The position numbers and the translations under genes were made by a program. Source: Balanoglossus misakiensis (taxonomy: Eukaryota; Animalia; Hemichordata). From it: a stretch of DNA of 64,000 nt. The notes beneath the pieces were generated by a model, which was not told the DNA's origin, searched no databases, and worked only from the letters and a program-made list of their open reading frames with translations. Below are positions 1 through 64,000 of this stretch, one piece after another. The stretch lies in the NCBI GenBank assembly GCA_040954595.2, contig JBECUI020000030.1:62001-126000 (forward strand), read 5' to 3'. Within the stretch, counting starts at the first letter, position 1. Each line of letters begins with the position of its first letter.

Positions 1-2
1 AA

Positions 3-2087
3 GCAGGAAGAAATGGCAGCGAAGTATTAGTGCTTTCTCGGGCAAATAAGAGTACCAGAATATTTGACCACGTCGTGAATTCTTTAGCAAAGGGTGTACA
101 ACCCAATATCAAGTTGTTACAAGATGTAGGTTATATCTTGCGTACGACTGCTGTATATGGAAATGGAAAATTTGGGATAGCTGATTTTGAATCATTACGA
201 GATAACCCTGACTTTTGCTTAAGTTTTAGTGCTCAAATGTGTGCGGTGTATTTATTGAGAGAATTCAGTATCGATTGGGTACATTACCTTGCAAAGAAAA
301 AAGGAGGCGAGAAGGCAACGACACTGCATAAAGATTTACAGCGATTTTTAGGCACAGGCAATGCAACAGGGCTTGGTATGTCATTGTTTCTTATTAATCA
401 TCCTAAAGTTGTCGATGCGTGGTTATATCAAAGAGAAAAGGCACTTGCACAGGTATTATCACTTCCTATTACAGAAGAGGATAAAAACAAGTATATCACC
501 TTACTTCATCAAGCACGAAAGCATATCACCGAAGTTATTACGAGCGATCCTCATCAAAAAAACTTAAACCAAAAAGCAAAAGATGAATTACTTGAAATTA
601 TTTCTTCAGTAAAGCAGGCCTATCAAGAAAAATTATTTTGGAATTATCTAATTAATTTCATAGAACAGTACAGCTATGAAACGCAAGAGATAACGGTATC
701 ATGTTTAATTGATCTATGTCCACATCTCGTTGACGAATTTACCAAAAACATGAATGCCGACGAATCATATATGAGCATTTCTGGAATTAGTAAAAAAACA
801 CTTATTGATATACTAGAAACAAGATATGCGTGGGCTATTGCGATAGATTTTGAAAATCCTGATAATTCTTATTGGTTTTGGTATTCATCCGAAGATAAAG
901 AAGAACCTCGACTAGGGGTGCGTTACGAAGATGACGGGTACGAACTTGAACTCCCTCTTGATATTGCACGAAGAGTAGTTGCATTATACAAGTCGTTAAT
1001 AGATACCCCCGCAGAGTTTAGTTTGGCTGATTTTTTGCTTGTGCACCCGGAATATCGAAGCATAATACGCCGTGTGTACACCATGGGACAATGCAGACTT
1101 GGAGAAATACAGGCAAATTCTATAGGCAAAGAACTACTACCTATGGATTTTCTCCGAGCAAAACTTGCAATATTAGGAGCAACAAAATTTGATCCTCGTT
1201 CCGACAGGTGGGTACAAGTAACATTTTTTCAAGGAGCCCCACTTCTTGCAGATATTAGCACTGACGACTGGGCGTTCCCAACACTACCAGACATTTCTGA
1301 CGAATCATATCGTGTACATCATCACACCATCTCTCAGGATAAGGGATATAAAAGACGTGTTACGTACAATGAAATTCTTTTATATTGTAGCAGGGCGTTT
1401 AGAAGTCTTGGTCGAAAATGGGGAGACCCCGACCTTATTGCATCTTCGGTAGCAGATATAGAAATTATGGAAAAATCTGGTGTCGAAAGATTCGTGAAAT
1501 TTTTGCATTTGGTACAACAAGAGAATGAACATGATCCAATAATAACAAAACAAGAAAACAATATTATTCATGTAGACTTAGCTGGTGCGAGTGTTATGTC
1601 ATATTTATCAATCCTATTAGATTATACGATAGAACATTTTGAGTCTCATATTACCCTAAAAATTGTCAATGAACATAATAACTGGTTGGCGCTAGGAAGA
1701 ATTATGCAACTTCGTTTTGACAATTTTTATGTACAGACGATCTGGAAAGAAGAACATGCCCAGGAATTCGTAGAATACATATATGATTCTAATAATAAAA
1801 AATCGTATATTTATATTTCGGATCTTGATGAAGTACAACAACAGAATCTACAATTCCCCCTACAAGATAATGTGTTATATGTATGCCTCAACAAACTCCC
1901 TTTTACCAGTGTACTCGTAGACACATATCCAACCATAATACATGATGCACAGATTTTACAAAAAAGAAAACAGGCAATGCAACGTGGACTATATGTAAAC
2001 TCGGAGGATTGGACAATTATTCAACAAGCATCACGCACCCTTCTTGTAAGCAATTCGGAAAAATCTAAAAAACAAGCAGGGGCATAA
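3..2087 (+). CDS. Conserved hypothetical protein fused to a C-terminal DUF3726-like domain (5'-partial)
   Basis: The frame is open back to the window edge. The N-part has the LRTTAVYGNGKFG and SEDKEEPRLG motifs of a conserved proteobacterial hypothetical family. The C-part (YNEI..YCSRAFRSLGRKWG ... W..I...SRTLLVSNSEKSKKQAGA) resembles DUF3726. Confidence 0.6.
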   Translation, partial: AGRNGSEVLVLSRANKSTRIFDHVVNSLAKGVQPNIKLLQDVGYILRTTAVYGNGKFGIADFESLRDNPDFCLSFSAQMCAVYLLREFSIDWVHYLAKKKGGEKATTLHKDLQRFLGTGNATGLGMSLFLINHPKVVDAWLYQREKALAQVLSLPITEEDKNKYITLLHQARKHITEVITSDPHQKNLNQKAKDELLEIISSVKQAYQEKLFWNYLINFIEQYSYETQEITVSCLIDLCPHLVDEFTKNMNADESYMSISGISKKTLIDILETRYAWAIAIDFENPDNSYWFWYSSEDKEEPRLGVRYEDDGYELELPLDIARRVVALYKSLIDTPAEFSLADFLLVHPEYRSIIRRVYTMGQCRLGEIQANSIGKELLPMDFLRAKLAILGATKFDPRSDRWVQVTFFQGAPLLADISTDDWAFPTLPDISDESYRVHHHTISQDKGYKRRVTYNEILLYCSRAFRSLGRKWGDPDLIASSVADIEIMEKSGVERFVKFLHLVQQENEHDPIITKQENNIIHVDLAGASVMSYLSILLDYTIEHFESHITLKIVNEHNNWLALGRIMQLRFDNFYVQTIWKEEHAQEFVEYIYDSNNKKSYIYISDLDEVQQQNLQFPLQDNVLYVCLNKLPFTSVLVDTYPTIIHDAQILQKRKQAMQRGLYVNSEDWTIIQQASRTLLVSNSEKSKKQAGA

Positions 2088-2205
2088 ATTATTTGTATGA
2101 AGCACTGCGTAATGTTTAATCAGTAATCATAGAAAGCAAATAAAAATAGGTTGAAGTACGTTATTGCTATGTTGCACATAGTGACCAAAAAACATCTCCA
2201 AGCAC

Positions 2206-2234
2206 TTGCCAGATGAAAAATTATATGCTACAAT
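2206..2234 (+). promoter_or_regulatory. Putative sigma70 promoter of the TRAP operon
   Basis: TTGCCA-17 nt-TACAAT with an extended TG. An AGTGA-N7-TCACT inverted repeat lies just downstream (~2258-2274). Confidence 0.45.
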
Positions 2235-2352
2235 TTATTATTATTATTATTTAAAAAAGTGATAAATTTTCACTGCACTATTATTTATGAAGTGTTTTCG
2301 TCAACTACTACACGTGTTGTTGGTAATGCCGGAAAAACAAAAGGAGGTTTTT

Positions 2353-3363
2353 ATGAAAAAATTGTTATACATCGTATTTTCGATAGTATTAGTTGTATCA
2401 TTTGTAGGATGCACACCAAGTGAGTCGGCAGAACAGGTCGAGACTCCAGTTGAGGTGCAAAAAGTTACTCTTAGGTTGGCATCGTCTGCTTCTCCCACTG
2501 AGGTGCGTTCCTTATCCATTGAGGAATACATAAAACCTGCAATAGCTGATTTCGCAAACTTAGAAACGTACTGGAGTTCAACGCTATTTAAGCAAGGCAC
2601 GGAACTTGAGGCAGTAGCCCGTGGAAACGTAGAAATGGTACTGGCTTCACCACAAGAATTATCTCAGTTTATACCCGAGTTTGCTATTTTTGCGACAGGT
2701 TATGTAATACGAGATGCGGCGCACCAAGTTGCCATTTTTAATGCTGGTTTTATGGATGAATTTAAGAAAAAAACCGAAGATATTCTTAATCTTAAGTTGT
2801 TGAGTATCATGTATCAAGGTCGGCGTAACTTAAATTTGAGAGGGGATAAAACAATTAACACCCCTGCAGATTTGAGTGGTGTGAAGTTGCGTATGCCCGG
2901 ATCGAAGGCTTGGCAATTTCTTGGCAGCGCACTTGGAGCGAATCCTACTCCCATAGCATTTGCAGAAGTATACACTGCGTTGCAATCAGGGGCTGTAGAC
3001 GGACAGGATAATCCTATCCCGACTACGGTTAACATGAAATTTTATGAAGTTACCGATCAGATTATTTTGACAGGACACTTAGTAGATTTCACGTACGTAT
3101 CCATTGCAAATGATGTATGGAATAGTCTTACTGCTGAACAACAACAGACATTGCAAGAAGCAGCAAATAAGGCAACCCAATCCTCGCTGGAAAAACAATT
3201 AGTCTTGGAAAAAGAGCTAATAACATACTTGGAAGAGCAGGGCTTACGCGTATACGCTCCGGATGTAGATGCATTTCGACAACATGTACAGGAAGTGTAT
3301 TTGAACTCAGAATTCTCTGCCGGATGGCCAAGCGGATTGTTGGAAAAGATAAACAATTTATAA
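2353..3363 (+). CDS. dctP: TRAP transporter substrate-binding protein (DctP family), lipoprotein
   Basis: AGGAGG RBS before ATG 2353; lipobox-like SFVGC; DLSGVKLRMP and EVYTALQSGAVDGQDNP motifs. Confidence 0.92.
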   Translation: MKKLLYIVFSIVLVVSFVGCTPSESAEQVETPVEVQKVTLRLASSASPTEVRSLSIEEYIKPAIADFANLETYWSSTLFKQGTELEAVARGNVEMVLASPQELSQFIPEFAIFATGYVIRDAAHQVAIFNAGFMDEFKKKTEDILNLKLLSIMYQGRRNLNLRGDKTINTPADLSGVKLRMPGSKAWQFLGSALGANPTPIAFAEVYTALQSGAVDGQDNPIPTTVNMKFYEVTDQIILTGHLVDFTYVSIANDVWNSLTAEQQQTLQEAANKATQSSLEKQLVLEKELITYLEEQGLRVYAPDVDAFRQHVQEVYLNSEFSAGWPSGLLEKINNL

Positions 3364-3384
3364 TTGTAGTATACTTCGTTATGT

Positions 3385-3930
3385 ATGGAACATAAAAAGG
3401 TACATAAAATTAAGAATGTACACAACTATATTGTTCATATAGTTAACTACATAAAATCTACCGCGAATTACATTGCAGCAATGATGCTCGTTTTTATTTT
3501 TCTAGCGTTTTGCGTCAATGTAATTTTGCGGTACACCTTAGGTATATCTTTTGGATGGATAGTTGAAGTAACCCTAATTTTGTGGCTCTGGGTGATTTTT
3601 CTTGGAGCAGGAATTTTCTTGGAAGATGAAGATCACGTATCCTTTATCTATATGTACAGGGCTTTCGGGAAAAAAGTACATTTCATTCTAAAAACATTAT
3701 CCTTTGCCATTGTAGCAATAGGTGGAATTATCATGATTCCACCAGTTTGGGATTACATTGACTTTTTGGCAATTAGAGAAAGCAACGTAATAGGTATGCC
3801 TATGAACTACGTCTTCTTTATTTACAAGATATTCTTAATTGCCTTGATAATGAAATATGGATACAAAACATTATTTAATATCCATAGATTTTATCATGAC
3901 TTCGTAAAAAACAAGAATAATAAGGAATAA
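3385..3930 (+). CDS. dctQ: TRAP transporter small permease
   Basis: 4 TM segments, NVILRY and HVS motifs, located between dctP and dctM. Confidence 0.88.
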   Translation: MEHKKVHKIKNVHNYIVHIVNYIKSTANYIAAMMLVFIFLAFCVNVILRYTLGISFGWIVEVTLILWLWVIFLGAGIFLEDEDHVSFIYMYRAFGKKVHFILKTLSFAIVAIGGIIMIPPVWDYIDFLAIRESNVIGMPMNYVFFIYKIFLIALIMKYGYKTLFNIHRFYHDFVKNKNNKE

Positions 3931-3953
3931 AAAGTAAAAGGAAGTATTAAAAG

Positions 3954-5249
3954 ATGGACTTAGTATTAATCACATTTGTAGTGTTGCTAGTTATTCTTGT
4001 ACTTCTAGAACTACCCATTTCAATTTCTATAATTTTTGCGGCAACCGGATTCCTACTTGTATCGGGTCAGGATTTATCTATCGCTGCAGAACAGTTATTG
4101 AATGCGTTATTTAATAACTACTTATTGCTTGCGGTGCCGTTGTTTATCATGTCGGCAAACTTCATGAATGCCTCTTCAATCACCGACAAACTGCTGGATT
4201 TTGCCCTCGCACTTGTTGGACGATTTAAGGGTGGGCTTGGTCATGTTAATATAGTACTTTCTCTTATATTTTCAGGCATGTCAGGATCCGCAGTTGCCGA
4301 TGTCGCGGGTATTGGAAAAATCATCATCCCTATGATGACAAAAGACAATAAGTACAGTAGAGGATACGCTGCGGCTATAACGGCGGCATCTTCTACAATA
4401 GGTCCCATTGTGCCCCCTTCAATTCCTATGATCTTATACGCGTTGGTTTCAAACGCTTCCATTGGATATTTGTTTTTGGGTGGCATACTTCCCGGTATTA
4501 TTATGGCGGTTGTATTGATGATTATTAATGCATACCTTGCTAAGAAGAACAATTTTTCTGTAGAAAAGGCACCACCACTAAGAGAATTGCCGAAAAAAAC
4601 ATTTATTGCACTGCCCTCGCTGATGATGCCTGTAATTTTGTTATACGGAATTTACGGCGGAGTAATGACGGCTACTGAAGCTGCCGCGATCGCTGCTCTT
4701 TATGCTTTGGCAATAGACGTTCTATTTTATCGAAGTTTAACTATCAAAAAATTTATAAAAGCAGTATCAGAAACTGCAAAAGCATCAGCTTCTGCCGGAT
4801 TTATTGTGGGAACCGCACTTATTATGAATTATGTAGTGGTAAGTCAAAATATACCCGATACATTATCCAATATTTTTGATGGTTTGAGCATTTCTCCTTT
4901 GCTGTTTATGTTTGCAATTAATCTGTTGGTATTATTTTTGGGATGTTTACTTGATGCTTCCGTTATCATATTAGTAATAATTCCTTTGTTTTTACCAACA
5001 ATCAATGCTCTAGGAATTGATGTGGTATATTTTGGTGTAGTGATAGTTATAAATTGTATGATAGGGCTTATCACGCCTCCATACGGGGTAATCATTCTTG
5101 TTATCAACTCTATTATGAAGATCCCGCTCGGGGAGATTATAAAAGAATTATGGCCATTTTTGCTCTCTCTGATTGGATTCTTGATACTTATAATAGTGTT
5201 TCCGGATATAGTATTGTTTTTACCCAGACTACTGGGCTATCAGGGATAG
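3954..5249 (+). CDS. dctM: TRAP transporter large permease
   Basis: FSGMSGSAVAD, IVPPSIPMILY and GLITPPYG motifs. Confidence 0.93.
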   Translation: MDLVLITFVVLLVILVLLELPISISIIFAATGFLLVSGQDLSIAAEQLLNALFNNYLLLAVPLFIMSANFMNASSITDKLLDFALALVGRFKGGLGHVNIVLSLIFSGMSGSAVADVAGIGKIIIPMMTKDNKYSRGYAAAITAASSTIGPIVPPSIPMILYALVSNASIGYLFLGGILPGIIMAVVLMIINAYLAKKNNFSVEKAPPLRELPKKTFIALPSLMMPVILLYGIYGGVMTATEAAAIAALYALAIDVLFYRSLTIKKFIKAVSETAKASASAGFIVGTALIMNYVVVSQNIPDTLSNIFDGLSISPLLFMFAINLLVLFLGCLLDASVIILVIIPLFLPTINALGIDVVYFGVVIVINCMIGLITPPYGVIILVINSIMKIPLGEIIKELWPFLLSLIGFLILIIVFPDIVLFLPRLLGYQG

Positions 5250-5257
5250 CACCCTTA

Positions 5258-6319
5258 TTATATGTCCTTTATGTATACCCTTTTGCCGTCTCGAGCAGAC
5301 AGATTAATAGCTCTAATAACTTCCATCACCTTCAAGCCATCTAATCCGGTAACAAGCGGGTTCACTTTACCTTGTATTACTTGAGCAAAATGTTCCAACT
5401 GCGCAATGAGAGGATCTTTGATCTGTTTCATAAATATTTCATTACTGATTGGTTTGAACCAATGGCGCTCTCCACTGTAATGCCATAAACGATTGTTCGG
5501 TATTTCTATGGACCCTTCAGTTCCACCGATCATACAATACAGCTGATCTGTTTTTGGATACGTTGGATTGTCCCCCGTCGTTAATTCCCAACTCCATGGC
5601 GACGGAATTGTATCCGACATATTAATAGTGCATAAAGCAGAATTTTCGAATTTTGCAATTACTACTGCGGTATCTTCTACCTCAAATTGTCTTGTAGCAT
5701 TGCTGGCATAGGAATTAAGATACTCGATATCGCCTATGTAATGTAAGAGTAAATCAATATCATGTGATAAATTTATGTTAATGGGACCTGCACCATGTTT
5801 CCGACGCCATCGATTTTCAAAATATTCATTGTTCTTGTAAAGCCAAAAATGGGTATGTACGGATACAATCTTCCCTAAACGACCACTAGACAACTGTTCT
5901 TTCGTTGCCTGCACAATACTATTAAATCTTCTATAATATCCCGTTAAGAGAGGAACCTTTTTAAGATCTGCCATATGTATGACTTCCTTGGCTTCTTTTA
6001 AGTCGGTTGCAAAGGGTTTCTCTACTAAAACAGGTATGCCTTTCTGTACACAAGGGCTTGTGTTTTTCATGTGAACCTCATTTGGAGTAGCTACTATGAC
6101 CCCATCCGGCTTCACGGAATCTATCATTCCTTCTATATTGTCAAAAAAGGGAATATTGTAGCTCTGGGCTATCTGTTTTCCTTTTTCAGTAATATCTACG
6201 ATTGCTACTACATTGATGCCTTGTGTTTCGATGGCTCGTTTTATATGTCGTATCCCAATAAGACCCGTACCTACGACTGCAATGTTAGTCAATTTTATAT
6301 CTCTTCTTCCTTTCCCCAT
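5258..6319 (-). CDS. Gfo/Idh/MocA family NAD(P)-dependent oxidoreductase
   Basis: VVGTGLIG Rossmann motif, VLVEKP, GYYRRF, HDID. Confidence 0.9.
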   Translation of the reverse strand: MGKGRRDIKLTNIAVVGTGLIGIRHIKRAIETQGINVVAIVDITEKGKQIAQSYNIPFFDNIEGMIDSVKPDGVIVATPNEVHMKNTSPCVQKGIPVLVEKPFATDLKEAKEVIHMADLKKVPLLTGYYRRFNSIVQATKEQLSSGRLGKIVSVHTHFWLYKNNEYFENRWRRKHGAGPININLSHDIDLLLHYIGDIEYLNSYASNATRQFEVEDTAVVIAKFENSALCTINMSDTIPSPWSWELTTGDNPTYPKTDQLYCMIGGTEGSIEIPNNRLWHYSGERHWFKPISNEIFMKQIKDPLIAQLEHFAQVIQGKVNPLVTGLDGLKVMEVIRAINLSARDGKRVYIKDI

Positions 6320-6328
6320 ACATGTTAT

Positions 6329-8107
6329 CTAATCCGTTGCTGTATGAGATATATTGCCCCCGGGTGAATATATATCAAGAATATTCCAATGCCCTGTTGT
6401 GGGGGTCGGATTGTTTTGCATGGCAACATCAATAACAGTCGGCTTTCCACTTTTTATCGCTTCAACTAAGGCGGGCTTAAACTCACTTGCCTTTTTAATT
6501 CTAATTCCCTCTACACCATATGCCTTGGCAATTTCGGCATAGTTGGTATCTGCCCGTTCCTTATTGTGTTTATCCACAAACAAGGTTCCGTATGTTACAC
6601 CGTAGTGAGCTTTTTGCAATCCCGCAATCGTCCCAAAGGCATTGTTGTTCATGACAATCCAAATTACATGCAAATTCAATTCCTTTGCCGTAGACAATAC
6701 GGCAGGATTTTGTCCAAAGCCCCCATCGCCTACCATCGACACCACAATTCTTGATGGTGCTGCCAATTTTGCTCCTACTGCTGCCGAAGGACCAAAGCCC
6801 ATTGTTGCACATCCACCCGGTATCAATATGCTATTCGGTGTAAGAATATCAAACTGTTGTCCTACACCATTTTTATTCCATCCAACATCTGTAGTAATTA
6901 TTGCATCATCAGGCAGAACATCTCTGGTATCTGCTAGGATACGCTCGGGCATCATTGGGAAGTTATCACTCACTGCCTGTGCATGAGTGCTTTGCTTGAA
7001 GTCTTGTTTGAACTTCTTTATTTTATCAGCTATGTCTTCTCTTTTAAATCCTGATGGGTATTTTTCTTTGAAAATCTTATTGATCAAAGCTAAAGACTTT
7101 TTCAAATCACCAATCGCGCCTATATGAGCAGGATAATTTCTACTTATCTCACATGCCTCAATGTCTATATGAATGAGTTTCGTAGAGTGTGGTATGTCAA
7201 AGGTATAGCCATCTTGCCACGAACTACAATCAGCTTCCTTAAATCTCGTTCCAAGTGCAAACAGATAATCGGCATTCAGACATGCCTGATTGACAAGTGA
7301 AGTACCCCAAAAACCAGTCATTCCCATGGCAAAGGGATGATTGTCCGGAATACAGCCTTTCCCCATCAGACTGTACGCAACGGGAATATGTGTATGATTA
7401 ACAAATTCTTCCAACTCACGCGATGCTCTTGCAAGAAGAACCCCCCCACCTGCGTATATTACAGGATTTTTTGCTTTTGCTAATGTTTCTACAATTTGTT
7501 CTGCAACATCATGTGATATACAAGGTTTTGATAACTGCTTTGTACCTGTAAGTCGTGCAAATAGTTGGGGATCAATGTCTTTAGAAAAAACATCCATAGG
7601 AACGTTGACCAATACAGGTCCTTGTTGTCCGCTTTCAGCTAATAAAAATGCCTTTTCCAAAATTTCAGGAAGTAAATCGGCTCTATCTACTCGCCATGCT
7701 CGCTTTACAAAGGGTTTATATATTTCATATTGAGACGCATCTGCATGAAGATTGACCTCCTGATGCGGGTGCTTCCCATAATAATGAGAAGGAATATCGC
7801 CTGCAATGACAACCATGGGGATACAATCAAGTGCTGCATTCAGTACGCCCGTCGTCGCATTAGTAAGCCCTGGGCTCAAATGTAATAAAAGAACACCTGC
7901 CTTGTCTAAAACTCTCGCATATGCATCAGCTGCATGCGCTGCGATCTGCTCGTGCCGAACCATTATAAAATCTATGTCGGATTCATCTAGTGCAGACAAC
8001 ACGGCTATATTCGTGTGTCCGCACAAGCCAAATACATGTTTGATTCCTCGCTTCTCGAGGTATTTCACCATTAATTGTGCTACCGTGTTTTTTCTATCTT
8101 GCATCAT
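6329..8107 (-). CDS. Thiamine-pyrophosphate-dependent enzyme (ALS/IolD/glyoxylate carboligase superfamily), substrate unknown
   Basis: FGLCGHTN, RHEQ and the GDGGF...NN TPP-binding motif. Confidence 0.88.
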   Translation of the reverse strand: MMQDRKNTVAQLMVKYLEKRGIKHVFGLCGHTNIAVLSALDESDIDFIMVRHEQIAAHAADAYARVLDKAGVLLLHLSPGLTNATTGVLNAALDCIPMVVIAGDIPSHYYGKHPHQEVNLHADASQYEIYKPFVKRAWRVDRADLLPEILEKAFLLAESGQQGPVLVNVPMDVFSKDIDPQLFARLTGTKQLSKPCISHDVAEQIVETLAKAKNPVIYAGGGVLLARASRELEEFVNHTHIPVAYSLMGKGCIPDNHPFAMGMTGFWGTSLVNQACLNADYLFALGTRFKEADCSSWQDGYTFDIPHSTKLIHIDIEACEISRNYPAHIGAIGDLKKSLALINKIFKEKYPSGFKREDIADKIKKFKQDFKQSTHAQAVSDNFPMMPERILADTRDVLPDDAIITTDVGWNKNGVGQQFDILTPNSILIPGGCATMGFGPSAAVGAKLAAPSRIVVSMVGDGGFGQNPAVLSTAKELNLHVIWIVMNNNAFGTIAGLQKAHYGVTYGTLFVDKHNKERADTNYAEIAKAYGVEGIRIKKASEFKPALVEAIKSGKPTVIDVAMQNNPTPTTGHWNILDIYSPGGNISHTATD

Positions 8108-9555
8108 TCTTCTCTATTCATCACCTTGCTGACATCAACATTATAAAATTCACCAAACAATTCTTTTTCATCAGGACGATCTTCTTTTATAGGAGAACTT
8201 ACCCACGTGTACTGCAGATAGTGCTTCAAATTAATATTTTCGTTCGTAACATTGCCACCCCAAACGCCACAGCCAAGCGAAGAGGTCATAGGCATGCCGT
8301 TCGTCCATGCACCGGCATTAGCCTTTGATTGTGGCTGCCGTACCATTATTCGACTAACGGGAGCCACCTTTGCAAGAGCATCGATATGCTTTTGATCGTG
8401 TGAATATATTCCGCACGAATGACCTTTGCCTGCGGTGTCATATATCTTTCGGACAGTATCAAGTGCTTCTGTAAAGGTTTCAAAATGATACAGTGCCATG
8501 ACGGTGGTAAGTTTCTCCATTGAGAACTTATGTTCTCTACCAATCTGATTGTGGTTTTCTACCATTAAAAACTTGGCATCGTCCGGTATTTCAAACCCTG
8601 CATGCTTGGCAATTTGTTGCGGGGGACAGGCTATAGTTTCAAATGTCCTATTACCATCTTCATTCCACATGACGTCCTGTATGAGTTGCTTTTCCTGTGC
8701 TGAACAGAGATACCCTCCTTCAGCCTGCAGTTTTTGAACCATTTCCTTGTATATGGATTGGTCAATAATTATGTTTCCATCAGCTGAACAACCAGAACCA
8801 AAATCAGATGTTTTGCTTATTCTAATATTTCGAGCAGCTATTTCAAGATCAGCAGAATAATCGATTACCATTGTAGAGTTTCCTGCTCCAACACCATACG
8901 CGGGTTTCCCGGAACTATAGGCAGATTTCACCATCGGTTTTCCACCTGTCGCCAGTGTTAAATCACATTGCGCCATTAATTCTTTAGTAGCCGGTATAGA
9001 TGGCTCTTCCATTACCTGAAATAAATCCGCAGGCGCACCTACGGCAATGCATGCTGCTCGCAATACATCAACCATATGTGCTGTCGTTTTTTTTGTCCTC
9101 GGATGGGGAGAAAATATAACCGCGTCTTTTGCCTTCGCTGCGTATACCGCTGTTACGGGGGGAGTTAGTGCGGGATTGGTCATGGGAATTACAGACGCTA
9201 TAACCCCAACAGGTTTGGCATACTTTGCAATCCCTTTATTTACATCTTCCTCTACTTTCCCAATGCTCTTTTGCCTAAGAGCATCTCTTAATACACCGTG
9301 TACTTTGAATCTTTTAGCAGGACGACCTTTCCTGTCTCCTACGCCACTCTCATCTACACCCAACTGAGCCAGATGAGTAAACACCTGCTCGTTCGATGAA
9401 TACCAAGCAAGTGCCTGACATAATCTGTCAACCTGTTCTTGATTCCAATGAGCAATTTCCTTCATGGCATTTCTTGCCCTCTCCATCTTGGCCTCTACCA
9501 TCGCTTTCTGCTCCGGCGTGAGTATATATTTTTTGTCTATTTTTTTTTGCTCCAT
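8104..9555 (-). CDS. CoA-acylating aldehyde dehydrogenase (SauS/AdhE N-domain-like)
   Basis: PMTNP, ATGG, GVGAGN, catalytic Cys in SGCSAD, EKL, LGCGVWGGN. Confidence 0.87.
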   Translation of the reverse strand: MEQKKIDKKYILTPEQKAMVEAKMERARNAMKEIAHWNQEQVDRLCQALAWYSSNEQVFTHLAQLGVDESGVGDRKGRPAKRFKVHGVLRDALRQKSIGKVEEDVNKGIAKYAKPVGVIASVIPMTNPALTPPVTAVYAAKAKDAVIFSPHPRTKKTTAHMVDVLRAACIAVGAPADLFQVMEEPSIPATKELMAQCDLTLATGGKPMVKSAYSSGKPAYGVGAGNSTMVIDYSADLEIAARNIRISKTSDFGSGCSADGNIIIDQSIYKEMVQKLQAEGGYLCSAQEKQLIQDVMWNEDGNRTFETIACPPQQIAKHAGFEIPDDAKFLMVENHNQIGREHKFSMEKLTTVMALYHFETFTEALDTVRKIYDTAGKGHSCGIYSHDQKHIDALAKVAPVSRIMVRQPQSKANAGAWTNGMPMTSSLGCGVWGGNVTNENINLKHYLQYTWVSSPIKEDRPDEKELFGEFYNVDVSKVMNREE

Positions 9556-9577
9556 TTATGCCTCCTATAAATATTTT

Positions 9578-10441
9578 TTATATTAATCTATCAGGTACGC
9601 TTTTATATTTTGATTTCACGCGCCAACATTCCTCTAATAAAAGATAATTTTTTGTGTCTTGTAAAATATATTTCGCATACTCCAAAGATCCTAAGTGTCG
9701 ATGTAATCGTTCGTTTGGAATTTCCAGCGAAAAAACACTACAATGAATGTTGTTTAAATAACTCAGTACGGCAATATCACCTCTCCCCGCCGGATATCTT
9801 GCTTCTCGTGCTATAAATTTTTGCCCCTTCATGCTTCTAATTCCATGACCTTTGGCATCACATAAATGAACAAAATGTAGATGTTTTTGATCTATCATTT
9901 TTATTTCTTCAGGGTCAGTTTTTGCCCTATATAGATGCAATAAATCCAGTAATATGCCGGAATTTTCTGCATTCCCATCTAATACAAACTTATTTATGGA
10001 GTTAATATCCGGGAGAGATGACCAAGGAAGCATTTCTAATACTACTATTATGTTGTATTGTTTTGCCAACGTACATAACTGTTGAAACTTTTGTAAACAA
10101 ACTTCCAAATTTGTTCCATGCACCTGACAGATAGCATACTTGGCACCTATCTGTGCCCCTGTATCTAAAATCGTTTCAAATTCCGCAAGTATATCGGTCT
10201 CATCTTTTATTGCCAGTAGTTCGATATCAAAAATCTTAACCTTGCTGTCAGCCAAAATTTTTTGACATTCTGTAATCGCATATGTATCACCTGCAAGTTT
10301 GTATGCATCTTCCTCTTTAGTAACAGCACGCAAACGCGGACTTACATAGTCATAACCCGCTATGTCGGCAATCTTTATCAGATTAAATATTGTCTCTTCT
10401 ATCAAACTTAAATGTGCTAACGAAAACTTATTATCTATCAT
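9578..10441 (-). CDS. Xylose-isomerase-like TIM-barrel protein (sugar phosphate isomerase/epimerase/dehydratase family)
   Basis: Start at MIDNKFSLAHLS overlaps the upstream stop. Metal-ligand motifs LEMLPW, DLLH, HLCDA, LEIP. Confidence 0.82.
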   Translation of the reverse strand: MIDNKFSLAHLSLIEETIFNLIKIADIAGYDYVSPRLRAVTKEEDAYKLAGDTYAITECQKILADSKVKIFDIELLAIKDETDILAEFETILDTGAQIGAKYAICQVHGTNLEVCLQKFQQLCTLAKQYNIIVVLEMLPWSSLPDINSINKFVLDGNAENSGILLDLLHLYRAKTDPEEIKMIDQKHLHFVHLCDAKGHGIRSMKGQKFIAREARYPAGRGDIAVLSYLNNIHCSVFSLEIPNERLHRHLGSLEYAKYILQDTKNYLLLEECWRVKSKYKSVPDRLI

Positions 10442-11258
10442 CGCTATTGTTCTTGTGATTATAAAGCGGCATAAAACTCCTCGGTATGGGGCCTTTATTT
10501 TTGATGCCACTTTGCATTTCTTCCCAGGCATGTGCCAGAATGCCCACACCACGAGACAAACAAAATAAACCACGACAGAGAGGGGCGGGTATCCCAAGCT
10601 CACAAAAAATAATTGCGGTCGCTCCGTCTACATTCATTGGAATAGGAACAGACCTATTTTTATTAATTTGACGCTGCACTTCTAGGGCAATGTCCTTAAA
10701 CAGACCTTTTATGTGTCCATTACTTGCATATTGTTCAACAATTTCAACTGTCTTAAGAGCACGAGGATCCGCAGGTTTATGAAACCTATGTCCATACCCC
10801 GGAATCCTTTTCCCATGTTGTTGCACATATGCCGAAAGATTGTTTTCTACACTCTCTTCTAAACCAGCTCCATTATTCATATCATTTTCAATTGAATAAA
10901 AAAGCTCCGCACAACCCTGTCCTGCACCACCATGATTGTCACCAAGGACATTGATGGCACTTCCTAATACATTGTTCATACTTATTCCGCAGGTAGCTGC
11001 CATTCGAGCAATGGCAATGGATGGAGCTTGGGGTCCGTGATCGACAGACATGACCATTGCAACCTCAAAGAGTCGAGACTCTTCCTGAGTAGCGTTTTTT
11101 CCCATCACCATAAACAACATCATTTGGGCAAATGACTTTGTCTCCATCAAATCCTCTATTGGAGAGCCACGAAAACTAATTTTCCCGGGCTTCATGTCTA
11201 TAATCGAATTTTCCCACCACTTAACCGTCTTTAACTCGGCAATGTCAGCATCTTTCAT
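10431..11258 (-). CDS. Citryl-CoA lyase-like protein (citrate synthase fold)
   Basis: DHGPQAPS, HGGAG, PGYGHRFH..DPR and NVDG motifs; GAGG RBS before ATG 11258. Confidence 0.85.
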   Translation of the reverse strand: MKDADIAELKTVKWWENSIIDMKPGKISFRGSPIEDLMETKSFAQMMLFMVMGKNATQEESRLFEVAMVMSVDHGPQAPSIAIARMAATCGISMNNVLGSAINVLGDNHGGAGQGCAELFYSIENDMNNGAGLEESVENNLSAYVQQHGKRIPGYGHRFHKPADPRALKTVEIVEQYASNGHIKGLFKDIALEVQRQINKNRSVPIPMNVDGATAIIFCELGIPAPLCRGLFCLSRGVGILAHAWEEMQSGIKNKGPIPRSFMPLYNHKNNSDDR

Positions 11259-11485
11259 CGAGACCTCGCTATAAATTAGCAAAGATCGAACTTCCAAACC
11301 AAGACCTAACTAACCTTTGTTTGTTATCCAATCAATGACCAATTTACACGTGTATTGTAACAAAAAAAATTGTGATTATCAAGTCTTCTTTGCGTTTCTT
11401 TTTGCCAAGCTTCCCCTCGCCAACGTGCAAAAACAATATTGACAATCTGTACTTACCTGTGCTATAACCTACACCATAGATCTAT

Positions 11486-13078
11486 ATGATATATTTTCAA
11501 GATAGACACACGCACGAACCGTATGACCTCAGCAATGTCGGGATACAGAAACCTGTGGTGTTCAGGAACCTTCCTGTGCCAGTACTGTATGAAGAGGCCC
11601 TCCAGTATGAAAAGGGATCGTACATAGCAGCTTCGGGCGCACTCATTGTTTCTTCCCATAAGTACAAGGGAAGGGTTCCGAAAGAAAAACGGATCGTCAA
11701 AAATGATCTAAGTAAAAACCTTGTTTATTGGGGAGATATTAATATCCCCATATCCGAACATGCTTTTTGCATCAATAGAGAAAGAGCAATAGACTACATA
11801 AACTCTAGAAATCGTGTGTACGTTGTAGATGGATACGCTGGGTGGGATATGTCATATCGTATTAAGGTTCGCGTTATTTGTACACGGGCGTATCATGCAT
11901 TATTTATGACTAATATGCTTATTATGCCCTCTGATCAAGAACTTGTCGACTTTCAAGAAGCAGACTACACTATTTTTAATGCGGGGGTTTTTCCTGCTAA
12001 TAGGTATACAGAAGGCATTACATCAGACGCCTCCATTATTTTGAATTTTCAATCGCAGGAAATGATCATTATGGGTACCGAATATGCCGGAGAAATGAAA
12101 AAGGGTGTGTTTACCATTATGAATTATCTCATGCCCCAAAAAGGCGTATTACCTATGCACTGTGCTGCTAATACGAATTTGGAAGGGAGCGATACCGCAC
12201 TCTTTTTTGGACTTTCAGGTACAGGAAAAACTACACTCTCTAGTGCAGAAGACCGTTTACTTATTGGAGATGACGAGCATTGTTGGGCAGATAATTCAGT
12301 ATTTAACATAGAAGGGGGATGTTATGCAAAGTGTATCAACCCACCAGATCATATAAAACAATGTATAAAGTTTGGAACGCTTCTAGAAAATCTAGTATAC
12401 GATAAAAAAAGTCGCATAGTTGATTACAACGACGAAAGCATTACTAATAATACAAGAGCTTCGTACTCGCTTAATAGAGTAAAACAGATAAAAGTACCGT
12501 GTATTGCGCCACCTCCTAATAATATTATTTTCCTTACATGTGATGCGTACGGCGTCTTGCCTCCTCTTGCCAAACTGAATGAAAAACAAGCAATGTATCA
12601 TTTTGTGAATGGCTATACTTCGAAAGCCCCCAATACCGAATTTGGTGTTACAAAACCAACTGCGACGTTTTCTGCATGTTTTGGTGAAGTCTTTTTGCCT
12701 CTCGACCCTGTTCTCTATGCAAGATTGCTTGCAAAAAAAATTAAGCAGACGAATGCTTCTGTTTGGCTAGTAAACACGGGTTGGATTGGTGGAGGCTTTT
12801 CTGATGGTACAAGAATAGCATTGGCTGATACGATACAAATTGTGGCCAGTATATGTAACCACACTATAAACAAATCTCAGTTTGTTCAAGATCCTCTGTT
12901 TCAGTTTCAAGTATGTACCGGCTGTGAAGGCGTATCTCATAGTCTTGATCCGAGGAAACTATGGAACGACACGAATCACTACACAGAACAAGCAAAAAAG
13001 CTTATATCAATGTTCCATGAAAACATGAAAAAATACCGAGATACTGAATTTATTAGCGGTGGTCCGGTTAAGATATAA
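11486..13078 (+). CDS. pckA: Phosphoenolpyruvate carboxykinase (ATP)
   Basis: YAGEMKKG, FFGLSGTGKTTLS, LIGDDEH, NIEGGCYAK, NTRASY. Confidence 0.95.
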   Translation: MIYFQDRHTHEPYDLSNVGIQKPVVFRNLPVPVLYEEALQYEKGSYIAASGALIVSSHKYKGRVPKEKRIVKNDLSKNLVYWGDINIPISEHAFCINRERAIDYINSRNRVYVVDGYAGWDMSYRIKVRVICTRAYHALFMTNMLIMPSDQELVDFQEADYTIFNAGVFPANRYTEGITSDASIILNFQSQEMIIMGTEYAGEMKKGVFTIMNYLMPQKGVLPMHCAANTNLEGSDTALFFGLSGTGKTTLSSAEDRLLIGDDEHCWADNSVFNIEGGCYAKCINPPDHIKQCIKFGTLLENLVYDKKSRIVDYNDESITNNTRASYSLNRVKQIKVPCIAPPPNNIIFLTCDAYGVLPPLAKLNEKQAMYHFVNGYTSKAPNTEFGVTKPTATFSACFGEVFLPLDPVLYARLLAKKIKQTNASVWLVNTGWIGGGFSDGTRIALADTIQIVASICNHTINKSQFVQDPLFQFQVCTGCEGVSHSLDPRKLWNDTNHYTEQAKKLISMFHENMKKYRDTEFISGGPVKI

Positions 13079-13163
13079 TACGGTCCATGCGGGGTTATAA
13101 ATTTTTAAAAGAGAATTCCAGCATGGATTGACCGCTAAAAACAATTGAAGGGAAACCTAACTT

Positions 13164-13589
13164 ATGAATAAATGGATTACATTAAGCATTGAATATGCAA
13201 ATTAAAGATCTTACTTAGATGACTTATTTCAAGTTTATCCGACAATTCCAGACGGAATTAGAGAGATTGATAAAAACGTTTGGGCAAACGTTTAACAATC
13301 ATTTCAAAAGAAAGATAATGATTTACTCATAAGGAAATTACTAAATTTTGACTTATTCCCTATCAAAGACAGCTATACTGCATATTTAAAAGGGATTGTT
13401 CAGCAATTAACCGAAACCCAAGAACAATAAACAGAATTTAAGGATATTGCAGTTGTCAAAATTGCAATTTTAGATGGGGTACTGTTTATTAAGGGCAATA
13501 ACAAAATGCATACACTGATTACAACAACCTATAGCGATTGTAATATTATGAGCACCTTAGTACTTAGAGAATTTCTATATCAACTGTAA
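13164..13589 (+). pseudogene. Decayed Tsp45I-family type II restriction endonuclease
   Basis: Manual translation: MNKWITLSIEYAN*RSYLDDLFQVYPTIPDGIREIDKNVWANV*...LFPIKDSYTAYLK/RDCSAINRNPRTINRI//KIAILDGVLFIKGNNKM...NIMSTLVLREFLYQL*. Contains two in-frame stops, a frameshift and an apparent large internal deletion. Confidence 0.72.
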
Positions 13590-13592
13590 ATA

Positions 13593-13730
13593 ATGAAAAG
13601 TTTACTTATAAAAGCAGATAATATTAAAGGACTTAATTATCCCTTAAACGAACAGAAATTTATATTATTGCTACATACAGGAACACATAACTATATAAAA
13701 AACATGCCTATGAGTGAACCGATAAGCTAA
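13593..13730 (+). pseudogene. N-terminal remnant of the cognate site-specific DNA methyltransferase
   Basis: Starts 3 nt after the REase stop. MKSLLIKADNIKGLNYPLNEQK resembles the 'LI.GDN' start of N4/N6 MTases, but the sequence ends before any DPPY/F motif. Confidence 0.5.
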
Positions 13731-13864
13731 AATCTGAATCAGAGCGTAAAAATGCTTTTTTATTTTGACTCTCCATACTACGGGCGTCTGTAAAAGAACT
13801 GCCGACCAGCATTCGCCATAGTCAACAGTCTTCTATGAAATCGAAAAATATTTCTGAAGAAATT

Positions 13865-14779
13865 CTATTGGCTGAAACTTGCAATGAAGAAACCTGTCAA
13901 TGCATCAGCGGTTTCCAAAGAAATATTTTTTTCGTCACTATAGAATCCATACCCATGATTTGCCCCTTTAACTATATGAGAACTTACCGAAGAAGCAGTC
14001 TGAACACTGTCCAGAAATGTAAATACAACATCGGGGGGAACGGTTGTATCTTTATCTCCGACAACTGCAAAAAGCGGCCCCGTATAACCATTTATCAATT
14101 CGCTTGGATTGGATGCATACATATCTCTAAAGAACTGTACTCCAAGAATCTGCTGCTGTCCCCATGCTGTGGTAAACAGGTAGACCCCGTCTTTTTCTGC
14201 TATAGACATCATCTCTTTAAATTTCTCAGATCCACCCAAGAACCCTACATTTCCACCCAGATCTGCCGATGGGGCAAGGAGCCCTATAGCCTTCCACATG
14301 CCGGGATTCTCTGATGAAGAATGTATGGCTAATCTACCACCCATGCTGTATCCCATTATTCCAATTTTGTTCTTATCAATGTTATTATAGTTGTCCAAGG
14401 CAAATTGTCTGCTTGATTCTATATCGGTCAGCATATTTGTCAAATTATTATTTTCAAAAGATTCGGTACTGTCACCACTTCCGGGAAAATCCATTCGAAT
14501 GGTCATAATTCCAGCACGTGCCATTCTCTCAGCAATGAGTACAAACCCGCCGTTTTCCTGTCTTCCTCCTCCATGACCATGAGCCATAACCACCAGAGGA
14601 AATTTCGTTTTTCCGTCTGAAAGTGGCGACACTACTGTAGCTGGAATCTCCACACCTCGGGACATAAGCATAACATCTTCTGATTTTGCTGAAAATTGAT
14701 CTTGACCAAGTTTCGCAGTGGTCATGCAGCTAGACAGCAAACCCATAATAATTACAACTAATAATAAACTTTTTTTCAT
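13865..14779 (-). CDS. Alpha/beta hydrolase lipoprotein
   Basis: Lipobox LLSSC; AHGHGG; nucleophile GYSMGG; D (GDKD) and H (GANH) complete the triad. Confidence 0.88.
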   Translation of the reverse strand: MKKSLLLVVIIMGLLSSCMTTAKLGQDQFSAKSEDVMLMSRGVEIPATVVSPLSDGKTKFPLVVMAHGHGGGRQENGGFVLIAERMARAGIMTIRMDFPGSGDSTESFENNNLTNMLTDIESSRQFALDNYNNIDKNKIGIMGYSMGGRLAIHSSSENPGMWKAIGLLAPSADLGGNVGFLGGSEKFKEMMSIAEKDGVYLFTTAWGQQQILGVQFFRDMYASNPSELINGYTGPLFAVVGDKDTTVPPDVVFTFLDSVQTASSVSSHIVKGANHGYGFYSDEKNISLETADALTGFFIASFSQ

Positions 14780-14956
14780 TCTCTTTATCTCTCCTTACTA
14801 GAGCCTATACTGGAGCATATACTTATTGACCGATCCCGTCTATGTCTGGGCTGTAAACCGTAAATAAAAAATAAGCAAATGCCTCACCCCACCTAATACC
14901 TATGTGATCGCACTCAAAAAATACGGGTTCCACTGCTTTAATACAAGCAGAAATCC

Positions 14957-16816
14957 TTAACGTTTCCGTTCTGCCAACAGCAAAAGCAGGCGCAGTTCCT
15001 CTTCGTCAAACGCTTCTTTCCAGCGTTCCGTAAAATCAGGGGTTAGGGCTATTTGTGCTATTGCCATAAGGCATTGAAGATGAAAGTAACGTTCTTTTTT
15101 TCCTCCCGCTAGTGCAAAAATAATGCAGGGTTCGGGCTTATCCTTGTTGTAGACAACCCCCTCTTTCGCACGAACCAAAACAATTTCAAATCCGTTCTCT
15201 TCATCGAGTATGATATGAGGGATTGCTAACACATCGGATAACTGCGTGGTAGATTCGTCTTCTCGTTTGTTTAGTTTGTTTACTATTGTTTCGTAGGGTG
15301 TATGTAATCGTAACGAAAACGCACCTGCTAATTTTAGGAAGAGATCTTGACGGGTAATTTTTTCGGGAATATCCAATACAATTGCTTTGCGAATTAATCT
15401 ATCAAACCTATCTTCCGATATCCCGTCGCGCTCTAATAGTATATTTCCCAACTCTTCAGAAAGACGCGGACCTTTCATGTCTCGAGATATTATTCGTTCT
15501 ACAATGCGCAAGAGAGCAGAATCCGTTCGACGATGATCCTTCTTAAAAATTATTATCCAAATTGTTGTTGCTATAAAAAATCCGCCTGCTATCATAAGAG
15601 GTAATATCCCCATAGCATAAATTAAATATCCACAAGATAATATTCCGATAATAGGAAGAAACGGATAGAGCGGAGCTTTATATTGAGGGCGATATGATAC
15701 AATACGACTTTCCCTCATGATGATAAGCGATATATGTACAAGAAGAAACAAGATAAGTTGCATAGTTGATGCGGTCTTCGCTAGGTCAGACAAGTCTAAT
15801 ACAAGTATAACAAGAGCCATAAAAGAACCTGTTAGTAAGATAGACCGGGCTGGGACACCGTACCTGTTGGGTTTTGCAAGTCCAAGAGGTAAAAGACCAT
15901 CATGTGCCATCGCAGCGGGATTTTGAGAGGCAGACATAATGGTGGCATTTGCTGTGGTTGCAAAAGCAAGTAGCGCAGCTAATGTTAAAATAAGCGCACC
16001 AACTTGTCCAGCAATAATTGCTCCTCCTTCGGAAAGCGGTGTTAATGTTCTGCTCAATATTTCTGCAGGAAGTAATCTTATGGTAACGGTAATAGCAAGA
16101 ACATATAAAACAATAACCACAAAAAAGCTTAAAAACATTCCTCGTGGAATGGTTTTTCCCGGGTTATGTACTTTATGAGCAACAGAAGCAACTTTGGTTA
16201 ACCCTCCAAATGAAATAAAGACAACTCCAGCCATTGGGAAAAGACTCAAGATATCTTCGGGTATATACCACGAAAAAGGAACAGACTGACTCTTTACGAA
16301 CCCGAACACAACATAGAGCATGAGTATTATTATAAGAAAAACAACCATAAAAACTTGTGTGCGGGCGGAACCATGTGTTCCTATTAGATTAATCAGCGTA
16401 AAAAAAACAACAAAACAAAGAGCAATAATCTTAAACGTTATTGGCGAAACATCAGGATTTATCCATGTCCAAAAGGTACCAATTCCAACAAGAGCAAATG
16501 CTCCTTTCAAAGCAATACTAAACCAACCGGCGAACCCTGCAAATGTTCCTAACAGAGGACCTAAACTTCGATCAACAAAAAAGTAAGTACCACCTGACTT
16601 AGGCATAGCAGTCGACAACTCCGCCTTCGCCACAAGAGACGGGAGCATTATCAGCCCGGCAAGTAAATAGGCGGCAACTACTCCGGTACCTACTTGAGTA
16701 AAAACAACAGCAGGTAAAACAAATAAACCCGTACTGATCATTGCTCCAGATGCAATGCTAAATACTTCTATCAATCCAAGTGGTTTTTGGTGCTGGTCAT
16801 TGTTAGATTGCGACAT
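14957..16816 (-). CDS. APC-family amino acid permease with a C-terminal PTS EIIA (Ntr/Fru-type) domain
   Basis: GAMISTGLF, AELSTAMPKSGGTY and ~12 TMs; C-terminal KRE..STT....LAIPH motif. Confidence 0.85.
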   Translation of the reverse strand: MSQSNNDQHQKPLGLIEVFSIASGAMISTGLFVLPAVVFTQVGTGVVAAYLLAGLIMLPSLVAKAELSTAMPKSGGTYFFVDRSLGPLLGTFAGFAGWFSIALKGAFALVGIGTFWTWINPDVSPITFKIIALCFVVFFTLINLIGTHGSARTQVFMVVFLIIILMLYVVFGFVKSQSVPFSWYIPEDILSLFPMAGVVFISFGGLTKVASVAHKVHNPGKTIPRGMFLSFFVVIVLYVLAITVTIRLLPAEILSRTLTPLSEGGAIIAGQVGALILTLAALLAFATTANATIMSASQNPAAMAHDGLLPLGLAKPNRYGVPARSILLTGSFMALVILVLDLSDLAKTASTMQLILFLLVHISLIIMRESRIVSYRPQYKAPLYPFLPIIGILSCGYLIYAMGILPLMIAGGFFIATTIWIIIFKKDHRRTDSALLRIVERIISRDMKGPRLSEELGNILLERDGISEDRFDRLIRKAIVLDIPEKITRQDLFLKLAGAFSLRLHTPYETIVNKLNKREDESTTQLSDVLAIPHIILDEENGFEIVLVRAKEGVVYNKDKPEPCIIFALAGGKKERYFHLQCLMAIAQIALTPDFTERWKEAFDEEELRLLLLLAERKR

Positions 16817-17164
16817 ATTATCTTCTTAATATATTATCACAAATCAACTATCGATGGTACAAGCATCACCATTGCAACGAAATACATGAACAATCGTCAT
16901 AATCTTTAGTAATCATGAATAACTAAAATAATTTGAAAATATAGCTGGCAACTTTGCATTGGCATGTAGGGGGCAGCACAATAAAAGAAATAACAACACG
17001 ATATAAAGATCGTTATTATTACCATAAGCATGAAAATAATGTCACTCTTTCTTTACAAGAAGCATTTCAAAAAGAAAGCAAAAAAAAAGAGACAGGGTCG
17101 GTTGGAACCCGCCCCCCACTACACATACAACGCAATTATGCTATAATAAAGACAAGGAGACAAC

Positions 17165-19432
17165 ATGGCGAAGAGCATTAATCTGGGATTCCCAAGAATT
17201 GGAACACATCGGCAATTAAAGCAGGCACAGGAAGCATACTGGGCAAAGAAAATAACGGAAGAAGAACTATTACAGCAGAGCAGTGCCCTGCGAAAAGAGC
17301 ATTGGAAACAACAGCATTCCTCCGGAATCGAACTCATTCCTTCCAATGATTTTTCGCTTTACGATCACGTGCTGGATACAGTACAACTCTTTGGTGCCAT
17401 CCCTCAGCGCTACCATCACGTAGGAAGCAGTTTAGCTACCTATTTTGCTATGGCACGGGGGACTACCACCAAAAAGGGAATTATTCCCGCCATGGAAATG
17501 ACAAAATGGTTTGATACCAACTATCATTATCTCGTTCCAGAGTTTGATGAAAGCACACGTTTTTCCCTATCAACAAGCAAGATCATTCATGAATGGCAAG
17601 AAGCAAAAGACATGGGCATTGAAACCGTTCCGGTAATTCTCGGTCCAATAACCTTCCTTGCATTAGGCAAGGGAACCGATCGTTTTAATCTCCTTCCTGC
17701 TCTCGTAGAACAGTACCGTCTCTTATTTCAGGAACTCGTACAAATCGGAGTACAACACGTACAAATTGACGAACCCATACTTGTTCTAGGAGAAAAGTCG
17801 GAACTACATCAATTTTTTAAGTCTGCATACAATTCCTTTGCCGACATAGATTTACCCCTGCGACTGACTACCTATTTTGACAGCATACTGGACAACATCG
17901 ATCTCATATGCAGACTACCGGTACAGACAGTACATATCGATTGTGTTCGTTATGCTTATAAACCCACAGAAGTAGCAGCGCTTGTAAAAGCAGGGAAACA
18001 GCTTTCACTGGGACTTATTGATGGACGCAACATCTGGCGAGCCGACCTGAGTACCTGTATGGACAGAGCTGAATCATTTGCAGCCGCATTCGATGCTGAC
18101 TCCCTTTTTATCGGTCCATCCTGTTCCCTTCTGCATTCCCCTGTTGACTGTAGCAATGAAACGGCCTTTGACAAAGAATTTATCTCCTGGCTTTCCTTTG
18201 CCTATCAGAAACTGGAAGAGATAAGCATTATTACGCGAGGAATAAATAACGGACGCACAGACATTACAAAGGAACTACAGGAAAGCCTTGCAAGCATCAA
18301 AAGTAGACAACAAAGCCCACGCATCCACCGTAGCACAGTAAAAACCGCAGTATCAGCAATTACTCCCGACATGCAAAAACGAGCACATCCATATTCCACC
18401 AGACAAGAAATACAAAAAAAGGCATTGCAATTGCCAACATTCCCGACTACTACCATCGGATCATTTCCACAGACAAAAGAAATACGGCAACTACGTTCTG
18501 CATTCCGCAAGGGAACAGTCAATGTGGAAGAGTACCGGAAACAAATCCAACAAGAAATAAAAAAGACCATTGATTTTCAAGACAAGATCGGTCTTGATGT
18601 CCTTGTTCATGGGGAACCGGAGCGCAACGACATGGTCGAATACTTTGGCGAACAGCTGGAAGGATTTACGGTAAGCAAAAATGGATGGGTACAGAGCTAC
18701 GGCTCCCGCTGCGTGAAACCCCCAATAATATACGGCGATCTGGAACGCAAGAATCCTATGACAATCGATTGGATTACCTATGCACAATCCCTAAGCACAA
18801 AACCAGTCAAGGGCATGCTGACCGGCCCAGTAACGATCTTACAATGGTCATTTGTGCGCAACGATCAAGAGAGAAGTAAGACCGCCCTGCAGTTAGCACT
18901 CGCAATACGGCATGAAGTGCAGGATCTTGAACGTGCAGGCATTCAGATTATTCAGGTAGACGAACCAGCATTCCGCGAAGGCATGCCGTTACAACTGAAA
19001 AACCAAAGCAATTACATTACATGGGCAAGCAAGGCATTCGGTATAGCCACCGCTGGAGTCAATGACAGTACGCAGATACACACCCACATGTGTTATTGCG
19101 AGTTCAATGACAGCATCAAGGCAATTGCACTCCTAGACGCCGATGTCATTTCTTTAGAGTCATCACGTAGCAACATGGAAATTCTCGATACTTTTTCAGA
19201 TTTTCATTATCCCAACGCCATTGGCCCGGGCGTGTACGACATCCACTCCCCGAACATCCCATCCGATACGGAAATGGAAGAGTTACTACGCAAAGCATTG
19301 ACTGTATTACAACCGGATCAGTTATGGGTCAATCCCGATTGTGGCTTAAAGACAAGAAAATGGGCAGAGGTGGAACCCTCATTAAAGAACATGGTACAGG
19401 CCGCGCACTCGCTACGCAAAAAGCCCGACTAA
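17165..19432 (+). CDS. metE: Cobalamin-independent methionine synthase
   Basis: LGFPRIG, KWFDTNYHY, HGEPERNDMVEYF, HTHMCY, WVNPDCGLKTR. Confidence 0.97.
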   Translation: MAKSINLGFPRIGTHRQLKQAQEAYWAKKITEEELLQQSSALRKEHWKQQHSSGIELIPSNDFSLYDHVLDTVQLFGAIPQRYHHVGSSLATYFAMARGTTTKKGIIPAMEMTKWFDTNYHYLVPEFDESTRFSLSTSKIIHEWQEAKDMGIETVPVILGPITFLALGKGTDRFNLLPALVEQYRLLFQELVQIGVQHVQIDEPILVLGEKSELHQFFKSAYNSFADIDLPLRLTTYFDSILDNIDLICRLPVQTVHIDCVRYAYKPTEVAALVKAGKQLSLGLIDGRNIWRADLSTCMDRAESFAAAFDADSLFIGPSCSLLHSPVDCSNETAFDKEFISWLSFAYQKLEEISIITRGINNGRTDITKELQESLASIKSRQQSPRIHRSTVKTAVSAITPDMQKRAHPYSTRQEIQKKALQLPTFPTTTIGSFPQTKEIRQLRSAFRKGTVNVEEYRKQIQQEIKKTIDFQDKIGLDVLVHGEPERNDMVEYFGEQLEGFTVSKNGWVQSYGSRCVKPPIIYGDLERKNPMTIDWITYAQSLSTKPVKGMLTGPVTILQWSFVRNDQERSKTALQLALAIRHEVQDLERAGIQIIQVDEPAFREGMPLQLKNQSNYITWASKAFGIATAGVNDSTQIHTHMCYCEFNDSIKAIALLDADVISLESSRSNMEILDTFSDFHYPNAIGPGVYDIHSPNIPSDTEMEELLRKALTVLQPDQLWVNPDCGLKTRKWAEVEPSLKNMVQAAHSLRKKPD

Positions 19433-20292
19433 AAAAGTATGCGTATACCAATATCGACGTAACCAGTTGCCTTTAAGATAAAGTAAGGTTTATAGGCATA
19501 GAGTCCCGCGTACAGTTTACCGTAGAACAAGAAATTATCATCATCCAAAATCGGCACTTCAACCGTTCCCATAAGTTGTACCCGTTCACTGACCTGGTTT
19601 GAAAGCGGCACGTAATACAAAAGATTCTGTAACCCAATAGAAAAGACATCAACCCGAAAGAGGATTGCCGTTTCATTACTAATACGAAGATCGGTATGAG
19701 CAAAGGGCAAGTATACGATAGGATCAGTATCTAAAAAATATTGATGAGAATCCGAGGGCACAAAGGGGGTGTAATGGTATACAGTCGCCGATAGATTATT
19801 CTCAAAGTACACGAAGGTAACAGAGCCTTTTAGTCGTATATTAAAAACGTAGTACATGCCTAACTGATTTTTTCCCGTGTCCGCTGTATTTACATAGTTA
19901 TGGTCATATCCGGTTAAACTTCGATAGCCCATATTCACTCCGCTATAATGGCCACGGAGAGCAAGCCCCAAGCCAATATCAAGCACATTAACCGGACTTA
20001 TTTCCGTATGAAACAATACATCGTTGTACGACAATGTTGAAGTATTTCGTAACAAAAAACGTACCAATGCCTTGTCGGCGTATGGTTTCTGTATTGATGT
20101 CAACGGTAGGGTATAACTAATCTCAAACGGAAAAACAAAATTAGACGGTGTTATATTACCAGACAATGCAACTCGAAATTCCCAATTATACTTTCTACCA
20201 GTATTAACAATGTTCCCCTCTATATTTTGGGCTGATAAAAGTCCCACACAGCATAACCCCAATATAAGGGAAGTAATTTTACTCATTAACAT
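19429..20292 (-). CDS. Hypothetical exported protein, probable outer-membrane beta-barrel
   Basis: Signal peptide, alternating hydrophobic/aromatic strands, C-terminal Phe (YVDIGIRILF). Confidence 0.5.
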   Translation of the reverse strand: MLMSKITSLILGLCCVGLLSAQNIEGNIVNTGRKYNWEFRVALSGNITPSNFVFPFEISYTLPLTSIQKPYADKALVRFLLRNTSTLSYNDVLFHTEISPVNVLDIGLGLALRGHYSGVNMGYRSLTGYDHNYVNTADTGKNQLGMYYVFNIRLKGSVTFVYFENNLSATVYHYTPFVPSDSHQYFLDTDPIVYLPFAHTDLRISNETAILFRVDVFSIGLQNLLYYVPLSNQVSERVQLMGTVEVPILDDDNFLFYGKLYAGLYAYKPYFILKATGYVDIGIRILF

Positions 20293-20360
20293 AATAATAT
20301 TTATCTACAAAAAAAAATACAAGCCTTGTATTTTCACTTATATTATGATATCATGCAAAC

Positions 20361-22229
20361 ATGGAAGCTATAAAACGCATTGCATTCCCGCCTGAAGTAC
20401 TAGATGTTGTTCAATCTTGTAATATTGTCATTCCTACGAGTCGAGAACATCTATTTGATCTTGTTTTTTCTTCGCCGAAAAAAAACATTGCTGAGGTTCT
20501 CTACGAAATACCAGGCAAGGGACCGTACAAAGAAGCAATTATAACACGCTGCAAAAACGGCGTAGCAGTAAACTTTACCGATCCCTATATGCGTCGTCGC
20601 GATCCGAATGCCATGGTCATTGCAGATGACAAACCCACCGACAAAGAACGGTACGAAGATCGTTTCAAATCACCCTTTCAGAAGACGCGACAAGAGACAT
20701 TTGATTGGCTTAAGAAACAAAAGGAATTAATTTTTCTACCGTTTTATTCAGGACAAAAACAAGATGGATATGCAACTGGTCTCCTTGCACCAATGAACGC
20801 TGCCTTTTTTGCAGCAGCCCTAGCCGACTTGCAAGGCTTTGTTCCGCTTGGTCGTATGCCAGAGCACTTTGCACTCAGAGCCATGATGTATCTGGCTCCT
20901 CCGTTTCGCCATACACATTTTGCTGGCAAACAGGTTGTAGCACATAATCGTCTTGATAACATGCACGAAGTCTTTGCCTACAATCTCTATCCCGGTCCCA
21001 GTGCAAAAAAAGGTGTGTATAGCATCTTACTAAATATTGGCGAAAAGGAAGGATGGACCACATTACATAGTTCAGCGGTACGACTTATTACGCCCTACGA
21101 TAATGAATTTGTCATTCTCCACGAAGGGGCTTCCGGCGGTGGGAAAAGCGAAATGACAGAACCACTCCATCGTTCGGAGGATGGCACCGTTGAATTAGCA
21201 CAAAGTATAGTTTCTTCTATAAACTATACCATTGAGTTACGAGACACCTGCGCCTTACACCCAGTATCGGATGACATGTCGCTTGCATCTCCGGCAATGT
21301 TGGCAGGTAAACGAAAATTAGTTATTCGCGACGCCGAAGCCGGATGGTTTTTACGGGTAAATCACTTAAATGAATATGGGAAAGCACCTCAGTTGGAAAA
21401 ACTCTGCGTTAATCCACCAGAACCACTTATCTTTCTAAATATTGATGCAAAGCCAGAATCGACTGCTCTTATATGGGAACACATTGAAGATAAACCCAAT
21501 GTTCCTTGTCCAAATCCGCGCATTATTATGCCACGACATTTCATTAAAGATGTAGTCGACAGCAATGTTTCTGTTGACATACGAAGTTTCGGAGTCAGGA
21601 CACCTCCTTGTACAAAAGAAAACCCTGATTATGGTATTATTGGGCTTCTCCATATTTTGCCACCCTCTTTAGCGTGGTTGTGGAGACTGGTAGCCCCTCG
21701 AGGATATGCAAATCCGAGCATTGTCGGAAGCAATAAACTGGAAAGCGAAGGGGTCGGGTCATACTGGCCTTTTGCTACCGGCAAGAAGATTGCACAGGCC
21801 AATATTCTCTTACAACAAATACAACAAACCACTGAAACCGGTTATGTTCTTATTCCGAATCAACACATTGGCGCCTACCACGTTGGCTTTAGTGCAGAAT
21901 GGATCGCTCGAGAATACCTTGCCCGCCGAGGAAGTTCGCGTTATAAGTTTGGACGATTAATTCCCGCACGATGTCCCATACTGGGTTTTACCTTGCCATC
22001 ATTAAAGGTAAACGGACAAACAATTCCCGAAATTTTGCTTCATGTAGATAAACAGTTTGCAGTTGGAACAACAGGGTATGATGCTGGTGCAAAAATACTA
22101 ACTGATTTCTTTAAGCAAGAGCTTGAGCAATATCGTACCAGGGAGTTACACCCAATTGGTCGGGCAATTATTGACGTCTGCCTAAACAATGGAACACTGG
22201 ACGACTACTGCGACCTAATTTCTATCTAA
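20361..22229 (+). CDS. DUF4914 family protein (PEP-carboxykinase-like P-loop protein)
   Basis: YMRRRDP, NLYPGPSAKKG, HEGASGGGKSEM, SDDM, CPNPR. Confidence 0.8.
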   Translation: MEAIKRIAFPPEVLDVVQSCNIVIPTSREHLFDLVFSSPKKNIAEVLYEIPGKGPYKEAIITRCKNGVAVNFTDPYMRRRDPNAMVIADDKPTDKERYEDRFKSPFQKTRQETFDWLKKQKELIFLPFYSGQKQDGYATGLLAPMNAAFFAAALADLQGFVPLGRMPEHFALRAMMYLAPPFRHTHFAGKQVVAHNRLDNMHEVFAYNLYPGPSAKKGVYSILLNIGEKEGWTTLHSSAVRLITPYDNEFVILHEGASGGGKSEMTEPLHRSEDGTVELAQSIVSSINYTIELRDTCALHPVSDDMSLASPAMLAGKRKLVIRDAEAGWFLRVNHLNEYGKAPQLEKLCVNPPEPLIFLNIDAKPESTALIWEHIEDKPNVPCPNPRIIMPRHFIKDVVDSNVSVDIRSFGVRTPPCTKENPDYGIIGLLHILPPSLAWLWRLVAPRGYANPSIVGSNKLESEGVGSYWPFATGKKIAQANILLQQIQQTTETGYVLIPNQHIGAYHVGFSAEWIAREYLARRGSSRYKFGRLIPARCPILGFTLPSLKVNGQTIPEILLHVDKQFAVGTTGYDAGAKILTDFFKQELEQYRTRELHPIGRAIIDVCLNNGTLDDYCDLISI

Positions 22230-22268
22230 GATTGAAGCAGACACACAGAATTCCATGTAAAACTATAT

Positions 22269-23768
22269 ATGGACATTCTCAGTACTACCGCACAACAGCA
22301 TTTCGGTATTTTTGCACTATTCCCGTACCAGCGCTTGGTCATAACAGGCATTCTGGAAGCAGCCCAACATCCTGATTTTATAAATGAATCAGATCAGCCC
22401 CATACCCGGAGAATTGTTATTCTCCCGACTGGGGCAGGCAAGACACTCTGCTTTCAATTACCAGCGCTTATGTTGCCCCACCTCAGCATTATTGTGTTCC
22501 CCCTGCTCAGTCTGTTACAAGATCAGAAACGTCGCTTCCAAGAACAAAAGATAGCAACCGTGCTATTACGCGGCAATCAAAGTCGCGAAGAACGGAAGAA
22601 ACTTTGGGAAGAGTTGGAATCGGGAAAAGTGAAAATTATTCTGTCCAATCCGGAAACCCTACTTCTTCCTTCAGTTTTACAAAGATTAAAACGTTTGCCC
22701 TCTTCTCACCTCGTTATTGATGAAGCACATTGTATTTTTGAATGGGGCACGACCTTTCGTCCTACCTATCTTCGCCTGGTAGAACTTGTTCCTTCCATTC
22801 CAGTTGTTACCGCATTTACAGCAACCGCATCTCCGAAAACACTAGAGGGTATCCGTCAGAACCTCTTTCCAGAGGGCTGCACTGTGCTCCACGGAAATCC
22901 GGATCGACAAAACATATCCTATTCTGTCGTAGAAAGCATTGCCTCATCACGAAGTGTTGTTCGCATGTTGAAAGGAGACAAAACGAACATAGAGAGCAGG
23001 AAGCACTGGACTATCGGACAAGCAATGAAGACCCCGGCAATCATATTTGCATCGGGTAGGGCAACTGTTCGATTATTGGCACGAATGCTTCGGCAACAAC
23101 TGCAATCCGACAATATATTTTTTTACCATGCCGGATTGACCAATGCTGAAAAATTACGGGTAGAAGATTGGTTTTTTAATAGTACCGACGGCATCCTATG
23201 TGCTACCTGCGCTTATGGAATGGGAGTTGATAAAGCCAATATTCGCAGCGTTATTCACTATGAGGCATCACCAAGCATAGAAAGCTATGTACAAGAAGCT
23301 GGAAGAGCAGGACGAGACCAGGAACCAGCCAATGCCGTACTGATATGGAACGCTAGCAGAGAAGCACGAAGGGGCAGAACAAGTCAATTAGCAGAATATG
23401 CAGAAACAAGCGACTGCCGGAGGGTCAGCTTGCTTTCCCTCTTGGGAAGTGATTGTGAAGTATGTTTTGGTTGTGACCGTTGTAATAACGAACATGACCC
23501 AATGGAAGGAGTAGAAGAACTATATGCACTCATTTCTCGCTATCCACGAAGATTTAGTAAAATAGAAGTGGCTTGTATTTTATCCGGAACTTATAATCGA
23601 CAAACAAGCCACCATGGAAAGGAATGGTGGGCTTGTTTGCGTGAATGGCACATAGAAGACATCATCGAAGGGATCGATGCGCTCCTACTTCAAGGTATGC
23701 TCAAATTGCATACTGGCCGGTTGTGGAATAATACTTTGAGCATCAATAAACAACATACCTACAGGTAA
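22269..23768 (+). CDS. recQ: RecQ-family ATP-dependent DNA helicase
   Basis: PTGAGKTLCFQLP, DEAHC, TATA, QEAGRAGRD, Zn-binding CRR..C..CD.C. Confidence 0.9.
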   Translation: MDILSTTAQQHFGIFALFPYQRLVITGILEAAQHPDFINESDQPHTRRIVILPTGAGKTLCFQLPALMLPHLSIIVFPLLSLLQDQKRRFQEQKIATVLLRGNQSREERKKLWEELESGKVKIILSNPETLLLPSVLQRLKRLPSSHLVIDEAHCIFEWGTTFRPTYLRLVELVPSIPVVTAFTATASPKTLEGIRQNLFPEGCTVLHGNPDRQNISYSVVESIASSRSVVRMLKGDKTNIESRKHWTIGQAMKTPAIIFASGRATVRLLARMLRQQLQSDNIFFYHAGLTNAEKLRVEDWFFNSTDGILCATCAYGMGVDKANIRSVIHYEASPSIESYVQEAGRAGRDQEPANAVLIWNASREARRGRTSQLAEYAETSDCRRVSLLSLLGSDCEVCFGCDRCNNEHDPMEGVEELYALISRYPRRFSKIEVACILSGTYNRQTSHHGKEWWACLREWHIEDIIEGIDALLLQGMLKLHTGRLWNNTLSINKQHTYR

Positions 23769-23798
23769 GCAGCTTTGAAACGTTTTCATTGCTATCCT

Positions 23799-24515
23799 CT
23801 ATTCCTTCCAAGTGAACCGCAGGGAAATGTATGACGACTCTCGTAGCATTTGAGCTACACTGTTTTTGTCTCGTAAATTGTAATCATCCTCGTTTATGAA
23901 AAGATCCATACCTAATCCCATGCCGAATTTTTTAGTTAAGTAAAAATCAGCACCTGCCTGTATAACCCATCTCCAAGCTATTGTAGCCAAGTGGTCCCTA
24001 CTATCCAAATAATTGCTAACATCATACGACCTGAGTTCCTGCTTGAGCACTAATGCGCCACCTATACCAGCGTATGGCTGGAAAAACCCTATAGGCCAAG
24101 ATACTAATGGAACAAAAGTAAACACATGCTCCCAAGACATCAACGCAAAGGAATCCACTGTAAAGAAATCGTAGCCCTCATGCATTAAAGAAAATAGATT
24201 CTCCATACCAACAAAGTTATAGCCAATTGAAACAGCTAATGGTCCAATATATGGAATAAGCTCTGCCCCAGTAGACACTGCCCTTGTTTCATAACTACCT
24301 CTAATATAGCGCTTTAATTCATAGGGATTTAAACCTACTTTAGATACCAACATAATGCCAGCCTTCCAAAAGGAACCTGCATTATTAGTAACAGCAGAAT
24401 CAGCTGGAACAGTCGTGGTGGTAGTAACCGTCGTAACGGTACCCTCCTGCGCAAAAACAACTGCAGACAAACTCATCAACAGAATAAAATACCCAAACAA
24501 GCGAATGTGTTTCAT
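23799..24515 (-). CDS. Hypothetical exported protein, probable small outer-membrane beta-barrel
   Basis: GGAGG RBS, signal peptide, Thr-rich linker, and FQPYAGIGG / QAGADFY strands typical of OmpW/OmpA-like barrels. Confidence 0.55.
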   Translation of the reverse strand: MKHIRLFGYFILLMSLSAVVFAQEGTVTTVTTTTTVPADSAVTNNAGSFWKAGIMLVSKVGLNPYELKRYIRGSYETRAVSTGAELIPYIGPLAVSIGYNFVGMENLFSLMHEGYDFFTVDSFALMSWEHVFTFVPLVSWPIGFFQPYAGIGGALVLKQELRSYDVSNYLDSRDHLATIAWRWVIQAGADFYLTKKFGMGLGMDLFINEDDYNLRDKNSVAQMLRESSYISLRFTWKE

Positions 24516-24583
24516 AAAAACGCCTCCATATAGTTTCATCACAAAAACAGTATAATCAAAAAACAAAAAATTTCAAGGAAAAA

Positions 24584-25837
24584 TTACTTTTTTTGTTGTA
24601 AACAAGCAAAGTTTCCAGCTTCAAACCCACGGATCTCGTAAGTCTTATCCTGCAAGAATACAGCATGTTTAAGAGTAGAGTCAATATGTTTATTAAAGAA
24701 ATTAATTATATATTCATCTTTTGTACTATATTTAAGTAAATTTTGTTGTAACCGATTGCTAAAATACGGAATAAGTGAGTCCTTACTCTGTTGAAGCATA
24801 TAGGCATGAAACTCATTTACACTTAAGTACTCATATTTGCTATCATAGCCTAACGTAGCTAACATAAAGCGCCAAAACGTGCGTTCCTCTTCGGAAAGGT
24901 GATTATCCCATACATTCGAAACAGCACTACGGTACTGCTCTTCTTCGTAGAAAAATCCATGCAAAACTTCATGCGTCAGGAGCAATTTGCGTACCGCCGG
25001 CGAAACATCGGCAGAAACTGCAAGAATGCCACCTTTCCCCGGTACAAACATATCATCTTGCAGAGAAATAACGTTATGGGCGAGTAAAATATCACGCAAA
25101 AGAATTTCTTCCTTATTCATAATGTTTATATCCGCTTGATTAAAAAAAATGGCAAGATCCCGTGCCTCGTAGTTATGTGCATTCCACCCATGCTTGCCTC
25201 TTAGTTCTGAATTACTCATAATGCGACCACGATAACCACGTTTCTCAACATAAAATGCTAGTCGCTTAAAAAACTTTGCCTGTCTTGTTAATGTATCGGA
25301 AAGAAGGACAAGAATGTTAGGGTATAAGGACCAAGAAAAGAGTTCGTACTCCCGTGTGCGCCACAACGAACGGGGAAAAAATAGAATACTTCCGATATCT
25401 GCAGGCAATGGTAGTGCTGCATCGGGAACAGGCAAGAATGTAAGGGTCATATGATCTAAGGAATCTATTCGCATAGCAGTTGGCTGATGATCAAGATGAA
25501 AATATACAGTGTTTTCCCCAGGACGCATCGTCAAGGAATAGTGATATTTGTCGACATCACTGGTAAAAACTACCGACGCCGTTTTCGCAAATGGCTGCTG
25601 CGGCACATGCTTGTATTGCAGCATAAGCAGCACATGTCCGTTGGGTTTCACTTCTACAGGTATAGAATCGGGAAAGATAAGAAAGAAATTCTCTGCCCCT
25701 TCATGAAATGACCATCCGTCAGGCACCTGTACAGTGCTCCCGGATTGATAAAAGAATTGGTGCTCGGCTGAAGTAATAGCATAGCTGGTAGAATATAGTA
25801 ACACAAGTAATGTACCTGATATAACAAATATTCTCAT
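24584..25837 (-). CDS. Conserved spirochaete-type exported protein with an HExxH motif
   Basis: Signal peptide; FKRLAFYVEK.GYRG, HGWNAHNY, THEVLHG and NEFHAY motifs. Confidence 0.6.
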   Translation of the reverse strand: MRIFVISGTLLVLLYSTSYAITSAEHQFFYQSGSTVQVPDGWSFHEGAENFFLIFPDSIPVEVKPNGHVLLMLQYKHVPQQPFAKTASVVFTSDVDKYHYSLTMRPGENTVYFHLDHQPTAMRIDSLDHMTLTFLPVPDAALPLPADIGSILFFPRSLWRTREYELFSWSLYPNILVLLSDTLTRQAKFFKRLAFYVEKRGYRGRIMSNSELRGKHGWNAHNYEARDLAIFFNQADINIMNKEEILLRDILLAHNVISLQDDMFVPGKGGILAVSADVSPAVRKLLLTHEVLHGFFYEEEQYRSAVSNVWDNHLSEEERTFWRFMLATLGYDSKYEYLSVNEFHAYMLQQSKDSLIPYFSNRLQQNLLKYSTKDEYIINFFNKHIDSTLKHAVFLQDKTYEIRGFEAGNFACLQQKK

Positions 25838-25844
25838 TAATTAC

Positions 25845-26594
25845 CTATAACACGGTAGTCTCTTGCATAAGTAGTTCAGCTATTTCGCAACGCTGTACAA
25901 TAGAAATATCCTTGTCCGTTAAGAAAATTCGGAATCGATTTAAAATGCTCGGAGTTATTGTTGCTAGATTCTCCAGTTCTCGTTTAACAGCGGGCTCAGG
26001 AGGTTCATAGCTATGTGCCATACAAAACAAAAGTGATGCAAAGACCCGAGTAAAATCTGTCGAAGCAGTACCAAAGAGATAGTAGTTATCATCCAATACC
26101 GCTTTCCGGAGAGTACGTAGACATTCACGCAAGACCCCTGTTAACACTCGTTTATGTTTTGCCCAAAACCCTTCGGGAATATCATGCAATCGTTGACGCA
26201 AGGCTTCTAAACGTCCTGTTTTGCTGTAATGTATGTCTGCTGTACTGATCTGCCATAATACTTGTAAGGTATGAACGCTATTCTGCATCTTTGAGCGATT
26301 ATTGGACCATGCCTCCAAGCGCCTAATTTTCTCATACCGTATAAGAATAGGAACACCATGCATTAATAAACGATCCTGATTGCAGTCAGTCAAGTGTTCG
26401 TAGAGATCAACAAAAGAAAAAACTTTTCTCCTATACGTTTTCCATGGAATTTCACCCTGACAATACACTGTTATATCTACTGAAAAGCCTGCATCATAGA
26501 TACTTTGCCCTTGAACATACTCTGTAATGCTCTCAGTGGTTTCCCAATCTTTGATAATATTAGTTACTTTGCCTACTATATTCTGCCAATGCAT
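25845..26594 (-). CDS. Hypothetical protein, DUF4037-like (nucleotidyltransferase-related)
   Basis: 249-aa ORF co-oriented with the next gene. Resemblance to spirochaete DUF4037 proteins judged by eye. Confidence 0.45.
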   Translation of the reverse strand: MHWQNIVGKVTNIIKDWETTESITEYVQGQSIYDAGFSVDITVYCQGEIPWKTYRRKVFSFVDLYEHLTDCNQDRLLMHGVPILIRYEKIRRLEAWSNNRSKMQNSVHTLQVLWQISTADIHYSKTGRLEALRQRLHDIPEGFWAKHKRVLTGVLRECLRTLRKAVLDDNYYLFGTASTDFTRVFASLLFCMAHSYEPPEPAVKRELENLATITPSILNRFRIFLTDKDISIVQRCEIAELLMQETTVL

Positions 26595-26630
26595 AAAATA
26601 CTAAGTAATATGATATCATAAAAAAATATT

Positions 26631-27212
26631 ATGTGCAAGGATTCTCTGATACATTATGCTATATTTTTATTGCCGCCTAATCTGGAACGTAATCTAAACA
26701 GGGAGCGGAAGAAATATCGCGTGTTTGCCCCTTTGCCACCCTGCATACCACTTGTACGACTGAATGAAATACCGCCACCTTCAGTACTATACGCAATAGC
26801 CCGTACACATTGTCTTCGTATCATTCATCAAACACTTATCCGACAACAGGGCAATCTCTACCTGGAATGTTCGGGAGATACCCCAAAAGGGATTCTCACT
26901 GCCTTGCAACCGTGGCAACACAAGAATCAAACTGTACCCCTTCAATGTACCCCCACCCCTTGTACTATCTTTCTCGCAGTAGAACAAGAAGAAGAAAAAG
27001 ATAGCCCCCTCACCTCATCATGTTATATCAATACCGCAGCATTACGGCTGGCAATTCTGTCTTTCCATTCGTATACAGATCCATGGTGGCAAGAATTGTA
27101 CTGGAAAATTAATTGGGAACATCGTCTTTCGCCTGAACCTCGCGCTGATTATTCGCATAAAACAAACAAAGACTTTGCAACGGACAAGAATCACACTTCG
27201 GCTTTTGACTAA
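26631..27212 (+). CDS. Hypothetical protein
   Basis: 193-aa ORF divergent from the 26594 gene; its 3' end overlaps nth. Confidence 0.5.
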   Translation: MCKDSLIHYAIFLLPPNLERNLNRERKKYRVFAPLPPCIPLVRLNEIPPPSVLYAIARTHCLRIIHQTLIRQQGNLYLECSGDTPKGILTALQPWQHKNQTVPLQCTPTPCTIFLAVEQEEEKDSPLTSSCYINTAALRLAILSFHSYTDPWWQELYWKINWEHRLSPEPRADYSHKTNKDFATDKNHTSAFD

Positions 27213-27786
27213 CACAACAGAGCCGCCCATGGTAATTAAGTAACATGGAAATCTGTGCCCATTGACTAGAATCAAACTGACTTGCTATGCTTTGCTCGAC
27301 TTTATGAGCATGAGTTATATCGTCGGAACTGATCCCGAGCCGATGGGCAACCCGTGCACAATGACGGTCAACGATAATGGCGTCCTTGCCAAACCCTTGC
27401 GAGAGAACAAGCGAAGCACATTTTCGTCCAATGCCGGGAATACGAAGCAATTCGTCCATTGTAGTAGGAATCGTATTTGCCTGCTCGTGCCATATATACC
27501 TAGCCGCCCGTATTATCAGTTCGGACTTGCGCCTATAAAACCCACAACTGTGAATAATCCGTGCCACCTCGTCTTTCTCAGCTGTCGCAAGAGACTGAAT
27601 GTCCGGATATCGATCAAAAAGAGAACCAATAACCTGATTTACTTGTTCATCAGTTGTCTGGGCAGAAAGAATACAGGCAATTAATAGCTGAAATGGTTCG
27701 GTAACACGGATAAGACTTACTGGGTTGGAATATAATTTCTCTAAGGTAGATCTTATATCCGCTATCTGCTCCCTTGTATGATGCAT
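27109..27786 (-). CDS. nth: Endonuclease III
   Basis: ILSAQTTD, HhH motif LLRIPGIGRKCA, VDRH, 4Fe-4S motif C-x6-C-x2-C-x5-C. Confidence 0.93.
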   Translation of the reverse strand: MHHTREQIADIRSTLEKLYSNPVSLIRVTEPFQLLIACILSAQTTDEQVNQVIGSLFDRYPDIQSLATAEKDEVARIIHSCGFYRRKSELIIRAARYIWHEQANTIPTTMDELLRIPGIGRKCASLVLSQGFGKDAIIVDRHCARVAHRLGISSDDITHAHKVEQSIASQFDSSQWAQISMLLNYHGRLCCVSQKPKCDSCPLQSLCLFYANNQREVQAKDDVPN

Positions 27787-27835
27787 ACAGAAAGTATGCA
27801 GTATTTACCTCCCTCCTGTCTAGTAATCTTAATTA

Positions 27836-27864
27836 TTGACGAATGTCGCTAAAAGTATTACACT
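27836..27864 (+). promoter_or_regulatory. Sigma70 promoter of tRNA-Pro/tRNA-Arg
   Basis: TTGACG-17 nt-TACACT, 11 nt before the tRNA. Confidence 0.7.
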
Positions 27865-27875
27865 AACGGTCTATA

Positions 27876-27948
27876 CGGGATGTGGCCTAGTGGCTAAGGC
27901 GCCTGCTTTGGGAGCAGGAGATCGGAGGTTCAAATCCTCTCATCCCGA
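27876..27948 (+). tRNA. tRNA-Pro(TGG)
   Basis: Acceptor CGGGATG/CATCCCG, anticodon arm CCTGC-TTTGGGA-GCAGG, T-loop GTTCAAATC. Confidence 0.96.
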
Positions 27949-27954
27949 TACATT

Positions 27955-28027
27955 GCGCCCATAGCTCAGTGGATAGAGCAGTGGCCTTCTAAGCCATTGG
28001 TCAGAGGTTCGAATCCTCTTGGGCGCG
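27955..28027 (+). tRNA. tRNA-Arg(TCT)
   Basis: Acceptor GCGCCCA/TGGGCGC, anticodon loop CTTCTAA, GTTCGAATC. Confidence 0.96.
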
Positions 28028-28054
28028 TGTGTACCCTACACAAAATTCATATCA

Positions 28055-29053
28055 TTACTGACGCTCTGCTTTTTTTCGCATAGAATACTCTTTCTCCCGC
28101 CGAATAGCCTGTAAACTCCCATATTGCGAAAAGTGTTTAAACGATAGGTTGTGCCAGTTATCCATATCCTGTTGAACTTCGATGAGTTTGGAAAGCGCGT
28201 TGTTCGTACTAGTATGTATATGTTGCGATGCGGTAAATTCCTGTACCTCAGGGCTGTTCAAAAATTCAATATACATGTGCATAATTTTTTGCTTGTATAC
28301 ATCGTCTGTGTAATAGATATGGAATGCAACCTTAATACTTGTGGACGGTATAACCGTTTCGACATCCCAATCTCGTACTAGTTGTTGTGCTTGATACTCG
28401 GTAGTAATAAGTACATCCCCTAGTTTCTTAGCTATAAAGTACTCGACTATACCTTTGTGAGATAATCCTTCTAAGATAGTGTTGGTAACAAATGCAGTTG
28501 TAAAATCCATACTCTTATCAAGAGATTGCAAAAATTTCTCCTCTGCATAGTACCAGACATTTAAGTATATCAATCGCCCTAAATCAGTCGCGAAATAGTT
28601 GTTGCTGACAATGCTTACTCCAGGATCCACTAAGTCATCCCAATCACGAATATTCTTCGGATTTCCTTTCCGTACAACAAAATTCATTATTGTATACTTT
28701 TGGTTATCTGACCGCAACAAATTAATTTGTGGAACAATCTCGTCTTCCGGCATTAATTCATGTGCAAGTAAGGTCGTATCCAAGTAATACAAGGTCGTGA
28801 TAATATCTACATCATTGGATAATATATACGCTAATAACTCATATCGATTGCTTACGTATTCTTGTACAATATGTATTCTTCTTCCAGTTTCTTGCACATA
28901 CCAATCTGAAAAGTTGTTATTGACAAAATCAAATAAACCGTCGCTTTCTTGAAAGGAAACATGCCGTATAACCTCATGCTGTTCGGCATCCTGATCAGTA
29001 CAGGCAGTTAGGAGATACAGTCCTATGCAACACAAGAGTGCAGTAACCCTCAT
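28055..29053 (-). CDS. Divergent sulfate/thiosulfate-binding (Sbp/CysP-like) lipoprotein
   Basis: Lipobox LTAC; signature FVVRKGNPKNIRDWDDL..PGV; GDVLIT.E. Confidence 0.7.
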   Translation of the reverse strand: MRVTALLCCIGLYLLTACTDQDAEQHEVIRHVSFQESDGLFDFVNNNFSDWYVQETGRRIHIVQEYVSNRYELLAYILSNDVDIITTLYYLDTTLLAHELMPEDEIVPQINLLRSDNQKYTIMNFVVRKGNPKNIRDWDDLVDPGVSIVSNNYFATDLGRLIYLNVWYYAEEKFLQSLDKSMDFTTAFVTNTILEGLSHKGIVEYFIAKKLGDVLITTEYQAQQLVRDWDVETVIPSTSIKVAFHIYYTDDVYKQKIMHMYIEFLNSPEVQEFTASQHIHTSTNNALSKLIEVQQDMDNWHNLSFKHFSQYGSLQAIRREKEYSMRKKAERQ

Positions 29054-29094
29054 AAGAACATAGTAAAACTAATAAAATTACTTTGTCAATGTAA

Positions 29095-30000
29095 TTAGAT
29101 ATATTTAATAAAAAGATCGGTTGAAAGATACCGTTCACCGCTATCACAAAGGATGGTAACTATAACCGACTCATGCCTGCCAGCCTCACGTAGTGATTGC
29201 TCCAGTTGCATGGCAACCGCAACGTTTCCCCCCGACGAGGGACCACATAGAATGCCTCGCTCTGCTAGCAGTCTGCAGCTCTTTTGTGCCTCCGCATAAT
29301 CGATCTCCCGTATTTCATCTATCATTTCCTCGTTGTAAATTCCGGGTATAAAAGATCCCGTCCATTTGCGTATCCCCGGTATACTCGCACCCTCTTTCGG
29401 GCGAACGGCAACTATGGAAATGGAACTATCTTGCTCCTTTAGATAACGTGACATGCCCATAAGGGTTCCGGTTGTTCCCGTTGAAGCAACAAAATGTGTA
29501 ACTCTCCCGGCTGTATCTTGCCATATTTCAGGTCCGGTTCTGTTGTAATGGGCACGCCAGTTGTTGGGATTATCAAACTGATTAAGTTGCACCCCTTTCC
29601 CCTCAGCAATAAGCTGCTCGGCTTGCCTTCGTGATCCTTCCATGCCTTCCGACTTCGGAGTTAGAATAAGCTGAGCTCCATAGGCACGAATAAGCTGTTT
29701 TCGTTCCTCGCTGACAGATTCTGGCATAAGTAAAATAAGAGAATACCCGCGACTAGCACAAATCATAGCAAGTGCTATGCCCGTGTTCCCACTCGTCGCT
29801 TCAATAATGGTAGAATGCGGGTTGATAGTTCCATCTTTTTCCGCTTCTAAAACCATATTGATAACAGCTCTGTCCTTAACGGATCCTCCGATATTCATAT
29901 ACTCTAGCTTGCCGAGTACGATGGGATGCCCACTTCCTTCATCATTTAACCGTATAAGCGGGGTGTTGCCTATGCACTGCTCCAAGGTTTTGATATTCAT
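29095..30000 (-). CDS. cysM: Cysteine synthase (CysM-like)
   Basis: GNTPL, GSVKDR (PLP Lys), TSGNTG, GTTGT, and PGIRKW typical of CysM. Confidence 0.85.
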   Translation of the reverse strand: MNIKTLEQCIGNTPLIRLNDEGSGHPIVLGKLEYMNIGGSVKDRAVINMVLEAEKDGTINPHSTIIEATSGNTGIALAMICASRGYSLILLMPESVSEERKQLIRAYGAQLILTPKSEGMEGSRRQAEQLIAEGKGVQLNQFDNPNNWRAHYNRTGPEIWQDTAGRVTHFVASTGTTGTLMGMSRYLKEQDSSISIVAVRPKEGASIPGIRKWTGSFIPGIYNEEMIDEIREIDYAEAQKSCRLLAERGILCGPSSGGNVAVAMQLEQSLREAGRHESVIVTILCDSGERYLSTDLFIKYI

Positions 30001-30046
30001 ACCTTAAGTATAGCCTTTATACAAGAAAAACATGAAGTATGGCATA

Positions 30047-30886
30047 TTATTGTCGTATACGACGAATAATGGTGGAAAATGTATACACAAGCCCAGCAAT
30101 AATAACTATGCTCGCACCAGAGGGTAAATTGAATATGTAACTCACAAAAATACCCAGAAAACAGATAGCCATTGTCATCGGCACTGCTACAATAATTGCA
30201 TGTCGTATCGTCCGGAATATATTCAGACATGCCGCCGCAGGAAGGGTAAGCAGGGCAATAAGCAACAGGATGCCGACAAGAGATGCAAGAGTAGCAATGC
30301 TAATACCAACTATGAGAAAAAACACTGTATGATATAGATGCATATGCTTACACCGTGTCGAAAAGTATTCCGCATCGAAGGCGAGTGCAAGAAATCGGCG
30401 ATAACAGAGAATAATTAATACAGTTACACTAATGCTCCAGCCCGCTACAAAAAGAATATCCTGCCAGGTAATAAGTAGTATGCTCCCAAAAAGGTAGCTC
30501 GCAGCATCAAAATAGCCCGGGACAGTACTGATAAGCAAAATAGCAATGCCCATTCCTAATGACCAGAGAAGAGATAAGGTGCTATCTTCGCGATTTTGTC
30601 GTGGCTGTATCTGTGCAAGCCCCAACGAGACAAGAATGGCCACGAGAAACATACCGGCAGTTGGAGAAATCAATATGCCATACTGCTCAAGAAAGAGAGA
30701 GATTCCAATACCGGCAAAGAGTGAATGAGACAGTGCCCCAGTTATATAACTCATACGTTTAATAACAACAAAAAACCCTATGAGTCCGAGGGGGATGCTT
30801 CCTAATAATGAAATAAGAACTGCATTGCGAAGAAAACTTATTTCAGGATTAATAAGTAGCTGAAAAAAATCAACAACAATTTGCAT
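30047..30886 (-). CDS. znuB: Zn/Mn ABC transporter permease
   Basis: ALSHSLFAG, YLFGSIL, VGILL.IALL.LPAA. Confidence 0.85.
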   Translation of the reverse strand: MQIVVDFFQLLINPEISFLRNAVLISLLGSIPLGLIGFFVVIKRMSYITGALSHSLFAGIGISLFLEQYGILISPTAGMFLVAILVSLGLAQIQPRQNREDSTLSLLWSLGMGIAILLISTVPGYFDAASYLFGSILLITWQDILFVAGWSISVTVLIILCYRRFLALAFDAEYFSTRCKHMHLYHTVFFLIVGISIATLASLVGILLLIALLTLPAAACLNIFRTIRHAIIVAVPMTMAICFLGIFVSYIFNLPSGASIVIIAGLVYTFSTIIRRIRQ

Positions 30887-31641
30887 TATTGCTCTATATC
30901 CGTATGCTGCACTTTTCGCACCGAACCATAGAGTTGTTGTATGGTCTCGGCAGTTAATCCCTTCGCAACATGCTCCGACACACTTCCCTGTACACAGAGT
31001 ACTCTATCAAACTGCTCCGAAACAAAATCTATATCATGTGATATGCATAGTATTGCCTTGTGTTTTGGACAGGTTATTATCAATGTTTCGAGTATTTCTT
31101 GAAACTCCGCATCAACATGGGCTGATGGTTCATCCATAATGAGTATACGCCAGTTATCATCAGCCAATGCACGTGCAATAAGAATTCGCTGTTGTTGTCC
31201 CCCTGAAAAAAAAGAAAAAGGTTGATCTGCATAGTCTCCTAACCGCACCAGTTCCAACGCTCGCATGGCCTGCCTTTTGTCCTCCGCACGTATTCGCCCC
31301 AAGTATCCCCCCTGCCGTCCCATAAAAACGACATCCAGTGCACTAACAGGAAAGAGTGGATCAAACTGTACCTGCTGCGGAACATAGGCAATCCTTGTGC
31401 GGATATTGTGTGGCTCCTCACCAAGTATGCTAATACTGCCGGAACTCGGATGTATCAGCCCCAAGATTAGGCGGGCGATGGTGCTTTTCCCACTCCCGTT
31501 CGGCCCGATAATACATACTATCTCACCGGGAAAGATATTAAATGTAACATTCTCTAGTAGAGCTTGTCCGGGAGCATATGAAAAATATAACTGATCCAGG
31601 CAAATGAGTGGATCTAACGTGCTATTGTTCGTATGCGTCAT
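30886..31641 (-). CDS. znuC: Zn/Mn ABC transporter ATP-binding protein
   Basis: GPNGSGKS, AYVPQ, FSGGQQQR, DEP, SHD. Confidence 0.87.
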   Translation of the reverse strand: MTHTNNSTLDPLICLDQLYFSYAPGQALLENVTFNIFPGEIVCIIGPNGSGKSTIARLILGLIHPSSGSISILGEEPHNIRTRIAYVPQQVQFDPLFPVSALDVVFMGRQGGYLGRIRAEDKRQAMRALELVRLGDYADQPFSFFSGGQQQRILIARALADDNWRILIMDEPSAHVDAEFQEILETLIITCPKHKAILCISHDIDFVSEQFDRVLCVQGSVSEHVAKGLTAETIQQLYGSVRKVQHTDIEQ

Positions 31642-31647
31642 AATGTT

Positions 31648-32475
31648 CTACGAGACCCCGAGCAATGCATCAACAATATCATAGAGAAGTTGCTCCCAAT
31701 CTCTTCGATGTATATCAATAATGACAACATTTGTATTGGTAGCCGTAGCAATAGCTGCAATGCTCCGCTGCGAAAACTGCGGCTGAGCAAGAATAACTGA
31801 TATTTGTCTTTCCTGTACCAGCTCAATTAATTCCAGCAATCGTCGCGAGGAAACCTCTCGTCCCTCGGCTTCTATTGCGTATTCTTCCAAGTTAAAGGCA
31901 TCAGCAAAGTATCCGAAAGCTGGATGATAGGTAAGGAATGCTCTGTTCTTGAGTGGACGAAGCCGCTCTGCAATCTTTTCTTTTATTGCCGTTATCTCCG
32001 CAATCAGTTTGGCGGCTCGCTTTTCATAATATGCTTGTCCGTCTCCATCATGTTGTATAAGTTCGGCAACAATTGCCGGTATTTGTTCTATCATTTGGTC
32101 CGGTCCTAGCCAGATATGTGGATCCCATCCAAACAAGGAATCGTCGTGCCCTTCTTCGATACGAAGTGATTGTACAGCAAGATAACTTTTCAGTACGGGA
32201 ACTGAAGACGGTAGTTTCTCCTCAAATGGGAAGCCACTTGCAACATACAGATCCGCTTGAAGTAATGCAGCAATTTGTGCTGGCGGTGGATCGAATGTTT
32301 CAGGCGAAAGCCCTGCTTGCAGAAAAGACTGAGCATGAACTCGCTCGCCTCCAATTTCGGCAAGTAAATACTCAAGGGCAGGAACAGCGGTAACAACTTG
32401 TAGGGGTTGCGGTATTGCTATAACATCTATAACACCTATAACACAAAAAAATATGAATAAAAATTTGTAACGCAT
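31648..32475 (-). CDS. znuA: Zn/Mn ABC transporter substrate-binding protein
   Basis: SPETFDP, DPHIWL and YHPAFGYF motifs of the cluster A-I family. Confidence 0.85.
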   Translation of the reverse strand: MRYKFLFIFFCVIGVIDVIAIPQPLQVVTAVPALEYLLAEIGGERVHAQSFLQAGLSPETFDPPPAQIAALLQADLYVASGFPFEEKLPSSVPVLKSYLAVQSLRIEEGHDDSLFGWDPHIWLGPDQMIEQIPAIVAELIQHDGDGQAYYEKRAAKLIAEITAIKEKIAERLRPLKNRAFLTYHPAFGYFADAFNLEEYAIEAEGREVSSRRLLELIELVQERQISVILAQPQFSQRSIAAIATATNTNVVIIDIHRRDWEQLLYDIVDALLGVS

Positions 32476-32512
32476 GAATGACATTATATCAAAACAAGTG
32501 CTCACTGTATAC

Positions 32513-32530
32513 TTGATATTACTATATCAA
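32513..32530. promoter_or_regulatory. Perfect inverted repeat TTGATAT-TACT-ATATCAA, candidate metal-regulator operator
   Basis: 7-4-7 palindrome in the short divergent znuA/dacA intergenic region. Confidence 0.4.
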
Positions 32531-32562
32531 TACACTAGTATTATACCATATTGAGGATATAA

Positions 32563-33801
32563 ATGCTTAGAACCATCTATGCGGTGTTATTGTTTTGTTG
32601 CATCATTCTGTCTACAGTATCGCAGCAGATCAAACTAAAATCCCTGCCTGCACCGCAGTACGTTGAGGTACAAGCAAGTTCCGCCTTGCTCATGGAACTC
32701 GGCAGCAACACCATACTTTACGAAAAAAATGCAGACCTGGTTTATCCCATAGCTTCGCTCACCAAACTGATGACCCTGTATATTGCCCTTCTTGCCATTG
32801 AACAGGGGCTATTTCATGTGCAAGATCGCATTGCCATTCCGCCTATTGCATATGCATCCAGCCAGCCTGCCAATTCTTCATTGATGTTTCTTAATGCCGG
32901 ACAGATTGTCTTTGGCTCGGATTTGCTTGCCGGATTGATGGTTAGCTCAGGGAATGATGCCGCGGTTGCCCTTGCGGTAGCACTTGCGGGGTCTATTGAC
33001 GACTTTGTTGTACAGATGAACAGAATTGCAACAGAACTCGGAATGCATCAATCAACATTTGCCGATCCTTCAGGATTGCATGAATATAATCGGGCAAGCA
33101 GTCGTGATGTTGCCATTCTTGCTGCAAGTTTGCTTACCCGCTGGCCAAAAGAGGTGCTGAAAATAACCTCACTCAGACAATTTAGCTATCCACGACCGGA
33201 GAATCAGACCACAGGACAAGCGACTTCCCCCATCACCCAGAAAAACAGAAACCACCTATTATGGGAATATCCAGGCACAGACGGATTAAAAACAGGATAT
33301 ACCGAAGAAGCGCGCTACTCCTTGGCTGCAACTGCCAACAGAGAGAATCGCCGACTGATTGCCGTACTTTTATCAATCCCAGGAGATAATTACCGAGAAG
33401 GCAGTGCAATTCGTACCGCTGACGGCAAAACGCTCCTTGACTTTGGATTTCGGACCTTTGATACCAGAGTTTTGACCCCAGAGCCCTTATATGCCCTTAT
33501 TCCCGGTGGCAGCCCGGAAAAGATAATGCTGCGTGGATCAAGGAATGTACAACTAACCCTCCCAAGAAAGAGTTTTGCGGAACTGAACTATCGCATCAAT
33601 CCGGAACAATTGCAATGGGCGCCCATTCCGCAGGGAACACTTCTCGCAACTATGGTATATCTACTGGATGACGTGGAGGTCTACAGCCTTCCCTTTTTTA
33701 CTACTCAACGAGTAGAGGAAACGCATATCATTCAGAAAGTAATAGACGGGATAAAGTGGTGGGGACGGACCCGAACAGTACTTATTGTCCCCAACGAGTA
33801 A
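32563..33801 (+). CDS. dacA: D-alanyl-D-alanine carboxypeptidase (peptidase S11)
   Basis: SLTK, SGN and KTG penicillin-binding motifs; signal peptide. Confidence 0.92.
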   Translation: MLRTIYAVLLFCCIILSTVSQQIKLKSLPAPQYVEVQASSALLMELGSNTILYEKNADLVYPIASLTKLMTLYIALLAIEQGLFHVQDRIAIPPIAYASSQPANSSLMFLNAGQIVFGSDLLAGLMVSSGNDAAVALAVALAGSIDDFVVQMNRIATELGMHQSTFADPSGLHEYNRASSRDVAILAASLLTRWPKEVLKITSLRQFSYPRPENQTTGQATSPITQKNRNHLLWEYPGTDGLKTGYTEEARYSLAATANRENRRLIAVLLSIPGDNYREGSAIRTADGKTLLDFGFRTFDTRVLTPEPLYALIPGGSPEKIMLRGSRNVQLTLPRKSFAELNYRINPEQLQWAPIPQGTLLATMVYLLDDVEVYSLPFFTTQRVEETHIIQKVIDGIKWWGRTRTVLIVPNE

Positions 33802-33857
33802 ACTTGCTATGATGCAAATTTTTGTATACTATAACTATAGTAGGAGAACCATCTCTG

Positions 33858-35063
33858 TTGTTAACCGATACTAAAATTGTTACCGATTTTCCGCTACTAA
33901 CAAGTAGTAATCCATATGTTTATTTGGATAGTGCTGCCACGGCACTAAAACCACAGTCGGTTATTGATGCCATAACAACCTACTACAGCAGATACTCAGC
34001 AAACATCCATCGAGGTGTATATAAAATGAGTATTCAAGCAAGTAGTGAGTTTGAACGGGCACGCTCATCCATAGCACAGTTTTTTCATATTACGAACGGA
34101 ACACTTGTGTTCACGAGCGGAACAACGCAGGCCATTAACATGACCGCACACACTCTTGCCGCAATGCTCTCACCCGGAGACAGCATTTTGGCTAGTATAA
34201 TGGAACACCATTCCAATCTTCTGCCCTGGCAACAAATATGCAAGAAGACGGGGTGCAATTTAATTCATGTCTCTACAACGCCAGATGGGAAGCTGGACTA
34301 TCCTATGTTTTACCGATTATTGGAGCAACGCAAACCGAAGATATGTGCCATAACCGGCATGTCAAACATTACCGGCTATATTCCGGACCTCAGGGCTATC
34401 ACTGAAGCGGCGCATAATATCTCTGCTATCGTTGTCGTTGATGGTGCACAAATTGCTGCACATTCTTCGGTCGACCTCACTGAGCTGGATTGTGATGTAT
34501 TCTGTGCATCCGGTCATAAGATGTACGGACCCACCGGTATCGGTATGCTCTATGCTAAACATGAGATCCTAGAACAGTTTTCCCCGTCAAACTACGGTGG
34601 GGGCATGGTAACACAAGTCAGTGCAAACGACTTTACACCTGCACGTATACCTGAATTTCTGGAAGGGGGCACCCCAAATATTGCTGGGGCAATCGGTTGG
34701 AATGCTGCAATAGAATGGATTAATAGCATTGGTATGGAGGAGATTGCCAAACATGAACATACGCTGCTACAGTATTCAATTGAACAATTACAAGATTTGC
34801 CATTTGTACAACTTATAGGGCATAATGAAGCATGTACTTCTATTGTTTCGTTTGTTATTGATGATGTCCATCCGCACGATGCTGGAACCATGTTAGATAG
34901 TCTCGGCATTGCTGTTCGAACAGGACATCACTGTGCACAGCCGTTTGTCAACGCCCTCGGGCAACAGGGAACGATTCGGGTTTCATTCGGTATATATAAT
35001 AATATTACCGATGTTGATGCACTGGTATCGGGGATAAAGCGTCTGCATACAGCATTAGCATAG
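33858..35063 (+). CDS. sufS: Cysteine desulfurase, SufS type (start codon uncertain)
   Basis: YLDSAAT, NIHRG, EHHSN, SGHKM, RTGHHCAQP. Confidence 0.92.
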   Translation: MLTDTKIVTDFPLLTSSNPYVYLDSAATALKPQSVIDAITTYYSRYSANIHRGVYKMSIQASSEFERARSSIAQFFHITNGTLVFTSGTTQAINMTAHTLAAMLSPGDSILASIMEHHSNLLPWQQICKKTGCNLIHVSTTPDGKLDYPMFYRLLEQRKPKICAITGMSNITGYIPDLRAITEAAHNISAIVVVDGAQIAAHSSVDLTELDCDVFCASGHKMYGPTGIGMLYAKHEILEQFSPSNYGGGMVTQVSANDFTPARIPEFLEGGTPNIAGAIGWNAAIEWINSIGMEEIAKHEHTLLQYSIEQLQDLPFVQLIGHNEACTSIVSFVIDDVHPHDAGTMLDSLGIAVRTGHHCAQPFVNALGQQGTIRVSFGIYNNITDVDALVSGIKRLHTALA

Positions 35064-35070
35064 GGATCGC

Positions 35071-35481
35071 GTGCAGGAACTTAAAAAATACGCACTGGAC
35101 AAAACATATCGTCGTACACTGATAAACACGGATGATAATTCGGCAACGGGGAACTCTGTTATACGAAATAATTGTGGGGATGTCATTCATCTATATTCCC
35201 TTATCGAAGATGGCCTTATCTGTGATATTTGTTATCAAGGGCACGGATGTATTCTCTGTTGTGCAGCAACACATCTTTTGTGCCGTCAACTAAGGGGGGT
35301 CTCCATAACGGAGGCAATCGAGCAAGTGAAATCAATACTGGAGGGAAGCCCAAAAAGAACGGATACTTCCCATATATTGCAATTATTGTCTGACTACCCT
35401 GGACGACAATCTTGCATATTATTACCGTGGCAGGCAGCATCAGACTGCCTATCAATAAGGGGGCAATCATGCATACGCTAA
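35071..35481 (+). CDS. sufU: SufU/NifU-like Fe-S scaffold or sulfur-transfer protein
   Basis: N.CGD, GCILC and R.SC.LLPW motifs; follows sufS. Confidence 0.8.
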
Positions 35482-36206
35482 TATTGTTAAGGCATGGAGA
35501 AAGTGAGTGGAATAAGAGCAATCTATTTACGGGTTGGACAGATGTTGCATTATCGGAATCCGGGAGAAAAGAAGCGGCTACCGCGGCCGAACTGCTACAG
35601 GATTTTGCATTGGACATCAGTTATACTTCCGTACTCAAACGTGCAATTCATACGCTGAATATCGTACTGGAACAAACCGGACATGACTGGATTCCGGTAA
35701 TAAAATCCTGGCGACTAAATGAACGGCATTACGGTGCGTTACAGGGATTGAACAAGTCCGAGACGGCACAGAAGTATGGCGAAGACCAGGTCAAGATCTG
35801 GCGGAGAAGCTACGCAGTACCCCCACCTTTGTTAGAGATGACGGACGAGCGTTTCCCAGGCAAAGATCGACGCTATAAAGACGTATCCAAAGATGATATC
35901 CCCTGTGCAGAATCACTCGCGGATACGGTAAAGCGCTTCTTACCGTTCTGGAACAGTACCATTGCTCCGAGTATCAAAAGCGGCAAGCGCATAATTATTG
36001 CGGCACATGGGAACAGTCTTCGTGCTCTTATAAAACATCTGGATAAGGTATCCGATACTGACATTATCAGTGTTAATATTCCAACCGGCATCCCCCTCGT
36101 GTACAAACTGGATGCAAACTTAGCACCAATAGAACACTACTATTTAGGTGATCCTTCGGCAGTCGAACAGGCAGCATCTGCTGTTGCCAATCAAGGAACA
36201 GCATAG
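35469..36206 (+). CDS. gpmA: 2,3-bisphosphoglycerate-dependent phosphoglycerate mutase
   Basis: [23 protein letters not shown]. Confidence 0.96.
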
Positions 36207-36892
36207 TGGGCACAAACAATCCCTCCCCCACGATAGAGCAGTACATCAAAATGTTATACTCTAACGAGAAGAAACAGGGGGATATTATCTCAATGAAGAA
36301 CATATCTTCCAGCATGTCCGTAGCCCCCGCAACAACAACTGCCATGATGAAAAGACTTGCAACCCTTGGCTACGTTACCTATATTCCGCGCAAGGGCTGC
36401 CAACTAAATCTCAGCGGACGTAATATTGCAATTACCCTGCTCCGAAGGCATCGACTTATTGAAGAATTTCTCTGCCGAACCCTAAACTACGATTGGTCGG
36501 AAATTCATAGCGAAGCAGAAGAGCTGGAACACGTGGTTTCCGATACCTTTATTGAGCGGATTGATATATTGCTGAAACATCCTCGTTTTGATCCCCATGG
36601 GGCACCCATTCCTACCGAAGAGGGCGACTTTATCACATCCGAACAATTATGCCTTGCCGAACATACAAACCCGGGGCTCATCCGTATTGAACGGGTCAAC
36701 GACAGTAATGCAACCGTACTTCGGTATATGAAAAAAATGAACATCATACCTGGTGCCACGTTCCACTTTAATGCAAAGAATGCCATGGCTGAAGTTATTG
36801 ATATGCAAAATAACAGGACAAAGGAATCGGTTATCTTGCCTATGGGAATAGCAAAACATATCTATATCAGTATGGTAACGGAATCCGATTAG
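36206..36892 (+). CDS. DtxR/MntR/TroR-family metal-dependent repressor with a FeoA-like C-domain
   Basis: E.YIK, HTH, RRHRLIEEFL, EAEELEH, DPHGAPIP. Confidence 0.9.
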   Translation: MGTNNPSPTIEQYIKMLYSNEKKQGDIISMKNISSSMSVAPATTTAMMKRLATLGYVTYIPRKGCQLNLSGRNIAITLLRRHRLIEEFLCRTLNYDWSEIHSEAEELEHVVSDTFIERIDILLKHPRFDPHGAPIPTEEGDFITSEQLCLAEHTNPGLIRIERVNDSNATVLRYMKKMNIIPGATFHFNAKNAMAEVIDMQNNRTKESVILPMGIAKHIYISMVTESD

Positions 36893-36903
36893 TCTCAGTT
36901 AAT

Positions 36904-38356
36904 CTAACTATCTAGATATTGTGCAAGCGCCGTAGGCAATGGACCGTATTCTCCCTCTTCCCGAAACATATTCCTATTAATGAGTTTTTGCTCAAGTTCA
37001 AGTATCCCGATATTCTCTATGCGCTTTCCCGTATCAAAGGGATCATTCGTTTCCCGTATCCATTGCTGCAATCGTGCTTCCAGTGCTTCTTCAATCTCAG
37101 CAAACTTCGGATTTCCTGCTACATTGTTCATTTCCCACGGATCATTTGTTCGATCAAAAAGAATTTTCTTCCCCTTGGGGATCTGCCAGCGGGCATAGAT
37201 ATACAGTTCATTCCGCACCCCTCTCCACATGCCTACCCATTCGGAACGATTAGGCCAGCCTGTCGCAAGGTTTTGCAGATACACCGAATCATGCGGAGAT
37301 TGCAATCCTTTTTGCAGGTAGGGAGTATTATCTATCCCTTGACATTCCTCTGGAACGTCTAGTCCACATAGCCCGAGCAAGGTAGGCATAATATCAACGC
37401 TACTAAAGAAACCTGCATACCGATTATCTTGTCGTTCCAGCTGTGGATCCCATAGAACAAAGGGGATATGGATGGATTCCTCATGTGGAGTACCCTTTGC
37501 CGCCCTCATAGTAGGGTGTAACCAATCAAATCCGGGCTGCCCATAGCCATGGGCACCGAGATGATCCCCATGATCGGATGCAAAACAAATGATAGTATTT
37601 TCATACAACCCGTTTTTCTTGAGATACTGCATCAGCCGTCCAAACTGATCGTCCAACGAGGTAATCATGCCATAATAATCTGCCCGTTCCTGTCGTTCAA
37701 AGGGTTCAAACTGACAAGGAACATTTTCGCCTACTTCTATCGTATCCGGATTATATGTATTATACCTCTGGGGATAGATTCCATACCACCGCTCTTTTTT
37801 GTTATCTATAATATTTGGACCCCCAGGAAGGATGAGGTGGTCCCCATGAAAGAAAAACCGCAAATGGATTTTTACCCTGATCGGTAATATACTGTTGAAC
37901 AAGATCGAGTTCTCTTTCCGGTGCATAGGTAACCATAGGATACGGACCTTTTTCGTTATGATAATAATGGGCATTATAATAGTCGTGCACACAGTTATAT
38001 GCATAGAGATGATCAAATCCGTACCGTTTTTCTTTAGGATACGGACCGTATCCTAAATGCCACTTCCCCACATAGGCAGTGTTATAACCCTGCTGCTTCA
38101 ACAGCTGTGGAAGATATGTCTGTCCATCTTTTAATGCGTATTCGTTGCATATAACTCCGTTCGCATGCGAATACTTCCCCGTCAGTAATTGCCCACGAAA
38201 CGGTGCACAGAGTGGACAACTCGCATAGGCGTTGTCAAAACTGATCCCCTCGGCAATAAACCGATCTATATGCGGTGTTTGAACATGCTTGTTGCCATTA
38301 CCGCCAATACAATCATAGCGCAGTTGATCTGCAAAAACAAAAATTATATTTTTCAT
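36904..38356 (-). pseudogene. Sulfatase, split by one frameshift near 37820-37840 (genuine or sequencing error)
   Basis: The N-part has ADQLR, CAPFR (CxPxR), GKWHL and WGPPH. The C-part, in another frame, has SDHG and DPWEMNN. The frames switch around a G5 run. Confidence 0.8.
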
Positions 38357-38438
38357 TTAATAAATAATACCTCCAACAAAGTTCCTTATACAGAAAGCAT
38401 TGTGTTTTCAGAATAATCAGTTATATAAAACTTTTACC

Positions 38439-38476
38439 AAACAGAAGGAACATTAAAAATATTCCTTCTGTTTTTT
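38439..38476. terminator. Intrinsic terminator-like hairpin after the 5'-nucleotidase gene
   Basis: AAACAGAAGGAA-N11-TTCCTTCTGTTT followed by a T run. Confidence 0.6.
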
Positions 38477-38490
38477 AAACAAACTACAGG

Positions 38491-40071
38491 TTAATTAGGT
38501 ATCCAGCGGTCTTCCCTTTGCCATTTTTCCGTTATAACACCAAGTTCGGTTATGTACTTTGCTACTACCTCATACAACAGTTCAACATATTCACTCCGTT
38601 CCCTTGCATTGTGAAAGTTCAAATATCCTCCTCCACCTGTAGAGAGAAAATCTTGCGTTACGACCCGATACGATCGTTTCAACTCCAAGGGACGTCCGTC
38701 AATAGTAACGCCGACAGCACGATTTCCCTCTTCCTTGCTGAGATCATATCGAACTTCCATTCCGGCAATCTGAAGATTTCCGTTTTTAAATGTTAACGCA
38801 TGTTCTATTAAACCGATAATATCTTCTCCCGTAAGCGTAACCACTCTAATAAGATCATCAAAGGGAAGGGCTGTAATAACATCGCCGATTGTTATATCAC
38901 CGGCAGCAATATCACTTCGAATACCACGACTGTTCGTAACAGCAATATCGCCCTCGTAATAATGCAACATAGCTGAAGTTATGAGAGTTCCCAAGGAAGA
39001 ATCCTCTTGATCTGTTCGCGTTAAATCAATGGAACTTGCACCGACAGGGCGACTAATAATTGTAGAAACAGCGGTTTTTTGTTTCTCAATTTCTGCTACA
39101 GTCGGCGGGTGTGCCTCAATAGTACCCAGATCGACCGGTATCAACCTGCCCCTTTTCTCGACAGACACAATTGTACCGTTTTCTTTATGCACAGTAACAT
39201 CTATCCGCCCGATTGAACGACCAAGACCCCAATTCTGCATAATTAAAGTACCGGTCTTATCGGCAAATACTTCTATTCCTTGGTGTGAATGTCCCGTAAG
39301 CAGAATATCTATTCCGGGAATACTATTTGCCAAGGCTAAATGGACATCAAGATCTTTTTTTCGGAATGAATCGGTATCCGCCGTACTCGATTGATATCCC
39401 GACAAGCCCTCATGGGCAAGAACAACAACAAGATCGACACTTTTCCTCAATTCACCGACCAAACTCCGTAATTCTTCTCTTTCGTCTCGGAACGTAAGCC
39501 CGTCAATAAGACTTGCCTGAATGGAATCTTTAGCTACATCTTTTGCCAAAATTCCGACAACTCCGATCCGCAGCCCGTCTTTATCCAATATTACGCTCTC
39601 AGGAGTAAAACGCTGTCCGTCATTATAATAGATATTGGAACCTAATACCGGAAATGTTGCTATTTCCATAAGGCGGATTGTCTGTTTATAATGATGGTCA
39701 AACTCATGGTTGCCAAGAACCACCGCATCATATTCCATCGTATTCATCACTTCTACTATCGCTTCTCCCTGTGTGAGAGAGCTGATATTGGGTCCCATAA
39801 TGTAATCGCCGGCATCCAAGAATACTACATTTTCTTTTTCTTGTTTTACTTCTTCTACATACCCTTTCATATAAGCAAATCCGCCTACTTTTCCCTCCGA
39901 TTTTGCTGCCCACTCCTTAAAAGGCTCTAGCCAAGCGTGAAGATCATTGGTAAATACGATGCTTACCTCTTTTGCTCCCTCTCTAAACTCATTATTCGTG
40001 GAAGCACAACTAAATAAGAACGTTCCTACAAACAGCAGGATTATTATTTGAAATAATTTGTTTTGTTTCAT
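38491..40071 (-). CDS. Bifunctional metallophosphatase/5'-nucleotidase lipoprotein (UshA-like)
   Basis: Lipobox LFSC; TNDLH, DAGD, GNHEFD, GHSH; C-domain N..GIR, LPF. Confidence 0.92.
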   Translation of the reverse strand: MKQNKLFQIIILLFVGTFLFSCASTNNEFREGAKEVSIVFTNDLHAWLEPFKEWAAKSEGKVGGFAYMKGYVEEVKQEKENVVFLDAGDYIMGPNISSLTQGEAIVEVMNTMEYDAVVLGNHEFDHHYKQTIRLMEIATFPVLGSNIYYNDGQRFTPESVILDKDGLRIGVVGILAKDVAKDSIQASLIDGLTFRDEREELRSLVGELRKSVDLVVVLAHEGLSGYQSSTADTDSFRKKDLDVHLALANSIPGIDILLTGHSHQGIEVFADKTGTLIMQNWGLGRSIGRIDVTVHKENGTIVSVEKRGRLIPVDLGTIEAHPPTVAEIEKQKTAVSTIISRPVGASSIDLTRTDQEDSSLGTLITSAMLHYYEGDIAVTNSRGIRSDIAAGDITIGDVITALPFDDLIRVVTLTGEDIIGLIEHALTFKNGNLQIAGMEVRYDLSKEEGNRAVGVTIDGRPLELKRSYRVVTQDFLSTGGGGYLNFHNARERSEYVELLYEVVAKYITELGVITEKWQREDRWIPN

Positions 40072-40151
40072 AACTTTCCTCTTAAAACATACGTAAAACA
40101 TACGTACAAAACTTTGTATCAGTATCCTACAACCAATACTTCAAACAAAAT

Positions 40152-40217
40152 TCAAGTAGTCAAACAATTTCAGGGGTTTGCTAGAAAGTCCTAACCTTAT
40201 TTTAGAATTATACTCGA
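40152..40217 (-). ncRNA. Purine riboswitch aptamer (guanine-type, C74), upstream of the 5'-nucleotidase
   Basis: Minus strand: P1 TCGAGTA/TACTTGA, J1/2 TAA, P2 TTCTAA-AATAAGG-TTAGGA, J2/3 CTTTCTAG, P3 CAAAC..CCTGAAA..GTTTG, J3/1 AC. Confidence 0.85.
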
Positions 40218-40286
40218 TCCTAAATTTCTCAACATAAACGACAACAAATGTTTTCTTCTTTACACCTCCTTTTCCTATGTCTCCGC

Positions 40287-41198
40287 CTAATCCGGATGTT
40301 TCGCCAGCCCTTCCGGGGCTTTAATATGTTGTACCCCCACCACCATAACAACAAGGGGAACAATATAAGGAAGCGCTCGAATAATCTGCGGCGGGAAATT
40401 AAATTGTTGGAAATATATCTGACAAGCCTCGGCAAAACCAAATAAAAGAGAAGTAACCATAATTCCAATAGGAGAAAATCGTCCCATAATATTAATAACT
40501 ACGGCTATATAACCTCGCCCCGCAGACATATCTCGAACAAAAAAATCTAAATAAACTATAGAAAGAAATGCACCGGATAGACCGGCAAGCATGCCACAAA
40601 TAACAACAGCAACATACTTATGCATAGATACGTTCAATCCTAAAGAAAGTGCTACACTCGGATTTTCTCCTATGGAACGAAGACGAAGTCCAAAAACAGT
40701 TTTGTACAAAAGTATATGGCTAATAATGATAAAAACAATAACAAGATACAGAAAAATTGACTGAGAGGCTAATATCGGACCGAGTATCGGAATATTCTGT
40801 AATCCCGTGAAATATCCTGCATCGATGGTAGCAACTGTTGGAGAATTGCTTCTGTTGCCCCACAGCACAGTTAACAGCATAGTTGTTGTCGCAGAAACAA
40901 GCAGATTGAGTCCTATACCGCTAATAACCTGATTCATCCGGAATCGGACACAGAAAAGTGCATGGAGAAACCCGATAATCCCCCCTCCTATTATACCGGT
41001 TAATATACCAATCAGAGCACTGCCCGAAGCATACGCCCCCCATACCGCAGTAAAGGCACCAAAGAGAATCATCCCTTCTAAGCCCAAGGCCATAACTCCA
41101 GCCCGAGCAGAAAAAACTCCCCCCAACGCTGCAAGTAGTAGTGGAATTGTCAGTGATAAGGTAGAAAGCATTAACGTTACAAAGATTGAATTAGTCAT
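40287..41198 (-). CDS. Nucleoside ABC transporter permease (NupC-like)
   Basis: LGGVFS..AGV...GLEG, GENP, AGRGYIA. Confidence 0.9.
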   Translation of the reverse strand: MTNSIFVTLMLSTLSLTIPLLLAALGGVFSARAGVMALGLEGMILFGAFTAVWGAYASGSALIGILTGIIGGGIIGFLHALFCVRFRMNQVISGIGLNLLVSATTTMLLTVLWGNRSNSPTVATIDAGYFTGLQNIPILGPILASQSIFLYLVIVFIIISHILLYKTVFGLRLRSIGENPSVALSLGLNVSMHKYVAVVICGMLAGLSGAFLSIVYLDFFVRDMSAGRGYIAVVINIMGRFSPIGIMVTSLLFGFAEACQIYFQQFNFPPQIIRALPYIVPLVVMVVGVQHIKAPEGLAKHPD

Positions 41199-42270
41199 AT
41201 TTTCTTCTCGAAGCAAGTTTTGCCATACCCTGCGTAAACCATTGAATGATTTTTGGACCGGCAACAAAAATAATAATAACGGCACCAATGACATCAACAA
41301 AGTCAATGGACACATTAGTAGTACGACCAAGGACCATAGAGCCAGCTTGAAGTGCCCCAAAAAGAATGCCAGAAAAAATTACCCCTATCGGATGGTTTGC
41401 TGCCAATGCCGCTACGGCAATACCAGTCCAGCCGTAGCCCGGTGAAAAATTGCTGACAAACCGGTGATCAACACCGAGAATATGGGCACCCCCACCAAGA
41501 GCAGCAATTCCCCCACTGATTGCAAAGGTTATAATTACAATATATCCCACTCTGATGCCACCAGTTTCGGCTGCACGTGGGTTCAATCCGACCCCCTGTA
41601 TCTCAAATCCAAAGGGTGTTTTGTTGAATATAAAATGAAACATAATACACATACATACAGCTATAATGATGGCAGGCGTAACTTGCTGTTGCTCGAAGAA
41701 TTGGGGAAGCTGTGCTGTTTCCAGTATCGTTTCTGTTTCTGCTATCCATTCCATTGCTTTAAGAGGATAATTGACCAGATAATCGGTGCAGTAGATGATA
41801 ATAGAATTAAGCATAATTGTAGTAATAACCTCGTTGGCACCGTATCGCACCTTCAAAAACCCTACTAATGCACCAACAAGACCGCCAGCAATAATAGCCA
41901 TAAGCAGGACAAAAACGAGATGAATAATCGGTGGCATTGGTATATAGGCACCGATAAAGGCTGCAGTTATGGCACCCATATACAATTGTCCTTCTGTCCC
42001 GATATTGAGCACTCCAGCCTTCATGCCAACTGCATAAGCCAAACCGGTAAAAATAAGCGGAGTCGCCTGCGATAGGGTTCGCATACAAGACCGAAACGAT
42101 CCAAATGCCCCATTAAAAATGGCACCGTAAGTTTCCAAAGGGGAATATCCGCTGAAAAACAGAACGATACCTCCAATAATCAAGGCAACAATAAACGAGA
42201 AAATTACGCGCGGAAACGCAGGGTATTGCTTCCCATGTTTTATAAGTGTATGCCACCATGACAACTTCAT
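41191..42270 (-). CDS. Nucleoside ABC transporter permease (NupB-like)
   Basis: TPLIFTGL, NIG.EGQ, NEVITTIMLN, GYGWTGIAVA. Confidence 0.9.
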   Translation of the reverse strand: MKLSWWHTLIKHGKQYPAFPRVIFSFIVALIIGGIVLFFSGYSPLETYGAIFNGAFGSFRSCMRTLSQATPLIFTGLAYAVGMKAGVLNIGTEGQLYMGAITAAFIGAYIPMPPIIHLVFVLLMAIIAGGLVGALVGFLKVRYGANEVITTIMLNSIIIYCTDYLVNYPLKAMEWIAETETILETAQLPQFFEQQQVTPAIIIAVCMCIMFHFIFNKTPFGFEIQGVGLNPRAAETGGIRVGYIVIITFAISGGIAALGGGAHILGVDHRFVSNFSPGYGWTGIAVAALAANHPIGVIFSGILFGALQAGSMVLGRTTNVSIDFVDVIGAVIIIFVAGPKIIQWFTQGMAKLASRRKYD

Positions 42271-43793
42271 GCTCTCATCTCCTTTCCCGAATCTGTTGTC
42301 ATAAGTCGTCCCAGTTCATTTTCAGTAAAACTATCAGTTGCTCCCGCAGCAACAATACGTCCCTCATACATAACTAATAACCGATCACTCAGGGAACGAA
42401 CTTCATCGAGGTCCGCCGAAATAAGAAGAATTGCCTTTCCTTGATCGCGCAGGTCCAACAGACGGGTATGGATATACTCCATAGCACCGACGTCAATTCC
42501 TCGAGTTGGTTGTGCGACAATAAATACATCCGCATTACTACTGAAAACCCGACCAATAATGATTTTCTGTTGATTCCCACCAGATAAAGAACCAGCAACT
42601 GTTTTTTGTGAGTTTGTTTTTATGCTAAACTCCGAAATAATCGTACCGGCATGCAACCGAATATCTTTCTCTTTGAAAACCCCATGTCTTGTAAATTTCT
42701 GTTCTCGATGGTACCCAAGAATAATATTTCGAGCAATGTTCATAGGAAGGATTAACCCACGAACCTGACGACTTTCTGGAATATGCCCAATACCATTGCG
42801 CAAAAATGTACGTACATCCCCCTTAATGTTTTTCCCATGTAAAAACATTTCACCACCAGCTGGCTGGGTAATGCCTGTTAAAATTTCTACCAGCTCCGTT
42901 TGTCCGTTCCCTTCCACCCCGGCAATGCCGAGAATCTCGCCTTGTTTCAACTGAAATGCAATATCGGAAAGAATAGGGCGTTTGTTTTTTTTCAAAGTGA
43001 TGTTCTTAACTTCAAATTGTACAGCCCCAACATTCTTTGTTCTCCTTGAAATACCCAACTCTACATTCCGACCCACCATCATCCTAGCTAGGTCATTCGT
43101 GCTGACCGCTCCTACTGGAATTCCGTGTTCTATTACCTGCCCGTCCCTGAGTACCGATATCCGATCTGCCAAAGACAAGGTTTCTTTCAGTTTATGCGTA
43201 ATAATAACAATACTTTTCCCTTCTTCTTTCAGTTTTTTTAAGATAACAAAAAGGCGATCAACTTCTGGTGGTGTTAATACGGATGTTGGTTCGTCAAGAA
43301 TCAAAATGTCGGCGTTTCTACACAGCATTTTAACAATTTCCACCTGCTGTTGCTCACCAACAGAAAGGTCTTTTACCATTGATGTCGGTAAAAGGTGAAA
43401 TTGAAACCGATCAATCATACTTTGAACTTGTCTTCTACCACGATAGGTATCATAAAATATCTTGCCACGGCGTGGTTCCATACCCAAAAGGACATTATCG
43501 GCAATGTTCATTTCGCGAACCAACATAAAATGCTGATGTACCATGCCAATGCCCATAGCAATTGCTTGATGAGTGCTTTGAATACTAATCTCTTTTCCTT
43601 TAACGAAAATCTTACCGTCTTGATACGGTATCATCCCGTAAAGGATTTTCATTAATGTTGTCTTACCGGCACCATTTTCACCAAGCAAAGAGTGTATTTC
43701 TCCTTGCTTGAATGAAAAATTTACATTGTTCAAAACAATTGCATCGGGTGTGGTATACCATTTTACCATCCCGCGCATATCAACTATGTTCAT
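42267..43793 (-). CDS. Nucleoside ABC transporter ATP-binding protein (NupA-like, two NBDs)
   Basis: GENGAGKT, GMVHQHFML, GVEGNGQ, LSGGNQQK, AQPTRG. Confidence 0.92.
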   Translation of the reverse strand: MNIVDMRGMVKWYTTPDAIVLNNVNFSFKQGEIHSLLGENGAGKTTLMKILYGMIPYQDGKIFVKGKEISIQSTHQAIAMGIGMVHQHFMLVREMNIADNVLLGMEPRRGKIFYDTYRGRRQVQSMIDRFQFHLLPTSMVKDLSVGEQQQVEIVKMLCRNADILILDEPTSVLTPPEVDRLFVILKKLKEEGKSIVIITHKLKETLSLADRISVLRDGQVIEHGIPVGAVSTNDLARMMVGRNVELGISRRTKNVGAVQFEVKNITLKKNKRPILSDIAFQLKQGEILGIAGVEGNGQTELVEILTGITQPAGGEMFLHGKNIKGDVRTFLRNGIGHIPESRQVRGLILPMNIARNIILGYHREQKFTRHGVFKEKDIRLHAGTIISEFSIKTNSQKTVAGSLSGGNQQKIIIGRVFSSNADVFIVAQPTRGIDVGAMEYIHTRLLDLRDQGKAILLISADLDEVRSLSDRLLVMYEGRIVAAGATDSFTENELGRLMTTDSGKEMRA

Positions 43794-44854
43794 AGACGAT
43801 AACGATTCTGACTAACCCATGAATCAACCGCTTCTGGTTTATTCGGAAGTATCAACTCTCCGCTCAATATTTTATTCTCTATATCTTGTACAATATCAAT
43901 GACATTTTGAGGAACGCCAACATTGCTCTCATCAAGAGAGTAGCCAACAACTCCCTCTTGCAATCCCCAATTAAACTTACCTGCCTGCCATGTACCAGCC
44001 ACGATCATCTGTACCTGATTGTACACCATGTCATCGACCTTCCGAATGGCTGTAGCAATAATATAATTAGGACTAATGTAATTCTGATTTGGTCCAATGC
44101 CATAGGCATAACGCTGAACCTCCTCAGCTGCATTAAAGACTCCCAACCCAGTACCACCGGCAATGTGAAGTATCTGATCTACCCCTTGATTATACAACTG
44201 GTTGGCGAGCGATTTACCCTTGGCTGGATCATTAAACCCACCAGCAACCAAATTGTAAGTTTGAATTTCGGGATCTATATAGCGTGCACCGGCAAAAAAA
44301 CCAGCTACGGCAGCCCTGAGAACAGGCGCATCCACACCAAGGACTGTCCCTATTTTCTTTGTTGACATATTGATAAGTGGTAACTGATCGTTTTGAATGA
44401 GCAGACCAGCAAGAACACCACAGAGAAAGGTTTGGTCTTCAAAACGGGTAGTAATCGACACAACATTGTCTCGTTCTGCTGCAAGACCGTCAACAAGAAC
44501 AAATTTCTGGTTAGGGAACTCCGCAGCTACCGTATCTACTGCCCTTTGCTGGCTAAATCCCAATGCTACCAATAGATCATACTCTTCACTTTCGGCAAAC
44601 AGTCGCATCTGCGTCTCAAAATCGCTCGCTGAATTCGGTTCACTAACATCAAACTCAATGCCAAAACTCTCTCTGGCACGCTGCATACCATCATAACCCA
44701 TATCATTGAAATTCTTATCCCCCAACCCCCCAACATCTAACATTAAACCAAATCGCATAATGGGACCTTTGGTGCTTGCTCCTTCAGAATTCCCTCCTGC
44801 GAATATCCATGTAGTACATAGTACTACAAGCATACCTATTAATATGTTTTTCAT
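43790..44854 (-). CDS. BMP-family (PnrA/TmpC-like) nucleoside-binding protein
   Basis: GGLGDKNFN, F.DPAKG, AGGTGLG; GGAGG RBS; FAGG-type signal peptide. Confidence 0.9.
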   Translation of the reverse strand: MKNILIGMLVVLCTTWIFAGGNSEGASTKGPIMRFGLMLDVGGLGDKNFNDMGYDGMQRARESFGIEFDVSEPNSASDFETQMRLFAESEEYDLLVALGFSQQRAVDTVAAEFPNQKFVLVDGLAAERDNVVSITTRFEDQTFLCGVLAGLLIQNDQLPLINMSTKKIGTVLGVDAPVLRAAVAGFFAGARYIDPEIQTYNLVAGGFNDPAKGKSLANQLYNQGVDQILHIAGGTGLGVFNAAEEVQRYAYGIGPNQNYISPNYIIATAIRKVDDMVYNQVQMIVAGTWQAGKFNWGLQEGVVGYSLDESNVGVPQNVIDIVQDIENKILSGELILPNKPEAVDSWVSQNRYRL

Positions 44855-44950
44855 AACATACCTCCTTGCAACACGACTCTAAAGATAAGGAAAGAATTTT
44901 GGATAATCAGAACTATTCACATACTCTCCTTCACTAATCGCAAATTAATG

Positions 44951-45021
44951 CCTTCACAATAGTCAGCTTTTTACGGGGCTGCTAGAAAGTCTTGACCATA
45001 TTTCAAGATTATATCTGAAAG
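44951..45021 (-). ncRNA. Purine riboswitch aptamer (guanine-type, C74), upstream of the nucleoside ABC operon
   Basis: Minus strand: P1 CTTTCAGATA/TATTGTGAAGG, J1/2 TAA, P2 TCTTGA-AATATGG-TCAAGA, J2/3 CTTTCTAG, P3 CAGC..CCGTAAA..GCTG, J3/1 AC. Confidence 0.88.
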
Positions 45022-45159
45022 TTCTATTAAGAATTTTATAGTAGATACATTTTTTATGCAAGAGTTTTACATTGTTTTTTGAAATAACGAAAAAAAAACT
45101 TGACATATTCTATGATTCATGGGATAAAGCTTATTATAGTACTATAACCGAAAATAACT

Positions 45160-46506
45160 ATGGAATACGTATCATCAATTAATCACAAGGGGCAAGGCCT
45201 TATTACTTCAAATGAACACTCGGTATCCGTACCCGGTGCTCTTCCCGGCGATTACGTAGAGGGAAAGATAAACTGGCAGCGTGGGAAAATTCGACAGATA
45301 CAACTAAAACATGGCGACTATGCAATTCCACCGTTCTGCCCGCATTATTCTGCCTGCGGTGGGTGTCAATGGCAGCATGTGCCCTATGACGTACAACTTC
45401 AATACAAAGAAGCAATCCTGCACGCAGCCTACCGTGAACAACTGTATGATACTATAGAACGCATCCCCATACTGCAAGCAAATATTACACAGTATTATCG
45501 AAACAAGATGGAATTTACATTCTCCAAATATCGTTGGTTTGAAGAATCGGAACAGCGAGAATCCGAACGCGATACCCGCGGGCTTGGATTACATGTTCCC
45601 AAACGTTTTGATCGCATTGTCAACATTAACAACTGCTATTTGCAAGACAGCAATGAAATACGCAATGGGATTCGTAACTTTGCCTTTGAAAAAAATTACA
45701 GCATGTACGATGTGCGCAACCATACCGGTATGCTCCGCATGCTTCTTATTCGAACAACACTTCATGGAGAATACATGATTGTTCCGGTATTTGCCGGAAA
45801 CAACGAGAGCGCTCAAAAAGAACTATTACAGTTTATTGAAGAACAGTATAAAACTGTTACCTCACTGGGATACATTATTAATAACAACCTAAACGATAGT
45901 CTAATGAACTGCTCCGTACAGTTATGGGCAGGACTTCCATACATTACCGAGAAATGTGGGCATCTCTCCCTTCGCATTTATCCTCTATCCTTTTTTCAGA
46001 CCAACTCATATCAGGCTGAAGCACTGTATAGATTGATTCAGCAATGGGCAATGGAAGACTCTCCGAAGATACTCTATGATATCTACTGCGGCATTGGGAG
46101 CATCGGACTCTTTCTTGCAAATGATCAGAGCACGATTATCGGCATTGAATCGGTTCCGTCAGCAATTGTAGCAGCACGAGAAAACGCTCGGTTAAACAAC
46201 ATCGACCAAGCCACCTTCGTGGAAGGGAAGGCAGAAGATGTTGTCAACAAGGATTTGTTTAGTCAACATGGATACCCGGATTTAGTTATTGTGGATCCCC
46301 CGCGTGCAGGATTACATGCACATCTGCGAGAACTGCTCATTGCCGAACGTGTGCGCCGTATTATCTATGTTAGCTGTAATCCGGCAACACAGGCAGCTGA
46401 TGTAGCACATCTTTCATCTGTATACCGTTTAAGTCGTCTACAAGCAGTCGATATGTTCCCACACACACACCACGTCGAAAGTGTTGCACTCCTGGAAGCC
46501 CGTTAA
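45160..46506 (+). CDS. rlmD: 23S rRNA (uracil-5)-methyltransferase RlmD
   Basis: C.HY..CGGC, YRNKMEF, SFFQTN, DIYCGIG, DPPRAG, YVSCNP, DMFPHT.HVE. Confidence 0.93.
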   Translation: MEYVSSINHKGQGLITSNEHSVSVPGALPGDYVEGKINWQRGKIRQIQLKHGDYAIPPFCPHYSACGGCQWQHVPYDVQLQYKEAILHAAYREQLYDTIERIPILQANITQYYRNKMEFTFSKYRWFEESEQRESERDTRGLGLHVPKRFDRIVNINNCYLQDSNEIRNGIRNFAFEKNYSMYDVRNHTGMLRMLLIRTTLHGEYMIVPVFAGNNESAQKELLQFIEEQYKTVTSLGYIINNNLNDSLMNCSVQLWAGLPYITEKCGHLSLRIYPLSFFQTNSYQAEALYRLIQQWAMEDSPKILYDIYCGIGSIGLFLANDQSTIIGIESVPSAIVAARENARLNNIDQATFVEGKAEDVVNKDLFSQHGYPDLVIVDPPRAGLHAHLRELLIAERVRRIIYVSCNPATQAADVAHLSSVYRLSRLQAVDMFPHTHHVESVALLEAR

Positions 46507-47579
46507 GAGCTTTCCGGGTGCTCAAACGAATCCAAATAAGTCGCTAACTGCCGATTTACTTTAATAAAGGTTGCACGCCGAGAAAATTCCTTGAGGTATT
46601 TTGCCCCAATATAGGTCCCTGTACTTCGTAAACTTCCTAAAAGGTCTTGTATAAAATTATTTACATCACCCTTATGCGGAATTAACGTATACTTCCCTTC
46701 ACTTGCTCGGTAGGGTTCCTTTTTTCCGTACAGTCGTTGCATTGCAACATTGGACGATGTGCCATAGTATTCCTTAAACAGCCCATCTTCTCGTTTCACG
46801 GTTTTCCCACCACTTTGTTCAAAGCCTGAGAACATCTGCCCAAACATATTAAAATCAGCACCAGCACAAAAAGCTTTTGCCACACAACTCGGATACTGCT
46901 GACCACCATCTGCAATAATGAGCCCATATCCCTTTTCATTGGAAATGCCATGTGCTGCATCACTGCACTCAATAACAGCACTTAGTTGCGGGTACCCCAC
47001 ACCGGTCATGCGACGAGTAGTACAACTACTCCCCGGACCAATCCCTACTTTTACAATATCCGCACCGGAGAGGATGAGTTCTTCTGTTATCTCATTACTG
47101 ACTACATTACCGGCAATAATAATATGTTCAGGACATAACTGACGAATTTCCTGTACCTTTTCCAGAAAAATGTTGATATACCCATTCGGCACATCAAGAC
47201 AAATAAAGGAGAAATGTTTCAATAATGACCTCTTTGCCATGGCCTTAAACTGATCCATGTCCTGATCTCGTATACCGAGCGAATAGCAAATATAATCCGG
47301 ATTATCAAAGTCTTCAAAAAAACGAGCGTAGTCATCAGGGCTATAGAACTTATGAAAACAGGTAAGCATTCTATATTTACTTATAACCCGTGCCATTTCA
47401 AAGGTACCGCAGGTAGTCATATTAGCAGTTATTACAGGAATTCCTGTCCATTGCCTTGATACATGATAAAACCGGAATGTACGAACCAATTCAACTTCTT
47501 TTCTACTAACTAGTATAGAACGCTTGGGGCGCAACAATACATCTGCATAATCCAATTTAATGTCTGTATCAATTCTCAT
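46503..47579 (-). CDS. guaC: GMP reductase
   Basis: DVLLRPKRS, KVGIGPGSSCTTR, GVGYPQLSA, YRASEGK. Confidence 0.92.
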   Translation of the reverse strand: MRIDTDIKLDYADVLLRPKRSILVSRKEVELVRTFRFYHVSRQWTGIPVITANMTTCGTFEMARVISKYRMLTCFHKFYSPDDYARFFEDFDNPDYICYSLGIRDQDMDQFKAMAKRSLLKHFSFICLDVPNGYINIFLEKVQEIRQLCPEHIIIAGNVVSNEITEELILSGADIVKVGIGPGSSCTTRRMTGVGYPQLSAVIECSDAAHGISNEKGYGLIIADGGQQYPSCVAKAFCAGADFNMFGQMFSGFEQSGGKTVKREDGLFKEYYGTSSNVAMQRLYGKKEPYRASEGKYTLIPHKGDVNNFIQDLLGSLRSTGTYIGAKYLKEFSRRATFIKVNRQLATYLDSFEHPESS

Positions 47580-47732
47580 ACCATATCTCCAAGAAATAGT
47601 ATCAAAAAAAGATTATTGTGATAAGGGCTTTCTGTAATCACATGTCTATTGTCATATTATTTCTCATACATTACTATTAAGGTATACGGTTGTAGTAATT
47701 GCAACCCATGCTCAACTATGGAGAATAAATCA

Positions 47733-48959
47733 ATGATTATTGCGATACCACAAGAAAATGCAAGCGATGAAAAACGTGTTGCTCTTATTCCTGCTCATGT
47801 ACCGGCATTAACTGCCGCCGGGTGCACCGTACATGTTCAAAAATCAGCAGGAAAAGAAGCAGGATATGATGATTCACAATACCAAGAAAAGGGAGCAACT
47901 ATTGTTAATTCACGTAAGCAGTTATTTGCAGACGCTGATGCACTGCTAACTGTTCGCACACTCGCGGCTAACCCGGAAAAATCAACGGCGGACATGAAAG
48001 CTTTGAAAAAAAATGCTACCCTCATTGCACTTATGAACCCATACATTTCTCATGAGTCTATTCAGTACCTACAATCAAGAAAAATACAGGCATTCGCCTT
48101 AGAACTCTTACCGCGTATCACTCGTGCACAGAGCATGGATGTTCTCTCCTCCATGGCAAGCATTGCCGGATATCGAGCGGTTCTGCTTGCTGCAGCGACA
48201 CTTCCCCGTATTTTTCCAATGATGATTACCGCAGCAGGCACAGTTACTCCTGCGCGTGTTTTTATTATCGGAGCCGGAGTTGCCGGTCTACAAGCAATAG
48301 CAACTGCACGCCGTTTAGGTGCATCCGTACGAGCCTACGATCTTCGTCCAGCAGTTCAAGAGCAAGTTGAAAGTCTCGGTGCCAAGTTCGTTGCACTGGA
48401 TTTGGAAAAAAGTGATAATCAAGAAAGCAGCGGATACGCAAAAAAGATGGATGAAGAGTTTTATCAAAAGCAACGTGAACTTCTTGCTGCTGTACTTGCC
48501 AGAAGTGATATCTGTATTACAACAGCCGCAGTGCCGGGCTCAAAAGCACCAACCCTTATTACAAAAGAAATGGTCGAACAAATGCCGGTTGGCTCCGTTA
48601 TCGTCGATTTGGCTGCCCCGAACGGTGGGAACTGTACACTTACCAAGATCAATCAACATGTTCGACATCAAGGGGTAAGCATTATTGGAGATAGCGAACT
48701 GGCTTCATGCCATGCGTATCACGCGAGTCAGCTTTTTTCGCGGAATATCAGTAATTTCCTTCTGCACCTTCTGCAAGATGGAAAAATTGTTATTGATGAA
48801 GCCGACGAAATTGTACAACATACTCTGCTTATCCATGACGGAGAGCCGAAACTTGACTTTTTCTCCAAGCATTTCTCTGATAGCACGAAGAAGACGCCAG
48901 TTAAATCAACGCGGAATAAAAATAGCAAACCTGCAATACAGGATAAAAAAAGGAGTTGA
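47733..48959 (+). CDS. pntA: NAD(P) transhydrogenase subunit alpha, part 1
   Basis: EKRVAL, PRITRAQSMDVLSS, GAGVAGL; GGAG RBS. Confidence 0.93.
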   Translation: MIIAIPQENASDEKRVALIPAHVPALTAAGCTVHVQKSAGKEAGYDDSQYQEKGATIVNSRKQLFADADALLTVRTLAANPEKSTADMKALKKNATLIALMNPYISHESIQYLQSRKIQAFALELLPRITRAQSMDVLSSMASIAGYRAVLLAAATLPRIFPMMITAAGTVTPARVFIIGAGVAGLQAIATARRLGASVRAYDLRPAVQEQVESLGAKFVALDLEKSDNQESSGYAKKMDEEFYQKQRELLAAVLARSDICITTAAVPGSKAPTLITKEMVEQMPVGSVIVDLAAPNGGNCTLTKINQHVRHQGVSIIGDSELASCHAYHASQLFSRNISNFLLHLLQDGKIVIDEADEIVQHTLLIHDGEPKLDFFSKHFSDSTKKTPVKSTRNKNSKPAIQDKKRS

Positions 48960-48960
48960 G

Positions 48961-49245
48961 ATGTTTGAATATATGTCATTAATTACTGTCTTCGTTTTGG
49001 CAATTTTTGTCGGATTCGAAGTCATTACAAAGGTTCCCCCAACATTGCATACGCCACTTATGTCAGGATCAAACGCAATTTCCGGCATTACCATTATTGG
49101 CGCACTATTAGCATCGGGAGACGGAACCTCTACATTAGGAACGATACTTGGGGTACTTGCATTAATTTTTGCAACTATTAATGTTGTCGGCGGGTTCGTG
49201 GTAACTCACCGAATGTTGAGAAAATTTCGAACAAGGAAACAATAA
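48961..49245 (+). CDS. pntA: NAD(P) transhydrogenase subunit alpha, part 2 (membrane)
   Basis: VPPTLHTPLMSGSNAISG, NVVGGF.VT.RML; GGAG RBS. Confidence 0.92.
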   Translation: MFEYMSLITVFVLAIFVGFEVITKVPPTLHTPLMSGSNAISGITIIGALLASGDGTSTLGTILGVLALIFATINVVGGFVVTHRMLRKFRTRKQ

Positions 49246-50642
49246 TGATATACGATTTATTTATTGACATCGCATACCTTGTCGCTGCTGCATTGTTCAT
49301 CTTTGGACTCAAAGGGCTGAGCCACCCCCGAACTGCCGTATGGGGGAACCTCTGTGGCAGCATCGGTATGTTGCTTGCAATTGCCGTAACATTGCTGGAC
49401 AAACAAATTGTTAGCTACGAATGGATTATTGTCGGAATTCTTGTTGGATCCCTTATTGGTTTGATTTTTGCTATTAAAATTCATATGACTGCAATGCCGC
49501 AAATGGTCGCTTTATTTAATGGCTTCGGTGGTATGGCATCGGTATTGGTTGCAAGCGTTGTCCTGCACAATATCAGCATATCCTTTACGCAGCACATTGA
49601 TATGGGAACAACAATAGCCGTTACCGCCTCATCCATTATCGGAAGTGTAACATTTTGGGGAAGCTTAGTAGCATTTGCGAAACTTCAAGGTCTTATTAAC
49701 GAAAAACCCTTGCGCTTTGTACTAGAACATCTGGTAAAAATTATTCTCTTCCTTGCCGCTCTGGCTGTATCTGTCCTGCTTGTTATGGATCCCACCCGCA
49801 TAGAATATTATTGGTGGTTAACCGGCATCGCATCCCTACTGGGTATTATACTTGTTATTCCCATCGGAGGAGCAGACATGCCTATTGTTATTGCATTGCT
49901 GAACTCATACTCCGGACTGGCAGCAGCAGCAACCGGGTTTGTATTGAGTAATAATATACTTATTATATCCGGCTCACTTGTCGGTGCATCCGGTATTATC
50001 TTAACACGTATTATGTGTAAGGCAATGAATAGTTCGTTAGGTGCAGTACTCTTCGGACTCGGTGGGGATACTGGAAAGGTAGCAGATGATGACATATATG
50101 CCGGCAGAGTAAAAAAGACCTCCTCCGAAGAAGTCGCAATGATGCTTAAAACAGCCCAACGGGTTGTATTTGTACCGGGATACGGTATGGCAGTGGCACA
50201 AGCTCAGACTGGTGTACGACAACTGAGCGAACTTATGGAACAAGACGGTATTACCGTAGAGTTTGGAATTCATCCTGTAGCAGGCCGTATGCCTGGACAC
50301 ATGAATGTCCTTTTAGCAGAAGAAAACATTGCCTATGAGAAACTAAAAGACCTGGATCAAATTAATGCCAGCTTCGCTTCGACTGATGTTGTCATTGTTC
50401 TCGGCGCAAACGATGTGGTAAATCCGCTGGCACGAGAATCTTCGGGCAATCCCATATCAGGTATGCCTATTTTGAATGTCGATCAAGCACGTAGTGTCGT
50501 AATAATTAAACGTAGTATGAGTCCGGGATTTGCAGGTATACCCAATCCCCTCTTTGCTGCTGATAATGCACTCATGCTTTTTGGTGACGGTAAGCAGGCA
50601 ATGGAAGAGTTGGTTGCCGCTTACAAGGAAACCAGCGGCTAG
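49245..50642 (+). CDS. pntB: NAD(P) transhydrogenase subunit beta
   Basis: MPQMVA, IGGADMP, PGYGMAVAQAQ, HPVAGRMPGHMNVLLAE. Confidence 0.96.
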   Translation: MIYDLFIDIAYLVAAALFIFGLKGLSHPRTAVWGNLCGSIGMLLAIAVTLLDKQIVSYEWIIVGILVGSLIGLIFAIKIHMTAMPQMVALFNGFGGMASVLVASVVLHNISISFTQHIDMGTTIAVTASSIIGSVTFWGSLVAFAKLQGLINEKPLRFVLEHLVKIILFLAALAVSVLLVMDPTRIEYYWWLTGIASLLGIILVIPIGGADMPIVIALLNSYSGLAAAATGFVLSNNILIISGSLVGASGIILTRIMCKAMNSSLGAVLFGLGGDTGKVADDDIYAGRVKKTSSEEVAMMLKTAQRVVFVPGYGMAVAQAQTGVRQLSELMEQDGITVEFGIHPVAGRMPGHMNVLLAEENIAYEKLKDLDQINASFASTDVVIVLGANDVVNPLARESSGNPISGMPILNVDQARSVVIIKRSMSPGFAGIPNPLFAADNALMLFGDGKQAMEELVAAYKETSG

Positions 50643-51875
50643 CTATATTAGTTCCGTATGCGACTCGTAATACTTGTAAATAGTACGAAGCGCAGGCATG
50701 CTCTGAAGAAATAGCGTACAGAGTTCCGGGTCAAACTGTTTTCCCTTTCCTCTCATAATTACCTCTACGGCCTCTGCTTCGTTTTGCCCCTGTGCATATG
50801 CAATATCATAGGCGTCGACAAGTGCAACAATACGGCCGGACAGCGGTATTTCCTGTCCTTTTCGACGCAGCACATTCCCGTCTTCGTCGGTCTTCAGTGC
50901 CTTTCCCGTATGTATATCCACATGCCCCGGGTATCCGCTTCCGTCCCAGTGTTCATGATGAGTCAAACTGATCGTTCGGATCATAGTATCAAGTCGCGAA
51001 TGAGTTGAGGCAAACAACAACGCGCCCTTCCACGTATGGGATTGTAATTCCTCTTTTTCAGCAAAGGAGAGAAGGGTAAGATCGTGTTGCCGTACAAGAA
51101 TATTACTGGGTATAGCAATTTTTCCTATATCATGTAGCATGGCGGCCATGCGAATTTTGTCTCGATTAAATTCTATTTTATGCTGTGAAATATTATTTTG
51201 TAATGCCCAGCTTCCGTACAACTCTGCGGCACAATCCGCAACATGGCTGACATGGAGCGGGGTTTCCTGCGGATCATGAAGCTCGGTCATTTTTATCATG
51301 CGAAGAACCATATGACGTAAAAATTGTGCACGTTGTAATGCAAGGGTAGCCATGGATGCAAAATGAGTTAACGAGATGACATCAGATTGACTGAAGGATA
51401 CGATCTTCTTATCATCACTGATCTTGTTTATCACCTGAATAATACCTATCGTTTCGCCCTCTGTAGATTTTATTGGAACTACTAACATAGAAACACTCTG
51501 ATAATTAGTTGACTCATCGAAGAGGGAACTAAACTTAAACGGGAGGTGTGCCGGCAAATTATATGCATCTTTAATTACCACTGTCTTGCCTGTCGATGCA
51601 GCATATCCCGATATTGTTTTCTGATTTATAGGAAAACTAGCACTCTGAACGGGAAGACGGTTAAGCTTGCTTGTTTCCTTGCTTAAAGTATCATTCTGCA
51701 CAAACCGTGCAGTCAGCTCGTTGTTTTCTACTAAATAGATAGTGCCGGCATCAGCGTTGGTATATTGACGCGAGGCAAATAAGATCCGATCAAGCAGTAC
51801 ATCAAAGTCCTGAAGTTGACTGAGCTCCTTGTCGGTTTGTAACATCATCTGAAGTAGATTTTTTGTTTGTTCCAT
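50643..51875 (-). CDS. GAF + HD-GYP domain protein (putative c-di-GMP phosphodiesterase)
   Basis: GAF (ADAGTIY, SML.VP, GIIQVINK), HDIGK, HHEHWDGSGYP. Confidence 0.85.
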   Translation of the reverse strand: MEQTKNLLQMMLQTDKELSQLQDFDVLLDRILFASRQYTNADAGTIYLVENNELTARFVQNDTLSKETSKLNRLPVQSASFPINQKTISGYAASTGKTVVIKDAYNLPAHLPFKFSSLFDESTNYQSVSMLVVPIKSTEGETIGIIQVINKISDDKKIVSFSQSDVISLTHFASMATLALQRAQFLRHMVLRMIKMTELHDPQETPLHVSHVADCAAELYGSWALQNNISQHKIEFNRDKIRMAAMLHDIGKIAIPSNILVRQHDLTLLSFAEKEELQSHTWKGALLFASTHSRLDTMIRTISLTHHEHWDGSGYPGHVDIHTGKALKTDEDGNVLRRKGQEIPLSGRIVALVDAYDIAYAQGQNEAEAVEVIMRGKGKQFDPELCTLFLQSMPALRTIYKYYESHTELI

Positions 51876-51933
51876 ATTCTCTTGCTCCTTAATACCACTA
51901 TGGTATCTTTATAAACATTAGTATATTCTTAAT

Positions 51934-52245
51934 ATGTTTTTTATGAAAGTACGACGTTATATTCGATACTTATTGTCGCAATGTATTGTGGTATATCAGC
52001 GCTATCTATCGCCATTTTTTCCCCCATCCTGTCTCTATTATCCCAGTTGTTCTGAATACACTCGATTAGCGATCCTGCGACATGGTGTTATAAAAGGAAT
52101 TGTTCTCGCGTTTGCACGTATCGGACGGTGTTCGGCAATGTTCACCGGAGGTTCAGACCCCGTGCCGGACAGCTATTCTTGGAAAAATATACGAAAAGAA
52201 TATCAAAACTTTAAGAGAAAAAAGACTACTGAAAAAGACTACTGA
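51934..52245 (+). CDS. yidD: Membrane protein insertion efficiency factor
   Basis: YQRYLSP, C.YYPSCSEY, RI.RC, GG.DPVP. Confidence 0.9.
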   Translation: MFFMKVRRYIRYLLSQCIVVYQRYLSPFFPPSCLYYPSCSEYTRLAILRHGVIKGIVLAFARIGRCSAMFTGGSDPVPDSYSWKNIRKEYQNFKRKKTTEKDY

Positions 52246-52476
52246 ATTTCTCGTAAAGTCATGTTTTTCTTATTGAGATATGCCATTAATCCTGTATTTG
52301 AGATAATACGTAAGCATGCGCTGATAACTTGACTGTAATAAATCGGTTCATTTCGGAACAAATAAACGTTTCCGCTGTACGTTCGGCAATTGCCGGCGCC
52401 GACTTTTATTATGCGCATGGGAAACATTATTACCTGCCATAGGTCCTTTACGTGTTAGTGCACATCTTCTTGCCAT
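52239..52476 (-). pseudogene. rpmB: 50S ribosomal protein L28, two single-base deletions as sequenced (probably intact in vivo)
   Basis: [79 protein letters not shown] read across three frames. Confidence 0.85.
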
Positions 52477-52649
52477 TATGCTTTCCCTGCCTCTTTATAC
52501 ATAACATGTTTCCGAACAAACGGATCATATTTCCGTAATTCCATCTTTTCCCGGCGTGTTTCGTTTATTCTTTGCCAAAAATAACAATGCCCGCTTTCAC
52601 TGCTTTTCAGACGAATCTTTAATATATTGCCCTTCTTGGATTTTGCCAT
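52476..52649 (-). CDS. rpmG: 50S ribosomal protein L33 (non-zinc type)
   Basis: [24 protein letters not shown]...[20 protein letters not shown]; absent from the ORF track (57 aa). The middle has compensating -1/+1 indels, with AKNKRNTP in the shifted frame. Confidence 0.9.
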
Positions 52650-52779
52650 ACTATTACCCTACCACAATTGGTATCAAGAAGTATAGCATATTCATTATCA
52701 TACGTCAAGCATTAATCCATTAAATTAGTCATGCCTAGTAGAATAATTAAGAAAAAACATAGTATTATTACCTACAAGA

Positions 52780-54167
52780 ATGAAACAAGATATAACAGTT
52801 ATGAAGTTTGGAGGAAGTTCTCTTGCAAACGATGTAGCTATAAAAAAAGTTACTAACATAATTAAAACAAAGTATAAGAGTACGAAGGAAATTATAGTTG
52901 TATTATCTGCTATGAAAGGTACCACCGATATGCTTATGCAGGCTGGGGAATTAGCGGGAGACGGCAACCCTGCATATAAGGATACTCTTTCCGGTCTTCA
53001 AGATAAACATACACGTGTTATTGATAAACTGTTTGAAGACCATAATGAGGTCCGACAAGCAGTATCACACTTGTTCTCCGATCTGGAAAAAATTATTATA
53101 TGGCATATACCTCATTAAAGAATGCTCCCCCATTTCTCGTGCCTGTATTGCAGGGTTTGGCGAACAACTCTCCTGTATCATTTTTAGCTATTATCTCAGT
53201 ACTCATACTGTGCCCGCTCGCTATGTTGATGCACGCACAATGATTATTGTATCTTCCACCACAGAAGTCGTTGATACCGCCATTAGCTATGCCGCTATTT
53301 CCGAACAATTACAGGACCGAACGAACATACCAGTTGTTCCCGGCTATATTGCATCAACTGATACCGGGAAGTCCGCAACACTTGGCGAAACGGATCGGAT
53401 TACACCGCAGCACTCATTGGGGCCGCCCTGTCGGCACATGTTGTGGAAATATGGACTGATGTCGACGGCTTCTTTAGTGCCGATCCCAACTATGTCCCAC
53501 AAGCATTTGTTTTACCCAAAATATCCATGCAAGAGGCTATGGAACTTTCACATTTTGGGGCAAGCGGTTGTGCATCCATATACGCTCATTCCCCTTCTCG
53601 AACACAGTATACCTGTTTATGTCCGCAATACATTTCAACAGATCACATGGGCACACATATTGTGCATGAAAAAGTACATCACTCACATGCAATAACCGGT
53701 CTTGCCTCCATTGAACGGGTAGCCATTATTAACATCGAAGTCCACGCATGATTGGGAGCAAAGGCATTGCTGCCCGAATCTTTACCGCTCTGAACCATGC
53801 CGGTGTCAATATAATGATGATCTCACAAGCTTCAAGTGAACATAGTATCTGTATTGTATGTCAAGAAGATGATGTCCCCGCCGCCCTAACCGGTATGCGA
53901 AAGGAATTGGAAAATGACATCCGTACGCAACGTATTACCCATCTGACCCCGGTCTATAATCTTGAAATGGTTGCAATAGTCGGGTTAAACATGCGTGGAT
54001 ACCCCGGCATTGCAGGAAAGTTATTTTCTGCCTTGGGTGATGTCGGAATAAATATCCTCGCAATTGCACAAGGATCATCAGAAACAAATATATCGTTTAT
54101 CATTCAGAGTAATGAACGTGAACTCGTTCTCAGGACGGTTCATCATACGTTTTTTGAAAAGGAATAA
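52780..54167 (+). pseudogene. lysC: Aspartate kinase with two ACT domains, about 5 frameshifts as sequenced
   Basis: VMKFGGSS, SAMKGTTD, TLG./NGSDYTA, IWTDVDG..SADP, EAMELSHFGA, ISQASSE and IAQGSSE spread over four ORF fragments. Confidence 0.85.
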
Positions 54168-55493
54168 TGCTTTTATATAGTACACGAAACCATGCATATA
54201 CCATAACTTTTGATGATGCCGTCCTGCAAGGATTGGCACCGGACGGCGGACTCTTCCTGCCCGTTTCGACTCCCGACCTACGGCATCTTATTGCAGAATT
54301 CGACAGCAAAACGGATTTCAAAACTATTGCTTCGAGTATGTTACAAGCTCTCTTTCCTGAATCTTTTGATGAAAAAAGAGCAGAAGATATTTGCAAACGT
54401 GCATTTCCCTTTGCACCTCGTCTTCTCCCTCTGCGAAAAAATATCTCCCTTTTGGAATTGTTTCATGGCCCATCTTCTGCATTCAAAGATTTTGGAGCCT
54501 CATTTCTTGCCACGATAATGGAAGACTACTCAATAAAAAAGTGGACATGCCAACAATTCTTACGGCAACAAGCGGCGATACTGGGAGTGCCGTCATTCAA
54601 GCATTTCTCAACAAGAAGAACATTATGGTTGTTGTCCTGTACCCCTCAGGGAGAATTAGCCCGACACAAGAGAAACAAATTAGTACCCACAGTGGAAATG
54701 TTGTTGCCGTTGAAGTCCAGGGCACATTGATGATTGCCAACGGCTGGTCAAGGAAGCCTTTAATAATAAGAAACTTAGACAAGAGTTTGCCCTGACATCA
54801 GCAAACAGTATTAACATTGGCAGACTTATTCCACAATCATTTTACTATCTCTACGCAGATACCCGTCTCCAACCGGAAGAACGAACCCGCCGTATTTTTA
54901 CTGTTCCAAGTGGTAACTTCGGCAATCTTACAGCAGGGGTTCTTGCATGGTGTTGGGGAATGTCTGCACCCTATTTCCTAGCAGCAAGCAATGCAAATGA
55001 TGTCGTCCCCCTGTATCTGGAAACTGGTTCCTTTAACCCCAAGTCCTCAGTTCAAACCCTAGCCAATGCAATGGACGTAGGGGATCCAAGTAATTTTGAG
55101 CGTCTGCTTGCCATTAGTGAAGAACAAAACCAGCCAATGACAGAATTTCTGCAAGGAGAAGTTGTACACGACCAGGCCATTAAAGAAACCATACAACAAT
55201 ATTATTCCGAATACAATATTTTCCTCTGCCCCCATACTGCGGCAGGAATCTGCGCGAGTGAACGATTATTACGACGATCGCCGGAAGCACCATATATCGT
55301 TTCGTTGGCAACCGCACATCCCGGAAAATTCGCAGAGATTATAGAAGATTGTACGCAGCTGTCTCCGCCCATACCCGAGAAAATCGCAGAGTTGCTATCT
55401 CGAGAAAAACAAAGCATTTTGGCAGAAGCGACACTTGATGCACTAGAACAGATACTTCGGAATAAATGCAGGTATACACCAGAAAAAACTTGA
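54167..55493 (+). pseudogene. thrC: Threonine synthase, at least 2 frameshifts as sequenced
   Basis: YSTR, GLAPDGGL, ELFHGPSSAFKDFG, ATSGDTG, SANSINIGRL, VPSGNFGN, CPHTA, ATAHP.KF. Confidence 0.88.
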
Positions 55494-55538
55494 CTTAACA
55501 TAATCTTTTATTTTATGCTATTATTAGAATAAAAGGCG

Positions 55539-55611
55539 GTGGGTGTAGTTCAATTGGTAGAGCACCAGACTGTGGATCTGGTTGGTGCGGGTTCAAATCC
55601 CGTCATCCACC
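55539..55611 (+). tRNA. tRNA-His(GTG)
   Basis: Anticodon arm CCAGA-CTGTGGA-TCTGG; G-1 at 55538; C discriminator. Confidence 0.95.
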
Positions 55612-55617
55612 CAGCAT

Positions 55618-55691
55618 GCACCCGTAGCTCAGCTGGATAGAGCGACGGACTTCGGATCCGTAGGTCGCAGGTTCGAATCCTGTCGGGTGTA
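55618..55691 (+). tRNA. tRNA-Arg(TCG)
   Basis: Anticodon arm ACGGA-CTTCGGA-TCCGT; GTTCGAATC. Confidence 0.95.
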
Positions 55692-55701
55692 GCGGGTGTC
55701 T

Positions 55702-55774
55702 GGGCCGTTAGCTCAGTTGGTAGAGCAGCAGACTCTTAATCTGCGGGTCGAAGGTTCGATCCCTTCACGGCTCA
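55702..55774 (+). tRNA. tRNA-Lys(CTT)
   Basis: Anticodon arm GCAGA-CTCTTAA-TCTGC. Confidence 0.95.
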
Positions 55775-55796
55775 TGGTAGTGTGTCGCTTGCGTCC

Positions 55797-55878
55797 GCGA
55801 GAGTGGTGGAATTGGTAGACACGCCAGATTTAGGATCTGGTGCCCTCGGGTGTAAGGGTTCGAGTCCCTTCTCTCGCA
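55797..55878 (+). tRNA. tRNA-Leu(TAG)
   Basis: Anticodon arm CCAGA-TTTAGGA-TCTGG; long variable arm. Confidence 0.95.
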
Positions 55879-55904
55879 GAGTTGACAGACACAAAAGTAT
55901 ACGA

Positions 55905-55976
55905 GCGAGAGTAGCTCAGGGGTAGAGCACCACCTTGCCAAGGTGGCTGTCGCGGGTTCAAATCCCGTCTCTCGCT
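55905..55976 (+). tRNA. tRNA-Gly(GCC)
   Basis: Anticodon arm CCACC-TTGCCAA-GGTGG. Confidence 0.95.
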
Positions 55977-56008
55977 ATTATGAACTGTATTTATTAGAAT
56001 CCTTCTAT

Positions 56009-57427
56009 ATGGGAGAGCAATTGATAACGCAAAAAAAAATTAATAAACTGCCGGCATCAGCAGTAGAACTTACTGTTACAGTCGATGAACATTCTTTAAC
56101 AAAGGAATACAATGCTATTGTTCATTCCATTACTCAAACAGCACATATACCGGGTTTTCGAAAGGGACATATTCCGCCTCGTGTCCTGGAACGCAAGTTT
56201 GGGCAAGCAATAGCAACTGATACTAAGCAAAAAGTCTGTGAACAGGCAATGGCACATATCTTTGAAGACAAGTCCTCTGACTGTCCACGTCCATATTCAC
56301 AACCACAATTAATATCTTCTGATCCAGTTGTACTGGGAAAACCCTTTACCTTTACCGTTAAATACGATGTATTTCCTGAATTGACTCTTGCTGATTATTC
56401 AAACATAAGTATTGATACATATACAGTAGCCGTACAGGATGCCGATGTTGAAGCACAGCTAAAACAGTATCAGGAACAAAATACTATGGTAATGGATAAG
56501 ACCCCACCTGTTATTGCCGAAGGTGATCTGGTAACGTTTGACTATGCTATGCTTGACAGCAATAAGCAGCCCATAGCAGAAACTGCCCGAAAAAAACATG
56601 TGTCGAAAATTATACCAAGCGAAGAGGCATTCGGCCTTCCCATGGACCTTATCGGCATGCAAGCAGGCGACACAAAGATAATTGAGAAGACCACAAACCC
56701 TATTGCAGAAGTGGATGCTAATGCCGATAGCAAAGAAACACCCGGCAAGAAACAGTTTGAAGTGCTGATACATGAAGTAAAAACACTCTCCATACCGGAT
56801 ATTGATGATGAATTGGCACAAGATATTAACGAACGTTTCAACACACTGGATGACTTAACAAAAGACATTAAAGAAAAACTGGCAACATCAACAGAAAACA
56901 TACTTGATAACTTTCATAAACAGCAAATCTTAAATATTCTTACTGAAAAGGCTACTGTAGAAATACCGGAAACAATGATTGTACTGGAACAGGAAAATAT
57001 GCTGAAACAAATGGCATACAGACAGGGGAAAAACCCTGATGAGTTTATTCAAGCAATTGCATCCCAGGATGCAGCATTGAAAAACATTCTGACAGCCATA
57101 CAACCTCAGGCCATCATCAATATAAAACATAATTTGATTTATGATAAACTTATTGATCAGTATTCGATTTCAGTTTCCGATGATGAACTACGGACACATA
57201 TCACTGAACAGTTGGCTGAAGACGCAGATGTCGATAAACACATGGAAGAATATAAAACAAGTGGGATGCTGGAAGCAATACGTTATAATCAAACACAAGA
57301 ACTCGTACGTAAGAAACTCGTAGCTGAATGTACAAAGAAGAATGTCGGCACAATTTCGTACATGGAACTGATAGAAAAAATGAACGAACTTTCCGCCACC
57401 CCACCTGGCAACATAGATAATCAATAA
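56009..57427 (+). CDS. tig: Trigger factor (start ATG 56009 or TTG 56021)
   Basis: [10 protein letters not shown] ribosome-binding motif, FKBP-like middle domain, upstream of clpP. Confidence 0.92.
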
Positions 57428-57438
57428 AGGAGACCCAA

Positions 57439-58050
57439 ATGCAGCGATGGAATAGCAACCTGGTGCCTATAGTAGTAGAACAAAGCGGGAACGGTGAACG
57501 TTCTTACGATATTTTTTCGCGCTTACTGAAAGATAGGATTATATTTTTGGATGGGGTTATTGATGATATCCATGCAGATCTCATTATTGCACAACTTCTC
57601 TTCTTGGAATCCCAAGATGCAAAAAAAGAAATTAACCTATACATCAATTCGCCTGGGGGATCAGTAACCGCTGGCTTCTCGCTATACGATACCATACAAT
57701 ACATTGCTTCTGATGTCCGTACTATCTGTCTCGGGCAAGCAGCAAGCATTGCCGCACTGATATTAACAGCAGGAACAAAAGGAAAACGATGTATGTTGCC
57801 ATCGTCCCGTGTGCTATTGCATCAACCCTGGGGCGGTGCACAGGGACAAGCAAGTGATATTACTATCCATGCAAAAGAATTGATCCGCCTGAAGAACTTG
57901 ATTATTGAACGTTTTGCCGCCCATACGGGAAAATCTATAGAACAGATCCATAAAGATGTAGAACGAGATTATTTCATGCCTGCACAAGAAAGCCTGGAAT
58001 ATGGTATTGCTGATGAAATACTTCGAGGGAAAACGAATGCCAAACAGTAA
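57439..58050 (+). CDS. clpP: ATP-dependent Clp protease proteolytic subunit
   Basis: [34 protein letters not shown]. Confidence 0.97.
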
Positions 58051-59266
58051 TAACCAGACTTGTGTTCTTTGCCGTCGTCCTATAAATCTTCTTCGCCGAT
58101 ACCTTGTTCGGCCTCACATTTTGATCTGTGATGACTGCATTGTTACTTGTAAAAATCTCTTGGATGAAGAAGTGAAAAAACCGCGCAATGATCTATCAGC
58201 GCTTATCCCCCGTCCAAAGGAAATAAAAGAATTTCTCGATCGCTACGTCATTGGTCAGGAACAGGTAAAAAAAGTCCTTTCGGTTGGTGTATATAATCAT
58301 TATATGCGGATGCGTTTCCGAAAACAAATAAATTCCGATGTAGAAACTGAAAAAGCAAATATCCTTCTTATCGGAGAAAGTGGAACCGGAAAGACCTTAC
58401 TTGCCAAGACCTTGGCACGAAAACTGCAAGTTCCCTTTGCCATAGCAGATGCAACAACATTAACAGAAGCAGGTTACGTTGGAGATGATGTGGAAAATAT
58501 TCTGCTAAAACTCTATCTTGCGGCTGGCGGTGATATTGCCCTCGCAGAACAGGGAATTATCTACATTGATGAAATAGACAAGATCGCTCGTAAATCGGAA
58601 AACGTCTCTATTACAAGAGATGTATCAGGTGAAGGGGTTCAGCAAGCATTGCTAAAAACAGTGGAAGGTACTATTGCCTCGATCCCACCACAGGGCGGAC
58701 GACGGCATCCGGGACAGGAAACTATCAGAATGAATACGAGTAATATCCTCTTTATATGTGGTGGTGCATTCGTAGGACTTGATAAGATTGTTGCAAGCCG
58801 TATATCGGCGGGCACTATTGGATTTGCCTCTGAATCACCTACCCATGCAACACAACGTACAAATATGCTCCAGCATATACATCCCGATGATCTTATCCGC
58901 TTTGGCATGATTCCTGAATTTATCGGGCGACTTCCGATAATAACATCCCTTCTTCCATTGGAAAAAAGCGACCTGGTTCAAATCTTGACGCAATCAAAAA
59001 ATTCATTGATGTTGCAATACATTGAACAAATGAAAGTTGATGATGTTCATCTTACGTTCACGCATGAGGCGGTTAAAGCTATTGCCCAACTTGCCATTGA
59101 ACAACATACTGGGGCTCGCGGTCTGAGCTCCATTATTGAAACTATAATGACAGACTTCCTCTTTGATATTGATAATGTCAAAAAAAGCGGAAAAATAACG
59201 ATAACAAAACGACATGTGGTCGAAAAAGAATCACGGAACTCGACTATTGCTCAGCAAAGTGCATAA
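58037..59266 (+). CDS. clpX: ATP-dependent Clp protease ATP-binding subunit
   Basis: N-terminal C4 zinc finger, [41 protein letters not shown] loop. Confidence 0.96.
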
Positions 59267-59328
59267 CTATTGAAAAAAGATGAGTAAAGCGGTTGAAAAA
59301 TGACTGCGTATGTACCGATAATAGAATT

Positions 59329-59754
59329 ATGAAGTTTGTAGCATTTTGTTTATTACTTTTGGCATTTCTATCTACACCATGGGCACAGGAGGATACAAAA
59401 GAATCCTCCTCTACAACACAACATGTGTATCTGGAAAGGGTATACATTGGTGGATACGGATTTAAGGTAGTTATGAGTGAATTCTCACCTCAAATTAACG
59501 TTCTGTATCTTCCCTATTCTTGGTTTGCAGATGATTGGGGTTCGTTCGCACGTGTTTTCTATATAAGAAGTAATACTATGCCCTATATGACGGTATACTA
59601 TAAAAATGACGTTCCAGCTAATATTCACCTGTATATTCCTGAAAATCCCAGCCATCTGGCGGTTAAATCAATTCTTCCGCATGATCCAAATATTATTGCA
59701 AAGTTTGACCTGGAGCCGGAAGACTTCGTACTATTCCGGAACTTGGATAGATAA
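59329..59754 (+). CDS. Hypothetical exported protein (spirochaete-type)
   Basis: Signal peptide, YLP.SWF motif. Confidence 0.6.
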   Translation: MKFVAFCLLLLAFLSTPWAQEDTKESSSTTQHVYLERVYIGGYGFKVVMSEFSPQINVLYLPYSWFADDWGSFARVFYIRSNTMPYMTVYYKNDVPANIHLYIPENPSHLAVKSILPHDPNIIAKFDLEPEDFVLFRNLDR

Positions 59755-59809
59755 GCTCGAATTGCTCTAAAGACTTTACACATTTTCTTTTTTCATTAAT
59801 ACTAATTAT

Positions 59810-60781
59810 ATGATGAATGTCCCCCCTTCGGTTTCTATCTTTTTTAATAAATTTTCATCCTTTTTTATTGTCGGACATGAAGAACCGGATATGGATTGCA
59901 TTAGTTCCCAACTGGTACTTGCATCCTATCTTCGTAGCTGTGGGAAGCAGTGTTTCCTTTTAAATGTCGGGCCTTTTCGGAAATATGAAACCCAATCCTA
60001 CAAGCGGCACTTTATAACCGAATTATCACCTGCAATTATGGAACAACGCAAGAGATCCGGCCTAATCGTATTGGACTGTTCTCATCTCTCACGATCGGGG
60101 CATTTTGCCACTGATCTTGCTCATATGCCCTCCCTCTACATTGACCACCACACAAATCATACAAAGCAAAGCAATGTAAATAACTATATTGACTCCACTG
60201 CCGCAGCTACCGCATTGCTGATATATCGTATACTCAATGATATGAAGTATCAGCTATCCCAAGAAGATGCAGAATTGATCTTTATGGGTATCGTATCGGA
60301 TACCGGATCATTTCGCTTCCTCGATACGGATAGCAGCGAGGTCTTTGCCGTTGCCGCCGACCTAGTAAACTACGGAGTTAGTCCAGCTGCTGTAAGCGAA
60401 TATCTGGAAGGGAATAAACCCTTTTCGTCCCGACAATTTATTGCACGGGCGATTGCTCAGTCCCGGCAGCTACACCACGGACGATACATTATTACCTGCC
60501 TGAATTATAGCGAGGTACCGGACGGGGAAAAGGATACCAGTATGCTGTACCATATTCTCCTGAATACGAAAGATTGTGAAGCAATTGCGGTCATTAATGA
60601 AACTGCCGAAAACACCTGCAAAGGCAGTCTTCGCTCCAAAGGGTCAGTTAATGTAGCGGCTCTTGCTCGTGCTTTCGGCGGTGGTGGACATACGCAAGCA
60701 GCTGGATTTCATGCTCAAATGCCGCCTACACAGGTCATAAAAATTCTCGAAGAACAATTTGCCGGTCTATTACCGGCATAG
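59810..60781 (+). CDS. nrnA: DHH/DHHA1 phosphoesterase (bifunctional oligoribonuclease/PAP phosphatase)
   Basis: GHEEPDMDC, LDC, IDHH, DTGSF, SLRS, GGGH..AAG. Confidence 0.9.
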   Translation: MMNVPPSVSIFFNKFSSFFIVGHEEPDMDCISSQLVLASYLRSCGKQCFLLNVGPFRKYETQSYKRHFITELSPAIMEQRKRSGLIVLDCSHLSRSGHFATDLAHMPSLYIDHHTNHTKQSNVNNYIDSTAAATALLIYRILNDMKYQLSQEDAELIFMGIVSDTGSFRFLDTDSSEVFAVAADLVNYGVSPAAVSEYLEGNKPFSSRQFIARAIAQSRQLHHGRYIITCLNYSEVPDGEKDTSMLYHILLNTKDCEAIAVINETAENTCKGSLRSKGSVNVAALARAFGGGGHTQAAGFHAQMPPTQVIKILEEQFAGLLPA

Positions 60782-60932
60782 CCTCCTAAAATTACCCCTC
60801 AATTTAATTTTATTGCCTACTCATGCCGATAATTCAATCAAAATTAATAATATGGACGTTAATTAATTCATAGGAATAAACATTATGTTTAATAATTAAT
60901 AGGTTCCATTATTTTACCAAAGGAGGTATTAT

Positions 60933-61880
60933 ATGAGTTTGTCAGATAAAGTTTGTCTATATCAAAAAACGGGCATAAATGAAAAGAGCCTGCTAGATGA
61001 AATTTACGTAATTGTATACAAGTGTATACATAATTTATATGCATTGGATGACGATATAAAGGGTGATTTCTTTATGTTTTTTCTCCCGCGTATTCAGAAA
61101 TTAATACAGTCTTACAAAGATACTGGAAAATCATTTCATGCGTATCTTTGGGCACATATGAATTTTCAGTTACGTACGTTCATGAGAAAAACGAGCAAGA
61201 CGAATAGAGAACAACAAATACTGTTGAGTTCATCGGTGTATCAGAATACAGATCTTCCCATTGTGGCTGAAAATCCGCCGGAGATATATTCACAGGTAAA
61301 AATGGCCATGAAAGAAAATGATGCCAAAGCGCAGCATTTTTCCAAGAGCATAAAAAGGCGGCTATTATTCCTCATGCTGAAGAACCCCGAATTTATCCCT
61401 ATGCACAACCTTCGTAAGATCAGCAGCTTTTTAGACATATCCGAAAAAGATCTTGTTGAATATATCGATGAAGCAAAGTGTCGTCAGAACCAAAATCTTC
61501 GAAATAAAAAGTATGTGTACCTACAAGAACGGAGTCAGTATTATTTGTCTCAAATGCACTACTCTATGTTTATGGTACAAACTGGCGTTACCTATCAAGA
61601 ACGGGAAAAATACAAAAGATATGTTAATTTCTATACTGCCAACTTCTACCGGGTACGTGGTATGCTCAATAAACATTCTCGATCGCTGAGTCATCGTGAA
61701 GTGGGAGAAATACTAAATATACCCAAGGGAACTATAGATTCTGGATTATACTATCTGCGTGCCCAGCTTGAAAAGGATATGCAGCGCTCAAAGAAACGAA
61801 GAGAGAAAAACAAAAAATCATTTCCCGAGAAGAAAAATAACTCCAAACAAAGGTTTGAAGAAAAAGACAAAAAAGAATAA
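60933..61880 (+). CDS. Sigma-70-like (regions 2 and 4) DNA-binding protein with a Lys-rich tail
   Basis: Region-2-like DFF......I..Y....KSFHAYL; HTH SHREVGEILNIPKGTIDSGLYYLR; GGAGG RBS. Confidence 0.6.
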   Translation: MSLSDKVCLYQKTGINEKSLLDEIYVIVYKCIHNLYALDDDIKGDFFMFFLPRIQKLIQSYKDTGKSFHAYLWAHMNFQLRTFMRKTSKTNREQQILLSSSVYQNTDLPIVAENPPEIYSQVKMAMKENDAKAQHFSKSIKRRLLFLMLKNPEFIPMHNLRKISSFLDISEKDLVEYIDEAKCRQNQNLRNKKYVYLQERSQYYLSQMHYSMFMVQTGVTYQEREKYKRYVNFYTANFYRVRGMLNKHSRSLSHREVGEILNIPKGTIDSGLYYLRAQLEKDMQRSKKRREKNKKSFPEKKNNSKQRFEEKDKKE

Positions 61881-61889
61881 TATAAGGGA

Positions 61890-62489
61890 ATGAAGGTGCT
61901 ATTTGCTAGTTTTAATGAACATAAAACAAAAGAAATGCAGTATTTATTAGCAGGGCATACAATAATTTGCCCTGCTGATCTTAATTTAGAGTATCAAAAA
62001 GAAGAGACGGGAAACAGTTTTGAAGAGAATGCACTCCAAAAAGCAAAATACATGTCCGTATTAATACAAGAAAGCAAACACGAGTTTGCTAATATGCCTA
62101 TTCTTGCTGAAGACTCCGGCCTCTGTGTTCTTGCTCTGGACGGTCGTCCGGGCATTTATTCCGCCCGATTCGGTCGTGAACAAGGGATCAACACGGATTC
62201 GGAACGGGTACAGTTCTTATTAGAACAAATGCAAGGGAAAAAAGACCGACAGGCATTTTATGTCTGTGCACTAGTTTGCCTCCATGATGCAGAACGATTT
62301 ACAATTATTCGTGAAACATGGCATGGTGAAATTTCAGATCGCGCTATTTCCGGGACTACCGGGTTTGGATATGACCCGGTGTTTTACTTGCCGGATCTAA
62401 ATAAAACTGTCTCCTGCATTCCTGAAGCCGAAAAACATCGTAGATCGCACAGAGCACAAGCAACAAGAACCCTATTGCGTATTATCTAA
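61890..62489 (+). CDS. rdgB: Non-canonical purine NTP pyrophosphatase (RdgB/HAM1)
   Basis: S.N.HK, ENALQKA, EDSGL, PGIYSAR, GFGYDPVF, SHR. Confidence 0.93.
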   Translation: MKVLFASFNEHKTKEMQYLLAGHTIICPADLNLEYQKEETGNSFEENALQKAKYMSVLIQESKHEFANMPILAEDSGLCVLALDGRPGIYSARFGREQGINTDSERVQFLLEQMQGKKDRQAFYVCALVCLHDAERFTIIRETWHGEISDRAISGTTGFGYDPVFYLPDLNKTVSCIPEAEKHRRSHRAQATRTLLRII

Positions 62490-62540
62490 ATCAAGGAAGA
62501 TAGCAATAAAAGATGGATGGGACCGGTCTGACTTAATAGT

Positions 62541-63659
62541 ATGAGTAAAATAACTGTTCTTCAAACCTATAAGGCTTACGTCCCGGAAACAGGCGGAGTT
62601 ATCTCGGTAATGAAAGATTTAGCTCAAGGGCTTCCCTTTGATTATACAATCCTCGCTACCAGGCAGAAAAATATGCATGCCAAGGAAATAATAGAGAATG
62701 TCAAAGTCCTTCGTTCTCGCTCTTTCGCTACTGTCCTTTCGCTGCCTATCGCTCCGACACTTCTCCCACAATTCTGGAAATTAGCTCGAAAGACAGATAT
62801 TGTTGCATATCATTACCCGACTCCATGGTTTGATATTGCTATTGCACTCTATCTTCCCCGACGCACAAAACTTATTATACATTGGCATGCCGAAATTACT
62901 GCAAAAAAACAAACCCCCTTTCTCGCCCTTCTTAAACCCTTTATTAAAAAAACACTCAAACGAGCAGATGCAGTTATCGTATCAAATCCTAATATGATTA
63001 CCCATTCTCCCTTTCTTCGCCCCTTCCAACATAAATGCCATGTTATTCCCTTTGGTATCGATACACATCAATGGATAAATGACATCGATCCCCAAAGCAT
63101 TCAAGACATAAAGAACAGGTACGGAAACTTTTTTCTTTCCTGCGGACGACTTGTTCCTTACAAAGGATACGATATTCTTCTGCATGCTATACAAGACACC
63201 CCCCTGCAAGTGCTTATTGCCGGATTTGGTCCATTAGAAGAAGAGCTGCGTCAATTAGCAGAATCTCTTGCAGTAACAAAACAGGTTGTATTCACAGGAA
63301 AAGTTACGAGTACAGAGCTAAAATCTCTGCACATTGCTTCACAGGGATTTGTCTTTTCTTCAGTATCCGAAAATGAAGCCTTTGGACTTGCACAACTGGA
63401 AGCAATGTCACTGGGTAAAGCAATAATTAATACCAATCTCCGTTCGGGAGTACCCTGGGTTGCCCGTAATGGGAAAGAGGCAATTACAGTCGCTCCTAAG
63501 GATCCGCTAGGTCTGAGGAATGCAATGTTACGATTGCATGCCGACCCTGCCCTTGCGAAAAAACTTGGTGATGCGGGCAAAAAACGTTGCCAGCAAGTAT
63601 TTAATCAAGAAAAATTTATTACTAATATGAAAAAAATATATGAATCATTGTTGCAATGA
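62541..63659 (+). CDS. Glycosyltransferase family 4
   Basis: GRLVPYKG, EAFGLAQLEAM..GK. Confidence 0.9.
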   Translation: MSKITVLQTYKAYVPETGGVISVMKDLAQGLPFDYTILATRQKNMHAKEIIENVKVLRSRSFATVLSLPIAPTLLPQFWKLARKTDIVAYHYPTPWFDIAIALYLPRRTKLIIHWHAEITAKKQTPFLALLKPFIKKTLKRADAVIVSNPNMITHSPFLRPFQHKCHVIPFGIDTHQWINDIDPQSIQDIKNRYGNFFLSCGRLVPYKGYDILLHAIQDTPLQVLIAGFGPLEEELRQLAESLAVTKQVVFTGKVTSTELKSLHIASQGFVFSSVSENEAFGLAQLEAMSLGKAIINTNLRSGVPWVARNGKEAITVAPKDPLGLRNAMLRLHADPALAKKLGDAGKKRCQQVFNQEKFITNMKKIYESLLQ

Positions 63660-64000
63660 AATAATATTCATCATTTTTTCAAAACGACCTTCCCATGTAT
63701 ATTCACGAATTGCTTCTAGTGGAACTTGTCGTTTATCCCTTGCTAACTTGAGAGTGCTCCGGATCTGTTCAAAGAAATTCTGTGCATTCGTTGCGCAGGA
63801 AAATAAATGATGCAATTCACCGAGTGCCGGTAGTTTCGTAGCAACAACCGGCAAGCCTGCTGCCAAGTACTCAAAAAATTTCATGGGGAACATGGCACGG
63901 GTATAATCGTTTATTTGAGACGGCAAAACTGCAACATCCATATAGGCAAGATAGGCTGGTAAGTCTTGATATCGACGATAGCCAAGGCAATGTACATTCG
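63645..64000 (-). CDS. Glycosyltransferase (GT-B), 3' part only
   Basis: PMKFFEYLAAGLPVVAT, YTW; the gene runs off the window. Confidence 0.8.
   Translation of the reverse strand, partial: NVHCLGYRRYQDLPAYLAYMDVAVLPSQINDYTRAMFPMKFFEYLAAGLPVVATKLPALGELHHLFSCATNAQNFFEQIRSTLKLARDKRQVPLEAIREYTWEGRFEKMMNIISLQQ

Follow-up and report, generated by a model that had tools for sequence, protein, structure and literature searches.

What is taken up and degraded by a gene module in which a TRAP transporter meets five catabolic enzymes is the question raised by this locus. The window, which is the whole 64,000-nt stretch of DNA analysed, carries the module at positions 2353 to 11258 (Table 1). An earlier note on this DNA described five packed minus-strand genes converging on dctPQM, and this layout is borne out. 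All eight open reading frames are intact and uninterrupted on inspection. Neighbouring genes of the module are separated by -11 to +23 bases, with 8 bases between the convergent dctM and Gfo dehydrogenase genes. The family calls of that note agree with Pfam and NCBIfam. No kinase, IolB or aldolase was found among the eight genes by Pfam and NCBIfam, and nine proteins taken from the neighbourhoods of homologous loci (three GntR, shikimate/quinate dehydrogenase (SDH), QuiC-like, AroQ, AroD, HMGL and CoA-transferase III) had no tblastn match in the window at E<=0.01. From the observed genes, families, conserved catalytic residues and co-occurrence, on which every substrate and product named here is predicted, the module probably takes up quinate, or a stereoisomer or analogue close to it, and would cleave it without O2 or an aromatic intermediate to acetyl-CoA and 2-oxoglutarate.

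Table 1. Coordinates of the module genes and of candidate regulatory elements in the window.
Feature	Position	Strand	Basis and predicted role
dctP, TRAP solute-binding protein, 336 aa from ATG 2353	2353..3363	+	Pfam DctP; predicted cyclitol-carboxylate binder
dctQ, TRAP small permease, 181 aa	3385..3930	+	Pfam DctQ
dctM, TRAP large permease, 431 aa	3954..5249	+	Pfam DctM; TIGR00786 above cut-off
Gfo/Idh/MocA NAD-dependent dehydrogenase	5258..6319	-	Pfam; predicted oxidation of ring hydroxyl
ThDP-dependent enzyme, own clade	6329..8107	-	Three TPP Pfam domains; predicted ring-cleaving hydrolase
CoA-acylating aldehyde dehydrogenase (ALDH), SauS/EutE-like	8104..9555	-	NCBIfam; predicted maker of homocitryl-CoA
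AP_endonuc_2 TIM barrel, IolI-like, 287 aa from ATG 10441	9578..10441	-	PF01261; predicted ketol isomerase or dehydratase
Citrate-synthase-fold 'citryl-CoA lyase', 275 aa	10431..11258	-	PRK06224.1-1; predicted homocitryl-CoA lyase
Sigma-70-like promoter match, extended -10, upstream of dctP	2206..2234	+	Consensus scan 10/12; weak
Sigma-70-like promoter match, extended -10, upstream of lyase gene	11354..11382	-	Consensus scan 10/12; weak
Near-palindrome, common to both operon starts; possible operator	2309..2318	.	Pattern chosen after being seen
Palindrome directly downstream of lyase-operon -10 box; possible operator	11345..11354	.	Pattern search

An RBS-like AAGGAGG lies 5' of dctP. The promoter matches are weak because their overall count is no higher than in shuffles. 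The shared palindrome has no exact copy in the closest relative, locus L001, and its third copy lies inside a coding region.

Uptake of a cyclitol carboxylate by DctPQM would be followed by oxidation of a ring hydroxyl to dehydroquinate by the Gfo enzyme, a step that may fall to an AroE/YdiB-type or Zn-dependent dehydrogenase in other loci, where shikimate would enter through a dehydroquinase acting in reverse. In the third step the IolI-like TIM barrel most likely moves the ketone to give 4-dehydroquinate; dehydration of the IolE type to a 3,4-dione is a serious, less favoured alternative. By either route the ThDP enzyme would cleave the C3-C4 bond to yield homocitrate semialdehyde, through retro-benzoin cleavage, water loss and acyl-ThDP hydrolysis or through IolD-type hydrolysis of the dione, and the regiochemistry of IolD would yield the right aldehyde end. 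The acylating ALDH would convert the semialdehyde to homocitryl-CoA, and retro-Claisen cleavage by the lyase would release acetyl-CoA and 2-oxoglutarate. On paper, a route via 3-dehydroshikimate fails, since no tertiary alcohol would then remain for the lyase. Judged by configuration, cleavage of 3-dehydroquinate at C3-C4 would give (R)-homocitryl-CoA, which appears to be in tension with the (S) form that citrate-synthase-fold enzymes usually take, whereas HMGL-fold enzymes suit the (R) form.

The catalytic motifs of the module enzymes are kept across alignments of their homologues. The TIM barrel finds its best PDB match in IolI (1I60, E 1.5e-22, 83 bits) and matches IolE 3CNY at E 0.009 and 18.5 bits in the same profile search; this far greater resemblance to IolI makes a 4-keto intermediate at least as likely as the 3,4-dione. 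Residues E136, D166, D195, R212 and E240 are invariant in 23 members, and E136, D166 and E240 may correspond to the two-glutamate metal site of IolI. Only 2 of the 23 members match the IolE model TIGR04379 (E about 0.003), the IolE of genome G002 has no significant BLAST match among the TIM proteins of the loci, and the single-domain window protein scores 19 bits against QuiC, a TIM and HPPD-like fusion (NF042435, cut-off 1200). The Gfo dehydrogenase reaches 124 bits against IolG (TIGR04380, cut-off 355), and its GxGxxG, EKP and His186 are kept in homologues. For the ALDH, whose Cys256 is invariant in 48/48 sequences, SauS is the closest model at 453 bits (NF047625, cut-off 600), and EutH_ACDH gives 327 bits (cut-off 620). 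The lyase exceeds the cut-off of the citryl-CoA lyase model PRK06224.1-1 (365 vs 261 bits), and His74, His109, His157, Arg166, Asp211 and Arg236 are invariant in 29/29 sequences. It resembles citryl-CoA, HMG-CoA and citramalyl-CoA lyases in its catalytic residues and in the predicted retro-Claisen cleavage of a tertiary hydroxyacyl-CoA, and differs in the predicted origin of its CoA ester, which an acylating ALDH would form from an aldehyde derived from the ring. No report of homocitryl-CoA lyase activity was found in the literature searched.

The ThDP enzyme, to which ring cleavage is ascribed, is neither of the IolD nor of the Xsc family as judged by sequence comparison. Five orthologues score 228-259 bits against the IolD model TIGR04377 (cut-off 715), which the true IolD of G002 matches at 783 bits; the window protein is 24% identical to that IolD, and its locus is without the IolD neighbours iolB, iolC and iolE. 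Against Xsc the window protein scores 281 and its orthologues 256-291 bits (cut-offs 676 for TIGR03457 and 620 for PRK07525), and true Xsc genes lie elsewhere in genomes G002 and G004. The acetohydroxyacid synthase (AHAS) large-subunit model TIGR00118 gives 406 bits (cut-off 538), and the Y-P-G-G loop differs. In a quick tree the enzyme falls in a clade of its own, separate from those of AHAS, IolD and Xsc. The CGHTN motif had been read as nearer to IolD than to Xsc; true IolD does have a G-H-x-N loop after the first strand (G-H-T-N here, G-H-G-N in true IolD, with the His in common) and a His-bearing insertion like those seen here, but whole-protein scores do not place the enzyme in IolD. His31, Glu53, His76, His115, His121 and the GDG...NN motif are invariant in 58/58 homologues. 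According to PMC12247030, a ThDP enzyme cleaves a C-C bond of a six-membered ring with His28 and Asn484 as key residues, which is the kind of reaction predicted here. Unlike that enzyme, the present one would act on a polyhydroxylated, carboxylated substrate, and its match to PDB 2PGN is weak (156 bits, below AHAS); CDH was not among the matches of an N-terminal fragment search. Its invariant His31, His76 and Asn487/488 presumably correspond to the two key residues. At E<=1e-150 the enzyme matches 7448 of 8000 scored candidates, with the clade membership of the lower ranks unverified, and the gene is carried by 7/190 genomes of the phylum of G003. If the assignment is true, thousands of proteins now called 'acetolactate synthase' would need re-annotation.

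Genes around the ThDP enzyme were tallied in 60 loci, which are phylogenetically clumped and may not be independent. Conservation of the genes together, on which the earlier note had staked its reading, is seen across several phyla, strict anaerobes included (Desulforhopalus, Geosporobacter, Anaerosphaera and a Fusobacterium MAG), and many carriers of the clade are marine. The neighbourhood analysis that it called for finds SDH in 28/60 loci, AroQ in 12/60, AroD in 8/60 and at least one of the three in 35/60; a QuiC-like gene occurs in 26/60 and any of the four in 50/60. Genomes of 2.2-5.8 Mb hold only 1-2 shikimate dehydrogenase copies (5/5 tested), so chance proximity to the ThDP gene is estimated at about 1%. 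A citryl-CoA-lyase-like gene is present in 28/60 loci and an HMG-CoA-lyase-like gene in 23/60, the two never together. Both folds cleave tertiary 3-hydroxyacyl-CoA esters, and the use of two unrelated lyases therefore points to a tertiary-alcohol CoA ester, which C1 of quinate would supply. Acylating ALDH occurs in 49/60 loci, CoA-transferase III in 13/60 and both in 4, and loci lacking the ALDH mostly have a CoA-transferase in its place. The SDH and dehydroquinase counts, the mutually exclusive lyases and the replacement of ALDH by CoA-transferase support well the class of substrate, catabolism as the direction and the final three steps of the pathway first suggested. Its dehydratase-to-dione step has less support, since the TIM profile favours IolI over IolE. 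The IolI-like gene is missing in 15/60 loci and both lyases in 9/60, three of these loci being shorter than 5 kb. A cupin adjoins the ThDP gene in four loci without the TIM barrel; it is a generic Cupin_2, for which no link to ketoisomerases was found. The nearest non-spirochaete relative, L002, combines the same five enzymes with an SDH above the PRK12549 cut-off (242 vs 235). The window locus and L001 are without SDH, dehydroquinase and QuiC-like gene, so quinate as substrate here is inferred from relatives.

The transporter bears on the choice among substrates. DctP, DctQ and DctM lie in one operon and the carboxylate-binding Arg is conserved, as in TRAP DctPQM systems; R127 and R149 of DctP are invariant in 109 aligned sequences, and its fold prediction reaches pLDDT 94 with an alignment and an unusable 34 from the single sequence. 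The closest solved DctP, PDB 4PF6 (Roseobacter denitrificans RD1_0742), is 59% identical to the window DctP and reportedly co-purified with Kdo, the main rival substrate; after it, the closest structures are those of sialic-acid binders. As 4PF6 is matched at 502 bits by the DctP of locus L059, it probably comes from the same cluster type. Together with the presence of Gfo rather than SDH at the window locus and the abundance of marine bacteria in the clade, this speaks for a 3-deoxy-2-ulosonate such as Kdo, derived from LPS or the scales of algae, in which case ThDP-dependent decarboxylation would give a 2-deoxy-aldose, followed by acylation and retro-aldol release of acetyl-CoA. Such a pathway is unlikely: its secondary 3-hydroxyacyl-CoA would fit both lyase folds poorly, and SDH, AroQ, AroD or QuiC-like genes would go unexplained in 18/19 loci with a DctP homologue of at least 40% identity (SDH, AroQ or AroD in 10/19). 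The co-purification may be mimicry, since E. coli makes Kdo, which has C(OH)(COO-)-CH2-CHOH-CHOH in common with quinate; if quinate is the true substrate, the 4PF6 ligand possibly needs re-annotation. Equally improbable is that Gfo-type loci apply the same chemistry to a quinate epimer or marine cyclitol carboxylate, forming a different hydroxy-tricarboxylic CoA ester. Many carriers live in the sea, whereas quinate comes mainly from land plants; Gfo replaces SDH here, and both occur in L002, L020, L027, L050 and L058; additional Gfo cassettes are also found in some Rhodobacteraceae loci. Against this, SDH and Gfo/Zn-ADH tend to substitute for each other (both classes in 10 loci, one class in 41), and loci of either kind share a highly conserved ThDP enzyme. 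Two extra Gfo proteins and a protein of unknown function in some loci hint at further substrates.

The known aromatic route, in which QuiA, QuiB and QuiC lead to protocatechuate and the ThDP/ALDH/lyase trio would deal with an unrelated acid or a by-product, has little probability. QuiC-like fusions accompany many of the loci, and a plasmid operon of Azoarcus KH32C carries SDH, AroD and a split QuiC-like pair, but the QuiC-like proteins score 453-520 bits against a cut-off of 1200 and are missing from the window locus and those of anaerobes. PcaH reaches the cut-off in 10/18 cluster-bearing Rhodobacteraceae and is absent in 8/18, so the aromatic route can coexist with the cluster; it is missing in G001, G002, G003 and G005. 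LigA is missing in 4/5 genomes tested, including the single-contig G369 and G371, and G371 has a QuiC-like gene without PcaH or LigA. The HGD-D family, present in 4/5 genomes tested, is not discriminating because it is common in such taxa. Least probable are a sulfonate pathway of the Xsc/SauS kind or a biosynthetic route operating in reverse to make 3-dehydroquinate. SauS is the closest ALDH model and aroK/aroB-like genes lie near the ThDP gene in 5 of the 36 loci examined first; yet SauS and Xsc scores fall below their cut-offs with true Xsc encoded elsewhere, dedicated importers are common (DctP in 34/60 loci, TctC in 11/60), and hydrolytic ring cleavage is effectively irreversible.

The preferred quinate reading resembles myo-inositol catabolism (IolG, IolE/IolI, IolD, IolB, IolC, IolJ, IolA) in its Gfo oxidation, TIM-barrel step, ThDP ring cleavage and CoA-acylating ALDH. 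It differs in that no module enzyme reaches an Iol cut-off, the TIM barrel is IolI-like rather than IolE-like, and the module, without kinase and aldolase, would end in retro-Claisen cleavage after TRAP uptake. With the hydroaromatic pathway of QuiA, QuiB, QuiC and protocatechuate ring fission, many homologous loci have SDH and dehydroquinase as entry enzymes in common, but the module would need no aromatisation or dioxygenase, and anaerobes as well as genomes lacking PcaH or LigA possess its core. Plants provide carbon in abundance as quinate and shikimate, quinate coming also from dietary chlorogenic acid, and the textbook quinate route requires aromatisation and oxygenases. No pathway with this gene set was found described in the literature searched, the EFI TRAP study being outside its scope. 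The cluster offers a five-enzyme hypothesis that can be directly reconstituted, with a ThDP clade whose chemistry is possibly new and, in two folds, a lyase predicted to act on homocitryl-CoA in catabolism.

It would also supply candidate genes for a fermentation with apparently undescribed enzymes. Ilyobacter insuetus and Propionivibrio limicola are presented as strict fermenters specialised on hydroaromatics (PMC3035301, PMC2822220). Brune, Schink and colleagues reportedly observed fermentation of quinate and shikimate without an aromatic intermediate, marine strains forming acetate and butyrate. We know of no genes assigned to quinate fermentation in either organism, and none were found for anaerobic quinate or shikimate use, nor any ring-opening enzymes, in the literature searched. 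Tentatively, the cluster could represent a widespread, undescribed O2-independent quinate/shikimate pathway, present also in marine and gut bacteria, that provides the missing genetic basis of this fermentation in Ilyobacter and Propionivibrio: an IolI-type enzyme would form 4-dehydroquinate, the new ThDP clade would perform phosphoketolase-like cleavage with dehydration, and either of two unrelated lyases would split homocitryl-CoA. By calculation, the conversion of quinate to acetate, butyrate and CO2 is balanced at 28 electrons.

All eight open reading frames of the cluster are intact at the coordinates proposed in the earlier note, and the family assignments made there for the eight proteins were confirmed with Pfam and NCBIfam. 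The dctPQM genes lie on the plus strand and the five enzyme genes on the minus strand. Neighbouring genes are separated by -11 to +23 bases, and 8 bases lie between the convergent ends of the two units. The flanking genes, for a 685-aa protein and for PEPCK, have no homologue across 36 related loci, indicating that the cluster boundaries are right. Among the best promoter-like matches of a consensus scan, one heads each unit, with sites no commoner in the window than in shuffles (28 vs 31.7). No GntR homologue was detected in the window, and an exact copy of the near-palindrome at the operon starts is absent from the closest related locus (L001).

Features of the window and of homologous loci (L numbers)
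Feature	Location	Strand	Remark
685-aa ORF, running open to window edge	window 30-2087	+	nothing in Pfam reaches cut-off; weak match to DUF3726
ATP-dependent PEP carboxykinase, divergent from enzyme operon	window 11486-13078	+	not beside cluster in 36 related loci
Near-palindrome common to both operon starts	window 2309-2318 and 11345-11354		possible shared operator
Sulfatase and threonine synthase, each split into two ORFs; amino-acid-kinase ORF, apparently partial	window 36904-38356, 53015-53695, 54167-55493		either pseudogenes or assembly frameshifts
Methyl-accepting chemotaxis proteins adjoining cluster	L011:1895-3289, L016:18072-19754, L020:13883-15610, L030:12150-13424		candidate receptors for cluster substrate
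Gfo, 211-242-aa protein, Gfo cassette inserted into cluster	e.g. L056:3572-6678		also L050, L055, L057, L058
QuiC-like genes	e.g. L052:2910-4802, L059:4136-5974		TIM + HPPD-like fusions
Group II intron reverse transcriptase adjoining cluster	L015:1216-2643		consistent with mobility
IS3 transposase and RHS genes downstream of Azoarcus plasmid copy	L068:16674-23392		consistent with mobility

The closest relative, L001, belongs to a Spirochaetaceae MAG (62-84% identity over all eight proteins) and carries the same genes plus a GntR, but in a different order. Searching the genome collection with the ThDP enzyme yielded 36 loci spanning Spirochaetota, Pseudomonadota, Thermodesulfobacteriota, Bacillota, Fusobacteriota, and Actinomycetota. 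The gene occurs in 7 of 190 genomes in the phylum of carrier genome G003, 18 of 301 sampled in the family of G002, and 2 of 301 sampled in the class of G001, while a plasmid search returned 3 records, the one examined being Azoarcus sp. KH32C. The cluster is a real, conserved catabolic module, apparently undescribed; in the open literature covered, no description was found of this gene set or of homocitryl-CoA cleavage in quinate catabolism.

Gene content was compared over 60 pooled loci (L001-L036 and L044-L068, with L065 left out as a copy of L020 and L037-L043 left out as short duplicates), 3 of them shorter than 5 kb; ORFs were grouped by BLAST, family scans were run on group representatives rather than every member, and three Gfo labels were assigned by hand. 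An acylating ALDH is present in 49 loci, an IolI-like TIM barrel in 45, a citryl-CoA-lyase-like gene in 28, an HMG-CoA-lyase-like gene in 23, and CoA-transferase III in 13. The two lyase types never occur together (0/60), neither is found in 9 loci, and the type changes between several clades of a ThDP tree built by a quick method. CoA-transferase occurs in 9 of the 11 loci lacking the acylating ALDH, mostly alongside a plain ALDH; Fisher values for co-occurrence overstate significance, as the loci are phylogenetically clumped. These replacements set the sequence of steps: the aldehyde comes first, then its CoA ester, and retro-Claisen cleavage last. Since each of the two lyase folds works on CoA esters of tertiary hydroxy acids, the substrate should bear a tertiary alcohol.

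The neighbourhood of the ThDP gene, where the earlier note advised looking for shikimate/quinate dehydrogenases, holds these or dehydroquinase genes in 35 of the 60 loci: AroE/YdiB-type dehydrogenases in 28, AroQ in 12, and AroD in 8. Such dehydrogenases are scarce genome-wide, with only 1-2 copies each in the 5 genomes tested. The cluster dehydrogenase is an extra copy in G003 and the sole one in G005, and among the first 36 loci 5 have aroK/aroB-like genes near the cluster, so some cluster-linked copies may double as biosynthetic enzymes. The cluster probably converts quinate to acetyl-CoA and 2-oxoglutarate, which we regard as the best reading. Its first half would work like inositol catabolism, but its proteins appear to belong to none of the Iol families.

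The ThDP enzyme is neither an IolD (orthologues 228-259, cut-off 715) nor an Xsc (256-291, cut-off 676); genome G002 encodes true forms of both elsewhere, and the family forms its own clade. An IolD-like motif had been remarked upon, and the G-H-x-N loop is indeed common to this enzyme and a true IolD. Both also carry, around residues 115-123, an insertion containing His, which is missing from AHAS and Xsc. His31, Glu53, His76, His115, and His121 are invariant in 58/58 sequences. The enzyme is a new ring-cleaving candidate, and its His31 and Asn487/488 presumably correspond to His28 and Asn484 of CDH. CDH splits cyclohexane-1,2-dione, whereas the activity of an H28A/N484A variant is redirected towards carboligation (PMC12247030); CDH is also named in PMC11331486.

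A 23-sequence TIM profile places IolI (83 bits) and Lmo2234 (81) on top, followed by QuiC1 (49), AsbF (37), and ketose 3-epimerases, with IolE last at 18.5 bits. Because IolI ranks first and IolE last, a ketol shift of 3-dehydroquinate to 4-dehydroquinate is slightly favoured over dehydration. By phosphoketolase-type chemistry, the ThDP enzyme would then attack C4 and break the C3-C4 bond, the C5 hydroxyl would leave, and hydrolysis would give homocitrate semialdehyde, where the previously proposed dehydratase and dione route also ends; isomerisation would sidestep a dione prone to aromatise. The dehydratase step, disfavoured by the profile ranking, retains some ground, since the matches ranked directly below IolI and Lmo2234 are dehydratases, a QuiC-N-type TIM replaces the IolI-like one in L008, L013, and L068, and IolD regiochemistry likewise yields the correct product. 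In L018, L031, L032, and L033, all without an IolI-like TIM, a small generic Cupin_2 protein takes its place, encoded next to the ThDP or the ALDH gene.

Among solved structures, DctP is nearest to RD1_0742 of R. denitrificans (4PF6; 59% identity, 402 bits, Z 38.6), against which DctP of L059, a full Rhodobacteraceae cluster, scores 502 bits. The ligand of 4PF6, reportedly co-purified Kdo, weighs most heavily against quinate. As a substrate, Kdo is nevertheless unlikely: it resembles quinate around the carboxylate, its ring opening leaves no tertiary carbinol, and it leaves quinate-type genes unexplained in 18 of the 19 loci having this DctP type. Under the phrases tried, the accessible open literature gave no description of Kdo catabolism. 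DctQ and DctM measure 181 and 431 aa, versus 180 and 431 aa for the subunits of RD1_0742 (bioRxiv 10.1101/2021.12.03.471092). Action on another cyclitol is similarly doubtful.

A side module of an aromatic route is still less probable. PcaH falls below cut-off in all of the first 5 genomes, while the 18 Rhodobacteraceae carriers divide into 8 below cut-off and 10 with PcaH; LigA occurs in 1 of 5 genomes examined, and neither was found in the single-contig genomes G369 and G371. The QuiC-like fusions (26/60 loci) score far under the QuiC cut-off (453-520 vs 1200), one is present in G371 despite absent PcaH and LigA, and their reaction may be something other than protocatechuate formation. A sulfonate or biosynthetic role is very improbable.

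For quinate fermentation via 2-hydroxyglutarate, acetyl-CoA plus 2-oxoglutarate would balance to acetate, butyrate, and CO2 with zero electrons left. Brune and Schink in 1992 reportedly described fermentation without aromatic intermediates, marine strains forming acetate and butyrate. HGD-D-family genes, found in 4 of 5 genomes examined and absent from G001, lend the 2-hydroxyglutarate route weak support in carriers. Titles cited within PMC3035301 and PMC2822220 present I. insuetus and P. limicola as specialised hydroaromatic fermenters; according to the latter, P. limicola does not use external acceptors and the genus yields acetate and propionate.

The middle protein of the inserted Gfo cassette has no Pfam or NCBIfam match, and its high-scoring Atlas lead is an aldos-2-ulose dehydratase/isomerase cupin, a family found on 24% of the Atlas cluster's members.
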